Shown piece by piece: positions 1 to 64,000 of a stretch of DNA of 64,000 nt (positions within the stretch are counted from its first letter, which is position 1; each line of letters opens with the position of its first letter). A model generated the notes under the pieces. That model was not told the DNA's origin. It made no database searches and was given only the letters and a program-made list of their open reading frames with translations. The stretch spans positions 94,741-158,740 of the forward strand of contig JAZSJH010000006.1 of assembly GCA_045534265.1 (NCBI GenBank), given 5' to 3'. The position numbers and the translations under genes are program-made. This DNA is from Clostridia bacterium. Its GTDB lineage: Bacteria; Bacillota; Clostridia; Christensenellales; UBA1242.

Positions 1-2
1 AT

Positions 3-1652
3 ATGCTACAAACTAGAAATGGTAAGAGAACAGCTGCAGCTGCTATTAGAATTGCTTGTGACCTTATTGATGAAGGTATGATTACAGAACAAGAAGCTGT
101 TATGCAAATTGATGCAAAAACACTTGATATGCTTCTTCACCCAACATTTGATGCTGCTGCTCTAAAATCTGCAGACAAAAACAATGTTATCGGTACTGGT
201 ATTGCTGCATCTCCAGGTGCTGCTACAGGTACAGTTGTGTTTACAGCTGAAGATGCTGTTATTCATGGCAAAAACAAAGAAAGAGTAGTTCTAGTAAGAC
301 TAGAAACTAGCCCAGAAGATATCGAAGGTATGAAATATGCTCAAGGTATCTTGACAGTTCGTGGTGGTCAAACATCTCACGCTGCCGTTGTTGCTCGTGG
401 TATGGGTACTTGCTGCGTATCTGGTTGTGGCGATATTAAGATGGACGAAGAAAACAAATGCTTCACACTTGCTGGAAAGACTTTCCACGAAGGTGACTAC
501 ATTTCTCTTGATGGTTCTACTGGTAAAATCTATGATTGCGAAATCAAGACAGTTCCAGCTGACCCTAACAGCGGATACTTTGGCCGTATCATGAAACTTG
601 CTGACAAGTTTAGAGCTCTAGGCGTTAGAACAAACGCTGATAGCCCAGCAGACGCTAGACGTGCTGTTGAACTTGGTGCAGAAGGTATTGGTCTATGCCG
701 TACAGAGCATATGTTCTTCGAACCAGACAGAATTGGCGCATTCAGAGAAATGATTTGTTCTGACTCTGTAGAAGAAAGAACTGCAGCTCTTAACAAAATC
801 GAGCCAATGCAACAATCTGACTTTGAAGGTCTATTTGAAGCTCTTCAAGGCAACCCAGTTACTATCAGATTCTTGGATCCACCTCTACATGAGTTCGTTC
901 CTACAGAAGAAGCTGATATCAAAGCTTTAGCTCAAGCTAAAGGTAAAACTGTTGAACAAATCAAACAATATATCGTTGACCTTCATGAAACAAACCCAAT
1001 GATGGGTCACCGTGGTTGCAGACTAACAGTTACATATCCTGAAATTGCAGCAATGCAAACAAGAGCCGTAATCAAAGCTGCTATCGCTGTTCAAGCAAGA
1101 CATGCTGATTGGAAGATTGTTCCAGAAATTATGATTCCACTTGTTGGCGAAATCAAAGAACTTGCTTTCGTTAAGAAAATCGTTGTTGAAACAGCTGATG
1201 AAGTAATCAAAGCTGCTGGAAGCAACCTAAAATATGAAGTTGGTACTATGATCGAAATTCCTCGTGCAGCTCTTACTGCTGACGAAATCGCTAAAGAAGC
1301 TGAATTCTTCTGCTTCGGTACTAACGACCTAACTCAAATGACATTCGGCTTCAGCCGTGATGACGCTGGTAAATTCTTGACTGCTTACTACAGATCTAAG
1401 ATTTATGAATCAGACCCATTCGCAAGACTTGACACTAATGGTGTTGGTAAACTTATGGATATGTCAGTAAAACTAGGAAGAGCAACTCGTTCATCTCTTC
1501 ACTGCGGTATCTGTGGTGAACACGGTGGCGACCCATCTTCTATCGAATTCTGCCATGCTATTGGTCTAAACTATGTTTCTTGCTCACCATTTAGAGTGCC
1601 TATCGCAAGACTAGCTGCTGCTCAAGCAAACATCAAAAACCCAAGAAAATAA
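3..1652 (+). CDS. ppdK: Pyruvate, phosphate dikinase, C-terminal ~549 aa (5' end lies outside the window)
   Basis: Phosphohistidine swivel motif GGQTSHAAVVARGMG. PEP-utilising TIM-barrel motifs GLCRTEHMFF, FGTNDLTQM, CGEHGGDP. The ORF is open to the window edge. Confidence 0.95.
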   Translation: MLQTRNGKRTAAAAIRIACDLIDEGMITEQEAVMQIDAKTLDMLLHPTFDAAALKSADKNNVIGTGIAASPGAATGTVVFTAEDAVIHGKNKERVVLVRLETSPEDIEGMKYAQGILTVRGGQTSHAAVVARGMGTCCVSGCGDIKMDEENKCFTLAGKTFHEGDYISLDGSTGKIYDCEIKTVPADPNSGYFGRIMKLADKFRALGVRTNADSPADARRAVELGAEGIGLCRTEHMFFEPDRIGAFREMICSDSVEERTAALNKIEPMQQSDFEGLFEALQGNPVTIRFLDPPLHEFVPTEEADIKALAQAKGKTVEQIKQYIVDLHETNPMMGHRGCRLTVTYPEIAAMQTRAVIKAAIAVQARHADWKIVPEIMIPLVGEIKELAFVKKIVVETADEVIKAAGSNLKYEVGTMIEIPRAALTADEIAKEAEFFCFGTNDLTQMTFGFSRDDAGKFLTAYYRSKIYESDPFARLDTNGVGKLMDMSVKLGRATRSSLHCGICGEHGGDPSSIEFCHAIGLNYVSCSPFRVPIARLAAAQANIKNPRK

Positions 1653-1670
1653 TTTTGAGTTTAATATTAA

Positions 1671-1704
1671 GATAACCCTAACATAATAGGGTTATCTTTT
1701 TTTT
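1671..1704 (+). terminator. Intrinsic terminator after ppdK
   Basis: Perfect 10-bp stem GATAACCCTA/TAGGGTTATC, 6-nt loop, followed by T8. Confidence 0.85.
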
Positions 1705-1926
1705 ACTTTTTTATAAAATGAAATTTTTAGTTATTTTTAGATATGATAACTTTTGTTGATAATAATTATAAAAATATAATTAATTTGATTAAAAAAATGT
1801 AAAATACATCAATTTTAATAACTTTTTTATAAAAAAACATTAAAATTAAAAATTTTTCAAAATAAAAAAAGGAAAAACGATTTTTGCGTCTAATTAATAG
1901 GTATTAGGTTTTTTATCGGAGAGATA

Positions 1927-3717
1927 ATGCAAAACAAAGGATATCCAACTGATTTCTTAGTTCAGTTGAAGGAAAAATGCGATATAGTGTCTACTATATC
2001 AAAATATGTCCCATTAAATAAGAAGGGAAAAACGTATTGGGGGTGTTGTCCATTTCATTTTGAAAAGACACCTTCTTTTGCTGTTAACGAAGTGGAGCAA
2101 TTTTATCACTGCTTTGGCTGTGGCGAAAGCGGAGATGTAATTAAGTTTGTTCAAAAGATAGAGTCACTTGATTTTATGGGAGCGGTTAAGCAGCTAGCCA
2201 AGTCTGTGGGATTGGAAGTTCCGGAGTGGACGGGTGATGAAGAAGTCTTAAAAAAGCAGAAAGAAAAAGAAAAGTTATATAATATCTGTGATGAAACAAT
2301 GGCTCTGTACGAAGAGAACTTGAAACTTCCTGTGGCACAAAAAGCAAGAGAATATCTGGCAAAAAGGGGCTTTAATGATGAAGTAATCAAAAAGTTCCAT
2401 ATAGGCTATTGTAATGGTTGGACAAGCAGTATTGAGCATTTTAAGAAAAAAGGCATTTCAGCTGCTCTTATGAAAGAAGCAGGAATTACTGAGTGTAAAG
2501 ACAAAGGAAATGGCAACAAATATTATTATGACGTAAATGCCGACAGAGTTATGTTTCCTATTATCAATTCATACGGTAATTGTATTGGTTTTACTGGTAG
2601 AGTTTTGGAAGCTTCTGATTTTGCAAAATACAAAAATACAACTCAAACACCTATTTTTGATAAGAGTAGGATTGTATACAACATAAACAATATTAAAAAA
2701 CTAAAACAAGAAAAAGGTCTTGACACCATTATTATTGTAGAAGGCAACATTGACGTTGTTTCTATGGTAAAAGCAGGTATTGAAAACACTGTTGCTTGTA
2801 TGGGTACGGCAATCACAGAATACCACGCAAGAGAACTTAAGAGATTTTGCGAAAGAGTTGTTTTGTGTCTAGATGGAGATGCCGCCGGTCAAAAAGCAAT
2901 GTTTAGATCTGTTGACATTTTGCTAGATGGTGGGCTTGATGTTAGATGTGCAACGCTTACTGATGGGCTTGACCCAGATGACTTTATTAACAAATATGGC
3001 AAAGAAAAACTTTTAGAGCTTATCGATAAAGCAATTCCAGCTTTGGATTATAAATTAATTGCTTTGTCAAAACGATATAACTTAACCAACAACTTTGACA
3101 AGAGAAAGTATCTAGCGGAAGCGTTTGAGATAATCAAAGCACTTGGAACGAACTCAGAGCAAGAAGTTTATTTGAAACTGTTGAGCAAACTTACAAATAT
3201 TTCTGTTGATATTTTGAGAAGAGATATTGGCAAAGAAATAAAGGTTGAAGTTCCACAAACACAAGAACAAGCTCTGGAAAAAAGAGAAAACTCAAATCAA
3301 AAGGCGATTAAATTTATTATTGCTAGCTTTATCCACAAAAAGCCGTATGCGCATTTTGAAGACTTGGGCACAATGTATTTCAAAAACCCAAATCATCAAA
3401 AGTTATTTGACTATGTCAAAGAGTGTTATGAAAAGGATATCAAATATACAATAAGTAGTTTGTTTGATATGTTTGATATTGATGAAAATCCAGATATTAA
3501 AGAAATTATAGATTTTAACTTTGAAGAATTTGGCGAGAAGCAAGAACCTTATTTTAAGCAAAGTTTGAGGGTCATATATTCTATGGGCTTGCAAATGAAG
3601 CAAGAAAAATTAATGCAAGATTATAAGACCGAAACTGACCTTGATAAGCGTAGAGCTATCGCTATGCAGCTTAGTATTGTTACTAAAGAATTAAAGAATA
3701 GAAAAATTGGAGATTAA
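1927..3717 (+). CDS. dnaG: DNA primase
   Basis: CHC2 zinc finger ([12 protein letters not shown]...CFGCGESGD) and TOPRIM motifs (EGNIDV, DGDAAG). Sits immediately upstream of rpoD, as in the conserved operon. Confidence 0.95.
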
Positions 3718-3721
3718 TTTT

Positions 3722-4783
3722 ATGTTTAATGAAAAATTTGTACCAGAAGTAAACAAAATACTTGAGGCATCAAAAGGTAAAGAATTTATCAACGAAGAAG
3801 ATGTTGTATTAAAACTTTTGAAATATGACGCTTCTGCTGAAGAAGTTAATGAAGTATTAAACTATCTTCAAAAACAAGGCTTCAAAATCAAATACCAAAA
3901 AGATATGGTAGAAGAAGTAGAAGACTTTTCAAAAATTATCAGCGAAGTAAGCGTTGATGACCCAGTTAAGATGTATCTAAAAGATATTGGTAAAGTTCCA
4001 CTTCTACAACAAGACGAAGAAGTAGAACTTGCAAAAAGAATGGCTCAAGGTGATGCTTATGCTAGAGCAAAACTTAGCGAAGCTAACTTAAGACTTGTTG
4101 TTTCTATCGCTAAAAAATATGTTGGTAGAACAAGTATGCATTTTCTTGACCTTATCCAAGAAGGTAACCTTGGTCTTTTGAAAGCAGTAGAGAAATTTGA
4201 CTATACAAAAGGTTTTAGATTCTCAACATACGCTACTTGGTGGATTAGACAATCTATTACAAGAGCTATCGCTGACCAAGCTAGAACAATAAGAATTCCT
4301 GTACATATGGTTGAAACTATCAATAAACTTATTCGTGTTAGTAGACAACTTTTGCAAGAACTTGGTCGTGACCCAACTTCTGAAGAAATTGCTGATAAAA
4401 TGGGCATTTCTGTAGAAAAAGTACACGAAATTCAAAAAATTGCTCAAGACCCAGTATCTCTTGAAAATCCAGTTGGTGAAGAAGAAGATAGCTCAATCAA
4501 AGACTTTGTTGAAGACGAAAGCATGAAATCTCCAGTTAAAGCTGCAGAAGACTTGATTTTGAAAGAACAACTTCTTGCTGCTATTGACACTCTAACACCA
4601 AGAGAACAAAAAGTTATTAGACTAAGATATGGTCTTGACGACTCTCACCCAAGAACTTTGGAAGAAGTTGGTAAAGAGTTTAATGTAACAAGAGAAAGAA
4701 TAAGACAAATTGAAGCAAAAGCTTTGAGAAAATTAAGAAATCCAAACAGATGTAAGAGACTAAAAGGTTATTGTGATGCCTAA
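3722..4783 (+). CDS. rpoD: Primary RNA polymerase sigma factor (sigma-70/SigA)
   Basis: Region 1.2 [11 protein letters not shown], region 2 [16 protein letters not shown], region 4.2 [20 protein letters not shown]. Start moved from the track TTG 3707 to ATG 3722, which lies behind GGAGA. Confidence 0.95.
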
Positions 4784-5456
4784 TCTTATTAAAGATTGTA
4801 GATTACGTAAAATATACGAAATGGTTGATTGTCCTATTGTTGCCGATATTGGTACTGACCATGGCAAACTTGTAGGTCAACTGTTTTTGGACGGCAAAAT
4901 AGAAAAAGCATATCTTACTGATATCAGCGAAAAGAGTTTAGAAAAAGCAAAGTTATTAATAAATAAACTTGATTTTGCAAAAAATTCTACTTTTATTGTT
5001 AGTGATGGCTTTGATAATATGAAAGACATAAAAGATAGCTATCAAGCAATTATTGCTGGTATGGGTGGAGAAGAAATAATAAAGATTTTGTCAAAAATCG
5101 AAAGTAACAAAAATATTAATTCTTTTATTTTACAACCGCAAAAAAATGTTGTAAATTTAAGAGAGTATCTTATAAACAATGGCTACAAAATCAAAACAGA
5201 TATTGTTGTAAAAGATGGTACTCAGTTTTATTTTGTAATCAAAGCTGTTGTTGGCAAAGATGTTTTGTCATACGAAGAATTGCATTTTGGTAAAACAAAT
5301 TTGGCAGATTTTCCACAAGATTTTGTGGATTATCTAAGATATCAAAAGGCACTTTATGATGAAATATTAAGCTCTGCTAAAAATTTTGGCAGAGACAAAC
5401 AAAAGTATTATGATGCACTTGTTAAGTGTATAAAAAAGGGAGAAAGCAAATGTTAA
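4776..5456 (+). CDS. trmK: tRNA (adenine22-N1)-methyltransferase
   Basis: [13 protein letters not shown]-binding motif, IAGMGG, LQPQ. Collinear with Bacillus TrmK/YqfN and located downstream of rpoD. Confidence 0.85.
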
Positions 5457-6145
5457 CTCAAATACTAAATTATCAAGCGACAGAAGCTAAACTTATCAAA
5501 CTTCAAAGAGAATTAAACAGCAACAAAGCAAAAGATTCTTTGGAAAAGATGGTAAAGGTAGTTAAACAAGAACAAGCTAACCTAATCACTCTTGAAAACC
5601 AAGCAAAAGACATTTTTAGCGGTTTTGAAAAATGCAAAGCAGAGTATGCTCAAGTAGAAAAAGCCCTAGAAAAATTGATTGCAACACCTATTGATGACAA
5701 AGGCGAAAAAGAGCTTGCTGACCTTAACAAAAAAATTACTGATATGGCAAACAAGTTAAGCAATCTTGGTAGAAGTGTTTCTCAATCTTCTATGCTTGCA
5801 AATCAAATCTTGAAAGATTTTGAAAGAGTAAAGAAAAATATTATCCTTTCAAAAGAAAAGCATAAAAAGGCAAAAGAAGAATACGACCAAGTATTGTCTA
5901 CACTAGAGCCACAAATCGAAGAAGTAAAAAAGCAATTAGTAACACTTGAAAAACAAATAGATGCAAAAATTATGGCTAGATACAAACAATCTAGAAATGA
6001 TGGAATTTTCCCTGTTTTTGTACCACTTAATGGCAAGTCTTGTGGTGGTTGCAGTATGTCACTGTCAGCAGCTTACGAGAGTAAACTAAATGCAAACGGC
6101 TATGTAGAATGTGAACAATGTAGACGTCTTATCTACAAAAAATAA
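5450..6145 (+). CDS. Coiled-coil protein with C-terminal C4 zinc ribbon (COG1579/DUF164-like)
   Basis: Long heptad-rich region, then CGGC...x17...CEQC. ATG 5450 is preceded by AAGGGAGA. Confidence 0.7.
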   Translation: MLTQILNYQATEAKLIKLQRELNSNKAKDSLEKMVKVVKQEQANLITLENQAKDIFSGFEKCKAEYAQVEKALEKLIATPIDDKGEKELADLNKKITDMANKLSNLGRSVSQSSMLANQILKDFERVKKNIILSKEKHKKAKEEYDQVLSTLEPQIEEVKKQLVTLEKQIDAKIMARYKQSRNDGIFPVFVPLNGKSCGGCSMSLSAAYESKLNANGYVECEQCRRLIYKK

Positions 6146-6161
6146 CATAAAATTTATTTTC

Positions 6162-6194
6162 AAAAAAAGTTAGGTAATTTACCTAACTTTTTTT
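6162..6194. terminator. Bidirectional intrinsic terminator between convergent genes
   Basis: A7, stem AGTTAGGTA/TACCTAACT, T7. Confidence 0.8.
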
Positions 6195-6203
6195 GTTTGA
6201 TTA

Positions 6204-6788
6204 TTAATTCCCCACGTAATTATCAAATAGTTCTTGAGAGGCGTAGGCGATTTCTACACATTCTCTATGCTCGGGGTCCCAGTTGTTTGTGCCGTGTGTG
6301 CGGCTTTTATAAAAGTGTATGCAGGTATGTCCTGTCATATCGTTTCCTGACACATAATCATATGCATGAGGGTAGCCATTGATAGATGCTGCAATATATC
6401 TGTCTTTTATTTTTACCCATACTGGTCTTCGTGTCCATTGCCAAGTATCATTGTATATAGAGTGCATTATTGCGGTGTTTTGTGTGTTTATTGGCTCGAC
6501 ATCTGCGTGGTTGTATCCGCCAACTCTTAAAACATCATAAGTAAGCCCTGTGCCGATATCGATAACAGTGGCAACTTCAGTGTATTTATCCCAAAACTCA
6601 TTAACAAAATCAAACCAATTATCTTTGTAAAGTTCAATCGGCTCTTTTTCTTCTTGGATTACTTCTTCTTGCTCTGTTTCGTTTTTAGGCTTTTCTTTTT
6701 TGCTTTCTGCAAAAGCCGGCAAAATAAAACCTGTAGCAGAAAAAAGGGCGATTATTCCAAATAATATTAAAATGCTTCTATGTTTCAT
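6204..6788 (-). CDS. Secreted hypothetical protein (signal peptide, then Glu/Lys-rich linker, then ~130-aa globular domain)
   Basis: N-terminus MKHRSILILFGIIALFSATGFILPAFA is a typical Sec signal. The C-terminal domain carries PH-x15-C-I-H-F plus SRTHG. I did not recognise a family with confidence. Confidence 0.6.
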   Translation of the reverse strand: MKHRSILILFGIIALFSATGFILPAFAESKKEKPKNETEQEEVIQEEKEPIELYKDNWFDFVNEFWDKYTEVATVIDIGTGLTYDVLRVGGYNHADVEPINTQNTAIMHSIYNDTWQWTRRPVWVKIKDRYIAASINGYPHAYDYVSGNDMTGHTCIHFYKSRTHGTNNWDPEHRECVEIAYASQELFDNYVGN

Positions 6789-6875
6789 AAAATTAATTTG
6801 TGAAAAATTAAAAAATATATTCTATAATCGCCTTTTATAATGACAATTATGTAGATTTTTGGTATATTATATAAT

Positions 6876-8477
6876 ATGGAAGCAATGATAACTAATATTA
6901 GGCAAGATGCTGGCTACTATTGTGGCAAAGCAATGCAGGCCTTTGAAAAGAAAAATTATATAGAAAGTATTAAAAATCTAAACAAAGCTGAAAAAGTAGC
7001 TGTAGGTGGCGAAAGGTTAGAGATTTACTTTATACTAGGGCTTATGTATAACTGCATAGAAGATTATAGTCGTAGTAGTGAGTATTTTTTGCTATCTGTT
7101 TTGTCAAGACCATTACAAAGCAAAGCTGTAAGGTCTATGTTTGATAATGCTGTTTTGATGAAAGATGTTGTGTCTGCAAATAATTATAAAAATTTATTTA
7201 ACTTTACAGATGCCACAAAAGAAGAAAAAGAAGCTCTAGAAAGAATTTTTGAAAAACTAAATAAAGACCTAAAGCCAAAAATTAGAGAAGTAAGTATAGA
7301 AGATAGTGAAGAGTTTAGAGAAAACTTTGTGCAAGCCCTTGAAATGTTTGAAGATGAAGATTTTGATGGGGCTATTGAGATTTTGAGCAAGTACGATTAC
7401 AAAAAATCTCAAGACACAAGAGAACTTATGGCAGAATGTTATTTTATGAGCGAAAGAACAGAAAAGGCTGTTGAACTTCTAAACTTACCAGAAAAGACAC
7501 TGCTTGATAATATTAACCTTATTGTTTACCTTGATGATTTGGGAAGAAAAGACGAAAGTAGAGATCTTATTTCTAAAATAAAAAATAAATCAATGACTGA
7601 TACAGAGCTGTTTGCTTTTGCTTTGAGTCTTTGGAAATGTGGTGAGTATGTTGACTGCGTAGAAACTCTAGAGAGATATTTGAAACTAAAGCCATATGAT
7701 AAAAACGCAAACAACCTATATTGTTCCATCTGCATTGCTGCAGGATTGTTTAGCAAGGCAAAGGAAAAACTTTTGCAACTTAAAGAATTAGCTCATTTTG
7801 ACGCTATTTATTATTTAGAAATGCTAAATATGTGCGAAAGAAAAGAGAGCAAAAAAACATATGATTATTTAGCTTTGTGGAAGGCTTTTGATAAAAAGTA
7901 CAAATCAAGATTAAAAGCTCTTTTGGAATTTGATGAAGCAAATTTTGAAAAAGAAATTGTTAAAGATTATAACTTTATCAATTGGGTAGCTACAATAAAA
8001 GACAAATATTTGAAAAACTTATTTTTTGCAAAAGCTGCTAAAATAAGAGCTTTGAGAGAGCCTTTGCAAAAGATACTTGTTTCAAATGAAATTGACAAAT
8101 CTGTAAAGCAAATAATTATCTCAACTCGCCTTGATATGGGGTATAACGAAGATTTTGTTGTCTCAAGAGATGGGGTAGCTATTGGTTTTGTGCCACTATC
8201 AATCAAGCATATGAAAGATAAGATGCTATATAAAGCATATTGTTTAATTATCAATAAACTTGTAGATGATAGCTCTCAACAATGGTTTTTTAACCTTAAC
8301 TACTTTTTTGATAATCTTAATCAAATATGCAAAGAAGATATTGAAGACCCATATATTCTAGCTGCAATTATTACTTGGGAGTTTGAAAGATTTAGAAATG
8401 CAAAAATCAAAAACATTTGCAAATATTTTAATGTCAAAGAAGAAGATTTTTGGAAGTATTATATAAGTGATAATTAA
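6876..8477 (+). CDS. Hypothetical TPR-like helical repeat protein, 533 aa, cytoplasmic
   Basis: Repeated about 34-aa helical units (e.g. YYCGKAMQAFEKKNYIESIKNLNKAEK). No signal peptide or TM segment. Coding-like composition over a long ORF. Confidence 0.6.
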   Translation: MEAMITNIRQDAGYYCGKAMQAFEKKNYIESIKNLNKAEKVAVGGERLEIYFILGLMYNCIEDYSRSSEYFLLSVLSRPLQSKAVRSMFDNAVLMKDVVSANNYKNLFNFTDATKEEKEALERIFEKLNKDLKPKIREVSIEDSEEFRENFVQALEMFEDEDFDGAIEILSKYDYKKSQDTRELMAECYFMSERTEKAVELLNLPEKTLLDNINLIVYLDDLGRKDESRDLISKIKNKSMTDTELFAFALSLWKCGEYVDCVETLERYLKLKPYDKNANNLYCSICIAAGLFSKAKEKLLQLKELAHFDAIYYLEMLNMCERKESKKTYDYLALWKAFDKKYKSRLKALLEFDEANFEKEIVKDYNFINWVATIKDKYLKNLFFAKAAKIRALREPLQKILVSNEIDKSVKQIIISTRLDMGYNEDFVVSRDGVAIGFVPLSIKHMKDKMLYKAYCLIINKLVDDSSQQWFFNLNYFFDNLNQICKEDIEDPYILAAIITWEFERFRNAKIKNICKYFNVKEEDFWKYYISDN

Positions 8478-8511
8478 AAACCTATTAAGAAAAACTTAAT
8501 AGGTTTTTTTT
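8476..8511. terminator. Bidirectional intrinsic terminator
   Basis: Stem AACCTATTAAG/CTTAATAGGTT with a 4-nt loop, flanked by an A-run and T9. Confidence 0.8.
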
Positions 8512-8526
8512 GTTTGATAAGGTTAG

Positions 8527-9333
8527 TTATCGTTTTGTGTTTTTCAAAACTTTCTTTTCAAGAAGAGATACTAGTGCGTACATTCCACCTGCCAAAATAC
8601 AAAGTATAAGTGTGCTTGCCATAACAAGGTCGAGTTTGAATATTTGACCACCATAGACAATTAAATATCCAAGCCCTGCGCCACTAACAAGGTATTCGCC
8701 CATAACAACGCCAACCCAAGTCATACCTACATTTATTTTGAGAATAGATACAAACTCTGGAAAGGCATTGGGCAAAACAAGTTTGAAAAGAATTTGAAAT
8801 TTGTTTGCGCCCATTGATTTTAGAAGTAATATCTTATTTTTATCGCAAGCAAGCAGGGCAGATAACATAGACAATATTGTAATAACAATAAGTATTAATA
8901 TTGCCATTACAACAATTGCTTTTGTTCCGGCGCCAAACCAAATAATAATTACAGGACCGAGTGCTATTTTTGGCAAACTATTTAGTACAACTATATAGGG
9001 ATCTAAAATTTTGCGCAAAGTTTCACTCCACCAAAGTAGCACCGCAATAATAAATCCTGCCAGCATAGAGATAGTAAAACCCAAAATTGCCTCGTATAAA
9101 GTTATGCCGATATGATAAAACATATTTTCGGTTGAGAATAAATTAGAAATTGTTTTTGCTATTCTTGATGGACTGCTAAAGTAAAATGGATCTAGTATAT
9201 AGTAGTGTGTCAATATTTCCCACAACCCAAACAGCGCTATAAGTAAAACTATTTGGCAAGTGGTGACAAGTATTTTATTGTTTCTTTGTTTTTTTAGAAA
9301 CTGTTTTCTCTCGGGTGATAGATTGGTTTTCAT
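8527..9333 (-). CDS. ABC transporter permease (NitT/TauT-type, BPD_transp_1)
   Basis: Six predicted TM helices. EAA-like loop LKSMGANKFQILFKLVLPNAFP. Only one possible start (ATG 9333), which overlaps the ATPase gene by 59 nt. Confidence 0.85.
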   Translation of the reverse strand: MKTNLSPERKQFLKKQRNNKILVTTCQIVLLIALFGLWEILTHYYILDPFYFSSPSRIAKTISNLFSTENMFYHIGITLYEAILGFTISMLAGFIIAVLLWWSETLRKILDPYIVVLNSLPKIALGPVIIIWFGAGTKAIVVMAILILIVITILSMLSALLACDKNKILLLKSMGANKFQILFKLVLPNAFPEFVSILKINVGMTWVGVVMGEYLVSGAGLGYLIVYGGQIFKLDLVMASTLILCILAGGMYALVSLLEKKVLKNTKR

Positions 9334-10081
9334 CAGTTTTTATTTCCTTCCATATTTTGTCAAATAGTTTAGAAAAGTCAGGGTGTTCTCTGCGCTTTAA
9401 TGGAGAGCCAAATTCTTGCAAGTTTATATCAAAAATTTTTTTGACTTTGGCAGGTCTTGGGGAAAGTACTATAACTCTGTCTGCCATAGAGATTGCTTCG
9501 GACAAATCGTGAGTGACAAGAATGGCTGTTTTTTTCTCTTGAGAAATGATGTTTGACACATCATCACACACCTGAAGTCTTGTTTGAAAATCAAGCGCAG
9601 AGAAGGGCTCATCAAGCAATAAAATTTCTGGCTTTAAGATTAATGTTCTAATTAGCGCAACCCTTTGGCGCATTCCTCCCGACAACTCGTTCGGGTAACG
9701 GTCTTTGTACTCATATAGCCCATATTTCCTTAAGAGTAGCTCTCCGTAATTTTTTGCCGACTGGTTGTTCGATTTTTGTATCTCGGGGCCAAGCAAAATG
9801 TTTTTCATTATGCTTCGCCACCCGAACAAGTGGTCGTGTTGAAACATATATCCTGTTATATTTTTGGTGTTTTTGCTGTTTATAATTACCTTGCCGGTGG
9901 TGGGCAAAAGTACCCCTGAAATTAAAGATAATATTGTAGTTTTTCCACAGCCGCTAGGTCCAACTATTGCAACAAATTCGCCTTCGTATATGGTCAAATT
10001 TAGATTGTCGATTGCTAATGTTTCGCTGGTTTTTGTCTGGTAGGTCAAACTTACATTTTCGAGACGTACAAGTTCTTTCAT
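9275..10081 (-). CDS. ABC transporter ATP-binding protein (NitT/TauT family)
   Basis: Walker A GPSGCGKTT, signature LSGGMRQRVA, Walker B LLLDEPFSALD, H-loop VTHD. Confidence 0.9.
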   Translation of the reverse strand: MKELVRLENVSLTYQTKTSETLAIDNLNLTIYEGEFVAIVGPSGCGKTTILSLISGVLLPTTGKVIINSKNTKNITGYMFQHDHLFGWRSIMKNILLGPEIQKSNNQSAKNYGELLLRKYGLYEYKDRYPNELSGGMRQRVALIRTLILKPEILLLDEPFSALDFQTRLQVCDDVSNIISQEKKTAILVTHDLSEAISMADRVIVLSPRPAKVKKIFDINLQEFGSPLKRREHPDFSKLFDKIWKEIKTDENQSITREKTVSKKTKKQ

Positions 10082-10148
10082 TTGTTTCTCCTTTTATTAT
10101 CTTTATACTTCATTATATGTTATAGATTTTTTAGTGTGAGTGATTTGT

Positions 10149-10178
10149 AAAAAAAGAAATAGGTAAGGGCCTATTTCT
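10149..10178 (-). terminator. Intra-operon hairpin/terminator after the binding-protein gene
   Basis: On the minus strand: stem AGAAATAGG/CCTATTTCT, 6-nt loop, then U7. Sits between the binding-protein and ATPase genes. Confidence 0.55.
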
Positions 10179-10199
10179 TTCCTATTTTTATTATCAAAA

Positions 10200-11216
10200 C
10201 TATAAACTTGCAAGCATAGCTTGAGCGTAACTATTATCAACAAGGCTTGCAAAAGGTACATCATTGTCGATAAGGTTTGAGTTTTTCAAAATAGTGTGAA
10301 GCCTGTTGTAAGATGTTTCTTGCATAACAGGAGTTGACATCCAAGCATCAATGCTAATATATCTTTGAAGTGATGATTTGATATCTACTTTGTCAGTATC
10401 ACTAAATGATGGATATATGCTATCAACGACATCATCAATATCTGCTGTTGTTAAATATAGATAGCCACGCATTACAGCTCTCAAAAACTTTTGAGCTCTT
10501 TCTGGATTTTTTTCTAGATAGCTTTGCTTTGCCATAAAAGCAGTGTATGGAATTTCGCCGCTATATTCACCAATACTTGCAACAACATAACCTTTGCCTT
10601 CTTTGACAAGTTGACTAGCTACTGGTTCAAATAATGTACAGTAGTCAGCATCTGTTTCTGTAAATGTTGGGGCTGTTAGGTTAAAAGCAACGTCTGTTCT
10701 TAGTTTTACATTATAAGTTCCGTCAATTTGTGGACCAGGGTTTAAGCCATTTGCTTTCATTGTGTCTTCAAGGGTTAGGGCAGGAACGCCGCCAGCTCTA
10801 CCGCCAATTACTGTTTTGCCTATAAGGTCAGACCATTGAAAGTTGTCTGTTGGGGTTTTTGCAACAAGGAAAGAGCCATCTCTTTTTGTTAATTGCCCAA
10901 AGATTACCGCATTATCTCTAGCTCCGCCAGCTTTAACATAAATTGCAGCTTCTGGGCCCATAAGACCAATGTCTGCGCTATTAGACAAAACGGCAGTCAT
11001 TGATGCGTCAGCTCCGCCACCGTTAGTTAGCTCAATAGTTAAGCCTTCGTCTTCAAAGTAGCCATTATTTATTGCTATATATAGTGGCGCATAGAAGATG
11101 CTATGTGTTACTTCGTTAACTCTAATTAAGTTTTCGTTTGTCTTTTTGCAGCCAACCATAAATAATGACGACAATGCTAGCATAAAGGCAACGATTGCTA
11201 AACATATTTTTTTCAT
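10200..11216 (-). CDS. ABC transporter substrate-binding lipoprotein, NMT1/THI5-like
   Basis: Lipobox LFMVGC after the signal peptide. SsuA/THI5-type periplasmic binding fold pattern (HSIFYAPLYIAINNGYF..., GGRAGG). Start moved to ATG 11216, which lies behind AAAGGAGA. Confidence 0.85.
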   Translation of the reverse strand: MKKICLAIVAFMLALSSLFMVGCKKTNENLIRVNEVTHSIFYAPLYIAINNGYFEDEGLTIELTNGGGADASMTAVLSNSADIGLMGPEAAIYVKAGGARDNAVIFGQLTKRDGSFLVAKTPTDNFQWSDLIGKTVIGGRAGGVPALTLEDTMKANGLNPGPQIDGTYNVKLRTDVAFNLTAPTFTETDADYCTLFEPVASQLVKEGKGYVVASIGEYSGEIPYTAFMAKQSYLEKNPERAQKFLRAVMRGYLYLTTADIDDVVDSIYPSFSDTDKVDIKSSLQRYISIDAWMSTPVMQETSYNRLHTILKNSNLIDNDVPFASLVDNSYAQAMLASL

Positions 11217-11306
11217 ATAAATCTCCTTTTTTGATGTATATGTTATAATATTCAAAAGGCAAAAATAATGTTATTTTTTGTAAAATAAGTTTTTTCAAAA
11301 AAGGTA

Positions 11307-11335
11307 TTGTATTTTTGCAGATTGTTTGGTATAAT
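11307..11335 (+). promoter_or_regulatory. Sigma-A promoter with extended -10
   Basis: TTGTAT, 17 nt, TGgTATAAT. Confidence 0.6.
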
Positions 11336-11358
11336 ACAAGTGTATTTTGAGGTGGAAT

Positions 11359-11595
11359 ATGACATTATCATTACTAGGATTTATAGATTTACTTACATAT
11401 CTTGAAAGACCAACCGTAATTATTGGTATGATTTGTTTGGTCGTGGGCGCTAGCATGGCTTTACTTGCTGGTAGAATTGCTGACGCTATAAACAAACAAC
11501 CAACTAATCAACCTAGCAAATTAGAATCTGTACTAAAAGTGGTCGGAGTATGTATCATGACAGTAGGATTTGTACTTATTGCTATACCAAGTTAA
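11359..11595 (+). CDS. Small two-TM membrane protein, hypothetical (78 aa)
   Basis: Two hydrophobic helices. GAGGTGG upstream of ATG 11359. Flanked by its own promoter and terminator. Confidence 0.5.
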   Translation: MTLSLLGFIDLLTYLERPTVIIGMICLVVGASMALLAGRIADAINKQPTNQPSKLESVLKVVGVCIMTVGFVLIAIPS

Positions 11596-11611
11596 TTTTT
11601 TTGTTTATATT

Positions 11612-11639
11612 GCATAGGCAGTCGCCTATGCTTTTTTTT
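11612..11639 (+). terminator. Intrinsic terminator
   Basis: Stem GCATAGGC/GCCTATGC, 4-nt loop, T8. Confidence 0.85.
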
Positions 11640-11738
11640 ATTTTATAAAGCAAAAGTATTTTTTATTTTGGTGTCTATTAATTGACATTTTATATATATT
11701 TTTGATAAAACTATTATGTTAGATTTAAGGAGTTACTT

Positions 11739-14357
11739 ATGGAAAAAAATTACAATCCTAAGGATTTTGAAGAAAGACTATACGAAAAGTGGATGAAGAA
11801 AGGTTATTTTAAGGCAAAAGTTAACCCTGACAAAACACCTTTTACAATCATTATGCCTCCACCAAATATCACAAGCAAACTTCATATGGGGCATGCTTTT
11901 CAACAAACTATACAAGATATAATCATTAGACGCAAAAGAATGCAAGGCTTTGAGGCTTTGTGGCTTCCTGGTACTGACCACGCAGCTATTGCAACAGAAG
12001 CAAAAGTTGTTGAAAAACTAGCAAAAGCCGGCATCAAAAAAGAAGATATCGGCAGAGAAGCTTTTGGTCAACATATAGCAGAATGGTATGACGAATACAA
12101 AGGAACAATCATTAGCCAATTCAAACGTATGGGTTATTCTTGTGACTGGGATAGACTAAGATTTACTATGGACGAAGTTAACTGCAGAGCGGTTAGAGAA
12201 GTATTTGTTCATTTGTACAAAAAAGGCTGGATTTATAAAGGAAAGAGAATTGTTAACTGGTGTCCACATTGCAAAAGCTCTATTTCTGATATAGAAGTTG
12301 ACTTTAGAGAAGTAAAAGGTAACTTCTGGCATATGAGGTACCAAATCGAAGGTACTAACGATTATCTAGAAATTGCTACAACAAGACCAGAAACTATGCT
12401 TGGTGATACAGCTGTTGCTGTAAACCCAAAAGATAAGAGATATACAAAACTTGTTGGTAAAAACGTTATCCTTCCAATACTAAACAAGCCAATTCCTGTA
12501 GTTGCTGATGATTATGTAGAAATGGATTTTGGTACTGGTGTTGTAAAAATTACTCCAGCTCACGACCCTAATGACTTTGAAGTTGGTCTAAGACATAACC
12601 TAGAAGTTATTAAAGTTATCGAAGAAGACGGCAGAATGAACGAACTTGCTGGCAAATTTGCTGGCATGGACAGAATGGACGCAAGAAAAGCTGTTGTTGC
12701 CGAACTTGAAAAACTAGGAAACCTTGTAAAAATCGAAGATTATACACACAATGTAGGTCATTGTGATAGATGTAAAACTGTTATCGAACCACTTATTTCT
12801 AGCCAATGGTTTGTAAAGATGGAAGAACTTGCAAAACCGGCTATTGAAGTAGTAGAAAATGATAGTGTACACTTTACTGAAGAAAGATTTAAGAAAATTT
12901 ACCTTCACTGGATGAAAAACATCAAAGACTGGTGTATTTCAAGACAACTTTGGAGCGGTCACCGTATTCCTATCTTTACATGCCAAGATTGTGGAGAAGT
13001 TATTGTTGAAATGGAAGACCCAACAGTTTGTCCAAAATGCGGTAGCAAACATCTAGTTCAAGAAGAAGACACTTTGGATACTTGGTTCAGCTCAGCTCTA
13101 TGGCCACTATCTACATTGGGTTATCCAGAAAAAACTCCTGAGCTTGATTATTTCTATCCAACCAACGTTATGGTTACAGCTCAAGAAATCATCCAACTTT
13201 GGGTTGCTAGAATGATATTTAGCGGTCTAGAGTATAGAGGAGAGATTCCATTTAAGGAAGTTTTGATTAACGGTACTGTAAAAGACGCTACTGGTAAGAA
13301 AATGAGTAAGAGCCTTGGAAACGGTGTTGACCCTGTAGAAATTATTGAAGAATTTGGCGTAGATACATTGAGATTCTCACTATTTAATGGCGTTTCTATC
13401 GATATGGATAGTAAATTCTCAGAAAAGAAAGTAGAACTAAACAGAAACTTTATTAACAAAATTTGGAATGCAAGCAGATTTGTTTTGATGCAAGCTGAGA
13501 ATGTAAAAGTAAAAGACATTGATGATGTTAGTCTAAATATGGCTGACAAATGGATTTTGACAGAGCTTAACAAACTTATCGAAAGCATTGATAATAAGTT
13601 TGAAAAATACGATATCGGTATGGCTGCAAGTGAACTATATGACTTCTTCTGGACTAAGTTCTGTGACTGGTATATCGAACTTGCAAAAACTCACATTATG
13701 AGCGATAGCGAAAGCGAAAAAGAAGCAACTGTTGCAACACTTATTCATGTTCTTACAGCTCTTCTTAAGATGCTTCACCCATTTATTCCATTTATTACAG
13801 AAGAAATTTACCTTTCACTTCCAAAACATGATGAAAGTATCGTAATTTCTAGCTGGCCACAAACAAACAAAGCATATAACTTTGCAAAAGAATCAAAGAG
13901 TATGCAAGATATTATGAATATTATTAGAAGTATTCGTAATGCTCGTAACGAAAAGAATATCCCTGATAACAAAAAGATTAGAGTAGTTATCATGGCTATC
14001 AAAGATGAAAATATTTTGATTTATTCTACAAAATATATTTCTAAACTTGCAACTGCTAGCGAAGTATCTTTTGTATATGACGAAAAAGACGTTGATTCAA
14101 ACTCTGTAACAATGATTTTTGATATTGCAAAAGTATTCCTTCCTATGAGTTCTATGATTGATAGTTCTCAAGAACTTATTAGACTAAACAAAGAATTAAC
14201 TTCTGTTGAATTTGAAATCTCAAGAAGCGAAAAAATGCTATCAAACCCTGGCTTTGTAAACAAAGCGCCAGCCCAAATGATAGAAAACGAAAAAGCCAAA
14301 CTTGAGAAAAACAAAGCTTTGAAAGAAACAATTATCGAAGCGATTAAGGCACTATAA
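11739..14357 (+). CDS. valS: Valine--tRNA ligase
   Basis: Class I HIGH (LHMGHAF) and KMSKS motifs, editing-domain architecture, and the C-terminal coiled coil typical of ValRS. 872 aa. Confidence 0.97.
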   Translation: MEKNYNPKDFEERLYEKWMKKGYFKAKVNPDKTPFTIIMPPPNITSKLHMGHAFQQTIQDIIIRRKRMQGFEALWLPGTDHAAIATEAKVVEKLAKAGIKKEDIGREAFGQHIAEWYDEYKGTIISQFKRMGYSCDWDRLRFTMDEVNCRAVREVFVHLYKKGWIYKGKRIVNWCPHCKSSISDIEVDFREVKGNFWHMRYQIEGTNDYLEIATTRPETMLGDTAVAVNPKDKRYTKLVGKNVILPILNKPIPVVADDYVEMDFGTGVVKITPAHDPNDFEVGLRHNLEVIKVIEEDGRMNELAGKFAGMDRMDARKAVVAELEKLGNLVKIEDYTHNVGHCDRCKTVIEPLISSQWFVKMEELAKPAIEVVENDSVHFTEERFKKIYLHWMKNIKDWCISRQLWSGHRIPIFTCQDCGEVIVEMEDPTVCPKCGSKHLVQEEDTLDTWFSSALWPLSTLGYPEKTPELDYFYPTNVMVTAQEIIQLWVARMIFSGLEYRGEIPFKEVLINGTVKDATGKKMSKSLGNGVDPVEIIEEFGVDTLRFSLFNGVSIDMDSKFSEKKVELNRNFINKIWNASRFVLMQAENVKVKDIDDVSLNMADKWILTELNKLIESIDNKFEKYDIGMAASELYDFFWTKFCDWYIELAKTHIMSDSESEKEATVATLIHVLTALLKMLHPFIPFITEEIYLSLPKHDESIVISSWPQTNKAYNFAKESKSMQDIMNIIRSIRNARNEKNIPDNKKIRVVIMAIKDENILIYSTKYISKLATASEVSFVYDEKDVDSNSVTMIFDIAKVFLPMSSMIDSSQELIRLNKELTSVEFEISRSEKMLSNPGFVNKAPAQMIENEKAKLEKNKALKETIIEAIKAL

Positions 14358-14366
14358 GATATAAAA

Positions 14367-14395
14367 AACTAGGTAAAATATTGCCTAGTTTTTTT
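14367..14395 (+). terminator. Intrinsic terminator after valS
   Basis: 10-bp stem (AACTAGGTAA/TTGCCTAGTT, one G-U pair) followed by T7. Confidence 0.8.
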
Positions 14396-14439
14396 GATGC
14401 ATTTAGTTGGTGATAGTTTAGAAAAGTTATTTGCAACTC

Positions 14440-14468
14440 TTGAAAAAGTTGTAAATAAATGCTATACT
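14440..14468 (+). promoter_or_regulatory. Sigma-A promoter placing the transcription start at the ATG of the GNAT gene
   Basis: TTGAAA, 17 nt, TATACT. ATG 14475 lies 7 nt after the -10 hexamer. Confidence 0.55.
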
Positions 14469-14474
14469 AAAAAT

Positions 14475-14927
14475 ATGAAGAAGTTTACAGTAAAAGATGA
14501 CAAAATAGTTCAAATAGGATTAGAAAAAGGTGAGTTTTATGATAGCAACAGTACTATCAAAGCCTATGATGATAGAGATATGCACCAAATAGGATACTTG
14601 AATTTCAAGATAAAAGGCGACACCGCTCACATTTGGTCGTTTAAGGTTGACGATCCTGAATTTTTGAGAACAGGCGTTGGTACTATTATGCTAAATTGTT
14701 TTGAAGATTGCGCAAGCAGAAGTAGAGCATACCATGTTGATGGTAGATTTTACCCAGATGGCGCAGGAGCGGAGTACTCAAAAGCCTTTTACGAAAGCCA
14801 CGGCTACGAAATATATAGAGATGGTTATGAGCAGTATATTTCTAAAAGACTAAACAGAGAAGAAATTGAAGCTCGAAATAAAACAGTTGACTATACCTTA
14901 ACTCCAGAAAAGCCATTAGAACAATAA
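14475..14927 (+). CDS. GNAT-family N-acetyltransferase-like protein (150 aa)
   Basis: Motif A-like RTGVGTIMLNCFEDCA and C-terminal AFYESHGYEI. The track start 14394 lies inside the valS terminator T-tract, so the start was moved to ATG 14475. Confidence 0.65.
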   Translation: MKKFTVKDDKIVQIGLEKGEFYDSNSTIKAYDDRDMHQIGYLNFKIKGDTAHIWSFKVDDPEFLRTGVGTIMLNCFEDCASRSRAYHVDGRFYPDGAGAEYSKAFYESHGYEIYRDGYEQYISKRLNREEIEARNKTVDYTLTPEKPLEQ

Positions 14928-14938
14928 TCATATTTATG

Positions 14939-14967
14939 AAACCTATCAAATTTTGATAGGTTTTTTT
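14939..14967 (+). terminator. Intrinsic terminator
   Basis: Stem AACCTATCAAA/TTTGATAGGTT followed by T7. Confidence 0.85.
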
Positions 14968-15110
14968 GTGGTAAAATATTTTTAATACATGAAAATTTTT
15001 AATTAAAAATAAAAAAATATGAATGTGTCTAAGAGAAATATTTTGATTAAATATCTTATAAAATAATATAAAAAAAGCTCAAAATTAAGCAATTTATTGC
15101 CTTGTTTTGC

Positions 15111-15141
15111 TTGACAAAAATTTGAGGGGGGGGGGTATACT
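15111..15141 (+). promoter_or_regulatory. Sigma-A-like promoter with a 19-nt spacer, 10 nt of which is a G10 tract
   Basis: TTGACA (15111-15116), AAAATTTGA + G10, TATACT (15136-15141). Confidence 0.6.
15126..15135. repeat. Homopolymeric G10 tract
   Basis: Read directly from the sequence. It is the only G/C homopolymer longer than 5 nt that I noticed in this AT-rich window. Confidence 0.95.
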
Positions 15142-15202
15142 TAGGTAAGGATAATTGTATCAAAAAGTAGATAATATATCTAAACAAAGGAGAAAAGATA
15201 TT

Positions 15203-16180
15203 ATGGCAATGGTAGCTGCAAAATGTACAATGTGCGGATCATCAATCAAAGTAGATGATAGTAAGGAAAAAGGCATTTGTGAACATTGTGGTACTGAGTT
15301 TATAACCGAAAAAGTTATAAATGTAACAAACATAACTAATGTTGACAAATCTACTAACATTTACTACGGCGAAACAACTGACGCCAAAATAAAAAAAGAT
15401 TTGGAAAAAGCATATAAGTCACTAAAAATGGCTGGTTATGACTATATTAATCTAAAAATGGAAGACAATTCCTTAGACGAAGAATTGTGTAGAAGTGCCT
15501 ATACATTGGCAAAAGGCGTAACAAAGAAAGACCCTACTAATTATGATGGTTGGAGATGTCTTGCTCTTATGCACTATGTTGCTTATATGGAAGATGAATA
15601 TGAATGGCTTTATGGCAAAAATACTGGAGAGGGTGATTATAACTTTGACAGAATACTCGATGATACTATAAATGCTATTTATACTGCAACTAAAGTTGCC
15701 CCTAATGATGAAGAAAAAGCTTTTCTTAAAAAGTTAAAAGAAAATGTTAAAATTAACTATTATCAAGAAAAGTTGTACAAAGGCAGAAGTGTTGCGCAAT
15801 ATGTAAATTACACAGAAAAACCGAAAATAAAAGAAGTTTTGCTTTCTAGAGCTTTGCCTTGGATTGGTGGTTGGATTGTAGCTATGGGCTTGTTGCTACT
15901 TATAAATAACTTATTCAAGCTAAATATTTCTTTTATTCCAGAAGATACACCTACAGTAATGGCAATAATGCTTCTTGTAACTGGCGGTATACTAATTGGC
16001 ATATTCTTGTATAAATATATTGGTGCAAAACGCAATCAAAAACAAAGAAAAGATATTGATGATGATAATAAAAAACGTTATAACGAGAAACAAGCAGAAT
16101 ATGAAAACGATATTGCTAACGCAAAAACTTTAGTGGACTGGGAAAGACTAGCTGCAAAATATAATATTGATAAAATATAA
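15203..16180 (+). CDS. Hypothetical zinc-ribbon protein with helical domain, two TM helices and a charged tail (325 aa)
   Basis: CTMCG-x14-CEHCG ribbon at the N-terminus. TM segments ALPWIGGWIVAMGLLLLINNLF and VMAIMLLVTGGILIGIFLY. Start at ATG 15203, behind AAAGGAGA. Confidence 0.65.
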   Translation: MAMVAAKCTMCGSSIKVDDSKEKGICEHCGTEFITEKVINVTNITNVDKSTNIYYGETTDAKIKKDLEKAYKSLKMAGYDYINLKMEDNSLDEELCRSAYTLAKGVTKKDPTNYDGWRCLALMHYVAYMEDEYEWLYGKNTGEGDYNFDRILDDTINAIYTATKVAPNDEEKAFLKKLKENVKINYYQEKLYKGRSVAQYVNYTEKPKIKEVLLSRALPWIGGWIVAMGLLLLINNLFKLNISFIPEDTPTVMAIMLLVTGGILIGIFLYKYIGAKRNQKQRKDIDDDNKKRYNEKQAEYENDIANAKTLVDWERLAAKYNIDKI

Positions 16181-16181
16181 C

Positions 16182-16220
16182 AAAAAAACAACTTATCAGT
16201 AATTGGTAAGTTGTTTTTTT
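16182..16220. terminator. Bidirectional terminator between convergent genes
   Basis: A7, 9-bp stem CAACTTATC/GGTAAGTTG (one G-U pair), T7. Confidence 0.75.
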
Positions 16221-16791
16221 AGTTGTTATCGATTAAGTTTTCGAAGATATATTCGTATATTTGTGGAGCTTTTTCTTGCCATTTTTTGCAGGCGTTTACT
16301 GCTGCGTGGCGAGTAGGGCTCTTTAGTTTTATTTCAAACATTGCTTGTGGCATCATAGGTTCTTTGATGCGAAGAACAACTGTATGTGAGCCATCTTCTG
16401 TGTTTTTGAAATAATCTGCAACATATTCTTGGCTGCGCTTAAAAGTCATACGGTTTTGTTTAGCAAAAGCAGATATTTCTTCTCTCATACTAAGTGGTAT
16501 GCGGTTAAAAAAGTGTGAAATGCAGTTTCTGCCGTCATAAGTTATGTTAAATACGGCATCATTTTTTACGTCAGTTTCGGTTTTTATGGTTTTTGGCCTG
16601 TTGTCTGTTTTGTAGATAAATTTTGCTTCTAGCAGTTGGTATAGGACTTCTTTACAGTCCATATAGTTTAGCCAGCCATTTCTACTTGTACAAATGTCAA
16701 TAATTGAATTTTCAGTCAATGGTATTTCCATTTTGTCAAGAACAAACAATAATATTAACTTGTTAACCATTGCGTCAGCAACAAAATCCAT
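16219..16791 (-). CDS. DUF4364-like protein (putative winged-helix regulator family), 190 aa
   Basis: N-terminal pattern NKLILLFVLDKMEIPLTENSIIDI...NYMDCKEVLYQLLEAKFI resembles DUF4364 members as I recall them. Start moved to ATG 16791, behind GGGGA. Confidence 0.55.
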   Translation of the reverse strand: MDFVADAMVNKLILLFVLDKMEIPLTENSIIDICTSRNGWLNYMDCKEVLYQLLEAKFIYKTDNRPKTIKTETDVKNDAVFNITYDGRNCISHFFNRIPLSMREEISAFAKQNRMTFKRSQEYVADYFKNTEDGSHTVVLRIKEPMMPQAMFEIKLKSPTRHAAVNACKKWQEKAPQIYEYIFENLIDNN

Positions 16792-16958
16792 ATTATTTTC
16801 CCCGCATTTTATAATTCGACATTTAATTATAACACAAGGGTTAAGATAAAACAATGTTTTTTGCGGGTTTTTGCTAATATTATTTTTATTTTGACTTTTA
16901 ATAATCGTTTTACAATTAAAAATTATTATGTTATATTTATTTTATAGAGGTATTATTT

Positions 16959-17822
16959 ATGGCTAATTTAACTGCAGAACAACTAAACGAAGTACAAGAT
17001 TTTGTAGATGCTTGTAACGAATTTATCAATGGTAAATTTATTCTTGCTGATATGAAAATCTCAAAAATATTGAAAGCAATTGCCGGTAGCGGTGATGTTT
17101 ATAACTTGCTAGCTGAGTGTATGATTAATTTTGATTTTGAATACGAACTAAAGAAGTGTTGCGTAAAACCAGGCGCTGAAAATGCATCTTTTGCGCTTCC
17201 TACAGAGACTTACAAACTTATTCCTGTAGTATTCTGTTTGCTTGTTCAAATCGATAGCAAGAGAATTGACTTCAATTACTTTTTGAAGACTCAATTTCCT
17301 TTTGCAAAAGGTCAAAACGAAGAATACGATAAGTTCTCAGAGCACGTTATTATTCCTTTTAGAGATAGTATTGCGGGGCTTTTTGACGTGTCAACCGAAG
17401 TACGCAAAAAAGAAGAACCAAAAGAAGAACTTAGCATCATTGACCAAAAGATTAAAGAACAGCTAGAAGGTCAAAAGCAAGAAGTTGTTGAAGAAGAGGA
17501 AGAAGAACAAAAAGCTGTTGCTATGGAAGTTGTAGAAGAGCCAAAAATTGAAAAAACAGCCCTTGATGTTTTGTTTGATGAAATCAAAAAACAAGCAGAG
17601 TATATGCAACAACTAGCTCCTTATATCAAAAAAGCTGTAAGAAGAGAAAATGTTGTAATTATTCTAAAAGGCCTTATTAAAGTTTGCGAACTTAAAGATA
17701 TGTTGCTTTTAAGCTCTCTTATGATAGCTATAAATGAAGTTGGCGGAGCAGAAAAAGTGCTTAAAGAAAACTTGAGAAATATAACAAGCGCTTATGCAAG
17801 ATTCTTTGCTCAAAACGACTAA
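16959..17822 (+). CDS. Hypothetical protein with a central acidic low-complexity segment (287 aa)
   Basis: Long ORF with AGAGG upstream and an EEEEEEQ/VVEEPK acidic linker between two helical regions. No recognised family. Confidence 0.6.
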   Translation: MANLTAEQLNEVQDFVDACNEFINGKFILADMKISKILKAIAGSGDVYNLLAECMINFDFEYELKKCCVKPGAENASFALPTETYKLIPVVFCLLVQIDSKRIDFNYFLKTQFPFAKGQNEEYDKFSEHVIIPFRDSIAGLFDVSTEVRKKEEPKEELSIIDQKIKEQLEGQKQEVVEEEEEEQKAVAMEVVEEPKIEKTALDVLFDEIKKQAEYMQQLAPYIKKAVRRENVVIILKGLIKVCELKDMLLLSSLMIAINEVGGAEKVLKENLRNITSAYARFFAQND

Positions 17823-18803
17823 TTATAAAAATATAATACAAAGCAAATACGATAGCACTACTGTAATTGCGGTATGTGCTATTTTTGTTTTTAGGAAATA
17901 ACTATATTTTATGCCTATTTGGGACAAAAAGCCCATTGATTGCAGGTGGACAGACAGTCCGCCAAAAGCAGTAAGACCACTAGCTATAACTGTTTTTGAG
18001 ATAAGTGAAAGACTGCTTTGAGATAGGTCTAAGCATCCGCGGGTGACTTCTAACATTCCGCTTGCGATAAATTTGCCAAAAGTGCCTTTGCCAAAAAGCA
18101 GAATATTGTCTATAAAGTTGCCTATTGCATTGATTATACCAAAGTTTGAACAGATATCAATAATAAGGTAAGCAAAAGCAATAAACCCGCCTACAAAGAT
18201 ACAAGAAAGTACGGTTTGGTACATACTATCACTTAATAAGTTGTTGTTTGAAGAAGGTATTATTTTTTGGTTTTGGAGTTTAGGTTTTTGCTTATTTTTG
18301 AACAAAAATCCATTAATAAAAGAAGCTACTATATGTGAGCAAAAAATTATAATACCACTTGTTTGATTACAAAACAAAGAAACCCCAATGCTGCCTATCA
18401 TAAATATAGGTCCAGATGTGGAGCAAAAGCTAACTGTAGATTTTGCTTCATCATAAGACAAAAGCCCTTGGTTGTAAAATTCTTGGGTGAGTTTTGCTCC
18501 TAGTGGGTAGCCAGAAAGTATGCTCATAAAATATATATAGCCTGTACATTTAGGGGTAGAAAAGCATTTTTTTGTGGCAAAAGACAAAGGTGAGCAAATA
18601 GAAAAAGTATAAGGGAGCTTACTCATAATATTGGAAATAAATACAAAAGGTACAAGCCCGGGTAAAATTATTGTAGCCCACAAAAGTATGCCTTTGGATA
18701 CAGAGCCTAAATACACTGATGGGTTTATGATTATTATAAAAAACATCAAAAAAGATAACAGCAAAAATATAATTTGCATATAATTAATTTTGGATTTGGA
18801 CAT
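17823..18803 (-). CDS. YlbJ-like integral membrane protein (nucleoside-recognition/Gate-domain type)
   Basis: Polytopic. N-terminal GILLWATIILPGLVPFVFISNIM matches the YlbJ pattern. Adjacent to the ylbM homologue tmcAL, as in Bacillus. Confidence 0.6.
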   Translation of the reverse strand: MSKSKINYMQIIFLLLSFLMFFIIIINPSVYLGSVSKGILLWATIILPGLVPFVFISNIMSKLPYTFSICSPLSFATKKCFSTPKCTGYIYFMSILSGYPLGAKLTQEFYNQGLLSYDEAKSTVSFCSTSGPIFMIGSIGVSLFCNQTSGIIIFCSHIVASFINGFLFKNKQKPKLQNQKIIPSSNNNLLSDSMYQTVLSCIFVGGFIAFAYLIIDICSNFGIINAIGNFIDNILLFGKGTFGKFIASGMLEVTRGCLDLSQSSLSLISKTVIASGLTAFGGLSVHLQSMGFLSQIGIKYSYFLKTKIAHTAITVVLSYLLCIIFL

Positions 18804-18875
18804 ATTAAAATGTATGTCTTTTGCAAGATTTATAGACTGATGTTTTTTTGTGTGTACTAAATATATTTTTTGGAA

Positions 18876-18909
18876 TAAAAAAAGAGCGATAGTGTTGTCG
18901 CTCTTTTTG
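18876..18909 (-). terminator. Intrinsic terminator after comEB (minus strand)
   Basis: Stem AGAGCGA/TCGCTCT, 8-nt loop, U-run on the minus strand. Confidence 0.75.
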
Positions 18910-19401
18910 TTATTTTTCTACACGGTAGTCTATGGTCAAAACATCTTGGTTTGGAGTGAACTTTGTAGTCTTTATGCCGGCTAGGTTAAACATTCTTTTT
19001 GAAGCAAGTGTTTCTTTGCTAGTTGCATATTTATCGCTTAGATAAAATACTTCTTTGATTCCTGATTGGATAATTGCTTTGCAACATTCGTTACAAGGAA
19101 ATAGTGTAACAAATAACTTGCAGCCTTTTAGGTTTCTAAAACTGTTAAGTATTGCATTTTGTTCTGCATGAACAACATATGGGTATTTTGTATCTCCCCA
19201 TTCGCCTTCACGTTCCCAAGGTAGGTCGTCATCACTACAGCCCCTAGGGAAGCCATTGTATCCTACAGATACTATGATATTATCTTCGGTTGCTATACAG
19301 CAGCCAACTTGTGAATTTGGGTCTTTGCTTCTTTTTGCAGCAAGTAGGGCAACCCCCATAAAATAATCGTTCCAGCTGATATAATTTTCTCTTTTTGGCA
19401 T
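18910..19401 (-). CDS. comEB: dCMP deaminase (ComEB-type cytidine/deoxycytidylate deaminase)
   Basis: Zinc-binding motifs HAEQNAI and PCNECCKAI. Confidence 0.9.
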   Translation of the reverse strand: MPKRENYISWNDYFMGVALLAAKRSKDPNSQVGCCIATEDNIIVSVGYNGFPRGCSDDDLPWEREGEWGDTKYPYVVHAEQNAILNSFRNLKGCKLFVTLFPCNECCKAIIQSGIKEVFYLSDKYATSKETLASKRMFNLAGIKTTKFTPNQDVLTIDYRVEK

Positions 19402-19419
19402 TTTATTTTTCTCCTGTTT

Positions 19420-20646
19420 TTATTTATTAATGATTAGTGTTGGTTGGTATAGATAAGGCAAAGAAATAGGACTTGAAGATATTTGTCCGTATATAGCATC
19501 TGCCTTATCTTCTATTTCGACAAATTTTTGGGCAGTAGCATTTAGCTTTGGTATGTCTCCGTTTCTTATAATAAGTGGAGTAGTTGATTGTAAGTTACTC
19601 ATAATCTTATTTTTCTTAACGGCAAGGACTTTTATAAAGGTGAGTTGATTTGTATATACCTTTTGCGTTAAATCCTTGGTTATACCAAGCATAGATGCAA
19701 GGCAAACTCTGTTGAGTTTTGCACTGCTATATCTTTTTGTTTGGCACAAAGATTCGAAGTCGCTGTATGTCAAACTTTCTCTTGCGATAGAGTATAGTCT
19801 GTTCTCTAAGCCTTCTGTCACATCAAAAATGTTTTTTAAGTTGTTAAGATTTGCGGTTTTTAGAGTGAACAATTTTAATTGCTTGTACAATTCATAATTA
19901 ACATTTTGTTTTTCGTAGTAGCCTTTGAAAGTTTCAAAGCACTCTTTAGGAATAAAATGTTCGCAATCTTTAAGTCCACCTTTTTTGTTTAGTAGTTCTC
20001 TAATTGCAGTAGCTGAAGCATATTTTGTTAATTTTTTGCTATTATAGTCTTCGCCTTCACGTTTTATTGTTAGCGGGATTAGATTGCTTTTGGTTTGTTT
20101 TAAGGCTTTTATGTATTCAATAGCTAAGATATTATTTGGTTTGTTTATCACATCAGCAAAGTCGTTTGGGATAACGTTTTGAGCTGCTAAATCTTCTATT
20201 GCCTTAAGTCTTGCGTTAGGGAAACTTAAGCCGCTATCCAAATATTTTTTTAGAAGGGTTTTGTATTCTTTTGGCTCTTTGACAAAGAAGTTTGCAACAT
20301 CATTTAGCTTTTCTATATCTCCACATTCACTGCCAAAGATAATGTGTGTTGCGTTATTTAGAGCGTTTGCAATGTTAATTCCGCCCCTTGCAAAAACTTC
20401 TGCCGAAGAGCTGGCAAAAGGTGTTGGAAGTTGTAATACAATATCTGCACCTGCAAGTAGGGCAAGGTGAGCTCTATTATATTTGTTTAGTATACAAGGC
20501 TCTCCGCGTTGAGTAAAATTTCCGCTCATTATGCACGCAACAAAATCACAACCGCTTAAATCTCTTGCTTTGTTAATAAGCAATTTGTGACCGTTGTGTA
20601 AAGGGTTATATTCGCAAATAATTACACATATTTTGTTTGTTTTCAT
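19420..20646 (-). CDS. tmcAL: tRNA(Met) cytidine acetate ligase (YlbM/UPF0348 nucleotidyltransferase)
   Basis: N-terminal EYNPLHNGH nucleotidyltransferase motif, MSGNFTQRGEP, about 400 aa. Collinear with B. subtilis YlbM. Confidence 0.85.
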   Translation of the reverse strand: MKTNKICVIICEYNPLHNGHKLLINKARDLSGCDFVACIMSGNFTQRGEPCILNKYNRAHLALLAGADIVLQLPTPFASSSAEVFARGGINIANALNNATHIIFGSECGDIEKLNDVANFFVKEPKEYKTLLKKYLDSGLSFPNARLKAIEDLAAQNVIPNDFADVINKPNNILAIEYIKALKQTKSNLIPLTIKREGEDYNSKKLTKYASATAIRELLNKKGGLKDCEHFIPKECFETFKGYYEKQNVNYELYKQLKLFTLKTANLNNLKNIFDVTEGLENRLYSIARESLTYSDFESLCQTKRYSSAKLNRVCLASMLGITKDLTQKVYTNQLTFIKVLAVKKNKIMSNLQSTTPLIIRNGDIPKLNATAQKFVEIEDKADAIYGQISSSPISLPYLYQPTLIINK

Positions 20647-20735
20647 ACTTTTTTAATTTACTTTTTGCTCAAATTGATATATATTAAGTATATACTAAAA
20701 AAAAACAAATAACAAACAAATTAGGGGTGCAAATA

Positions 20736-21731
20736 ATGAAAGTAAAACAATTGCTACAAAAAGCAAGTAAACTTGAAAAGTCTATTGTATTTCCTGAAGC
20801 TGAAATAAGCGACAGAATACTAAAGGCTGTTGAAATTATTTTGAAAAAGAAGGTTGCAAAACCAATTCTTTTGGGTGATGAAGAGAAAATTTTAGCAAAA
20901 GGTTATAAATTAACTGGTGCTACAATTATCAATCCTAAAAAGAGTGAACTTCTAGATGAATTTGCAGAAAAACTATACGAACTAAGAAAAGCAAAAGGCA
21001 TGACTGAAGCAGATGCAAAAAAGACTGTTCAAAATCCATTTTACTTTGCGGCTATGATGGTTTACTGTGGATATGCAGATAGCACACTAGGGGGCGCTGA
21101 AACTTCAACTGCAGATTCTCTAAGACCAGGTCTTCAAGTAATCAAAGCTAAAAAAGGTATTAACACAATTTCTTCTTGTACAATGTTTGTTGGAACTGAC
21201 AAACTTAAATTTGGCGAAAACAATGTTATATTCTTTGCTGATACTAGCCTTAACATCACTTTGGACGAAAATCAACTATCAGATGTAGCAGTATCTACTG
21301 TAGAAACTGCAAAACTTCTAGCTGACATTGAGCCAAGAGTAGCTATGCTATCATTCTCAACAATGGGCAGTGGCGGAAATAGTGAAGAATTGCAAAAAAT
21401 TAGAAATGCAGTAAAACTTACTCAAAAAAGACTAAAAGGCATTGCAGAAGTAGATGGCGAAATGCAACTTGATGCAGCCCTTATCGAATCTGTTGGTAAG
21501 CTAAAAGCTCCTAAGAGCAAAGTTGCAGGAAGAGCAAATATTTTAGTATTCCCAGACCTTACTAGTGCAAATATCGGTTATAAGATTGCAGAAAGATTTG
21601 GTAGACTTCAAGCTGTTGGTCAAATTCAACAAGGTTTTAGATTCCCTGTTAATGACCTATCAAGAGGTTGTCACGTAGAAGATATCGTTGTTATGACAGC
21701 TGTAACTGTTATTCAAACACAAACAATTTAA
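20736..21731 (+). CDS. pta: Phosphate acetyltransferase
   Basis: PTA_PTB domain pattern (IVFPEAE..., GGAETSTADSLRP, ANILVFPDL..ANIGYK). Followed directly by ackA. Confidence 0.95.
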   Translation: MKVKQLLQKASKLEKSIVFPEAEISDRILKAVEIILKKKVAKPILLGDEEKILAKGYKLTGATIINPKKSELLDEFAEKLYELRKAKGMTEADAKKTVQNPFYFAAMMVYCGYADSTLGGAETSTADSLRPGLQVIKAKKGINTISSCTMFVGTDKLKFGENNVIFFADTSLNITLDENQLSDVAVSTVETAKLLADIEPRVAMLSFSTMGSGGNSEELQKIRNAVKLTQKRLKGIAEVDGEMQLDAALIESVGKLKAPKSKVAGRANILVFPDLTSANIGYKIAERFGRLQAVGQIQQGFRFPVNDLSRGCHVEDIVVMTAVTVIQTQTI

Positions 21732-21741
21732 GGAGATAAAA

Positions 21742-22944
21742 ATGAAAATATTAGTTATAAACGCAGGTAGTAGTTCTATAAAATATCAACTTATTGATAT
21801 GGAAAACGAAAATGTAATCGCAAAAGGTCTTGTTGAAAAAATCGGTCTAAAAGATTCTAGACTTGTTCACAAGGCAAACGGAACTGCAACTACAATCAAT
21901 CAAGTTCTTCCAAACCATAAAGAAGGTTTGAAACTTGTTCTTGAAACATTGCAAGACGAAAAAATTGGCGTAATCAAAAGTTTTGATGAGATTACTGCCA
22001 TTGGTCATAGAGTACTTCATGGTGGTACAAAATTTGATGATGCAACACTTATCACTGATAGTGTTATGGAAGCTTTGGATGAACTAGTTCCACTAGGACC
22101 ACTTCATATGCCACCAAACATTGCTGGTATTAAAGCTTGTCAAGAAGTTATGCCAAACACTCCAAACGTAGCGCTTTTTGATACAGCATTCCATGCTACT
22201 ATGCCAGAATATGTTTATAGATACGCACTTCCTTATGAGTGGTGTGAAGAATATGGCGTAAGAAGATATGGCTTCCACGGTATGAGCCACCAATTCATCA
22301 CTGGTGAAGCTGCTCGTGTTATGGGCAAAAAACCAGAAGAATTAAAGCTTATTATTTGTCACGTAGGTAATGGCGCAAGTGTATCTGCTGTAAAAAATGG
22401 TAAATGTTTTGATACAAGTATGGGATTAACTCCACTTGAAGGCCTAATTATGGGTACTCGTAGTGGTGACTTTGACCCAGCTGTTGCAGAACATATTATG
22501 AACAAAACAGGTATGTCTATTGCTGAATTTACAAACACTGTAAACAAAAAGAGTGGTCTACTTGGTATAACAGGCATTTCTTCAGACAACAGAGATGTTA
22601 ATGCAGCCGCAAGCGAAGGAAATGCAAGAGCAAGACTAGCACTTGATATGTGCTACTATAGATTGAAAAAATACATTGGTTCTTATTCTGCAGCGCTTAA
22701 TGGTCCAGATGCTATTATCTTCACAGCGGGCATTGGTGAAAATAGCTTTGAGCTTAGAGAAGGCGTAATGAAAGATATGGAATATCTTGGTGTTGATTTT
22801 GACTTTGAAGCAAACAGAAACTTCAAAAGAGGCGAAGTAAACTTACTTACTAAACCAAATTCTAAGGTAAAAGTATACATTATTCCTACAGACGAAGAAC
22901 TTTTGATCGCAAGAGAAACAAAAAAAGTAATTTCAAACAAATAA
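21742..22944 (+). CDS. ackA: Acetate kinase
   Basis: MKILVINAGSSSIKYQL, RYGFHGMSH, IFTAGIGEN motifs. Confidence 0.97.
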   Translation: MKILVINAGSSSIKYQLIDMENENVIAKGLVEKIGLKDSRLVHKANGTATTINQVLPNHKEGLKLVLETLQDEKIGVIKSFDEITAIGHRVLHGGTKFDDATLITDSVMEALDELVPLGPLHMPPNIAGIKACQEVMPNTPNVALFDTAFHATMPEYVYRYALPYEWCEEYGVRRYGFHGMSHQFITGEAARVMGKKPEELKLIICHVGNGASVSAVKNGKCFDTSMGLTPLEGLIMGTRSGDFDPAVAEHIMNKTGMSIAEFTNTVNKKSGLLGITGISSDNRDVNAAASEGNARARLALDMCYYRLKKYIGSYSAALNGPDAIIFTAGIGENSFELREGVMKDMEYLGVDFDFEANRNFKRGEVNLLTKPNSKVKVYIIPTDEELLIARETKKVISNK

Positions 22945-22947
22945 TAG

Positions 22948-22976
22948 TTGACAAATTATGTTAGTTTGAGTATAAT
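22948..22976 (+). promoter_or_regulatory. Consensus sigma-A promoter for yceD-rpmF
   Basis: TTGACA, 17 nt, TATAAT. Confidence 0.7.
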
Positions 22977-22991
22977 AGGTCGTGGTTTTAT

Positions 22992-23504
22992 ATGTTATTA
23001 GATTTTCAAATTGCTAAAAACTCACAAGGCAAAGAGTTCGATTTTGCTATCGACGTGCCTATGGAAGACAATTTAATAGAAGAAAAAGGTTATTCTTTTA
23101 CTTCACCTTGCAAACTTGTGGGCACAATGCTTTATGAGTTTGAGGCTTTGCACATAAAAGCAAATGCTGAGGTTTCAATCAAGGCTTTTTGTGACTTGTG
23201 TGGAGAAGAGCTTTCTAAGAATTTTGAATTTCCGATAGAAGAAGTTTTTGCTAAAAGCAATAGTGATGATAGTAACTATTATGAAATAGGTTCTACTACG
23301 GTAGATGTTACACCAATGGTTATTGACAACTTTTTTGAAAACTTACCTTCAAAAATTGTCTGCAAAGATGATTGCAAAGGTTTGTGTGATAGGTGTGGCA
23401 AGAACCTAAATTATCATTCTTGTAATTGTCAGGAGATAAAACAAGAACAAGATAATCAAGACAATCCATTTTATAAATTGAAATATAAGCAGGAGGATAG
23501 ATAA
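22992..23504 (+). CDS. yceD: YceD/DUF177 family protein (large-subunit ribosomal accumulation protein)
   Basis: C-terminal CxxxCxGLCxxCGxNLN...CxC motif. Conserved position immediately upstream of rpmF. Confidence 0.85.
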   Translation: MLLDFQIAKNSQGKEFDFAIDVPMEDNLIEEKGYSFTSPCKLVGTMLYEFEALHIKANAEVSIKAFCDLCGEELSKNFEFPIEEVFAKSNSDDSNYYEIGSTTVDVTPMVIDNFFENLPSKIVCKDDCKGLCDRCGKNLNYHSCNCQEIKQEQDNQDNPFYKLKYKQEDR

Positions 23505-23506
23505 AA

Positions 23507-23701
23507 ATGGCAGTTCCAAAGGTTAAAGTATCAAAAGCAAGAAAAAATAGCCGTAAAGCTAACTGGAAGGCTGGTGTTCCTACTCTTGTTGAGTGTCCAC
23601 ATTGCAAAGAGCTTAAACAACCTCACGTAGTTTGCAAAGCTTGTGGTTACTATGACGGAAAAGAAAGAGTAGCTCAAAAAGAAGAAAAAGAAAGCAAATA
23701 A
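23507..23701 (+). CDS. rpmF: 50S ribosomal protein L32
   Basis: MAVPK...SKARKN..R start and a CxxC...CxxC zinc knuckle. Confidence 0.95.
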   Translation: MAVPKVKVSKARKNSRKANWKAGVPTLVECPHCKELKQPHVVCKACGYYDGKERVAQKEEKESK

Positions 23702-23726
23702 TTAAAATAAATTATAGCATTTTTTT

Positions 23727-23752
23727 GGCAGGCATTTTTTGCCTGCTTTTTT
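23727..23752 (+). terminator. Intrinsic terminator after rpmF
   Basis: Stem GGCAGGC/GCCTGCT with a T-rich loop, then T6. Confidence 0.8.
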
Positions 23753-23838
23753 GTTGTTTTGATATATTTTTATGTCAAAAAATTGTTTGCTAAATATAAT
23801 ATATTTATGTATAATATAATTTGTAATGTGAGGATTAT

Positions 23839-24846
23839 ATGAAAATAGTAATTGATGCTTTTGGTGGCGATAATGCCCCATTGGAAATAGTAAAGGGCGC
23901 GGTGAGAGCCGTAACTCAATATGATGTAGAAATTGTTTTGACAGGAAAGGAAGACACTATAAAAAAGGTCTTGCAAGAGCTTAATTATACTGGCGATAAA
24001 ATCACTATTGTAAATGCAAATGATGTTATTACAAATGATGATGTTCCAACCGAAGCTATTAAGCAAAAAACAGATTCTTCACTTGTCAAAGCTTTTGAAA
24101 TTCTAAAAAGCCCTGATGTTGCAGGTCTTATTTCTGCAGGCTCTACTGGCGCTATACTTACTGGCTCATTTTTGAAAGTAGGTAGGATAAGAGGTATTTC
24201 AAGACCATGTCTTTCTCCTATTTTGCCAACAAAAAATGGCGGACAAGTAATGCTTGTTGATGCTGGGGCTAATGTCGACTGCAAACCTATCAACCTATGC
24301 CACTTTGCACTTCTTGCAACTACTTATATGAAATCTGTCGTTGGTATAGAAAACCCAAGAGTAGCTCTTCTTAATATTGGTACTGAAGATAAAAAAGGTA
24401 ATGAATTTACAAAAGAGTGTTTTGGACTTTTGAAAGAAATGCCAGGTATTAATTTTGTAGGCAATATGGAAGCAAGAGACTTTTTGTCTGGAGAGTATGA
24501 TATCGTGCTTGCTGATGGTTTCCATGGAAATATTCTTCTTAAGTCTACAGAAGGTGCTGTTATGTTTGCTCTAAGCCAAGTTAAGAAAGAAATCAAATCT
24601 TCTTTACTTGCTAAAATTGGCGCTTTGTTTATGAAAGGTGCTTTCAAAAATATTAAGGCAAAACTAAATACTTCTAACTATGGCGGTTCACCTTTCCTAG
24701 GGGTTAGAAAACTTGTGGTAAAATCTCACGGCTCTAGTGATAGTCTTGCTATACTTAGATGTGTAGAACAAGTTATAAAAATGCACGAGTCAGAATTTAT
24801 CAAAACTATCGAGCAAAATATCCCTACTATTAACATAGAAGGTTAG
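23839..24846 (+). CDS. plsX: Phosphate acyltransferase PlsX
   Basis: MKIVIDAFGGDNAP, SAGSTGA, GFHGNILLK motifs. Confidence 0.95.
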   Translation: MKIVIDAFGGDNAPLEIVKGAVRAVTQYDVEIVLTGKEDTIKKVLQELNYTGDKITIVNANDVITNDDVPTEAIKQKTDSSLVKAFEILKSPDVAGLISAGSTGAILTGSFLKVGRIRGISRPCLSPILPTKNGGQVMLVDAGANVDCKPINLCHFALLATTYMKSVVGIENPRVALLNIGTEDKKGNEFTKECFGLLKEMPGINFVGNMEARDFLSGEYDIVLADGFHGNILLKSTEGAVMFALSQVKKEIKSSLLAKIGALFMKGAFKNIKAKLNTSNYGGSPFLGVRKLVVKSHGSSDSLAILRCVEQVIKMHESEFIKTIEQNIPTINIEG

Positions 24847-24850
24847 TTTT

Positions 24851-25501
24851 ATGGAAAAAGTACAGGAACTTCTGGGGTATACTTTTGAAGATAAAACACT
24901 ACTAGATAAAGCTTTGACTCACTCAACCTATGGTAATGAATATAACGTTGAGAGTAGTGAGAGATTAGAGTTTTTGGGAGATAGTGTCTTAGAGCTTATT
25001 GTAAGGGAACAAATTTATCTTTTGTACAAAGAAGATGAAGGAAAGCTTACCGAGTGGAAAAAACAAATTGTAGATAAACATTCTTTGAGTGCAATAGTTG
25101 AAAGCCTTGGGCTTTTGGAATACCTAAAAATAGGTGGAAGCTTAAAAAAGCAACCACTATCAACAAAGTTAAAATCAGATATTTTTGAAAGTGTTCTGGG
25201 AGCTATTTACCTTGATGGTGGGTTAAATTGCGCCAAAGAATTTGTATTAAGAAATATTGATTTTAGACAAAGAATAGATTTTCTTACAAAAAACAATTTA
25301 GATTATAAAACAACCTTGCAAGAGCTTGTACAAAAAGAGCATAGTCAACCGGTTTATATTGACGTAGATAAGGTAGACAATCTTTTTGTAAGAGCTGTTG
25401 TAATAGACGAAAAACAAGTAGCAACAGGCAGTGGCGTGACAAAACACGAAGCTGATATGTTGGCTGCAAAAAACGCAATAAATATACTAAAAAGGAATTA
25501 A
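24851..25501 (+). CDS. rnc: Ribonuclease III
   Basis: Signature ERLEFLGDSVLE. C-terminal dsRBD (DYKTTLQELVQ...). Confidence 0.95.
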   Translation: MEKVQELLGYTFEDKTLLDKALTHSTYGNEYNVESSERLEFLGDSVLELIVREQIYLLYKEDEGKLTEWKKQIVDKHSLSAIVESLGLLEYLKIGGSLKKQPLSTKLKSDIFESVLGAIYLDGGLNCAKEFVLRNIDFRQRIDFLTKNNLDYKTTLQELVQKEHSQPVYIDVDKVDNLFVRAVVIDEKQVATGSGVTKHEADMLAAKNAINILKRN

Positions 25502-25503
25502 CA

Positions 25504-28500
25504 ATGAATTTCAAACAAATTGAACTTGCTGGATTTAAGTCTTTTGCTGACAAAACTGTTATAAAATTCGACTCTGGTATTACAGCGATTGTTGGACCTA
25601 ACGGCTGTGGCAAAAGTAACGTTGCAGACTCTATAAGATGGGTTTTGGGTGAACAAAGTTCTAAAAACCTTCGTGGTAGTTCTATGCAGGACGTTATTTT
25701 TAACGGTACAGAAAAAAGAAAAAGTTTGAGCTACTGTGAAGTATCACTTGTTTTTGATAACACTAACAGAAACTTTAACTTAGACTTTGATGAAATTGTA
25801 ATTACTCGTAAACTATATCGTTCTGGCGAAAGCGAATATTTGATTAACAGAACGCCTTGTAGACTAAAAGATATCACAAATGCACTTCACGATTCTGGTG
25901 TTGGTAGAGAAGGCTATTCTATTATTGGACAAGGTAAAGTAGAAGAAATTATTAGTTCAAAACCAGAAAACCGTAGAGCCATCTTTGAAGAAGCTGCTGG
26001 TATTGCAAAATTCAAGGCAAGAAAGGTAGAAAACGAAAGAAAACTAGAAAGAACACAAGAAAACCTAAATAGTGTTCAAATTATTCTAGATGAGCTAGAA
26101 AGACAAGTAGGACCACTTCAAAGACAAGCTGAAGCTGCTAAAAAGTTCTTAGAATTTAGAGACGAACTTAAAAAGTACGAAGTAAACAACTATATTTATC
26201 AATACGAATCTGCTGCTAGTACAAAGGCAAAAATTCAAGAAAGAATTGACGCCCTAAACGAAGAAATTGCACTAAAGCAAGAAGGTATTAATAACGCAAC
26301 TAACAAATACAACGAAAGTATGGACGAAGTAAACAAAATAGACAAAACTATGAACGAACTTCACGATCGTATTTTGCACCTTACAGTTTCTCTTGAAAAA
26401 AGAGCAGGTGAGGCTAATGTTGTAAGAGAAAGAATTAAGTTTTTGAAAGAGGAGTTTGAGCAAAAGAAAGCTGAGCTTGAAAGACAAAGAACAAGCAAAG
26501 ATATGATGTCTGCTCAATTAAAAGCAAATCAAGATAAAAAAGTAAATCAACAAACATATCTTGAAACTTTGAAAAAACATGCAAGTGATATTTCTGATAA
26601 ATACTTAGCTATTGTTGATGAACTTACTCAAAGCGAACAAGAAGCGAACTTAAAGCAAAGACAAATGATTGATGCTTTGTCAAAACTAACTGACATTAAG
26701 TCAAACTTGTCTGCACTTAAAGCTGAAAAAGTAGCATACACAGCAAACCTTGAAGAACTTGATAAAAAGATTGAAAACCTAGCTTCAAAGATAGCTGAAA
26801 GACAAAAAGAGCAACTTGAGATTTCTCAAGCAGCGACAGATGCCTATGATGCGTATATTAAAGCAAAACAATCTGTAGAAACTATCTCAAGTTCTTTACA
26901 AGAATTAAAAGCTCAAAATGACGAAAATAACGAAGCAATAATCAATTCTTCTTCTAATATCCAAATTATGGAAAATAGAAAGAAAGTTTTGGAAGATATG
27001 CAAAGAGACTTTGATGGATTTAACTATTCAGTAAAAAGACTTATGCAAGATAGCGAACACAACAAAGAGCTAAAGAGCAAAATTGTTGGTGTTGTTGCTG
27101 CATCTATGACAATTCCACAAGGTTTTGAAACTGCTATCGAAGTAGCTCTTGGCAATGCCGTTCAAAATATCATTACAAGTGATGAAGATGATGGCAAAGC
27201 GCTTATCAATTATCTAAAACAAAATAACTTAGGTAGAGCAACTTTCCTTCCTATATCTTCTATGAAGCCAAAAACTCTTGATGGAAGAGAAGAAAAGTTC
27301 TTGAATAGAAACCATTGTCATGGTGTTGCTAGTGATATTGTAAAATATGACAAAAAATTAAAGAATGTTTTTGAGTCACTACTTGGCAGAACTGTAATCG
27401 TAGATACTATTGATGATGCTGCATCACTTGCAAAAGCAAGCAATTTTGCATTCAAAATAGTAACATTAGACGGTGATGTTATCAACCCACAAGGTTCTAT
27501 GTCTGGTGGTAGCAAAAAAGCAATCACTTCTAATATCTTGATGCGTGATGCAGAGATTGAAGAACTTTCTAAACAAATAGAAAAAATGAGAAAGTCTTTA
27601 GAGGTTAGAAAAGCCGACAAAGAAGTGTTTGATAAGAAAATTGCAGCACTTTCTCTAGAGCTTGAAAAAGCAAACGCTCAAGCTGTGTCAACTCAAGTTA
27701 ATAACGCTCAAAAGAGTCAACTTCTTGAACAATTCAATATCTTTATTGAAGAACACGACAAAGAAAGAATGGCTTTATCTCAAGAAAGACTAACTATTTC
27801 TGAGAGAATCGAGCTTATTTCAAAAGCGATTTCTCAAGTAGATGGCAAAGAAGAAATGGAAGTTTCTAAGTCTGATGCAGAAGAAAATATCGAAGCTAGA
27901 CAAAAGATTTATAATGATCTTAAAGCTCAAAAAGACAAATATCATGAAGATATGACAGCAATTAAGGTTAACATTGCTAGTATTGAAAGTGAAATTATGG
28001 CTTTAGATGGCGAAATCGAAAGACTTACAAATTCTATTACTGTAACAGATAGAAATATTGTTGACCTTCAAGATGTTATTGGTCAACTTGATGGTGCTAT
28101 TTCTGGAGCAACACTTTCTGTTGATGAAGGAAAAGACAAAGTTACTATCGAAAAATCAGTAAAAGAACTTGACGAAGTAAAAGCAAAACTAGCATCTCTT
28201 GATGGTCACAAAGCAAATCTTCAACAACAAATCAAAAAGTATGATGACGAAAGATCAGTACTTACTGGTGAACAAAATAGAGCTTTAGACAAGAGATATC
28301 AAGAAGAAGCTTCACTTACAAAAGTTGATACTGATATCGAAGCTATGCAAGAGAGGATTTTTGAAGATTACGAGCTAACATATGAAACTTGTCTTCCACT
28401 AAAACAAGAAGATTATGATATCAAAGAAGGTCTTACTCAAACAGCTATTTTGAAGAAAGAAATTTCAAAATTAGGTCACGTTAATGTTAACGCTATCGAA

Positions 28501-29085
28501 GAGAGTAAGCTTGTTTGTGAAAGATATGAACATTACAGAACTCAAGTTGATGACCTTGTAAAGGCAAAAGAAGACCTTATCCAAGTAATCAAAGAGTTAT
28601 CTACCGAAATGATTACTAGATTTGAAACTGAGTTTAACAAAATCCAAGAAAACTTTAGTAAGATATTCAAAGAACTATTCGGTGGCGGAAATGCAAGACT
28701 TGAACTTACCGAAAGCGAAGACCCACTAGCTGCGGGTGTAGAAATTGTAGCTGAACCACCTGGCAAAAAACTTCAAAGCATCACACTTCTATCTGGTGGT
28801 GAAAAAGCACTTACTGCTATAGCTATTCTATTTGCGATACTAAAGCTTCGTCCAATGCCTTTCTGTCTTCTTGACGAAATAGAAGCAGCGCTTGATGATG
28901 CTAACGTAGATAGATTTGCAAGATACCTAAAGAGATTCTCTCAAGAAACTCAATTTATAGTTATCACTCACAGAAAACCAACTATGAAACTTGCTGATAG
29001 ACTATATGGTATCACTATGGAAGAAAAAGGTGTTTCTAAACAAGTTTCTGTTAACCTTAGCGAAGCTGTTAAGAACGCAAAATAA
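25504..29085 (+). CDS. smc: Chromosome partition protein SMC
   Basis: N-terminal Walker A GPNGCGKSN, long coiled coils with a hinge (GRATFLP), C-terminal LSGGEK signature and Walker B LLDEIEAALD. 1193 aa. Confidence 0.97.
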   Translation: MNFKQIELAGFKSFADKTVIKFDSGITAIVGPNGCGKSNVADSIRWVLGEQSSKNLRGSSMQDVIFNGTEKRKSLSYCEVSLVFDNTNRNFNLDFDEIVITRKLYRSGESEYLINRTPCRLKDITNALHDSGVGREGYSIIGQGKVEEIISSKPENRRAIFEEAAGIAKFKARKVENERKLERTQENLNSVQIILDELERQVGPLQRQAEAAKKFLEFRDELKKYEVNNYIYQYESAASTKAKIQERIDALNEEIALKQEGINNATNKYNESMDEVNKIDKTMNELHDRILHLTVSLEKRAGEANVVRERIKFLKEEFEQKKAELERQRTSKDMMSAQLKANQDKKVNQQTYLETLKKHASDISDKYLAIVDELTQSEQEANLKQRQMIDALSKLTDIKSNLSALKAEKVAYTANLEELDKKIENLASKIAERQKEQLEISQAATDAYDAYIKAKQSVETISSSLQELKAQNDENNEAIINSSSNIQIMENRKKVLEDMQRDFDGFNYSVKRLMQDSEHNKELKSKIVGVVAASMTIPQGFETAIEVALGNAVQNIITSDEDDGKALINYLKQNNLGRATFLPISSMKPKTLDGREEKFLNRNHCHGVASDIVKYDKKLKNVFESLLGRTVIVDTIDDAASLAKASNFAFKIVTLDGDVINPQGSMSGGSKKAITSNILMRDAEIEELSKQIEKMRKSLEVRKADKEVFDKKIAALSLELEKANAQAVSTQVNNAQKSQLLEQFNIFIEEHDKERMALSQERLTISERIELISKAISQVDGKEEMEVSKSDAEENIEARQKIYNDLKAQKDKYHEDMTAIKVNIASIESEIMALDGEIERLTNSITVTDRNIVDLQDVIGQLDGAISGATLSVDEGKDKVTIEKSVKELDEVKAKLASLDGHKANLQQQIKKYDDERSVLTGEQNRALDKRYQEEASLTKVDTDIEAMQERIFEDYELTYETCLPLKQEDYDIKEGLTQTAILKKEISKLGHVNVNAIEESKLVCERYEHYRTQVDDLVKAKEDLIQVIKELSTEMITRFETEFNKIQENFSKIFKELFGGGNARLELTESEDPLAAGVEIVAEPPGKKLQSITLLSGGEKALTAIAILFAILKLRPMPFCLLDEIEAALDDANVDRFARYLKRFSQETQFIVITHRKPTMKLADRLYGITMEEKGVSKQVSVNLSEAVKNAK

Positions 29086-29096
29086 AATTAAAAGAG

Positions 29097-29133
29097 CAAA
29101 ACAGTATTTTACTAAATATTGTTTTGTTTTTTT
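29097..29133 (+). terminator. Intrinsic terminator after smc
   Basis: 13-bp AT-rich stem (one G-U pair), 4-nt loop, T7. Confidence 0.7.
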
Positions 29134-29172
29134 ATATTTTGTATTATAATAAATATGTTATAAAGGTGAATT

Positions 29173-30072
29173 ATGGGATTTTTTACTAAATTATTAAACG
29201 GACTTAAGAAAACTAAAGACAATTTCGTTAACAAACTAAATAGTTTGTTTGGTCTTGGTGAAATCAATGACGATTTTTATGATGAGCTTGAGTTTATATT
29301 AATAAGCTCAGATATCGGTGCAGAAACATCAGCTACAATTATCGAAAACCTAAAACAAGAGATCAAAAAACAAAAGATTTATAAGGCAGAAGAGGCAAAA
29401 AATGCCCTAAAGACTGTGCTTATTAATATTTTGGATAACGCCCCAAAATATGAGTGGGAATATCCACAAGTAATCTTGGTAGTTGGTGTAAATGGTGTTG
29501 GTAAAACAACTACTATCGGCAAGCTTTCTAATTATTTCAAAAAGAAAGGCAAATCTGTAACGCTTGTTGCGGGTGACACTTTTAGAGCGGCTGCTAGTGA
29601 GCAACTAAATGAGTGGGCAAAACGCAGTGATGTAAAAATTGTAAAACATACAGAAGGCGCTGATGCTGCAGCTGTTGTATATGATGGTATTGCTAGTGCA
29701 AAAGCCAAAAAGACAGATGTTTTGATTGTAGATACTGCTGGTAGACTTCATACCAAAGTAAACCTTATGGAAGAGCTTAAGAAAATTGGTAGAGTAATTG
29801 GCAGAGAATGGGAAGAAGCAAACGTTTGTAACCTTATTGTACTAGATGCAACAATCGGTCAAAACTCAATTTCTCAAGTTAACGCTTTCAAAGACGCTGT
29901 TGGTATAGATGGTATCGTTCTTACTAAACTTGATGGAACAAGTAAAGGCGGAGTAGTATTTTCTATTGTTCAAGAGCTTAATGTTCCAGTTTGCTTTATC
30001 GGTGTTGGCGAAGGAATTGACGATTTGGACGAGTTTAATAGTGAAGAGTTTGTTTCTGCTATTTTAGACTAA
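29173..30072 (+). CDS. ftsY: Signal recognition particle receptor FtsY (NG domains only)
   Basis: GVNGVGKTTTIGKL, DTAGRLH, TKLDGTSKGG motifs. Confidence 0.95.
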   Translation: MGFFTKLLNGLKKTKDNFVNKLNSLFGLGEINDDFYDELEFILISSDIGAETSATIIENLKQEIKKQKIYKAEEAKNALKTVLINILDNAPKYEWEYPQVILVVGVNGVGKTTTIGKLSNYFKKKGKSVTLVAGDTFRAAASEQLNEWAKRSDVKIVKHTEGADAAAVVYDGIASAKAKKTDVLIVDTAGRLHTKVNLMEELKKIGRVIGREWEEANVCNLIVLDATIGQNSISQVNAFKDAVGIDGIVLTKLDGTSKGGVVFSIVQELNVPVCFIGVGEGIDDLDEFNSEEFVSAILD

Positions 30073-30101
30073 TTTTTTAAGCAAAAAATCAAAATTTATG
30101 C

Positions 30102-30130
30102 TTGACAAAATATATATATAGGTATATACT
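30102..30130 (+). promoter_or_regulatory. Sigma-A promoter for ylxM-ffh
   Basis: TTGACA, 17 nt, TATACT. The track ORF start at 30102 is the TTG of this -35 box. Confidence 0.65.
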
Positions 30131-30164
30131 ATGTAAAGTAAGTTTACTTTACAAGGAGCAAGTT

Positions 30165-30494
30165 ATGAATATTACTCAACAATTTAATAGTAGTATGTTG
30201 TTTGAGTTTTATGGTAATTTGCTTACCGACAAACAAAAAAATATGCTTACTGACTTTTTGGACAACAATTTATCTTTGACCGAAATTGCCGAAAGTTATG
30301 GGGTTACTAGACAGGCTGCTAATGACCTTATAAAAAGAACTTTGAAAGTGCTAGAAAATTATGAAGATAAACTAGGGCTTTTGAGAAGATTTAACGCAAT
30401 AAAGGAAAAAGTAAATATCACTATTGACTGCATAGAAAATAGTGACACCCAAAAAGCCAAAGCTAACTTAAATAGTATTTTGGAGGATTTTTGA
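30165..30494 (+). CDS. ylxM: YlxM/UPF0122 helix-turn-helix protein
   Basis: LFEFYGNLLTDKQ...SL.EIAE..GV(T/S)RQA pattern. Located upstream of, and overlapping, ffh (TGATG). ATG 30165 lies behind AAGGAG. Confidence 0.85.
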   Translation: MNITQQFNSSMLFEFYGNLLTDKQKNMLTDFLDNNLSLTEIAESYGVTRQAANDLIKRTLKVLENYEDKLGLLRRFNAIKEKVNITIDCIENSDTQKAKANLNSILEDF

Positions 30495-31816
30495 TGGGAC
30501 TTTTTGAAGGGCTATCTACTAGACTTAACCATATCTTTAGTAAACTTACCAAAAGAGGTCGTCTAACTGAGCTAGAAATCAAAGAAGCTATGAGAGAAGT
30601 TCGTGTTGCACTTCTTGAGGCAGACGTAAACTTTATGGTAGCAAAAAAGTTTGTAGCTAGTGTTAGCGAAAAAGCTATTGGTCAAAATATTCTAGAAAGC
30701 TTGACTCCAGGTCAACAAGTAATCAAGATTGTTAACGAAGAATTAACAGCGCTTATGGGTAGCAGTAATTCAAAACTACTAGTAAGTTCTAATCTTCCTA
30801 CAGTTATTATGATGTGTGGACTTCAAGGTGCAGGTAAAACTACTATGTGTGGTAAACTTGCTATGCACCTAAAATCTCAAGGCAAAAAGCCATTACTTGT
30901 AGCGGGAGACATATACAGACCTGCAGCGATTTCACAACTTCAAGTTGTAGGAAAGACTGCAAATGTAGAAGTTTTTGAAAAGGGAACTCAAAGCCCTGTA
31001 AAGACTGCAAAACAAGCTATAGAATATGCAAACAAAATGATGTATGACACAGTTATTATCGATACTGCAGGTCGTCTTTCTATCAATGAAGAATTGATGA
31101 ACGAACTAAAGGAAATCAAAAAAGCTGTAAATCCTACTGAGATTTTGCTAACAGTTGACTCTATGCTTGGTCAAGAGAGCGTAGGTGTTGCAGAAAAATT
31201 TAATAGTGACTTAGATATTACTGGCGTAATACTTACGAAATTAGATGGCGACACTAGAGGCGGTGCGGCACTTTCTATTAGAGAAGTAACCGGCAAACCT
31301 ATCAAATTCTGCGGTGTAGGCGAAAAGATTGGTGATTTGGAGCCATTCTATCCAGATCGTATGGCATCAAGAATACTTGGTATGGGTGATGTTTTGACAC
31401 TTATCGAAAAAGCCCAAACTGCAGTAGATGAAAAACAAGCAAAAGAACTAGAAAAGAAGTTCAAAGAAAACAGCTTCAACTTTGAAGACTATTTGGTACA
31501 AATGGAAAATATGAGCAAAATGGGAGATATCAACGACCTTATTGCTATGATACCGGGAGCAGCAAATAAGCTGAAAGGTATGAAGGTAGACGAAAGAGAA
31601 CTTATCAAAAACAAAGCAATCGTACAAAGTATGACCAAAAAGGAAAGAAGAAATCCTGACCTTATCAAAGCTTCCCAAAAGAGAAGAATTGCTCAAGGTA
31701 GCGGTACTCAAATACAAGATGTAAATAGATTGCTAAAACAATTTGAACAAAGCAAAGAACTTATGAAGCAGCTAAACGGTAAACGCAAAGGCGGTATGTT
31801 CAAAGGCTTGTTCTAA
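30491..31816 (+). CDS. ffh: Signal recognition particle protein Ffh
   Basis: GLQGAGKTT, DTAGRL, TKLDGDTRGGAALS motifs and a Met-rich M domain. Confidence 0.97.
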   Translation: MMGLFEGLSTRLNHIFSKLTKRGRLTELEIKEAMREVRVALLEADVNFMVAKKFVASVSEKAIGQNILESLTPGQQVIKIVNEELTALMGSSNSKLLVSSNLPTVIMMCGLQGAGKTTMCGKLAMHLKSQGKKPLLVAGDIYRPAAISQLQVVGKTANVEVFEKGTQSPVKTAKQAIEYANKMMYDTVIIDTAGRLSINEELMNELKEIKKAVNPTEILLTVDSMLGQESVGVAEKFNSDLDITGVILTKLDGDTRGGAALSIREVTGKPIKFCGVGEKIGDLEPFYPDRMASRILGMGDVLTLIEKAQTAVDEKQAKELEKKFKENSFNFEDYLVQMENMSKMGDINDLIAMIPGAANKLKGMKVDERELIKNKAIVQSMTKKERRNPDLIKASQKRRIAQGSGTQIQDVNRLLKQFEQSKELMKQLNGKRKGGMFKGLF

Positions 31817-31881
31817 ACAACTTACTTTGTTACTAACTAATAAATTAGTAAAATATATAAAAACATAAAGGAGAAATACAA

Positions 31882-32181
31882 ATGGCAGTTAAAATTAGAC
31901 TAACAAGAATGGGAGATAAAAAATCTCCATTTTATAGAGTAGTTGTTGCTGATTCTAGAACAGCTAGAGATGGCAAAGTTATCGATACTCTTGGATTTTT
32001 CAACCCACTAAACGAAGAAATCAAAATCGACAACGAAAAAGCAACAAAATGGATTGCTAACGGTGCTCAACCAACTGAAACTGCAAGAACTATTCTTGTA
32101 AAGAGCGGTGCTGTTAAAGACCCAAAACCATACACTTCTAAAAAAGTTACTGCTCCTAAAAAAGAATCTAAAAACGCTTAA
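31882..32181 (+). CDS. rpsP: 30S ribosomal protein S16
   Basis: [26 protein letters not shown] start. Confidence 0.97.
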
Positions 32182-32200
32182 TAGATAGGAGTAAGGGAAT

Positions 32201-32431
32201 ATGGAAAATTTTGTTAAAGTAATTATCGAAAATTTGGTAGATAACAAAGACCAAGTGCAGGTTTCAACAGAACTAGACGGCAAGACTATCATTATCAATG
32301 TAAAAGTAGCCGAAAGTGATGCTGGTAAAGTTATTGGCAAAAACGGAAAAGTTGTTCAAAGCATCAGAACAATCGTTCGTTCTGTTTCTGCAAAAACTAA
32401 GAAAAGATATGTTGTAAAAGTAGTATCTTAA
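32201..32431 (+). CDS. khpA: KH-domain RNA-binding protein (KhpA/YlqC)
   Basis: GKVIGKNGKVVQSIRTIV KH GxxG motif. Conserved position after rpsP. Confidence 0.85.
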   Translation: MENFVKVIIENLVDNKDQVQVSTELDGKTIIINVKVAESDAGKVIGKNGKVVQSIRTIVRSVSAKTKKRYVVKVVS

Positions 32432-32440
32432 TATTTTTAG

Positions 32441-32467
32441 CCACTAAACATTGTTTAGTGGTTTTTT
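32441..32467 (+). terminator. Intrinsic terminator after khpA
   Basis: Stem CCACTAAA/TTTAGTGG with a 5-nt loop, then T6. Confidence 0.75.
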
Positions 32468-32559
32468 ATTTGTAGATATTTTACAATTGTCAAAAGGAAA
32501 TTTACTTACATAGTTTATTTTTTTATATTTTTGTGTTAATATGTCTTTAGGAGAAAAAT

Positions 32560-33057
32560 ATGGATTTATTAAAGATTGCAAAAGTTCTAAAGCCACAAGG
32601 CATAAAAGGTGAGATGAAACTAGAGCCTATTATCAAAGATATGGATTTTTTCAAAACTCTTAAATATGTGATTATAAATGGCAAAACTTATAATATAAAA
32701 TCAGCAACCTCAAGACAAGGCTTTGCTTATATTATGGTAGAGGGCATTGTCGAGCCAAATGGCGTAGAGGCTTTGCGTAACAAAATTGTTGAGATAAAAA
32801 GAGAAGATGGGCCAGTACTTGCCGAGCAAGAATTTTTTATCGAAGATATGATAGGTGTAAAAGTTTTTGACGAAAACGGCGTTGAGTATGGCGAAATTAC
32901 TGATATCGCACAATACGGCGCTGCTGATGTTTATACTATGGTAGGAAGAAGAGGAGTACATACTTTTCCTTTTGTAAAAGATATGGTTATATCTGCAGAT
33001 ATGTCAGCAAAAACTATGGTAGTTAAAGCCGAAAGACTAAAAGAGGTTATGATATGA
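32560..33057 (+). CDS. rimM: Ribosome maturation factor RimM
   Basis: KPQGIKGEMKL N-terminal beta-barrel motif and a PRC barrel C-terminus. Located upstream of trmD. Confidence 0.9.
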   Translation: MDLLKIAKVLKPQGIKGEMKLEPIIKDMDFFKTLKYVIINGKTYNIKSATSRQGFAYIMVEGIVEPNGVEALRNKIVEIKREDGPVLAEQEFFIEDMIGVKVFDENGVEYGEITDIAQYGAADVYTMVGRRGVHTFPFVKDMVISADMSAKTMVVKAERLKEVMI

Positions 33058-33728
33058 GAATAGATATTTTGACTCTATTTCCTGAAATGTTTGAAAATCT
33101 AAAAATGAGCATTTTGGGTAAAGCTCAAGAAAAAAACTTAATAACTGTAAATCTAGTTAATATAAGAGATTTTTCTAAAGACAAACACAAAAAGTGTGAT
33201 GATTACCCATTTGGTGGTGGAGCGGGTATGCTTATGACTCCACAACCACTTTATGACGCAATTATGTCTGTTAAAACTGAAGAATCTTATGTAATATATA
33301 TGTCTCCAAGAGGCAATGTTTTGACTGGTAAAAAGGTTATAAACTACGCAAAAACTTATAAACATCTTATTGTTGTTTGCGGTCATTATGAAGGTATAGA
33401 CCAAAGAGTTATTGACCTTTGTATAGACGAAGAAGTGTCAATCGGCGACTATGTTTTGACAGGGGGAGAACTACCTGCTATGGTGCTAGTCGACTCTGTT
33501 TCAAGATATGTTGACGGGGTTTTATCTGAAGGTTCTACGGACGAAGAGAGCTTTTCCAATAATTTACTCGAATATCCACAATATACCCGTCCTGCCGAAT
33601 TTATGGGGCTTAAAGTGCCTGATGTGCTTGTATCTGGCAATCACGAAAAGGTAAGAGAGTGGAGATACGAGCAAAGTGTCAAAATTACAAAAGAGCGTAG
33701 ACCAGATTTATTAAAAAAGGAAGATTAA
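33054..33728 (+). CDS. trmD: tRNA (guanine37-N1)-methyltransferase
   Basis: MRIDILTLFPEMF start, GHYEGIDQRV, SIGDYVLTGGE motifs. Confidence 0.97.
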   Translation: MRIDILTLFPEMFENLKMSILGKAQEKNLITVNLVNIRDFSKDKHKKCDDYPFGGGAGMLMTPQPLYDAIMSVKTEESYVIYMSPRGNVLTGKKVINYAKTYKHLIVVCGHYEGIDQRVIDLCIDEEVSIGDYVLTGGELPAMVLVDSVSRYVDGVLSEGSTDEESFSNNLLEYPQYTRPAEFMGLKVPDVLVSGNHEKVREWRYEQSVKITKERRPDLLKKED

Positions 33729-33729
33729 A

Positions 33730-34575
33730 ATGACTATACAATGGTTTCCGGGTCATATGACTAAGACCTTTAGACTTATAGAACAAGATATAAAAGTTGT
33801 AGATGTGATTATTTATGTTTTGGATAGTAGAGCACCTTATTCTACAGTAAACCCAAAACTATCTAGTATGTCACAAAACAAACCTATTATATATGTACTA
33901 AACAAAGCAGACCTTGTAGATGAGCAAGAGCTAAACAAATGGATTTCTCACTTTACAACAAATAATTCAACTGCTATAGCACTTGATAGTACAACATCAA
34001 ATTCAACCAGAGTTCTTGTTCCGATAATAAGAAAACTTTTGGAAGAAAAGATAGAAAAAGCAAAAGCAAAAAATATAAACAAGATAATAAGAACTATGGT
34101 TGTAGGTGTGCCAAATACAGGTAAGTCAACTTTAGTTAATAACCTATGTGGTAAAGCAAGAACAAAAACCGGCAATAAGCCAGGTGTTACTCGTGGCAAA
34201 CAATGGGTTACTATAGATAATGGTATTGAAGTTCTTGATATGCCGGGTACTTTGTGGCCTAGTTTTGACGATAAAATTGTAGCCCAGCATTTGGCTTATT
34301 TGGGCTCAATTAAAGATGATGTTTTAGATATCGAAAACCTTGCTTTTGACTTTATAAATGAATTTAAGGGCGGCAAAAATGATATTTTTGAGCAAAGATA
34401 TGGAGTTGAAACTGAAGGTAAAGAAACTATCGAAATATTTGATGAAATATGCCTTGCAAAGAAATGCGTTTTGAAAGGAAACGAGCCTGATTATGAAAGA
34501 TGCGCTCGTATGATAATTGATGACTTTAGAAAGGGTAGATTTGGAAAAATCATTTTAGATAAGTATGCAAAATAA
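33730..34575 (+). CDS. rbgA: Ribosome biogenesis GTPase A (YlqF)
   Basis: IQWFPGHM start. Circularly permuted GTPase order NKADL ... GVPNTGKST. Confidence 0.9.
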   Translation: MTIQWFPGHMTKTFRLIEQDIKVVDVIIYVLDSRAPYSTVNPKLSSMSQNKPIIYVLNKADLVDEQELNKWISHFTTNNSTAIALDSTTSNSTRVLVPIIRKLLEEKIEKAKAKNINKIIRTMVVGVPNTGKSTLVNNLCGKARTKTGNKPGVTRGKQWVTIDNGIEVLDMPGTLWPSFDDKIVAQHLAYLGSIKDDVLDIENLAFDFINEFKGGKNDIFEQRYGVETEGKETIEIFDEICLAKKCVLKGNEPDYERCARMIIDDFRKGRFGKIILDKYAK

Positions 34576-35176
34576 TATGTTTGAGTATGAAAATCAATAC
34601 AAAAATTTAGGCTTAGTTGCGGGACTTGATGAAGCGGGCAGAGGGCCTCTTGCAGGACCTGTAGTTGTTGCTGTTGTTATTATGCCACTTGAGGAAGACA
34701 AGATAATAGATGGCATAAATGATAGTAAAAAACTAACTCCAAAAAAGAGAGAAGCCTTGTTTGAAAAAATAATAAACACCGCTATTGCTTACTCAATAGT
34801 AGAGGTTGATGAAACAACTATTGATGAGATAAATATTTTGGCTGCAACTAAATTAGGGGCAAAACAAGGGGTAAAAAACCTAAAAATTAAGCCAAAGGTG
34901 GTTTTGACTGATGCTCTTAACTTTGAGTGTGACATTCCGCTAGAGAGTATAATTAAGGGCGATAGCAAAAGTTACAACATAGCTGCAGCTAGTATTTTGG
35001 CTAAGGTGCATAGAGATAATCTTATGTGCAAGGTAGACTCTGTTTTTCCAGAATACAAATTTGCCAAGCACAAAGGCTATGGCACAAAAGAGCATATTGA
35101 AGCTTTGAAAAAATACGGTCCAAGCCCTATTCATAGAAGAAGTTTTATTGGTCACTTTGTAGAGGTTGACAAGTGA
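34565..35176 (+). CDS. rnhB: Ribonuclease HII
   Basis: GLDEAGRGPLAGPVV catalytic motif and DSKKLTPKKRE. Confidence 0.95.
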   Translation: MQNNMFEYENQYKNLGLVAGLDEAGRGPLAGPVVVAVVIMPLEEDKIIDGINDSKKLTPKKREALFEKIINTAIAYSIVEVDETTIDEINILAATKLGAKQGVKNLKIKPKVVLTDALNFECDIPLESIIKGDSKSYNIAAASILAKVHRDNLMCKVDSVFPEYKFAKHKGYGTKEHIEALKKYGPSPIHRRSFIGHFVEVDK

Positions 35177-35511
35177 TAAATAAAAGAGTTGGAAATATTG
35201 GCGAAGCGGAGACTGTTGCCTTTTTGAAAGGTAAAGGTTATAAGATTGTAGAGCTTAACTATACAAACAAAATTGGTGAAATTGATATTATTGCAAAAGA
35301 TAAGCAAACTTTGGTTTTTGTAGAAGTAAAGTCAAGGTCTGGTGATAAGTTTGGTTTGGGGCGAGAAGCTGTTGACTTTCGCAAGCAACAAAAAATTAGA
35401 CTCGTAGCTCAAGGTTATATCAAATACAAAAAGCTATTTGATGTAAGTTGCAGGTTTGATGTGGTTGAGATTATGGGGGATAAAATTACTCACATAGAAA
35501 ATGCCTTTTAG
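35173..35511 (+). CDS. yraN: YraN family endonuclease (UPF0102)
   Basis: GE..A..FLK.KGYKI...N...K.GEIDIIA......VFVEVKSR pattern. GTG start overlapping the rnhB stop. Confidence 0.85.
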   Translation: MINKRVGNIGEAETVAFLKGKGYKIVELNYTNKIGEIDIIAKDKQTLVFVEVKSRSGDKFGLGREAVDFRKQQKIRLVAQGYIKYKKLFDVSCRFDVVEIMGDKITHIENAF

Positions 35512-35513
35512 AC

Positions 35514-35542
35514 TTGACAATAAAAAATTGATTTGTTATTAT
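35514..35542 (+). promoter_or_regulatory. Sigma-A promoter of the tyrS leader
   Basis: TTGACA, 17 nt, TATTAT. Confidence 0.65.
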
Positions 35543-35549
35543 AGTGACA

Positions 35550-35766
35550 TCTTAATATTTGCGTTTGATGTGCAAACCAGTAGTTTTATATCTGGCAATT
35601 AGAGAAAAGCCGTTTGGTGCAAGGCTTTCAGGGGTATAAAATGAATTACATTGCTCGTAGCAAACATGCCTAAGGAAGATGGCAAAAGAGGTAATCGCAG
35701 AGATTATAAAATTAGGTGGTACCACGAAATATTTCGTCCTATGTAAGTTTTTACATAGGATTTTTT
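35550..35766 (+). promoter_or_regulatory. T-box riboswitch leader (tyrosine specifier) with terminator
   Basis: AGAGA box (TTAGAGAAAAG), distal-loop GGTGCAA, and UAC followed by A at 35647-35650 in the expected specifier position. T-box sequence AATTAGGTGGTACCACG at 35710-35726. Terminator stem TCCTATGTAA/TTACATAGGA followed by T6 (35738-35766). Confidence 0.85.
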
Positions 35767-35779
35767 ATTGGAGGAAATT

Positions 35780-37033
35780 ATGAAAAAAGTAGACACAAAT
35801 TTATTTAATGAACTAAAGGAAAGAGGACTTTTGTACCAATGTACAGATGAAGAAGCTTTGAAAAAGGCTTTAGAGTCTGGCACTCCTATCACATTATACG
35901 AAGGAACTGACCCTACTGCAGATAGTTTGCATATTGGTCACTGTGTTCCTTACTGCATTTTAAGAAGATTCCAAAAAGCAGGTCACAAAGTACTTCTTCT
36001 TATGGGCGGAGCTACTGCTTGTGTAGGTGATCCTAGCGGAAGAACTGAACTTCGTAAAATGATGACAAAAGAGCAAATCGCAGCAAATATCGAAAAAATC
36101 AAAAACACTCTAAAAGTATTTCTTGATTTTGATGGCGAAAACCCAGCAATTATCGTAAACAATGCTGACTGGTTCAAAGGCTATGACTACATTGATTTTA
36201 TGAGAGAAATCGGCGTTCATTTTAATGTAAACAAGATGCTTTCTAACGAAATCTATGCAAGTCGTATCGAAGAGGGCGGCCTTACATTTTTTGAAATGGG
36301 TTATATGCTTATGCAAGCGTATGACTTTATCCACCTAAATCGTGAATATGGTTGCACACTTCAATATGGTGGTGGTGACCAATGGGGTAATATTGTTGCT
36401 GGTGTAGAGCTTCAAAGAAAACTAAACTTTGCAAATGGCACAGATGTATCTTTGATTGGTGCAACAAACCCATTACTTCTAACACCAGAAGGTAAGAAAA
36501 TGGGTAAAACTGAAAAAGGCGCTATTTGGATTGATAAAGACAAAATCTCAGCATATGACTTTTACCAAGGTGTATACCAAACTCCAGACGCTTGTGTTGA
36601 AATGATGTTTGCACTATTTACTGATGTTCCAATGGACGAAGTAAGAAGACTTGTAAAAGAAGATATTGTTAATGCAAAGAAAGTATTAAGCTACGAAGTT
36701 ACACGCTTTGTAAGGGGCGAAGAAGACGCCAAAAAGGCTCAAGAAGCAACTTCTGCATTGTTTGGTGGCGGTGTAGATATGTCTAACGTTCCTACTGTAA
36801 AAATCGACAAAGCAATTTTTAATAACACTGTTACAGCTGTTGATTTTGTAACTACAATTACAGGATTTGTTGGTGGAAAGTCAGAAGCAAGAAGACTTAT
36901 TGACCAAGGCGGAATTACAATCGGCGATAAAAAACCAGCAAACTTTGCCGAACCCGTTACACTTGATGTGTTTACTGATGGTTATGTTATCCTTAAAAAA
37001 GGCAAAAAGAACTTCCTTAAAGTTGAAATCTAA
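35780..37033 (+). CDS. tyrS: Tyrosine--tRNA ligase
   Basis: Class I HIGH (LHIGH) and KMGKT (KMSKS) motifs, C-terminal S4-like domain. ATG 35780 lies behind GGAGG. Confidence 0.97.
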   Translation: MKKVDTNLFNELKERGLLYQCTDEEALKKALESGTPITLYEGTDPTADSLHIGHCVPYCILRRFQKAGHKVLLLMGGATACVGDPSGRTELRKMMTKEQIAANIEKIKNTLKVFLDFDGENPAIIVNNADWFKGYDYIDFMREIGVHFNVNKMLSNEIYASRIEEGGLTFFEMGYMLMQAYDFIHLNREYGCTLQYGGGDQWGNIVAGVELQRKLNFANGTDVSLIGATNPLLLTPEGKKMGKTEKGAIWIDKDKISAYDFYQGVYQTPDACVEMMFALFTDVPMDEVRRLVKEDIVNAKKVLSYEVTRFVRGEEDAKKAQEATSALFGGGVDMSNVPTVKIDKAIFNNTVTAVDFVTTITGFVGGKSEARRLIDQGGITIGDKKPANFAEPVTLDVFTDGYVILKKGKKNFLKVEI

Positions 37034-37045
37034 TAAAAAATATAA

Positions 37046-37076
37046 AAAGAAGGCAAAAAATCTACCTTCTTTTTTG
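37046..37076 (+). terminator. Intrinsic terminator after tyrS
   Basis: Stem AGAAGG/CCTTCT with an 11-nt loop, then T5. Confidence 0.65.
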
Positions 37077-37198
37077 TTTGTATAAAAATTTACTATATTT
37101 TGATTTTCCGCTTAAATTTTGTTATTTTTTGTCAAAAAATGTTAAAAATTGCACAAAATAATTTATACAAAATATTCTTAAAATTTTTGAAAAAGTAC

Positions 37199-37227
37199 TT
37201 GCAATTTATATATATATCGTGTATAAT
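37199..37227 (+). promoter_or_regulatory. Sigma-A promoter for rplS
   Basis: TTGCAA, 17 nt, TATAAT. Leaves an about 80-nt 5' UTR. Confidence 0.6.
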
Positions 37228-37312
37228 AATTTTCGACTTCGGATGGTCCTCTGCCATTTTGTATGATTTGTAGGCATGAACATTTAGTTTAGATAGGGAG
37301 GTATAAGTCACA

Positions 37313-37654
37313 ATGAATCTTATCGATATCATCGAAAAAGAGAATCTTAAGGCTAATGTTCCAGAATTTGGAATCGGCGATACTGTAAAAGTATATGTTA
37401 AGATTATCGAAGGTAACAAAGAAAGAATCCAAGTATTCGAAGGCGTTGTTATCGCTAGAAAGAACGGTAGTGTAAGAGAATCTTTCACTGTTAGACGTCT
37501 TTCATTTGGTGTTGGCGTAGAGAGAACTTTCCCAATCCACAGCCCAAAAATTGACAAAATTGAGGTTGTTAAGAAAGGTAAAGTTAGAAGAGCTAAATTG
37601 TTCTACCTAAGAGAAAGAACAGGTAACGCTGCCAAGATTAAAGAACAAAGATAA
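37313..37654 (+). CDS. rplS: 50S ribosomal protein L19
   Basis: [32 protein letters not shown] and RRAKLYYLR-like C-terminus. Confidence 0.97.
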
Positions 37655-37663
37655 CAAATTAAA

Positions 37664-37697
37664 CAACTCTAGGAATTTCCTAGGGTTGTTTTTTTTG
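37664..37697 (+). terminator. Intrinsic terminator after rplS
   Basis: 10-bp stem CAACTCTAGG/CCTAGGGTTG (one G-U pair), 5-nt loop, T8. Confidence 0.8.
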
Positions 37698-37909
37698 TAT
37701 AAAAATGTTGTTTGATAATGATATTATTTTATTAAATAAACCTTTTTAATGGTTTGTTATTTCTTGTTTTGATGTTTATAAATAGAAATAATTTGAATAG
37801 AAAAAACATTAGTTTTGTTTACATATATAATATATGCAAAAAATTTTGGCTATTTTGTTTGTTTTATTTTTTTAATTGCTATACAATAAACATATTGGAA
37901 GGAGGCAAA

Positions 37910-39442
37910 ATGCTATCTATTGTAAATAGTTTTGGTCTTATAGGTCTTGATGGCAGTTGTGTCAAGGTAGAGGTTGATATCTCAAGGGGACTTCCGTCTT
38001 ATGATATTGTTGGACTTGCTGACACAGCAATCAAAGAGTCAAAGCAAAGAGTAAGATCTGCAATAAAAAATAGCGGACTTAACTTTCCTGTGGAGAAAGT
38101 AACTATCAACTTAGCTCCTGCGGATATGAAAAAAGAAGGTTCACTTTATGATCTTCCTATTGCGGTTGCGATATTGTCTGCGACAAACCAAATGCCTATT
38201 GACAAAACAAAAGAATATGCCTTTGTTGGAGAACTTTCTCTTGATGGTAGTTTGAGAGCGGTCAAAGGTGTGCTTCCTATACTAATCACAGCAAAAGATA
38301 AAGGGTATAAAAAACTTATTATTCCTAGCGGGAATAAAAAAGAAGCTAGGTTTATAGAAGGGATTGATGTTTTTGCTGTAGACAATCTAAAAGATGTTGT
38401 TGATTATTTTAATGATGATAAAAGTTTGAGCCCTGTCGAAGTTGTGTCTTATGTAGATGCAAAAAGTGAAAATATATATCCATTTGACTTTTCTATGGTT
38501 AAAGGTCAAGCCAGCGCAAAAAGAGCTATGGAAATAGCTGCAGCCGGCGGGCATAATGTCCTTATGATAGGACCACCTGGAAGTGGTAAGACGCTTATTG
38601 CAAAATGTTTTCCTAGCATACTTCCGGACATGACTTTTGCAGAATCTTTGGAAGTTACAAAAATTCATAGTGTTGCAGGGACTCTTGATAACGAAATTGG
38701 TCTTGTATTTAATAGACCTTTTAGAGCTCCGCATCATACGGCAACAACGGTCGCTCTAACTGGTGGCGGTCATAACGCAAAACCCGGAGAGATAAGTCTT
38801 GCTCATAATGGCGTTTTGTTTTTAGATGAGCTTCCTGAGTATACAAGATATACTATAGAGACGCTACGACAACCACTTGAAGATGGGGTTATAACTGTAG
38901 CTAGAAACACTCAAACAGTAGTATATCCGGCTAGCTTTACTATGATAGCAAGTATGAATCCTTGCCCTTGTGGAAACTATGGAAGCAAAGTTCAAGAGTG
39001 TAAATGCTCTCCAATGCAGATACACAAATATCTAAATAAAATTAGTGGTCCACTTATGGACAGAATTGATCTTCACGTAGAGGTTGATAGTTTAAGCTAT
39101 AAAGAACTAAATAGTAATATTATAGAAGAAACATCTGCAGATATAAAAAGAAGAGTGGACTTTGCTCGTAAAGTTCAACTAATTAGATATGATGGTAAGA
39201 AAATTTATAGCAATAGCAAGATGAATTCTGCTATGATTAAAAAATACTGCAAGCTATCACCAGATGGCGAAAAAATTTTGGAGCAGGCGTTTGATAAATT
39301 AAAATTAAGTGCTAGAGCTCATGACAGAATTTTGAAAGTGGCAAGAACTATTGCAGACCTTGATGGTAGTGATAGTATAGAAGTTTGTCATCTTTTGGAA
39401 GCTATAAGTTACAGATCTTTAGATAATAAATATTGGGTGTAA
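37910..39442 (+). CDS. comM: Mg-chelatase-like AAA+ protein YifB/ComM
   Basis: N-terminal Lon-protease-like domain, Walker A GPPGSGKT, Walker B LFLDEL, C-terminal ChlI-like region. Start moved to ATG 37910, behind GGAGG. The track extension is AT-rich intergenic sequence. Confidence 0.9.
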   Translation: MLSIVNSFGLIGLDGSCVKVEVDISRGLPSYDIVGLADTAIKESKQRVRSAIKNSGLNFPVEKVTINLAPADMKKEGSLYDLPIAVAILSATNQMPIDKTKEYAFVGELSLDGSLRAVKGVLPILITAKDKGYKKLIIPSGNKKEARFIEGIDVFAVDNLKDVVDYFNDDKSLSPVEVVSYVDAKSENIYPFDFSMVKGQASAKRAMEIAAAGGHNVLMIGPPGSGKTLIAKCFPSILPDMTFAESLEVTKIHSVAGTLDNEIGLVFNRPFRAPHHTATTVALTGGGHNAKPGEISLAHNGVLFLDELPEYTRYTIETLRQPLEDGVITVARNTQTVVYPASFTMIASMNPCPCGNYGSKVQECKCSPMQIHKYLNKISGPLMDRIDLHVEVDSLSYKELNSNIIEETSADIKRRVDFARKVQLIRYDGKKIYSNSKMNSAMIKKYCKLSPDGEKILEQAFDKLKLSARAHDRILKVARTIADLDGSDSIEVCHLLEAISYRSLDNKYWV

Positions 39443-39443
39443 T

Positions 39444-40526
39444 ATGTATTCAAAAAACGATAAAGTTTTGATGTGGCTTGATTTGTTTGACCATCTAAGC
39501 TACAAAAAGAAAGAAATGATAATAGATGAGTTCGGCAGCCCAGAAAAGTTATTTGATAATTTTTTAGGAAGTAGAGAACTTTTGTCTCAAATACTTACTA
39601 CAAGTATTTATGACAAAATGGCATATAGCCATAACGAAAAGTCACTTGATAGTCTGGCTGAAAATTTGGAGAGAAAAGGGGTAATAGCTGTTACTAAATA
39701 CTCTCAAGATTATCCAGAAAGTTTATTATATACAGACGCTCCGCCATTTGTTTTATATTGCAAAGGCGATATATCACTTCTTAAGTCTAAGTGTTTTGCG
39801 ATAGTCGGTACTCGCAAAATTACAAACTACGGAAGGTCTGTTACCGAAAAATTAACAAAAGGCCTTGTAGATAATGGCTTTACAATAGTTAGCGGGCTTT
39901 CTTGTGGTGTTGATACCGTAGCGCACAGAACAACTCTTGATAACAATGGCAAAACTATTGCGGTACTTGCCGGTGGTTTTGATTATATTTATCCAGATAT
40001 AAATACAAACCTTGCAGATTTGATAGCAAATAAAGGTTTACTTGTATCTGAGATTAAGCCATCAGAAAAAGCAAAAACTTATTACTTCCCAATTAGAAAT
40101 AGAATAATAGCAGCCTTAAGCTTGGGTACACTTATTACCGAAGCAGACGAAAAGTCAGGCGCTATGTATACAAAAAATTATGCCCTAGATTATGGCAAAG
40201 ATGTATTTGCTGTTCCGGGCAACATTACAAGCACGGTTAGCCGTGGTTGCAATCGCATAATCGCAAATGGTCAAGCAAAGGTTGTTTGCGAATTAGGTGA
40301 TATTTTAGATGAATATAATGTCAAATTTGTGCCAAAGCAAAAAACTTTTTCTGTAACAATAGATGAGCAAATAATACTTGATGCTATTGGTGATGAAGAA
40401 GTTTATTTTCAAGAAATACTAGATAGGACAAAATTTGATACAAAAACGCTTAATACATTGTTGACAACTATGTCACTAAATGGTTTAATAAAAAAACTAG
40501 CAGGAAATATGTATTCGGCAAATTAA
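39444..40526 (+). CDS. dprA: DNA processing protein DprA (Smf)
   Basis: Rossmann-like core with VGTRKIT.YG and SGLSCGVD motifs. Located between comM and topA. Confidence 0.9.
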   Translation: MYSKNDKVLMWLDLFDHLSYKKKEMIIDEFGSPEKLFDNFLGSRELLSQILTTSIYDKMAYSHNEKSLDSLAENLERKGVIAVTKYSQDYPESLLYTDAPPFVLYCKGDISLLKSKCFAIVGTRKITNYGRSVTEKLTKGLVDNGFTIVSGLSCGVDTVAHRTTLDNNGKTIAVLAGGFDYIYPDINTNLADLIANKGLLVSEIKPSEKAKTYYFPIRNRIIAALSLGTLITEADEKSGAMYTKNYALDYGKDVFAVPGNITSTVSRGCNRIIANGQAKVVCELGDILDEYNVKFVPKQKTFSVTIDEQIILDAIGDEEVYFQEILDRTKFDTKTLNTLLTTMSLNGLIKKLAGNMYSAN

Positions 40527-40535
40527 GGAGATATT

Positions 40536-42824
40536 ATGAAATTAGTTATAATCGAAGGTCCTGGTAAAAGAGACACCTTAAAGAAATATTTAGGAAACGA
40601 ATATGATGTATTTGCGACCAAAGGTCACGTAAGGGATTTGCCAGCAAAATCTATCGCAATAGACATAAATCATAATTTTGAACCAAAATATGAAATTATG
40701 CCAGACAAAAGAGATGTTATAAAAACACTTCTTGAAAAGGCTAGCAAAGCAGAACAAGTTATTATTGCTACCGACCCTGATAGAGAGGGAGAAGCGATTG
40801 CTTGGCATTTGCAACATATATTGAAAATTGATGAAAAAAATCCTTGCAGAGTTGTGTTTAATGAAATTTCAAAAAATGTCGTTAACAAAGCAATTACAGC
40901 TCCAAGAACTATTGATATGAATTTAGTTCACGCTCAACAAGGCAGAAGAGTTCTTGATAGACTAGTGGGTTATCAAGTATCTCCAATCCTTTGCAAAAAG
41001 ATAAAAAGTAATTTGAGTGCAGGTCGTGTTCAATCAGTTGCTCTAAAACTTGTTGTAGAAAGAGAAAAGGAAATTAGAGCCTTTAAGCCAAAAGAGTATT
41101 GGAATATCAATGCAATCTTGACCAAAGGAAACAGCAATAAATTCAAAGCCAGCCTTACTACATACAAAGGCAAAAAGTATGAAAGCGACAGCGAAAGAAC
41201 AACGCTTGATATTATCGATTATATCAAAGCTCAAGACTTTGTTGTTGATAGCGTAAAAAAGGCGATTTCTAAGTCTTCTGCTCCAGCACCTTTTATTACA
41301 AGTACAATGCAACAAGATGCAATGAACAAACTTAGTATGAGCTTAAAAGAAGTTACTATGACAGCTCAAACTCTTTATGAAGGTGTAAACTTCAAAGAAG
41401 GCGGCAAAACAGCTCTTATTACTTATATAAGAACAGACTCAACTAGAGTTTCACCCGAAGCTCAAGCAATGGCGAAAGAGTATATTATAAACAAATATGG
41501 TAAAGAATATGCCCCAAGCACTTATAACGTATTCAAAACTAAAAAGAATGCACAAGATGCCCACGAAGCAATAAGACCAATTTCGCTTGATAAAACCCCA
41601 GAAGAAGTAAAAGCCAACTTTGGTGGCTCTTCTAATGTGTACAAGCTATATAAGTTAATTTATGATAGATTTGTAGCAAGCCAAATGTCAGAGGCTACTT
41701 ATAACACATTAACTGTTAACATTTTAGCCGGAGATTATGGCTTTAAGGTTACAGGAAAAACGCCATTGTTTGCAGGCTTTACAGCAGCATATAAAATGTA
41801 TGAAGAAAAAGATGATGACAAGGCTGATGAATCAAAAGATGGTATTAATTTGCCAGCACTTGAAAATGGTGACAGATTAACTCTTCAAGATGTCTTGAAA
41901 GAACAAAAATTTACAAAACCACCTGTAAGATATACAGACGCAACACTAGTTAAAGCTATGGAAGATAAAGGTATTGGTAGACCGGCTACATACGCTCCAA
42001 CTATCTTGGTACTAGCTAATAGAAACTATACCGAAAAAGAAGGTAAGTATCTTGTTCCTACAGAACTTGGCGTTACTGTAGTTGAATTTTTGGAAAAATA
42101 TTTTACAGATATTATGGATATATCATTTACAGCGGGTATGGAAGAAAAACTAGACCTTGTCGAAGAAGGCAGTGAAAATTGGCAAAAGATAGTTGCTGAT
42201 TTTTATGAAGGATTTGAAGATAAAGTACACTTTGCATTAACAGGGAGTAAAAAAGTAAAAATGTCAGTAGAAGTAACAGATGTAATTTGTGATAAATGCG
42301 GATCTAATATGATAGTTAGGGAAGGAAAATTTGGAAAATTCCTTGCTTGTCCTAACTTCCCAAAATGCCGCAATGTAAAACAACTAAACGAACAAAACAC
42401 AGAAAAGCAAGAAACAGAAGAAGATAAAAAACTAAAAGAAATGGACCTTAAGTGTGACAAATGCGGATCTGCTATGGTTTTGAGAAATGGTAGATATGGC
42501 AAGTTCTTTGCTTGTTCTAATTATCCTACTTGCAAAAATATCAAAGGCATTGATGACGTTCTTCCTAAAGAGCCTGTTGGTGTTTGTCCAGACTGCGGAA
42601 AACCTGTTTTTGAAAGACGTGGCGGTAAAGGCAAAATCTTCTATGGCTGTAGCGGATACCCAGATTGTAAGTTTATGAGCTGGGATATTCCTATGAAAGA
42701 AAAATGCCCAAAATGTGGCAAGTACTTAACAAAGAAAGAACTAAAGAAAGAAATAAAAATCAAATGTAGCAATAGTGATTGTGATTATACGGCATCTATT
42801 GCAAGGGAAGAAAATGGTAAATAA
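40536..42824 (+). CDS. topA: DNA topoisomerase I
   Basis: TOPRIM (IIEGPGK...ATDPDREGEAIAWH), catalytic region TYIRTDS, four C-terminal C4 zinc ribbons. Confidence 0.97.
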   Translation: MKLVIIEGPGKRDTLKKYLGNEYDVFATKGHVRDLPAKSIAIDINHNFEPKYEIMPDKRDVIKTLLEKASKAEQVIIATDPDREGEAIAWHLQHILKIDEKNPCRVVFNEISKNVVNKAITAPRTIDMNLVHAQQGRRVLDRLVGYQVSPILCKKIKSNLSAGRVQSVALKLVVEREKEIRAFKPKEYWNINAILTKGNSNKFKASLTTYKGKKYESDSERTTLDIIDYIKAQDFVVDSVKKAISKSSAPAPFITSTMQQDAMNKLSMSLKEVTMTAQTLYEGVNFKEGGKTALITYIRTDSTRVSPEAQAMAKEYIINKYGKEYAPSTYNVFKTKKNAQDAHEAIRPISLDKTPEEVKANFGGSSNVYKLYKLIYDRFVASQMSEATYNTLTVNILAGDYGFKVTGKTPLFAGFTAAYKMYEEKDDDKADESKDGINLPALENGDRLTLQDVLKEQKFTKPPVRYTDATLVKAMEDKGIGRPATYAPTILVLANRNYTEKEGKYLVPTELGVTVVEFLEKYFTDIMDISFTAGMEEKLDLVEEGSENWQKIVADFYEGFEDKVHFALTGSKKVKMSVEVTDVICDKCGSNMIVREGKFGKFLACPNFPKCRNVKQLNEQNTEKQETEEDKKLKEMDLKCDKCGSAMVLRNGRYGKFFACSNYPTCKNIKGIDDVLPKEPVGVCPDCGKPVFERRGGKGKIFYGCSGYPDCKFMSWDIPMKEKCPKCGKYLTKKELKKEIKIKCSNSDCDYTASIAREENGK

Positions 42825-44127
42825 TGTTACAATTATAGGTGCAGGTCTTGCGGGAAGCGAGGCTGCCTATCAACTTGCAAAAAGGGGCGTTAAGGTCAAA
42901 CTTTATGAGATGAAACCTATTAAGTTTAGCCCAGCTCACAAAAATACAAATTTTGCAGAGCTTGTTTGTAGCAACAGCCTTAAGTCAAAAGAACTAACTA
43001 CAAGTTCTGGGCTTTTGAAAAAAGAAATGGAAATGCTAGATAGCTTGATTATAAAATCAGCTTACGAAACAGCAGTTTCTGCTGGTGGAGCATTGGCTGT
43101 TGATAGAGAAAAGTTTGCAGAAAAAATAACAAGCGTTTTGAAGTCTTTTGACAATATTGAGATTATCCACGAAGAAGTTTCAAAAATACCTGAAAGCGAA
43201 ATTGTAATAGTAGCAACAGGTCCACTTAGCAGTGATGCTATTGTTAAAGATTTGCAAAGCAAAATAAATAGCGAATATCTTTACTTTTTTGATGCGTCAA
43301 GCCCAATAGTTACTGCCGAAAGTATAGATATGAATATAGCTTTTGTTGGGGATAGATATGGCAAAGGCAATGGCGATTATATCAACTGCCCAATGAACAA
43401 ACAAGAATATCTAAACTTTTATAATGAACTTATAAAAGCTGAATCTGTCAAACTTCACGAGTTTGAAAATAAAAAAGTCTTTGAAGGTTGTATGCCGGTT
43501 GAAGTTATGGCAAAACGTGGCGAAGATAGTATTCGTTTTGGTCCGCTAAAGCCTGTAGGACTTGCAAACCCACACAAAGACGAAAAACCATACGCCGTTG
43601 TTCAACTTCGTAAAGAAGACAACGAAAACAGGTTGTATAACTTGGTAGGATTCCAAACAAATCTTACATTCCCTGAACAAAAAAGAGTATTTAGTATGAT
43701 ACCTGGTCTTGAAAAAGCAGATTTTGTAAGATACGGTATTATGCATAGAAATTCATATGTAAATGCTCCTACTGTGCTAACAAATACCTTTGCATTAAAG
43801 GCTAATAAAAATATCTTTATTGCAGGGCAACTTAGTGGTGTAGAAGGGTATCTTGAGAGTACTGCAAGCGGACTTGTAGCAGCTCTTAATGTATATCAAA
43901 TGCTTAATAATAAAAAACCATTTATTTTATCGCCAAAAACAATGATTGGTGCTATAATAAATTATATAATAAATGCAAGCCCATCAGGTTTTCAACCTAT
44001 GAACTCAAACTATGGCATAATAGAGCCTTTAGATATAAGAGTCAAAGATGACAAACTAAAAAAGCAAATGTATGCTGATAGGGCTATCGAAGAACTTGAA
44101 AGAGTAATAAAAGAAACAGAGGTTTAA
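42814..44127 (+). CDS. trmFO: Methylenetetrahydrofolate--tRNA-(uracil54-C5)-methyltransferase TrmFO (Gid)
   Basis: FAD-binding IIGAGLAGSEAA, LVCSNSLKS, GQLSGVEGY motifs. Start ATG 42814 overlaps the topA end by 11 nt. Confidence 0.95.
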   Translation: MVNNVTIIGAGLAGSEAAYQLAKRGVKVKLYEMKPIKFSPAHKNTNFAELVCSNSLKSKELTTSSGLLKKEMEMLDSLIIKSAYETAVSAGGALAVDREKFAEKITSVLKSFDNIEIIHEEVSKIPESEIVIVATGPLSSDAIVKDLQSKINSEYLYFFDASSPIVTAESIDMNIAFVGDRYGKGNGDYINCPMNKQEYLNFYNELIKAESVKLHEFENKKVFEGCMPVEVMAKRGEDSIRFGPLKPVGLANPHKDEKPYAVVQLRKEDNENRLYNLVGFQTNLTFPEQKRVFSMIPGLEKADFVRYGIMHRNSYVNAPTVLTNTFALKANKNIFIAGQLSGVEGYLESTASGLVAALNVYQMLNNKKPFILSPKTMIGAIINYIINASPSGFQPMNSNYGIIEPLDIRVKDDKLKKQMYADRAIEELERVIKETEV

Positions 44128-44128
44128 T

Positions 44129-45454
44129 ATGAACTTATCACCAAAACAAATTGTTACAGAACTAGACAAATATATCATTGGTCAAGACAAAGCAAAAAAA
44201 GCAGTTGCAATAGCTTTGCGTAATAGATACAGAAGAAGCAAGCTAACTCCAGAACTTAGAGAAGAAATAACACCAAAAAACATTATTCTAAAAGGTTCAA
44301 CCGGTGTTGGTAAAACGGAGATAGCAAGAAGACTAGCTCGTCTTGTCAAAGCACCTTTTATCAAAGTCGAAGCTACAAAGTTTACTGAAGTAGGTTATGT
44401 AGGTAGAGATGTCGAAAGTATGATAAGAGACCTTGTAGAAACATCTGTTCATTTGGTTAAAGAAGAAAAACTAAGTGAAGTGTCTGCAAAGGCAACTCCT
44501 ATTGTTAATAACAAACTACTTGACATTATATTCCCTATCAAAAAAGCCGCTGCTGATGTAATCACCAATGAAGAAGAGTTCAAACATACTGTCCTTGAGA
44601 GATTAATTAGGGGCGACTATGACGAAGAACTTATTGAATTAGACGTAAAACAAGGTCCAAAACAACTAAATATTATGCCAGGTAGTGGTATGGAGCTTGA
44701 TATAGGTAATATCTTTGGTGATGCTTTCGGCGGTGGTAGACGCAAGAAAAGAAAGATGACTGTTAAAAAAGCCAGAGAATATTTGATGGCTGAAGAAAGT
44801 GATAAACTTATCGACCTTGATAGTGTAAATAGCGAAGCAATATCAAGAGCCGAGCAAGAAGGCATTATCTTTATTGACGAAATAGACAAAGTAGCAGGTA
44901 AAGGTAATCGTGGTGGTCCGGACGTTAGTAGAGAGGGTGTACAAAGAGATATTCTTCCAATAGTTGAAGGTTGTACAGTTTCTACAAAATACGGAACAAT
45001 TAGAACTGACTTTATATTGTTTATCGCAGCGGGAGCTTTCCACGTAAGCAAGATGGACGACCTTATTCCTGAGTTTCAAGGTAGATTCCCAATTAGGGTA
45101 GAACTTGATAATTTGACAGCAAAAGAATTTTTGAAGATATTGACAGAACCACAAAATGCTGTTACATTACAATATCAAGAACTTTTGAAAGTTGACAATA
45201 TCAACCTTATTTTGAAAGAAGATGCTTTGAAAGAAATTGCAGAATACGCAGAAAAAGCAAACAACAATAACGAAAACTTGGGCGCTAGAAGACTTCATAC
45301 TATAATGGAAGCTCTTTTGGAAGACATTAGCTTTAATGCAAGTGGCGACCACCCTATGATTGATGTTGTTGTAGATAAAGAATATGTCAAGAAGATACTT
45401 GGCAACGTTGTCAAATCAACCAAGAAGAGTATGGGATTTGGTGGCGAAGAATAA
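44129..45454 (+). CDS. hslU: HslU (ClpY) AAA+ unfoldase, with non-canonical C-terminal tail and no adjacent hslV
   Basis: LDKYIIGQDKAKKAVAIALRNRYRR, Walker A GSTGVGKTEIARRLA, pore loop GYVG, Walker B IIFIDEIDK, sensor/SRH regions. Ends ...LGNVVKSTKKSMGFGGEE. Confidence 0.9.
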   Translation: MNLSPKQIVTELDKYIIGQDKAKKAVAIALRNRYRRSKLTPELREEITPKNIILKGSTGVGKTEIARRLARLVKAPFIKVEATKFTEVGYVGRDVESMIRDLVETSVHLVKEEKLSEVSAKATPIVNNKLLDIIFPIKKAAADVITNEEEFKHTVLERLIRGDYDEELIELDVKQGPKQLNIMPGSGMELDIGNIFGDAFGGGRRKKRKMTVKKAREYLMAEESDKLIDLDSVNSEAISRAEQEGIIFIDEIDKVAGKGNRGGPDVSREGVQRDILPIVEGCTVSTKYGTIRTDFILFIAAGAFHVSKMDDLIPEFQGRFPIRVELDNLTAKEFLKILTEPQNAVTLQYQELLKVDNINLILKEDALKEIAEYAEKANNNNENLGARRLHTIMEALLEDISFNASGDHPMIDVVVDKEYVKKILGNVVKSTKKSMGFGGEE

Positions 45455-45469
45455 TAACGGAGAAAAATT

Positions 45470-46723
45470 ATGATAGAGATTCCAAAGGGTACAAAAGACC
45501 TTCTTCCACAAAATGCATATAAGTGGCACTTTGTCGAAGAAAAAATTAGAAAGATTACAAAAAGATACAATGCAAAAGAAATAAGAACCCCTGTATTTGA
45601 ACATACAGAACTTTTTCTTCGCGGAATAGGCAATAGTACTGATATCGTAAACAAAGAAATGTACACTTTCCTTGACAAAGGCGATAGAAGTATCACTCTT
45701 AAGCCAGAAGGAACAGCTGGTGTTGCAAGAAGTTATATCGAAAATGGTCTATTTAACAATGCTCAACCAACAAAAATGTACTACATTAGCCCAATTTTTA
45801 GATACGAAAACCCACAAGCGGGAAGACTAAGACAACACCACCAATTTGGTGTAGAGTACTATGGCAGTGACAGCCCAAAATGCGAATTAGAAGTAATTTC
45901 TCTAGCTACTGACTTTTTGAAAGAAATTGGTCTTGATGATATTGTTGTACATATTAACTCTATAGGTTGTAGTGAATGTAGAAAAAAATACAATGAAGCA
46001 TTAAAAGCTTATATTGAGCCAAGGCTAAAAGATATGTGTGGAGACTGCAACAGAAGATTTGGCACAAATCCTTTGAGAATACTTGACTGTAAAGTAGAGC
46101 ATTGTCAAGAGCTTCTTGCGGATAGACCAATGCTAAAAGATTATCTTTGTGATGATTGTAAAGAGCATTTTGCAAAGCTTCTAAAGCTTCTTGATGATGC
46201 AAAAATCAATTATGTAGTTGATTACAACGTTGTAAGAGGCTTGGACTATTATACCCGTACTGTATTTGAATTTTTTGCAAATATCGAAGGTATGGGCTCT
46301 GTTGGTGTTGTAGGTGGCGGTGGCAGATACAACTACCTTGTTGAAGAACTATCTGGTCCGCACACTCCAGCTGTCGGTTTTGGTATGGGAATTGAAAGAC
46401 TTCTTATGGTTATTGAACAAACCGGAAGAGAAATCGCCAACGATAACAAAGTTGAAGTTTATATTGCAAAGCAACCTGGGCTTGACACAAACAAAGATGT
46501 AGAGATTGCTAAGATGCTTCGTGATAATGATATTACTTGCGAAACAGACCTTTTGGATAGAAGTTTCAAAGCTCAATTTAAGTACGCAAACAAAATCTCT
46601 GCAAAATATGTTTTTGTTTTGGGTGGAGACGAACTTGACAATAATATAATGACCGTAAAAAATATGGAAAGTGGAGAAGAAACAAAAGTTCCTTTTGATG
46701 ATCTTCTTAAACTATTTAGATAA
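45470..46723 (+). CDS. hisS: Histidine--tRNA ligase
   Basis: Class II motifs (FRYENPQAGRLRQHHQ, GGGRYN) and a C-terminal anticodon-binding domain. Confidence 0.97.
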   Translation: MIEIPKGTKDLLPQNAYKWHFVEEKIRKITKRYNAKEIRTPVFEHTELFLRGIGNSTDIVNKEMYTFLDKGDRSITLKPEGTAGVARSYIENGLFNNAQPTKMYYISPIFRYENPQAGRLRQHHQFGVEYYGSDSPKCELEVISLATDFLKEIGLDDIVVHINSIGCSECRKKYNEALKAYIEPRLKDMCGDCNRRFGTNPLRILDCKVEHCQELLADRPMLKDYLCDDCKEHFAKLLKLLDDAKINYVVDYNVVRGLDYYTRTVFEFFANIEGMGSVGVVGGGGRYNYLVEELSGPHTPAVGFGMGIERLLMVIEQTGREIANDNKVEVYIAKQPGLDTNKDVEIAKMLRDNDITCETDLLDRSFKAQFKYANKISAKYVFVLGGDELDNNIMTVKNMESGEETKVPFDDLLKLFR

Positions 46724-46738
46724 AGGGGGAATGTATAT

Positions 46739-47059
46739 ATGGCAAACATAGTAATAGCTAACGAAAAAGACTTTGACGAAATAGTAAAATCTGTAGAAAC
46801 TGTTCTTGTTGATTTTTATGCTACTTGGTGCCCACCTTGCAAGATGCTTGCACCTGTCCTTGAGAAAGTGGCAAAGAAATTAGACGAAAAATACCTAATT
46901 GTTAAGGTTAATGTTGATGAATGTGAAAAATTAGCTAAAAAATTTGGTATTATGAGTGTTCCTACAATGGCGTTTTTGTATAATGGCGAAGAAAGAAAAA
47001 GACTTGTAGGCTATAGACAAGAAAAAGAAATTGTAGATACAATCACAAATTTAGATTAG
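46739..47059 (+). CDS. trxA: Thioredoxin (active site WCPPC)
   Basis: Thioredoxin fold length (106 aa), VDFYATWCPPCKMLAP and VPT cis-Pro motif. Confidence 0.9.
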   Translation: MANIVIANEKDFDEIVKSVETVLVDFYATWCPPCKMLAPVLEKVAKKLDEKYLIVKVNVDECEKLAKKFGIMSVPTMAFLYNGEERKRLVGYRQEKEIVDTITNLD

Positions 47060-47065
47060 ACAATT

Positions 47066-47092
47066 ACACCGCTTTTTGCGGTGTTTTTTTTT
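47066..47092 (+). terminator. Intrinsic terminator after trxA
   Basis: Stem ACACCGC/GCGGTGT, loop T5, then T8. Confidence 0.85.
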
Positions 47093-47137
47093 GTTGTTTT
47101 ATATTTACTTTGCAAGTATATATTATAAAATATGGGA

Positions 47138-47166
47138 TTGACACCAAAATTTTGGTGTGATAAACT
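47138..47166 (+). promoter_or_regulatory. Putative nifS-nifU promoter
   Basis: TTGACA, 17 nt, TAAACT. The spacer is occupied by a perfect palindrome. Confidence 0.5.
47141..47158. promoter_or_regulatory. Perfect 18-bp palindrome ACACCAAAATTTTGGTGT (candidate operator)
   Basis: Read directly from the sequence. It overlaps the -35 hexamer and fills the spacer of the nifSU promoter. Confidence 0.45.
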
Positions 47167-47220
47167 ATTTACATAGTAAAATGTCATAATGTGGTTTGTT
47201 ATGACAATATGGGAGCGAAT

Positions 47221-48402
47221 ATGAGAAGAATTTATTTGGATAATGCTGCAACAACATTTGTATCTAACGAAGTTTTGACAGAGATGTTGCCAGCATTTAA
47301 CACAACTTACGGAAATGCAGCTAGCCTTCATAGCTTTGGTAGAGAAGCAAATAGTATGGTAGACAAAGCAAGAGATAGAGTGGCTCACGCTATCGGCGCA
47401 AATAGCAACGAAATTTACTTTACTAGTGGTGGTACAGAAGCAAACAACTGGGCGATTATGGGACTTGCTATGGCTAACAAATCAAAAGGTAACCATATCA
47501 TTACTTCAAAAATAGAACACCATTCTGTTCTTGATACTTGCAAAAAATTAGAAACTATGGGATTTAGAGTTTCATATCTTCCTGTTGACCAAAATGGCCT
47601 TGTTAGTATCGCAGACCTTTTGCACGAAATTGATGATAAGACAATACTTGTTAGTATAATGACTGCAAACAACGAAATTGGAACTATTCAAAATATTCAA
47701 ACAATCGCAAAGATTGCTCACGAAAAGAACGCTATTTTCCATACAGACGCTGTTCAAGCAGTAGGAGCAATTACACTAGATGTTAAGGCTTTGGATATTG
47801 ATGCTATGAGTATGTCTGCTCACAAAATATACGGACCAAAAGGTGTTGGTGGACTTTATGTTAAAAAAGGCATCAAAATCAACAACTTTATGAATGGTGG
47901 AAACCAAGAAAGAGGTAAACGTGGTGGCACTCACAACGTTCCTGGAATTGTAGGTTTTGGTAAAGCTATTGAAATTGCAGTAAGAGACCTTTCTATCAAC
48001 AACAAAAAGTTAAAGATGATGAGAGAGTACTTTACAACCAATATTGTAAAACAAATAGAAGATGTAAAAGTAAACGGTCACGCTGTTCAAAAACTTCCTG
48101 GGCTTGTTAATATTTCATTTAATTATATCGAAGGCGAATCACTACTTCTTCTTTTGGATATTGACGGAATCGCAGTATCAACAGGCTCTGCTTGTTCATC
48201 AGGCAGCCTAGAGCCTTCACACGTATTAAAAGCAATTGGACTTAGCCCAGAAGTAGCACAAGGCTCACTGAGATTTGCTTTCTGTAAATCAACATCTAGA
48301 GAAGAGGTTGATTATGTAATCGCTTCTTTGGTAAAAAATGTAAAGAAACTAAGACAAATGTCACCACTTAGCAAAAAATCACCTAAAGGAGGAATCAAGT
48401 AA
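47221..48402 (+). CDS. nifS: Cysteine desulfurase (NifS/IscS class I)
   Basis: IYLDNAATT, PLP-lysine motif SAHKIYGPKG, catalytic loop SSGSACSSGSLEPSHVL. ATG 47221 lies behind GGGAG. Confidence 0.93.
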   Translation: MRRIYLDNAATTFVSNEVLTEMLPAFNTTYGNAASLHSFGREANSMVDKARDRVAHAIGANSNEIYFTSGGTEANNWAIMGLAMANKSKGNHIITSKIEHHSVLDTCKKLETMGFRVSYLPVDQNGLVSIADLLHEIDDKTILVSIMTANNEIGTIQNIQTIAKIAHEKNAIFHTDAVQAVGAITLDVKALDIDAMSMSAHKIYGPKGVGGLYVKKGIKINNFMNGGNQERGKRGGTHNVPGIVGFGKAIEIAVRDLSINNKKLKMMREYFTTNIVKQIEDVKVNGHAVQKLPGLVNISFNYIEGESLLLLLDIDGIAVSTGSACSSGSLEPSHVLKAIGLSPEVAQGSLRFAFCKSTSREEVDYVIASLVKNVKKLRQMSPLSKKSPKGGIK

Positions 48403-48806
48403 TGTATACAGAAAAAGTAATGAAAAGATTTCAACATCCAAAAAATATGGGTGAGATAAGAGGAGCTAGCGGTGTTGGAACTGTTGGCAACACTTCTTGC
48501 GGTGATGTAATGAAAATATACCTTAGAGTTGACGAAGATGAAATGATAACTGACGCTAAGGTAAAAACTTTTGGTTGTGCGGCAGCTATTGCTTCTAGTG
48601 ATGTTGCTGTTGACCTTATCAAAGGCAAAAGCATTGATGATGCGTTAAAAGTAACAAACCAAGATGTTTTAGATGTTTTGGGTGATATGCCAACTCACAA
48701 AATTCATTGTTCAGTTTTGGCTCAAGAAGCCATTGCAGAAGCAGTAAAAGACTATCGCAAAAAACAACTTAGAAAACAGGCTAAACTAAACAAAGAAAAC
48801 CAATAA
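48402..48806 (+). CDS. nifU: Fe-S cluster assembly scaffold (NifU N-terminal/IscU-like)
   Basis: Three conserved Cys contexts (SCGD, FGCAAAIASS, HCSVLA). ATGA-coupled to nifS. Confidence 0.9.
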   Translation: MYTEKVMKRFQHPKNMGEIRGASGVGTVGNTSCGDVMKIYLRVDEDEMITDAKVKTFGCAAAIASSDVAVDLIKGKSIDDALKVTNQDVLDVLGDMPTHKIHCSVLAQEAIAEAVKDYRKKQLRKQAKLNKENQ

Positions 48807-48822
48807 TTACCAAAATAAATAA

Positions 48823-48864
48823 TCTCCTATCTACACAAAATAATCATAGATAGGAGGTTTTTTT
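48823..48864 (+). terminator. Intrinsic terminator after nifU, with an AGGAGG sequence in its 3' arm
   Basis: Stem CTCCTATCTA/TAGATAGGAG (10 bp plus a G-U pair), 13-nt loop, T7. Confidence 0.8.
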
Positions 48865-49005
48865 ATGAAAAGTGGAATGATTATAGGTCTACTTGCCGGA
48901 ACTTGTATTGGTTTGATTACTGCTACTATGTCAAAAGACGCAAGAGTTGCGGTAAACAAAGGAACTCAAATGGCAAAAGAAAAAATGCAACAATTAACAA
49001 AATAG
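48865..49005 (+). CDS. Small YtxH-like membrane protein (46 aa), below the ORF-track size cutoff
   Basis: Translates as MKSGMIIGLLAGTCIGLITATMSKDARVAVNKGTQMAKEKMQQLTK, i.e. a Gly-zipper TM helix plus an amphipathic K/E tail. AGGAGG lies 7 nt upstream of the ATG. Confidence 0.5.
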   Translation: MKSGMIIGLLAGTCIGLITATMSKDARVAVNKGTQMAKEKMQQLTK

Positions 49006-49048
49006 TTCTAAATATTTGGGTTTGATTCCTTTTATTTACAAAAAAGTG

Positions 49049-49077
49049 TTGGAAATTTTCTTAATATATGCTAAAAT
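49049..49077 (+). promoter_or_regulatory. Sigma-A promoter with extended -10 for ruvX
   Basis: TTGGAA, 17 nt, TGcTAAAAT. Confidence 0.6.
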
Positions 49078-49096
49078 ATACTCGTAGGTGAAATAT

Positions 49097-49510
49097 ATGC
49101 GAAAGATGTGTCTTGACTATGGAGATGTAAGAATAGGTATAGCATTAAGCGATATGCTAGGTATTATCGCTAGTGGACTAGAGACTTATACTCGTAAAGA
49201 CGAAGATACAGATATTGAGCACATATTGAAACTTATTCAAGATAATAGTGTAGATACTGTTGTTATTGGTCTTCCTATAAATATGGACGGAACCAGCGGC
49301 GAAAGGGCAGAAGTTACAAAAGCCTTTGGCTCAAAACTTGCCGAAAAAACCACTGCAAAGGTCGTTTATTTGGACGAAAGGCTATCTAGTGTGTCTGCAG
49401 AAAAATTACTTATTCAAGCAGATGTAAGAAGAGATAAACGCAAACAAGTAATAGATAAACTTGCTGCAACTATCATATTACAAAATTATCTTGATATTTA
49501 TTCAAAATAA
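49097..49510 (+). CDS. ruvX: Putative pre-16S rRNA nuclease / Holliday junction resolvase-like YqgF
   Basis: LDYGDVRIGIALSD N-terminal RNase H-like motif, LPINMDG, DERLSS motifs. Confidence 0.9.
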   Translation: MRKMCLDYGDVRIGIALSDMLGIIASGLETYTRKDEDTDIEHILKLIQDNSVDTVVIGLPINMDGTSGERAEVTKAFGSKLAEKTTAKVVYLDERLSSVSAEKLLIQADVRRDKRKQVIDKLAATIILQNYLDIYSK

Positions 49511-49524
49511 GGAGAAATTTTATT

Positions 49525-49866
49525 ATGGCAGAAGAAGTAAAAAATCCAATCGATTGTTTGTATGATGAAGACAACAATGATGCGATTATTCTTTTTAACG
49601 AAAAAGGTGAAGAAATAGCTTTTGAGCAAATCGCTCTTATCCCACAAAAGGAAAAAACATATGCTATTTTGAAACCAATTCAACCTATGGAAGGCGTAGG
49701 CGAAGATGAAGGTTTGGTATTTTCTATCGAAACTTCTAAAGAAGATGGTCAAGAATACCTAGTATTGGTTACTGACGAAGGCGTTATTGATGATGTTTTC
49801 AAAGTATATGACGAACTTGTAGCTGAAGAAGAAGGCGAAGAAGCTTCTGACGGTGATGCTGAATAA
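49525..49866 (+). CDS. DUF1292/UPF0473 family protein
   Basis: Typical pattern (short acidic protein, ...FEQIALIPQKEKTYAILKP...) and conserved position right after ruvX. Confidence 0.85.
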   Translation: MAEEVKNPIDCLYDEDNNDAIILFNEKGEEIAFEQIALIPQKEKTYAILKPIQPMEGVGEDEGLVFSIETSKEDGQEYLVLVTDEGVIDDVFKVYDELVAEEEGEEASDGDAE

Positions 49867-49884
49867 TAAATTGCATAAATAAAG

Positions 49885-49914
49885 TAAGGGGCAGTATTGC
49901 TCCTTATTTTTTTT
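49885..49914 (+). terminator. Intrinsic terminator
   Basis: Stem TAAGGGGCA/TGCTCCTTA (one G-U pair), loop GTAT, T8. Confidence 0.8.
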
Positions 49915-49983
49915 GTTTTGACAAATTGTGGCGTTGTTGTATTTTTTATATTAAAGGATAATTAATACAAATAAAGAAACTGA

Positions 49984-50012
49984 TTGATTTTTTATTTGAG
50001 ATTTGTTATAAT
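49984..50012 (+). promoter_or_regulatory. Orphan sigma-A promoter
   Basis: TTGATT, 17 nt, TATAAT. There is no ORF with an RBS downstream before a terminator. Confidence 0.55.
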
Positions 50013-50018
50013 ATATCT

Positions 50019-50085
50019 ATCGAAAGCAAAATTTATTTTCTTTTTCCCATAAGGTATATAGTTACTTATGGGAATTCTTTTTTTT
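50019..50085 (+). ncRNA. Candidate small RNA (~65 nt) bounded by its own promoter and an intrinsic terminator
   Basis: Predicted transcription start about 7 nt after TATAAT. Terminator stem TTCCCATAAG/CTTATGGGAA (50044-50074) followed by TTCTTTTTTTT. No credible coding potential. Confidence 0.3.
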
Positions 50086-50117
50086 GTAAAAAACTTTATA
50101 TTTTTTCAAAATAATGC

Positions 50118-50146
50118 TTGATTTTTGGTATATATTATAGTATACT
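50118..50146 (+). promoter_or_regulatory. Sigma-A promoter for rpsB-tsf
   Basis: TTGATT, 17 nt, TATACT. Leaves an about 108-nt structured leader. Confidence 0.6.
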
Positions 50147-50260
50147 ATCAAGGTCGTAAATTACACACTGGTTATTTATCTAACCGCTTGTTGGCTAAAC
50201 AAAGTTTAGTTTTTGGTTAGAGGTATGTAACTAGGAGGACTAAACAAGGAGGAAAAAATA

Positions 50261-51031
50261 ATGTCTGTAATTTCTATGAAACAACTTCTAGAAGCTGGCG
50301 TTCATTTTGGTCATCAAGCTAAAAAATGGAACCCTAAGATGAAAAAATATATCTTTACAGTTCGTAACGATATTCATATCATCAACCTAGAAGACACATC
50401 AGTTCAAGCTGATAAAGCATATTTCTTTATTAGAGATATGGTTGCCGCTGGCAAAAACGTATTGTTCGTTGGAACAAAAAAACAAGCTCAAGAAGCAGTT
50501 GAGCAAGATGCTACAAGATGTGGTATGTACTACATCAATAGCAGATGGCTTGGAGGTACTCTAACTAACTTCAAAACTATTAGATCTAGAATCGAAAGAT
50601 TGAACAAACTAAATCAAATGGAAAAAGTTGGTGAGTTCGAACTTCTACCTAAGAAAGAAGTTGCTATCCTAAAAGCTGAAAGAGAAAAACTAGAAAAGAA
50701 CCTTGGTGGTATCAAAGAAATGACTGAACTTCCAGGCGTTGTATTTGTAGTTGATCCTAAGAAAGAGCACATTGCTGTTAAAGAAGCTCGTGCACTTCAC
50801 ATCCCTGTTGTTGGTATCGTTGATACAAACTGTGACCCAGATGACGTTGATTACGTTATCCCAGCAAATGATGATGCTATCAGAAGCGTAAAACTTATCG
50901 TTAGCGCTATGGCTGATGCTGTTATCGAAGCTAAAGAAGGTGTACAAGTTAGAGGTATCGAAGATAACGAAGAAGAAACAGTAAACATGGAAGAAGCTAT
51001 GGCTGCTGTTGCTGAAACAAGCAAAGAATAA
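50261..51031 (+). CDS. rpsB: 30S ribosomal protein S2
   Basis: [22 protein letters not shown] start and [13 protein letters not shown] motif. Confidence 0.97.
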
Positions 51032-51050
51032 TAAAAGGGGAAATTTTAAT

Positions 51051-51701
51051 ATGTTTAATGCAAATGATATTAAAGAACTAAGAGCTGCTACTGGTGCTGG
51101 TATGGTTGATTGCCAAAAAGCACTTAAAGAAAGTGACGGCAATATGGAAAAAGCTATAGCTTACCTTAGAGAAAAAGGTATCGCTGCTGCCGCTAAAAAA
51201 TCTTCAAGAATCGCTGCTGAAGGTGTAGTTGGTTCTTATATCCATATGGGTGGAAAAATCGGCGTTTTGGTAGAAGTTAACTGTGAAACAGACTTCGTTG
51301 CTAAATCTGAACAATTCCAAACATTGGTTAGAGACATTGCTATGCAAATCGCTGCTGCAAAACCAGAATATGTAAGAATTGAAGAAGTTCCTGCAGACGC
51401 TGTAGAAAAAGAAAAAGAAATTTTGACAGCTCAATCTCTAAACGAAGGCAAACCTGCTGCTGTTGTTGAAAAAATGGTTCAAGGAAGAATCAAAAAGTTC
51501 TATCAAGACATTTGTCTTATGGAACAAGCTTTTGTTAAAGACCCATCAAAAACTATCACTGATGTTATGAACGAAGCAATCCTTAAGATTGGCGAAAAAC
51601 TAACAATCAGAAGATTTGTTAGATACGAAATGGGTGAAGGTCTTCAAAAGAGAGAAGACAACTTCGTTGAAGAAGTTATGAAACAAGCTAAAGGTGAATA
51701 A
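51051..51701 (+). CDS. tsf: Elongation factor Ts (short form)
   Basis: [40 protein letters not shown]-like N-terminus. ATG 51051 lies behind AAAGGGG. Confidence 0.95.
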
Positions 51702-51712
51702 TCAAAATCAAA

Positions 51713-51742
51713 AGAAGGGTTTGTAAAAACCTTTCTTTTTTT
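51713..51742 (+). terminator. Intrinsic terminator after tsf
   Basis: Stem GAAGGGTTT/AAACCTTTC (one G-U pair), 4-nt loop, T7. Confidence 0.8.
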
Positions 51743-51833
51743 GTAAAAATGATTAAAAATTACTTATTTATTTGCCAAATAGTATTATTTTATGTATTAT
51801 ATAAATATATTATATTATTTAAGGTGGTTACTT

Positions 51834-52403
51834 ATGGAACTTGAAAATTATGATGAAATTATGCTAGATTTTGAAGAAAAACTAGAAAAGAGAATTGATA
51901 GACTAAACTATGAATACTCTATAATAAGAGCAGGTAGAGCAAACCCAAGAATGCTTGATAAAGTTATGGTTAACTATTACGGAACAATGACTCCGCTTAA
52001 TCAAACATCAAATATCAGCGTACCAGAGGCAAGAATGATTCTTATCTCTCCATGGGACGCAAGCCTTGTTAAAGAAATTAACAAAGCTATCTTGGCAAGC
52101 GACCTTGGTGTATCTCCTTCTGATGACGGAAAAGTTATTCGTCTTGTTTTTCCTATGCTTACTGAAGAAAGAAGAAGAGAACTTGTAAAGAAAGTAAAAG
52201 CTGTTTGCGAAGAAGCAAAAATCGGTATTAGAAACGAAAGAAGAGATGTTTTGGAAATCTTCAAAAAAGCAGAAAAAGACAAACAAATGACTGAAGATGA
52301 CAGAAAGACAGCAGAAACAGAAGTTCAAAAACTTACTGACAAATACAATCAAACTGCTGATGCTATATGCGCTGCTAAAGAAAAAGATATTATGGAGATA
52401 TAA
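51834..52403 (+). CDS. frr: Ribosome recycling factor
   Basis: IRAGRANPRMLD, ISPWD, IRNERRD motifs. ATG 51834 lies behind AAGGTGG. Confidence 0.95.
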   Translation: MELENYDEIMLDFEEKLEKRIDRLNYEYSIIRAGRANPRMLDKVMVNYYGTMTPLNQTSNISVPEARMILISPWDASLVKEINKAILASDLGVSPSDDGKVIRLVFPMLTEERRRELVKKVKAVCEEAKIGIRNERRDVLEIFKKAEKDKQMTEDDRKTAETEVQKLTDKYNQTADAICAAKEKDIMEI

Positions 52404-52420
52404 TTTTAGCAGGTATATAA

Positions 52421-53134
52421 ATGAGTATTTTTAGAAAGAAAAAAATTGATTTTTCTAAACTTCCAAAACATGTTGCCTTTATTATGGACGGCAATGGTAG
52501 ATGGGCAAAGATAAAAGGAAAGGTTCGCACCTATGGACACAAACAAGGTGTAGAGTCTGTAGAAAAAGTAATCAAGCATGCAAAAAAACTTGGACTTGAG
52601 ATTATATCTTTTTATGCATTTTCTACCGAAAACTGGAATAGACCTCAAGAAGAAGTCGATTATATCTTTGGGCTTTTGAGAGATTATCTAAAAGAGCACA
52701 AAAATAGTTTTGAGCAAAATAATATCAAGGTCAAAATTATTGGTGATATAACAAGACTACCTAAAGATTTGCAAAAGTCAATCTTGGACGTTGAAAAGCG
52801 AACACATGACTGTGATGGGCTACTTGTTAATGTATGTCTAAACTATGGTAGTAGAGTTGAGATAATAAGAGCTATTAATAACATTATCAAAGATGGTGTC
52901 AAAGAAGTTACTGATGAGATCTTTGCTAATTATTTGCAAACAGAAGGTATACCAGACCCAGACCTTGTGGTAAGAACAAGCGGTGAGTGTAGACTTAGCA
53001 ACTTTATGCTTTATCAATGCGCTTACTCTGAGTTATATTTCCCAAAGGTTTATTGGCCGGACTTTGACGAAAAGGAATTAGAAAAAGCTATTATTGTTTA
53101 CCAAAGCCGTAATCGTAGATTTGGTAAGATATAA
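52421..53134 (+). CDS. uppS: Undecaprenyl diphosphate synthase (cis-prenyltransferase)
   Basis: HVAFIMDGNGRWA, FSTENWNRP, RTSGE.RLSNF motifs. Confidence 0.95.
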   Translation: MSIFRKKKIDFSKLPKHVAFIMDGNGRWAKIKGKVRTYGHKQGVESVEKVIKHAKKLGLEIISFYAFSTENWNRPQEEVDYIFGLLRDYLKEHKNSFEQNNIKVKIIGDITRLPKDLQKSILDVEKRTHDCDGLLVNVCLNYGSRVEIIRAINNIIKDGVKEVTDEIFANYLQTEGIPDPDLVVRTSGECRLSNFMLYQCAYSELYFPKVYWPDFDEKELEKAIIVYQSRNRRFGKI

Positions 53135-53151
53135 AAGAAGGATTTTTACTT

Positions 53152-54120
53152 ATGAAAGATTTGAACGAAAAACAATTATTTAGACAAAAATGTGGTATGG
53201 CTGTTGTTCTTGTATTGATACTAGCAGCATTTTTGATGTTGCAACTTGTTAACAGTTACACATTTGACGTATTTATCGGTCTTGTTTCAACACTAGCTGC
53301 TGTTGAGATAAGTTTACTTTTGACAAAGATGGGTAGACCTAACTATAAGTGGGTTATTATTGCTTATCCTATACTTTTGTTTATTACATTTTTTATTATG
53401 ATGCTACTTGGTCTTGAAGCAACACACCTATTTATCGCAGGAATTGCTATTATGGCATTTTTATTCCTTGCTTCATTTGTTGTTTCAATCACTCTTTTGA
53501 AAAAAGATGTAGAAAATGATGGCTTTAGAGTAACAACAGGTATGAAAGTAAGTCAATTTGCTTTTTATAAATCAACAAATACTTTGTTTGGACTTTATTA
53601 TCCAACATTTCTATTTATGTTCTTGTACTTTATAAACCATATCACAACTATCGGTTTTAACGTAATTGAACAATCTTATGGCAGTTTGAATATTGGAATT
53701 ATGGGTATAATACTATCTATTGGTATTGCTTGTCTTTCTGATACTTTTGCAAATGTTTTTGGTAGAATGATTAAAGGGCCAAAACTTTGTCCAAAAATCA
53801 GCCCAAATAAAACCATCTCTGGTTTTTGTTTTGGTCTTTTGGGTGGAGCAATTGCAGGCGTTGTAACATTCTTTGTATTTAACGCTATATTTGCCGGAGC
53901 ATTATCTGCAATTGGTTTTTGGAGATTTATGATTGTAGGTTTTGTTGGCAGTGCTGTTGCAAGCCTTGGGGACCTTATTGAGTCATATATCAAAAGAAGA
54001 GCAAACGTAAAAGATGCTTCAAACATCTTACGTTCTCATGGTGGAATTTTGGATAGATTTGATTCTATCGCACTTAATATCCCTTTTGTATTTATTTGTT
54101 TATTATTGATGCTTGTATAG
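53152..54120 (+). CDS. cdsA: Phosphatidate cytidylyltransferase
   Basis: Polytopic. CTP-transferase signature ISPNKTISG ... GDLIESYIKR ... SHGGILDRFDS. Confidence 0.85.
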   Translation: MKDLNEKQLFRQKCGMAVVLVLILAAFLMLQLVNSYTFDVFIGLVSTLAAVEISLLLTKMGRPNYKWVIIAYPILLFITFFIMMLLGLEATHLFIAGIAIMAFLFLASFVVSITLLKKDVENDGFRVTTGMKVSQFAFYKSTNTLFGLYYPTFLFMFLYFINHITTIGFNVIEQSYGSLNIGIMGIILSIGIACLSDTFANVFGRMIKGPKLCPKISPNKTISGFCFGLLGGAIAGVVTFFVFNAIFAGALSAIGFWRFMIVGFVGSAVASLGDLIESYIKRRANVKDASNILRSHGGILDRFDSIALNIPFVFICLLLMLV

Positions 54121-54140
54121 TATCTTGGAGGTAGTTTACT

Positions 54141-55244
54141 TTGCAATCTAGATTATTATTTAGTTTTGCTGGTACTATGTCTACTATTGGCTACATTCTG
54201 CTTGCAGTTCTTGTTTTACTTGTGATGGTTATGATACATGAGTTAGGGCATTATACTGCAGGTAAACTATTAAAGTTTAAGATTAATGAATTTTCCATAG
54301 GTTTTGGTAAGGCTATTTTTAGCAAGACTAATAAATCCGGTGAAAAGATTTCTCTTAGAATATTCCCACTTGGTGGATATTGTGCTTTTGATGGGGAAGA
54401 TGAAAACGCAGAAGATTCTCCAACGGCGTTTAACAATCAAAAAGCTTGGAAAAGACTTATTGTATTGTTCTGCGGTGCATTTTTTAACTTTGTGTCAGGA
54501 ATAATATTTTCAGCAATATTTTTGATGTCTTTTGGTTATGTTGATGTTGTAAGGGTTACTAATATATATGATGCTCCACTAGAAGCTGAGTACATTGCTA
54601 TAACTGAGCAAGCAACTTATGATTGGCTACAAGTTGGAGATGTCGTTTATAAAGTTAATGGCGAAAATACTTCTATTATAAAAGATAGATATTTTACTAA
54701 TATGGTAGAAGCTTTTGGCGAAAACGAAATATTTACTGTTACTGTAAAACGTGATGGAAAAATGCACGATATAGTAATGTATAGAAGAATGATAACTGTA
54801 GAAGGTGAAACTGAAGGTTCGCTTAGAGTAGGAGCTAACTTTGCTTGGCATAAGTTTGGTTTCTTTGAAGCTATCGGCAGAGCGTTTAAGTTTACATTTG
54901 ATTGGGCTGTTAAGGTGTTGTATATCTTATGGCAACTAATCACGGGTGGTCTTGCAATAACAAATCTCGGTGGACCTGTAACTACTATTAGTACAATAGC
55001 AGAAGTAACATCTGCAAACTTTGCGAACTTATTGCTTCTTTTGCCTATTATTTCTGCAAACCTTGCTGTGTTTAATTTGCTTCCATTCCCAGCTCTTGAT
55101 GGCGCAAGAATGTTGTTTGTACTTATAGAAATGATTTTTAGAAAACCAGTCAATAGAAAGGTCGAAGGACTTATTCATACAGTTGGTTTGTTTATACTAC
55201 TAGGTTTTGTAGTGGTAGTTGATATATTACATTTTATATTATAA
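54141..55244 (+). CDS. rseP: Site-2 (M50) zinc metalloprotease RseP/RasP
   Basis: HELGHY in TM1, a PDZ segment (LQVGDVVYKVNGE), and NLLPFPALDG. TTG start behind GGAGG; ATG 54177 is an alternative. Confidence 0.9.
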   Translation: MQSRLLFSFAGTMSTIGYILLAVLVLLVMVMIHELGHYTAGKLLKFKINEFSIGFGKAIFSKTNKSGEKISLRIFPLGGYCAFDGEDENAEDSPTAFNNQKAWKRLIVLFCGAFFNFVSGIIFSAIFLMSFGYVDVVRVTNIYDAPLEAEYIAITEQATYDWLQVGDVVYKVNGENTSIIKDRYFTNMVEAFGENEIFTVTVKRDGKMHDIVMYRRMITVEGETEGSLRVGANFAWHKFGFFEAIGRAFKFTFDWAVKVLYILWQLITGGLAITNLGGPVTTISTIAEVTSANFANLLLLLPIISANLAVFNLLPFPALDGARMLFVLIEMIFRKPVNRKVEGLIHTVGLFILLGFVVVVDILHFIL

Positions 55245-55295
55245 CTTCTAAGCCCCTACATTTGTTAGGGGCAATATTTTTATAAAGGATAGAGT

Positions 55296-56864
55296 ATGGC
55301 ACTTAATTTGATTGATTTTATTAATAATAAAACTGATGGCAAATTCTACTTTTTGAAGTTGTCTGAAGTCGTTTATTTCACAAAACTAAAAAAATGTTTT
55401 GTGTCTTTTATCTATCCACAATCTCAAGATGATTTGACCGAAAGCGACAAGGAAAAAATTGTAGAACTAACAACTAGATTTTTGGACGTAAAAGGCAAGG
55501 TTGAAGTAAAGATAAGAAAAAGCTATATGGACGAAAATCTTATCTACAAAAGCTGTATGAGATTTTTTGAAGAAAACGCAAAGAGTATTGTAGATAACTT
55601 TAACCAAGATACAGTCTTTGTAGAAGTTGATGGCGAAATAGCAACAATTACTATCTTAACCAACAGACATATAGCAGACTATATGGCACAAAAAAATGTA
55701 AAAACAGAACTAATTTCTTATCTTAATACTAATTATTGTGGTAACTTTATTGTTAACATAAAAGAAGAAATACCAGACGAAAACAATGATGAGTTTTTGA
55801 AAGAAAGACAAAGAAGAATAGAAGAGATAAGCTATGCAACTGCATATGCAAACAATCAAAATAGACGTTTTGGTATAGGTGATGTAAAACATATTTTTGG
55901 TGATGAAATAGATGTTATGCCAGAGCATATTGTTGAAGGTGAAGCCGAAAATAGAATCTTTGCTGGCAGGGTAAGATATCTTACTATGAGAAGTTTTACT
56001 AAGCAAAAACTAAACAAAAAAACTGGCGAAGAAGAGACTATCGAAAAGCAATATTTTACTTTTATGCTGCAAGACGGAGCTAAAAGTATCAATGCAACAT
56101 ATTTTCCAACCAAAGCAACCTTACACAAAATGAATCTTATAAGTGATGGCATGACGGTTGTAATAAAAGGTGATGTTAAGCTTTTTAGAGAAAAGTTTAG
56201 TATAACTGTTAAGGCGCTTTCTTTGTGTACGGTGCTTAGTGATGAGGAGCAAAAATTCAAAAAATCAGTTAGCCAATATATGTTTATTAATCCTGAGCCA
56301 TATATTACAGCTAACCAAAACAACTTATTTGAAACACCTGTCGAACAGGAAATTCCTGAGCAGGCAAAAGGTAAGTCTTTTGTTGTGTTTGACCTAGAAA
56401 CAACCGGACTTTCTCCAGAAACAGATGAAATAATTGAAATTGGCGCAGTGAAGATTGTAGATGGGATTTTGAAAGAAACATTTGCTTGTTTTGTAAAACC
56501 ATCTCTTCCAATCCCTGCAGAAGCAACTGCAATTAATAATATCACAAACGAAATGGTTAAAGATGCATATAGCATCAACCAAGTTTTCCCAGACTTTTAT
56601 AAGTTTTGCGAAGGCGCAACGCTTGTTGGCCACAATGCAATAGATTTCGACTGTAAGTTTATTGACAATATCGCAAAGAAAATGGGATATAAAATGACTA
56701 GCGAGCGTATGGATACTCTTATGATGTCAAGAGCTAAACTTTCGCATTTGAGATTCCATAACCTAAAGACTATTTGCGGTTATTTGGGTATAGAACTTGT
56801 TGGCGCTCACAGGGCCGTAAATGATACAATTGCAACTGCTCAAGTTTTTTTGAAATTATTATAA
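55296..56864 (+). CDS. PolC-like N-terminal domain + OB fold + DEDDh 3'-5' exonuclease, without PHP or polymerase domains (522 aa)
   Basis: Exo I FVVFDLETTGL, Exo II LVGHNAIDFDCKF, Exo III HRAVNDTIATAQVF, all close to PolC proofreading motifs. The region at about aa 215-310 has a PolC OB-fold pattern. The gene occupies the polC position upstream of rimP-nusA. Confidence 0.8.
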   Translation: MALNLIDFINNKTDGKFYFLKLSEVVYFTKLKKCFVSFIYPQSQDDLTESDKEKIVELTTRFLDVKGKVEVKIRKSYMDENLIYKSCMRFFEENAKSIVDNFNQDTVFVEVDGEIATITILTNRHIADYMAQKNVKTELISYLNTNYCGNFIVNIKEEIPDENNDEFLKERQRRIEEISYATAYANNQNRRFGIGDVKHIFGDEIDVMPEHIVEGEAENRIFAGRVRYLTMRSFTKQKLNKKTGEEETIEKQYFTFMLQDGAKSINATYFPTKATLHKMNLISDGMTVVIKGDVKLFREKFSITVKALSLCTVLSDEEQKFKKSVSQYMFINPEPYITANQNNLFETPVEQEIPEQAKGKSFVVFDLETTGLSPETDEIIEIGAVKIVDGILKETFACFVKPSLPIPAEATAINNITNEMVKDAYSINQVFPDFYKFCEGATLVGHNAIDFDCKFIDNIAKKMGYKMTSERMDTLMMSRAKLSHLRFHNLKTICGYLGIELVGAHRAVNDTIATAQVFLKLL

Positions 56865-56872
56865 AATAGTAC

Positions 56873-56901
56873 TTGAAATTTGGTATATACTATGATATAA
56901 T
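56873..56901 (+). promoter_or_regulatory. Sigma-A promoter with extended -10 for rimP-nusA-infB operon
   Basis: TTGAAA, 17 nt, TGaTATAAT. Confidence 0.65.
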
Positions 56902-56924
56902 AACTATGCTTAAATAATGGACTG

Positions 56925-56958
56925 ATTAAGAGTGGGCAAACCCACTCTTAATTGTTTG
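56925..56958 (+). promoter_or_regulatory. Leader hairpin / possible attenuator upstream of rimP
   Basis: Perfect 12-bp stem ATTAAGAGTGGG/CCCACTCTTAAT, loop CAAA, followed by an interrupted T-tract TGTTTGT. Confidence 0.5.
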
Positions 56959-56977
56959 TAAAGGGGGTAAAAGAATT

Positions 56978-57445
56978 TTGGCTAGTAAAACAGAGTTACT
57001 TGCGACAGAAGTTGTAGAGCCAATCGTAACAAGCCTTGGTTACGAGCTTGCGGACCTTGAGTTTGCTAAGAAAAATACAGGTATGAATATGACTGTATTT
57101 ATAACCAGACTTGATGGCGAGCCTGTTACAATTGAAGACTGCGAGAAAGTTCACAGAGCCATAGATGAGCCGCTAGATGTTGACGATCCAACAAACGGAG
57201 CAAGCTACATTCTTAATGTTTCGTCTTTGGGGTTGGATAGGATTTTCAAGTACGACAAAGATTATCTTAGATATCTAAACAAAGAAATTCTTGTTAAGCT
57301 TTATGTTCCTATTGATAAGAAAAAAGAGTTTATTGGAATATTAACTGAATTAACCGCAGAAGAAGTAAAACTTAATGTTGATGGCAAAGACATTTCTTTA
57401 CCTCGACAAAAAATAGCTATGGCACAGCCATATATAAGATTTTAG
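56978..57445 (+). CDS. rimP: Ribosome maturation factor RimP
   Basis: Typical N-terminal pattern (VEPIVTSLGYELADLEF) and Sm-like C-terminus. Located upstream of nusA. TTG start behind AAGGGGG. Confidence 0.9.
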   Translation: MASKTELLATEVVEPIVTSLGYELADLEFAKKNTGMNMTVFITRLDGEPVTIEDCEKVHRAIDEPLDVDDPTNGASYILNVSSLGLDRIFKYDKDYLRYLNKEILVKLYVPIDKKKEFIGILTELTAEEVKLNVDGKDISLPRQKIAMAQPYIRF

Positions 57446-57457
57446 GAGAAAATTAAA

Positions 57458-58603
57458 ATGATGACTAATAAAGATTTTTTTAGTGCACTAGAAGATTTGG
57501 CAGCAGAAAAGAAAATTGATAAAGATTATTTTATCGAATCACTTGAGCTTGCTTTGACAGCAGCTTATAAGAAAAATTTTGGAGAAGCATCTTGTGCTAC
57601 TGTAGAATTAAACCCAGAAAAACATACTATTAGAGTTTACAAATACAAAACAGTAGTTGCAACTGAAGAAGAAGTTGAAGATCCAGACAAGGCAATTTCT
57701 CTTGCTGATGCAAAACTTATTAAAAAGACAGTTAAAGTTGGTGACCAACTAAAAGAAGAAGTTACTCCAAAGAACTTTGGTAGAATTTCTGCTCAAATTG
57801 CAAGACAAGTTGTTATGCAAAGATTAAGAGAAGCAGAACAAAATATTGCAAGAGAAGAACTTTCTGAAAAGGAAAACGAACTTATTACTTGCATTATCAA
57901 CAGAGTAGAACTTGATGCTGTTTATGTTGATATTCCTGGCACTCAATCAGAAGGCGTTTTGCAAAAACAAGACCAAATTCCTGGCGAGCATTATGAAAGA
58001 GGCGCTAGACTAAAAGTTTATGTAAAATCTTTGAGAGAAAACGCAAAGGCAAGTTGTGTTCCTGTTACAAGAAGCACTCCAAACTTTGTAAAGAGACTTT
58101 TTGAACTAGAAGTTCCAGAAATTGAAAGCGGCGAAGTTGTTATCAAAGGTATAGTAAGAGAAGCTGGTAACAGAACAAAGATGGCTGTTTATAGCGAAAA
58201 CAAAAACCTAGACCCAGTTGGTGCTTGCGTTGGTAACAAAGGTATGAGAGTAGCTGCTATCATAAACGAACTAAACGGCGAAAAAATTGATATTATCGAA
58301 TGGAGCGAAAACAGCCTAGAATATATTGCAAGAGCCCTAAGCCCTGCAAAAATCGACACTGTATATGCTCTAGAAGCTCCAAACAGTGCAAGAGCAGTAG
58401 TTGCTGATGACAAGCTATCACTTGCTATTGGTAAAGCTGGTCAAAACGTAAGACTAGCAGTTAAACTTACTGGCTGGAACATTGACGTTAAGAGTGAAAC
58501 AGAAGCTAGAAAAATTGACGGAGCATTATTCTTAAACAAAGAAGAAGAAAAGTTTGATATCGGTGACGATATTGATGACGATATCTTAGGAGATATAGAA
58601 TAG
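57458..58603 (+). CDS. nusA: Transcription termination/antitermination factor NusA
   Basis: N-terminal domain, S1 domain, and two KH domains (GACVGNKGMRV, LAIGKAGQNVRLA). Confidence 0.97.
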   Translation: MMTNKDFFSALEDLAAEKKIDKDYFIESLELALTAAYKKNFGEASCATVELNPEKHTIRVYKYKTVVATEEEVEDPDKAISLADAKLIKKTVKVGDQLKEEVTPKNFGRISAQIARQVVMQRLREAEQNIAREELSEKENELITCIINRVELDAVYVDIPGTQSEGVLQKQDQIPGEHYERGARLKVYVKSLRENAKASCVPVTRSTPNFVKRLFELEVPEIESGEVVIKGIVREAGNRTKMAVYSENKNLDPVGACVGNKGMRVAAIINELNGEKIDIIEWSENSLEYIARALSPAKIDTVYALEAPNSARAVVADDKLSLAIGKAGQNVRLAVKLTGWNIDVKSETEARKIDGALFLNKEEEKFDIGDDIDDDILGDIE

Positions 58604-58615
58604 GAGAAACTGTTT

Positions 58616-58876
58616 ATGCAAGAAAAACCACTACGTATGTGTATAGTTTGCAGAAATATGAAAACAAAATCAGAACTTATAAGGGTTGTAAAAAATAAAG
58701 ACGGCGAAATCTTTATTGACAAAACTTTTAAGGCAAATGGTAGAGGCGCTTATATTTGTGCAAATGATGAGTGTATAAAAAAATGCATTAAAACAAAGAC
58801 TCTAAACAAAGCTTTTAAGTGTCAAATAGATGAGCAAACATATGATAAGCTTATGGAGGATACGGTTGGAAAATAA
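58616..58876 (+). CDS. ylxR: YlxR/RnpM (DUF448) RNA-binding protein
   Basis: PLRMCIVCRNMKTKSELIRVV and GRGAYIC motifs. Confidence 0.9.
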   Translation: MQEKPLRMCIVCRNMKTKSELIRVVKNKDGEIFIDKTFKANGRGAYICANDECIKKCIKTKTLNKAFKCQIDEQTYDKLMEDTVGK

Positions 58877-59177
58877 AGTATCAACATATCTTGGGTTTGC
58901 TATAAAATCAAATAAAGTTATATTTGGTTTTGATAACCTAAAAGTTTATAACAAAAAATTATATTTAGTTATTATTTGTAAAAGTGCAAATGAAAAATAT
59001 ATAACATTTGCAAAAGAAAAACAAAACATTACAAAATGTGATGTTTACAAAACGAATGACATTTTGCTAGACGATTTGGTTTTTAAGTCAAATTGCAAAA
59101 TTATAGGTGTTAAGAGCAAAGAATTGGCAACAGCCATCATAAACAATAAAGCAGATATTTTGACAGAGGTGATTTAA
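58866..59177 (+). CDS. ylxQ: L7Ae/YlxQ family RNA-binding protein
   Basis: LGFAIKSNKVIFG pattern. Conserved position between ylxR and infB. Start set to TTG 58866, which lies 7 nt after GGAGGA (track start is 58830). Confidence 0.7.
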   Translation: MENKVSTYLGFAIKSNKVIFGFDNLKVYNKKLYLVIICKSANEKYITFAKEKQNITKCDVYKTNDILLDDLVFKSNCKIIGVKSKELATAIINNKADILTEVI

Positions 59178-59178
59178 T

Positions 59179-61788
59179 TTGGGAACAGAAAAAACAACTG
59201 AAAACAAACAAAACTTAAACAACATTAAAGCAGTAGCAAAACTTCATAATGATGGAGAGATAAATGGGCTATACAAAGACATCAGCGAGATAAACAAAAA
59301 GCTTGCTTCTTTTTCTGATGCTGTAAAAGCAAAAAGAGAAGAACTTGTAAAGAAAGCAAGAGTAGCAAAGCTTACTGAAGATTACGCTAAGTCTCAAGCT
59401 CCACAACCAGAAAAGGTAGAAGCAAAAGTAGAAGCTCCAGCAAAAGCTGTAGAAAGTGTAAAAACTACTCCTGCTGCACCAAAGGTAGAGGAACAACCAA
59501 AAGCTCCTGAAGCAAAAAAATCTGCATCTGCTCAACAACAACCTAAACAAATTTATAGAAGACAAGAAAATCAACGTCCTGAAAGACCATTTAATAACAA
59601 ATTCCAAAACAACCAAAATGGTCAAAAAGACTTTAGACAAAATGGCAAAACACCTGGACAATTTGGTCAAAGACCTTTTGGACAAAACCAAGGTCAAAAA
59701 CCATTTGGACAAGGTCAAAATAAATTCTCAAGAGATGGAAAAGCTCAAACTTCTGGTGCAAAACCATTTGGACCAAAACCTGGCTTTAGTGCAAAGACAG
59801 CAAAAGCAGACCTTACAAGCGCTGCAAGCGTATTTGTAAACAAAGCAAGAGATTATCAAAACAATAGCGTAAAGAAAAAGACTTATGAAAACAAAGGTGA
59901 AGATAAAAAGCTAAACAAAAAGTCTTTGATGAGAAGAGGTCTTGTAGAAGAAAAGAATATCGAAGAGAGAATGGTTAGCAGAAAGCTAAAAATCAAAAAA
60001 CCTAAAAATGATGTTCCAACTCAAGTTGCAGCTCCTGTAACTCACGCTGTTATTACTACACCAAACCTAACAGTAAAACTTTTGTCAGAACAAATTGGTA
60101 AGCCAGTTACTGAAATTATCAAACAATTTATGGTTCTTGGTATTATGACAACAATCAATAGTACAATTGATTTTGCAGCAGCAGAACTTGTATCTAGCGA
60201 ACTTGGTGTTACACTAGAACTAAAGCTTGACAAAACAGCTGAAGAACAATTGCAAGAAATTGCTACAGATAGTGATGAAAATATGGAAAAACGTCCACCT
60301 ATCGTTACCGTTATGGGACACGTTGACCACGGTAAAACATCACTTCTTGACTATATTCGTAAGACAGACGTTATCTCTGGCGAAGCTGGTGGTATCACTC
60401 AACATATTGGTGCTTATTCTATTACTTGGAATAAAGAGCCTATTACCTTTATTGATACTCCAGGACACGAAGCATTTGCTAGTATGAGAGCAAGAGGTGC
60501 TGAGATTACAGATATAGCAGTACTTATCGTAGCTGCTGATGATGGTGTAAAACCACAAACTATCGAAGCTATCAATCACATCAAAGCTGCTAAAGTTCCT
60601 ATGCTTGTAGCTATCAATAAGATTGATAAACCAGAAGCAAATGTCGAAAGAATCAAACAACAACTTGTAGAATACGAAGTAATACCTGAAGAATGGGGCG
60701 GAGATGCTATTATGGTTCCTATCTCAGCTAAAAAGGGTGAAGGTATTGATAAACTTCTAGAAATGATTTTACTTGTTGCAGAAATGCAAGATTTGAAAGC
60801 AAACAAAAACCGTAATGCAGTGGCTTGCGTTGTTGAAGCAAAACTTGACAAAGGTAAAGGCCCTATTGCAAACGTTATTATCCAAAATGGTACTCTTAAA
60901 GTTGGCGATACTATCGTTACAGGCTTTACATCAGGTAGAGTTAGAGGTATCGTTGATGACAAGGGTAAATCAATAAAATCAGCTGGTCCATCTTGTCCTG
61001 TATCTATCCTAGGTCTTGGTTCTGTACCAAACGTAGGCGATACATTGCAAGTGGTTGATGAAAAACTTATCAAGAGCGTTATCGAAGAACGTAAAGCTAA
61101 GATGGCTCAAGATAAGGTCGAAAAAGGCCTTGGAACATCTCTTAATGACTTTTTTAATACTCCAGCTGGCAATGCTAAAAAGGCACTTAACCTTATTATC
61201 AAATCTGACGTTCAAGGTAGTGCTGAGGCATTGAAACAAATGTTACTTAAAGTTAGCAACGAAGAGGCAGAAGTTAAAGTTATTCATAGCGGCGTAGGTG
61301 CTGTAACAGAAACTGATGTTCAACTAGCTCAAGTATCTAATGCAATTATTATTGGCTTTAACGTAAAAGCTGAGAGTAAAGCTGCAGCTTTGGCCGAACA
61401 TAACAAAGTAGAAATTAGAAACTACAGCATCATTTATGAAGCATTAGATGATGTTGAGGCTGCTATAAAAGGTATGCAAGCTCCAAAATATGAAGAAAAA
61501 GTTACTGGTCATGCAGAAGTTAGAATGCTATTTAAGATTAGCTCTGTTGGTACAATCGCGGGTTCTAGAGTCATAGATGGTAAGATTGTAAGAAACGGAT
61601 CTGTTAAAGTTTTAAGAAATGACAAAGTAATTTATGAAGGTAAGATTGCTTCTTTGAAACGTGAAAAAGACGAAGCAAAAGAAGTTGCTAGCGGATACGA
61701 ATGTGGTATCAAAGTTGATGGATTTAACGATATCCTTGAAGGCGATATTATCGAATGTATCGTAAAAGAGAGAATTGAAGTTAAATAA
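59179..61788 (+). CDS. infB: Translation initiation factor IF-2
   Basis: GTPase motifs [21 protein letters not shown], and C-terminal domains. The N-terminal region is low-complexity K/E/P/Q-rich. Confidence 0.97.
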
Positions 61789-61799
61789 AAGGAGTAAAT

Positions 61800-62162
61800 A
61801 TGGCTTCAAACAACAGAATGGAGAGAATTAACTCTGAAATTCAAAAAGAAATATCAATAATCATTAATAATGAAATCAGTGACCCAAGGGTCTCTGGTTT
61901 TATCTCTGTACTAAAAGTTTCAACAACTCCAGATTTGAAATTTTGCAAAGTATATTTGAGTATTTATAACGATAACAAACAAGAAGCATTTGATGCAATA
62001 AAATCTGCAGGTAATTTTATCCGCAAAAAACTTGCTGCTTCTGTTAAACTTAGAGAAATTCCAAAGTTAATATTTGAACTAGATGATGGAATTGAGTATA
62101 GTAACAAAATCAACAAAATCATTAGTACTTTGGATATTAAACCTTTGGAGGACGAAGAATGA
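61800..62162 (+). CDS. rbfA: Ribosome-binding factor A
   Basis: R..RINSEIQKEISIII...ISDPR pattern. Confidence 0.95.
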   Translation: MASNNRMERINSEIQKEISIIINNEISDPRVSGFISVLKVSTTPDLKFCKVYLSIYNDNKQEAFDAIKSAGNFIRKKLAASVKLREIPKLIFELDDGIEYSNKINKIISTLDIKPLEDEE

Positions 62163-63130
62163 TTTCAATAAAAAAAGTAACAAGTTTTTTGAAATCATAT
62201 AACAGCTTTGCATTGTTTACTCATATAAGCCCAGATGCTGATGCTTTAGGTTCAACTAAGGCATTGAAACTAGCTTTGGAGAGTTTAGGAAAAACAGTGT
62301 ATGTCTTTTGTGACGGAACTGTGACTAAAAACCTTGAGTTTTTGGGTGCGGATTTATGCACTGATATTTCGGTTTTAGACAATGTCGAAGTTGGTGTTTT
62401 GGTTGATTGCAATACACCGCCAAGAGCAGGCAAGTATGCAGAGAATTTTGAAAAACTTCCTGTTAAGATGTGTATTGACCATCATATAAGAGAAAAATAC
62501 AGATTTAACCTTAAATTTGTAGATCCAAATAGTCCTAGCACTTGTGACCTTGTTTATAAAATTATTAACGGTCTTAAAGTGAAGATTACGAAAGAAATTG
62601 CAACGCTTTTATATTCGGGTACTGCAACAGATACGGGTTGTTTCAAAAATACAAATACAACAGCCGGCTGCCATAGAGTTGTTGGTAGCTTGATTGACAA
62701 AAAGTTTGACCTTGAAATGACCAACTTTTATTTGTTTAAGTTCAAGCCAAAAAAGCAAATGGACTTTTATGAGTATTGTTTCAAACATTTGCAATATTTT
62801 GACAACGACAGAATTTTGGTTGTTACAGTGCCTTACAAAGAATACAAAAAAATTGCTGATGTTGTTGAAACAGCAGGTATTTTTGAGTTTTTAACAGGCA
62901 TTGAAGGTAATGAAATTATCCTTAAAATTATTGAAAAAGAGCCAAAGAAATATTCTGTAGCATTAAGATCAAATATTTATGCAAATGTTCAAGAGATAGC
63001 AAGTCAATTCGGTGGCGGTGGTCACAAGATGGCTTCTGGTTGCAGGTTTGAAGGAGACTATAAGGCTAACCTTGAAAAACTACTTTATGCATGTATGAGT
63101 GAGCTAGACAAATATGATAGGGTTGATTAA
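62159..63130 (+). CDS. nrnA: DHH/DHHA1 phosphoesterase (NrnA-type oligoribonuclease/pAp phosphatase)
   Basis: HISPDADALGS, DCN, DHH, and C-terminal GGGHKMASG motifs. Confidence 0.85.
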   Translation: MISIKKVTSFLKSYNSFALFTHISPDADALGSTKALKLALESLGKTVYVFCDGTVTKNLEFLGADLCTDISVLDNVEVGVLVDCNTPPRAGKYAENFEKLPVKMCIDHHIREKYRFNLKFVDPNSPSTCDLVYKIINGLKVKITKEIATLLYSGTATDTGCFKNTNTTAGCHRVVGSLIDKKFDLEMTNFYLFKFKPKKQMDFYEYCFKHLQYFDNDRILVVTVPYKEYKKIADVVETAGIFEFLTGIEGNEIILKIIEKEPKKYSVALRSNIYANVQEIASQFGGGGHKMASGCRFEGDYKANLEKLLYACMSELDKYDRVD

Positions 63131-63968
63131 TTTACATAAACTAAGCGGTATGTCAAGTAGCAGCGCTGTGGTGAAAATAAAAAAACTTACACATATAAGT
63201 CGTGTGGGACATATGGGTACTTTGGACCCCTTAGCTGAAGGCGTACTTATAATTGGTGTTGGCAAAGCAACGAGACTTTTTGATTATTATCTTAGCAAAA
63301 CAAAAACATATATTGCGACGTTTAAGTTTGGTGTTTTGACAGACACTTTAGATAGCGAAGGTGCTATTCAAAAAGAAGGTTTGAAAGTTCCTAACGAAAC
63401 AGAAATAAAAAGTGTTTTGGATAAATTAACAGGCGAAATAAGCCAATATCCGCCGAAATATTCAGCTAAATCTATTAATGGGGTAAAAGCCTATAAACTT
63501 GCAAGACAAGGCTTAGAGGTTGAATTAAAGCCAAAAAACGTATTTATTAATTACATAAAATACCTAGGCAAACTATCAAATGATGAATATAAGTTTGAGA
63601 TAGATTGTTCTTCAGGAACTTACATTAGAAGTATTGCAAGAGATATGGCAAACATGCTAGATACCGAAGCTATAATGACAGCTCTTGTGAGAACAAGATG
63701 CGGAGTGTTTAATTTAGACAATAGTGTAAAACTAGAAGATTTGACCAGCGAAAATATACAAGATTATTTAATAGACCTAAATTATGCTTTGGCTGGTAAT
63801 AAAGAAATAGAAATAGATGCAAATTCTAAAGACAAACTTCTAAATGGTGTGCCTTTAGATGTTGAGCTTGATGATGGACAAGTTGTAGTTAAATTTGAAA
63901 AACAAGTTCTTGGAATAGGCGAAGTTATTTCAAACAAGTTAAAAATCAAAAATTATTTATGGGAGTAA
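63114..63968 (+). CDS. truB: tRNA pseudouridine55 synthase
   Basis: VGHMGTLDPLAEGVL catalytic Asp motif, YPPKYSA, GTYIRS motifs. Confidence 0.95.
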   Translation: MIGLINLHKLSGMSSSSAVVKIKKLTHISRVGHMGTLDPLAEGVLIIGVGKATRLFDYYLSKTKTYIATFKFGVLTDTLDSEGAIQKEGLKVPNETEIKSVLDKLTGEISQYPPKYSAKSINGVKAYKLARQGLEVELKPKNVFINYIKYLGKLSNDEYKFEIDCSSGTYIRSIARDMANMLDTEAIMTALVRTRCGVFNLDNSVKLEDLTSENIQDYLIDLNYALAGNKEIEIDANSKDKLLNGVPLDVELDDGQVVVKFEKQVLGIGEVISNKLKIKNYLWE

Positions 63969-63971
63969 ACT

Positions 63972-64000
63972 ATGATAAGATTTGGTCCTGCAGGAAACAG
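63972..64000 (+). CDS. Start of a further ORF (MIRFGPAGN...), truncated by the window. Possibly a TIM-barrel endonuclease IV-like protein.
   Basis: Only 9 codons are visible. The ATG lies 4 nt after the truB stop. The MxxFGPxGN start resembles TIM-barrel (AP endonuclease 2 family) proteins as I recall them. Confidence 0.25.

Follow-up and report, generated by a model that had tools for sequence, protein, structure and literature searches.

Switches built from simple sequence repeats in promoter spacers are textbook examples of phase variation in a handful of Gram-negative pathogens and in mycoplasmas. The vlp promoters of Mycoplasma hyorhinis carry poly-A in the spacer, and the overlapping promoters of hifA and hifB in Haemophilus influenzae carry TA repeats. 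In Neisseria meningitidis, single-unit slippage in the promoters of porA (poly-G) and of opc and fetA (poly-C) reportedly leads to graded or on-off transcription, findings credited to van der Ende in 1995 and Sarkari in 1994. The known phase variation of anaerobic gut Clostridia operates mostly by DNA inversion. Homopolymers that are unstable and lie between the -10 and -35 elements alter sigma-factor engagement and lead to graded or on-off expression, as documented for Neisseria porA, fetA and opc (PMC2791445).

The promoter described here lies in a 64-kb stretch of clostridial DNA that was analysed as a whole (the window). Like the promoters of N. meningitidis porA, opc and fetA, it has an unstable G/C homopolymer between -35 and -10, and, as in M. 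hyorhinis vlp and H. influenzae hifA/hifB, a spacer repeat sets the distance between the two hexamers. The Neisseria genes encode outer-membrane surface antigens of a Gram-negative pathogen, whereas the present gene belongs to gut Clostridia, its product is predicted to be mostly cytoplasmic and membrane-anchored, and its switching is deduced from metagenome alleles. The Mycoplasma case places the spacer-repeat mechanism in a low-G+C, Firmicute-related lineage; however, the vlp and hif repeats consist of A or TA and serve surface lipoproteins or fimbriae of multi-gene families, in contrast to the single-copy gene found here in a housekeeping neighbourhood. A literature search returned no report of a promoter-spacer repeat switch in anaerobic gut Clostridia. 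The mechanism itself is familiar, whereas both the host clade and the target are new. From the sequence comparisons given below, the G tract is likely to be a functional, slippage-driven expression switch for the downstream gene.

Promoter architecture and spacer length

The promoter region of the window reads GCTTGACAAAAATTTGAGGGGGGGGGGTATACTTAGG and combines a -35 hexamer of perfect consensus with a -10 hexamer 19 nt downstream, the spacer being composed of AAAATTTGA followed by G10 (Table 1). G10 is the sole G/C run longer than 5 across the 64 kb, in which G+C is 34%, the next G run and the longest C run both measure 5, and runs of 6-9 are absent. It qualifies as a slippable homopolymer (about 8 or more G/C) that is far above the expectation from composition, as a first-order Markov model predicts ~0.002 runs of this length per 64-kb window. 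The initial annotation had reported these hexamers, the 19-nt distance, a G10 that was the only long G/C homopolymer of the window and a normal Shine-Dalgarno sequence for the downstream gene, and re-reading the sequence reproduced each of these at the same coordinates.

Table 1. Features of the G-tract locus in the window and of the encoded protein
Feature	Position	Strand	Remarks
Terminator-like hairpin, end of upstream GNAT-like gene	14938..14964	+	12-pair stem, then T run
-35 hexamer TTGACA	15111..15116	+	Invariant among all orthologous loci
Non-repetitive spacer part AAAATTTGA	15117..15125	+	Sister-lineage counterpart AAATTTTGA
G10 homopolymer, variable spacer element	15126..15135	+	G9, G10 or G11 at the orthologous site of the sister lineage
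-10 hexamer TATACT	15136..15141	+	TATACT or TATAAT in all orthologues
Small stem-loop at predicted 5' end of leader	15149..15181	+	Weak fold in the window (z -1.2)
Shine-Dalgarno sequence AAGGAG	15187..15192	+	10 nt 5' of ATG; conserved in leader alignment
Coding sequence, 325 aa	15203..16180	+	ATG start; hypervariable allelic island
Bidirectional terminator-like hairpin	16182..16220	+	Hairpin prediction; common to convergent DUF4364 gene
Zinc ribbon, four-stranded	aa 4-34		CxxC at 8-11 and 26-29; C8, C11, C26 and C29 invariant
Disordered N-rich linker	aa 36-58		AlphaFold model
Helical domain, TPR-like	aa 59-190		AlphaFold model and partial structural matches
Transmembrane hairpin	aa 217-238 and ~251-273		12-aa outer loop
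Long charged helix, then short final helix	to aa 306; aa 310-319		AlphaFold model

Terminator-like hairpins lie on both sides of the coding sequence, which is thus a stand-alone, monocistronic unit. The upstream hairpin, which also occurs at the equivalent place of orthologous loci, insulates the promoter from read-through. With its repeat located between conserved hexamers and its gene isolated by terminators, the promoter is the evident driver of the coding sequence, the transcription start being predicted. The ATG at 15203 is taken as the true start, since MAMVAAKC opens every orthologous protein and the same Shine-Dalgarno sequence precedes it, and the TTG at 15155 proposed by mechanical ORF calling was rejected. 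A minus-strand ORF crossing the tract as C10 (15056-15187) was also discarded, as it is without homologues and lies inside the conserved promoter.

The upstream orthologous region was recovered from 33 loci, mostly by exact-protein look-ups, and scans of genome and metagenome contigs added few full-length relatives. Eight orthologous lineages lack the tract (L001, L002, L003, which is identical to L007, L008, L010, L017, L018/L019 and L020). All eight keep TTGACA-N18-TATA[AC]T, with spacer letters that are unrelated and a spacer of always exactly 18 nt. Since every related lineage that was examined has both hexamers at the orthologous site, they are not chance matches, and the persistence of 18 nt through sequence turnover indicates that spacer length is under constraint. 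The native spacing is thus 18 nt, which corresponds to G9. One tract-less promoter, that of L003, reads TTTTTTTT-GGGAGAAAGG at 18 nt and has a G/A-rich block where L004, a locus of the same species, has the tract; the block GGGAGAAAGG behaves as a fixed-length version of the tract.

Strong sigma-A-like matches elsewhere in the window favour a 17-nt spacer (33 observed versus 16.8 in shuffles) and are depleted at 18 nt (5 versus 16). Given this preference, the 18-nt spacing is a conserved peculiarity of the promoter of the G-tract gene. The initial annotation had proposed that G8, with 17 nt, would be optimal. This is not favoured, because the tract-less orthologues hold 18 nt, G9 is common and G8 has not been seen, so that G9 with 18 nt is the likely state of full activity. 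Which spacer length is "on" is nevertheless not certain, since the strong matches of the window prefer 17 nt.

Tract-length variation and the proposed switch

Length variation was found in a sister lineage with a ValS 97% identical to that of the window and a dS of 0.6-0.7 in the flanking genes; the lineage of the window itself contributes one contig, an exact look-up with the window's protein gave no contig, and its 90% protein cluster has one member. The sister-lineage promoter, CTTGACAAAATTTTGA-Gn-TATACTTA, is homologous to that of the window, and 12 contigs carry the tract in four protein-allele backgrounds (P0006, P0161, P0162 and P0165). Five contigs have G9 with an 18-nt spacer (L021, L022, L024, L027 and L029), five have G10 with 19 nt (L004, L023, L025, L028 and L031) and two have G11 with 20 nt (L005 and L033); none of the 12 has G8. 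Lengths differ within clonal backgrounds of this lineage: eight contigs of the P0161 background match one another across 1.9 kb save for G9 versus G10, and only one G of the tract distinguishes L004 from L005 over 4,625 bp. A further three contigs, L006, L030 and L032 (from a 52-kb scaffold), stop within or beside the tract, as expected for a site with heterogeneous, disagreeing reads. Throughout 132.7 kb of related loci, all G/C runs of at least 7 fall at the orthologous tract site.

These alleles support the idea, put forward in the initial annotation, of a switch operated by slippage in the spacer, as the tract is not invariant in related genomes and is the sole polymorphism between some of them. 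The tract is absent from the eight orthologous lineages above and from the distant members of the zinc-ribbon superfamily that were examined. The 64-kb window contains no other tract of this kind and thus gives no hint that further genes are phase-variable.

The tract would act as a hypermutable simple-sequence repeat that makes up half the spacer in a monocistronic gene's only promoter. During replication, slipped-strand mispairing would add or remove single Gs and thereby alter both the distance and the rotational phase between the perfect TTGACA and the near-perfect TATACT. With G9 and its 18-nt spacer the promoter would be fully active, the probable "on" state; G10, the allele of the window, would be weakened and one slippage step away from G9; and G11 would be close to off. 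Populations would accordingly be mixtures of high, low and off expressers, heritable yet reversible. We infer the effect of length on transcription, as well as the reversibility, rate and benefit of switching, from sequence comparisons; the dependence of expression on repeat number, in particular, is drawn from the 18-nt tract-less spacing and from general knowledge of sigma-70/sigma-A spacing. That G9, G10 and G11 appear as the sole polymorphism in clonal backgrounds is visible from public metagenome assemblies alone, and since these assemblies already show the alleles, the switch hypothesis is directly testable with existing reads.

Downstream of the promoter, the leader begins with a small predicted stem-loop that is clearer in L004 (2947-2978), L003 (2950-2979) and L021, with z of -2.5 to -3.1, than in the window. 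Its letters vary by lineage and the pairing is kept (GUGUGUC/GACACA versus UAUC/GAUA inside GGAUA/UAUCU). It may act in mRNA stabilisation or as an operator palindrome; an Rfam search of the leader found no riboswitch or other known RNA.

A palindrome of this kind could be the real regulatory site, and it is one of two observations that would suit a tract that is real and mutable yet functionally inconsequential, an accident in a tolerant spacer of a gene whose expression is set otherwise and without selection for switching. The other is that 18-, 19- and 20-nt spacers all exist as consensus alleles and could all be tolerated. This explanation is improbable. A spacer of exactly 18 nt in eight tract-less lineages, despite complete turnover of its letters, points to constrained length, and G/C runs are otherwise strongly avoided in the window. 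In addition, a neutral pure run of G9-11 should have been interrupted or have collapsed at a flank dS of 0.6-0.7, whereas the pure tract is present in both the window and the sister lineage despite this divergence and a diverged adjacent leader. By our own calculation, the Jukes-Cantor identity of ~0.57 per neutral site gives P ~0.003 for ten unchanged sites, which suggests that selection maintains the tract.

All tract lengths come from short-read metagenome assemblies, in which poly-G runs of 9-11 are error-prone. Length variation could thus be an artefact of sequencing or assembly (Illumina poly-G stutter, PCR slippage or differing assemblers) that conceals a fixed cellular length. For some contigs, the same samples were probably assembled more than once; L021 (JGI) and L023 (ENA), for example, have the same contig coordinates and differ as G9 versus G10, which suggests one sample assembled twice, and a search by accession returned no record of sample provenance. 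Part of the variation could therefore be technical or within-sample, the latter still fitting phase variation: G9 and G10 from one sample, together with the contig breaks, point to the mixed reads that phase variation predicts. An artefact is even less probable than a tract without consequence, as consensus lengths vary among many samples and at least four strain backgrounds, stutter reads, usually a minority, should not flip a consensus, and technical error cannot account for a tract placed exactly in the conserved promoter spacer of two species. The poly-G artefact of two-colour chemistry was rejected, because the tract is internal, lies between conserved hexamers and turns up in many assemblies and in two species.

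One contig combines parts of two lineages. From the start codon on, L026 (1-3482; ENA ERZ27248351 k141_212047) is 100% identical to the P0161 strain L021, and 5' of the start codon it matches the P0008 lineage, with that lineage's upstream ORF and a promoter that lacks the tract. Recurrent chimeric assembly or genuine promoter exchange could account for this sequence; the former, through the conserved 5' coding module, is taken as probable, and L026 was not used as evidence of promoter swapping. At least eight further places show a similar arrangement.

Action of the G run by its sequence, as a regulator site or as a rigid G/C block that tunes -10 melting, is the least credible account of all, since, although the run adjoins the -10 element, where spacer letters can influence open-complex formation, and the same-species allele L003 is G/A-rich at the equivalent place, the other orthologues are A/T-rich and unrelated there, so that no sequence requirement is conserved, the locus has no linked regulator gene, and a single G run cannot form an intramolecular quadruplex.

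The encoded protein

The initial annotation had described the product as a zinc ribbon followed by a cytoplasmic helical part of ~200 aa and two transmembrane helices with a 12-aa loop. The AlphaFold model (9-sequence alignment, mean pLDDT 74.7) and the charge distribution agree with this organization. Basic residues border both transmembrane helices on their N- and C-terminal sides, and these residues together with the cysteine-zinc ribbon point to a cytoplasmic location of both termini. The model thus implies a protein that is membrane-anchored, mostly cytoplasmic and not surface-exposed, and a promoter-spacer switch on such a protein is unusual. P0009, the most divergent orthologue, is without the outer loop in the alignment, so the loop is not the functional part.

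No named family exceeded threshold in Pfam, NCBIfam, PADLOC or PHROGs, nor was one found by PDB sequence profile, by Foldseek against PDB and viral structures, or by a profile search of 1.84 billion representatives. Among defence proteins (PADLOC), the best match was PycTM at E = 0.008 and 14.5 bits, with no stretch passing, and the Pfam match to SieB stayed below threshold (E = 0.02, 15 bits versus a cut-off of 26). These two matches, as well as ZapG-like and SpoVAC matches, were rejected, being below threshold and all on the transmembrane or charged-helix region. Pfam detected no TPR in the protein. Foldseek aligned its helical domain partially, over ~120 residues and at E above 0.1, with the TPR proteins 5an3_A (prob 0.99, TMt 0.51) and 1na3_A (prob 0.93).

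In the profile search, full-length relatives were confined to a few clusters, whereas the first ~50 residues matched ~1,900 cluster representatives. This N-terminal module (window 15203-15360, residues 1-52) consists of CxxC-x14-CxxC followed by GTxFxTEKxI, and neither Pfam nor NCBIfam contains a model specific to it. The C-terminal parts of module-bearing proteins vary and include TPR, BspA-type LRR, CFI-box-CTERM and transmembrane anchors; Pfam TPR repeats occur in 13 of 100 such proteins. Within this Clostridia zinc-ribbon superfamily (N-terminal CxxC..CxxC-TEKVIN), several members, P0020, P0116 and P0056 among them, share with the present protein the order of ribbon, N-rich linker, helical domain and transmembrane helices, in contrast to other members that have BspA-type LRR, canonical TPR or CFI-box-CTERM domains instead. 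The locus is an entry point to a widespread, unstudied zinc-ribbon family.

Allelic diversity, neighbourhood and possible role

The gene is a hypervariable island between conserved flanks. Comparison of the same-species loci L003 and L004 shows flanking DNA that is 94-100% identical on both sides, with ValS 99% identical, dS of 0.15-0.25 and dN of 0.02 or less, whereas the gene bodies (L003 3001-3987, L004 3001-3999) have 51-65% DNA identity and 53% protein identity (about 45% different). The dS of the target gene reaches 1.49 and its dN 0.40, values that are uninformative on positive selection because dS is saturated. Even the first ~75 codons, although conserved in protein sequence, are synonymously saturated (dS ~1.2). 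The window contains a third allele, 60-63% identical to those of L003 and L004. Gene and promoter therefore form an old allelic cassette, which in a genome that is otherwise nearly identical is either maintained or exchanged by recombination, and not simply a fast-evolving gene. A single-gene unit whose expression is stochastic and whose product has conserved termini around a variable middle fits the pattern of a contingency locus, and with deeply diverged alleles within a species as well as switching, the locus would behave as one.

The neighbourhood is that of a core chromosome. The gene is preceded by valS (11739-14357) and a small GNAT-like gene and followed by a convergent DUF4364 gene, an order kept in all relatives with enough flanking sequence; beyond are genes for a YlbJ-like sporulation membrane protein and a dCMP deaminase and, further along the window, pta-ackA, plsX, smc, ftsY, ffh, topA and infB. 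With these housekeeping neighbours, the position is not that of a defence island or prophage. Among named records, the only relatives are assemblies titled "MAG: Clostridia bacterium", including one from sheep rectum, and the host belongs to an uncultured lineage of gut Clostridia. No T-box leader was detected 5' of valS (11256-11738), even at a relaxed threshold, nor any Rfam family in the 64 kb; a valS without a detected T-box is unusual for an aminoacyl-tRNA synthetase gene of a Firmicute.

The switch marks the target protein as a likely player in strong, fluctuating selection. Because the protein is predicted to be cytoplasmic and membrane-anchored, the leading guess, though a tentative one, is that it acts in conflict with phages or other mobile elements, and the best guess for the benefit of switching is control of a costly protein that takes part in such conflict. 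More specifically, and rather doubtfully, the gene may encode a new kind of single-gene, membrane-acting anti-phage or anti-mobile-element protein of gut Clostridia, combining a hypervariable cytoplasmic TPR-like sensor with a conserved zinc ribbon and a membrane hairpin, and stochastically switched by poly-G to limit its cost. Under such a defence role, balancing selection would keep ancient, recombining alleles at one fixed locus of the core genome, and a commensal Firmicute would possess a contingency locus for phase-variable defence. A place in the core genome is, however, some argument against a typical defence gene.

Conservation is extreme in the convergent DUF4364 gene (16219-16791, minus strand): no nonsynonymous difference separates L003 from L004 or L001 from L002, and its pN is 0.012 between the window and L004, in sharp contrast with its hypervariable neighbour.
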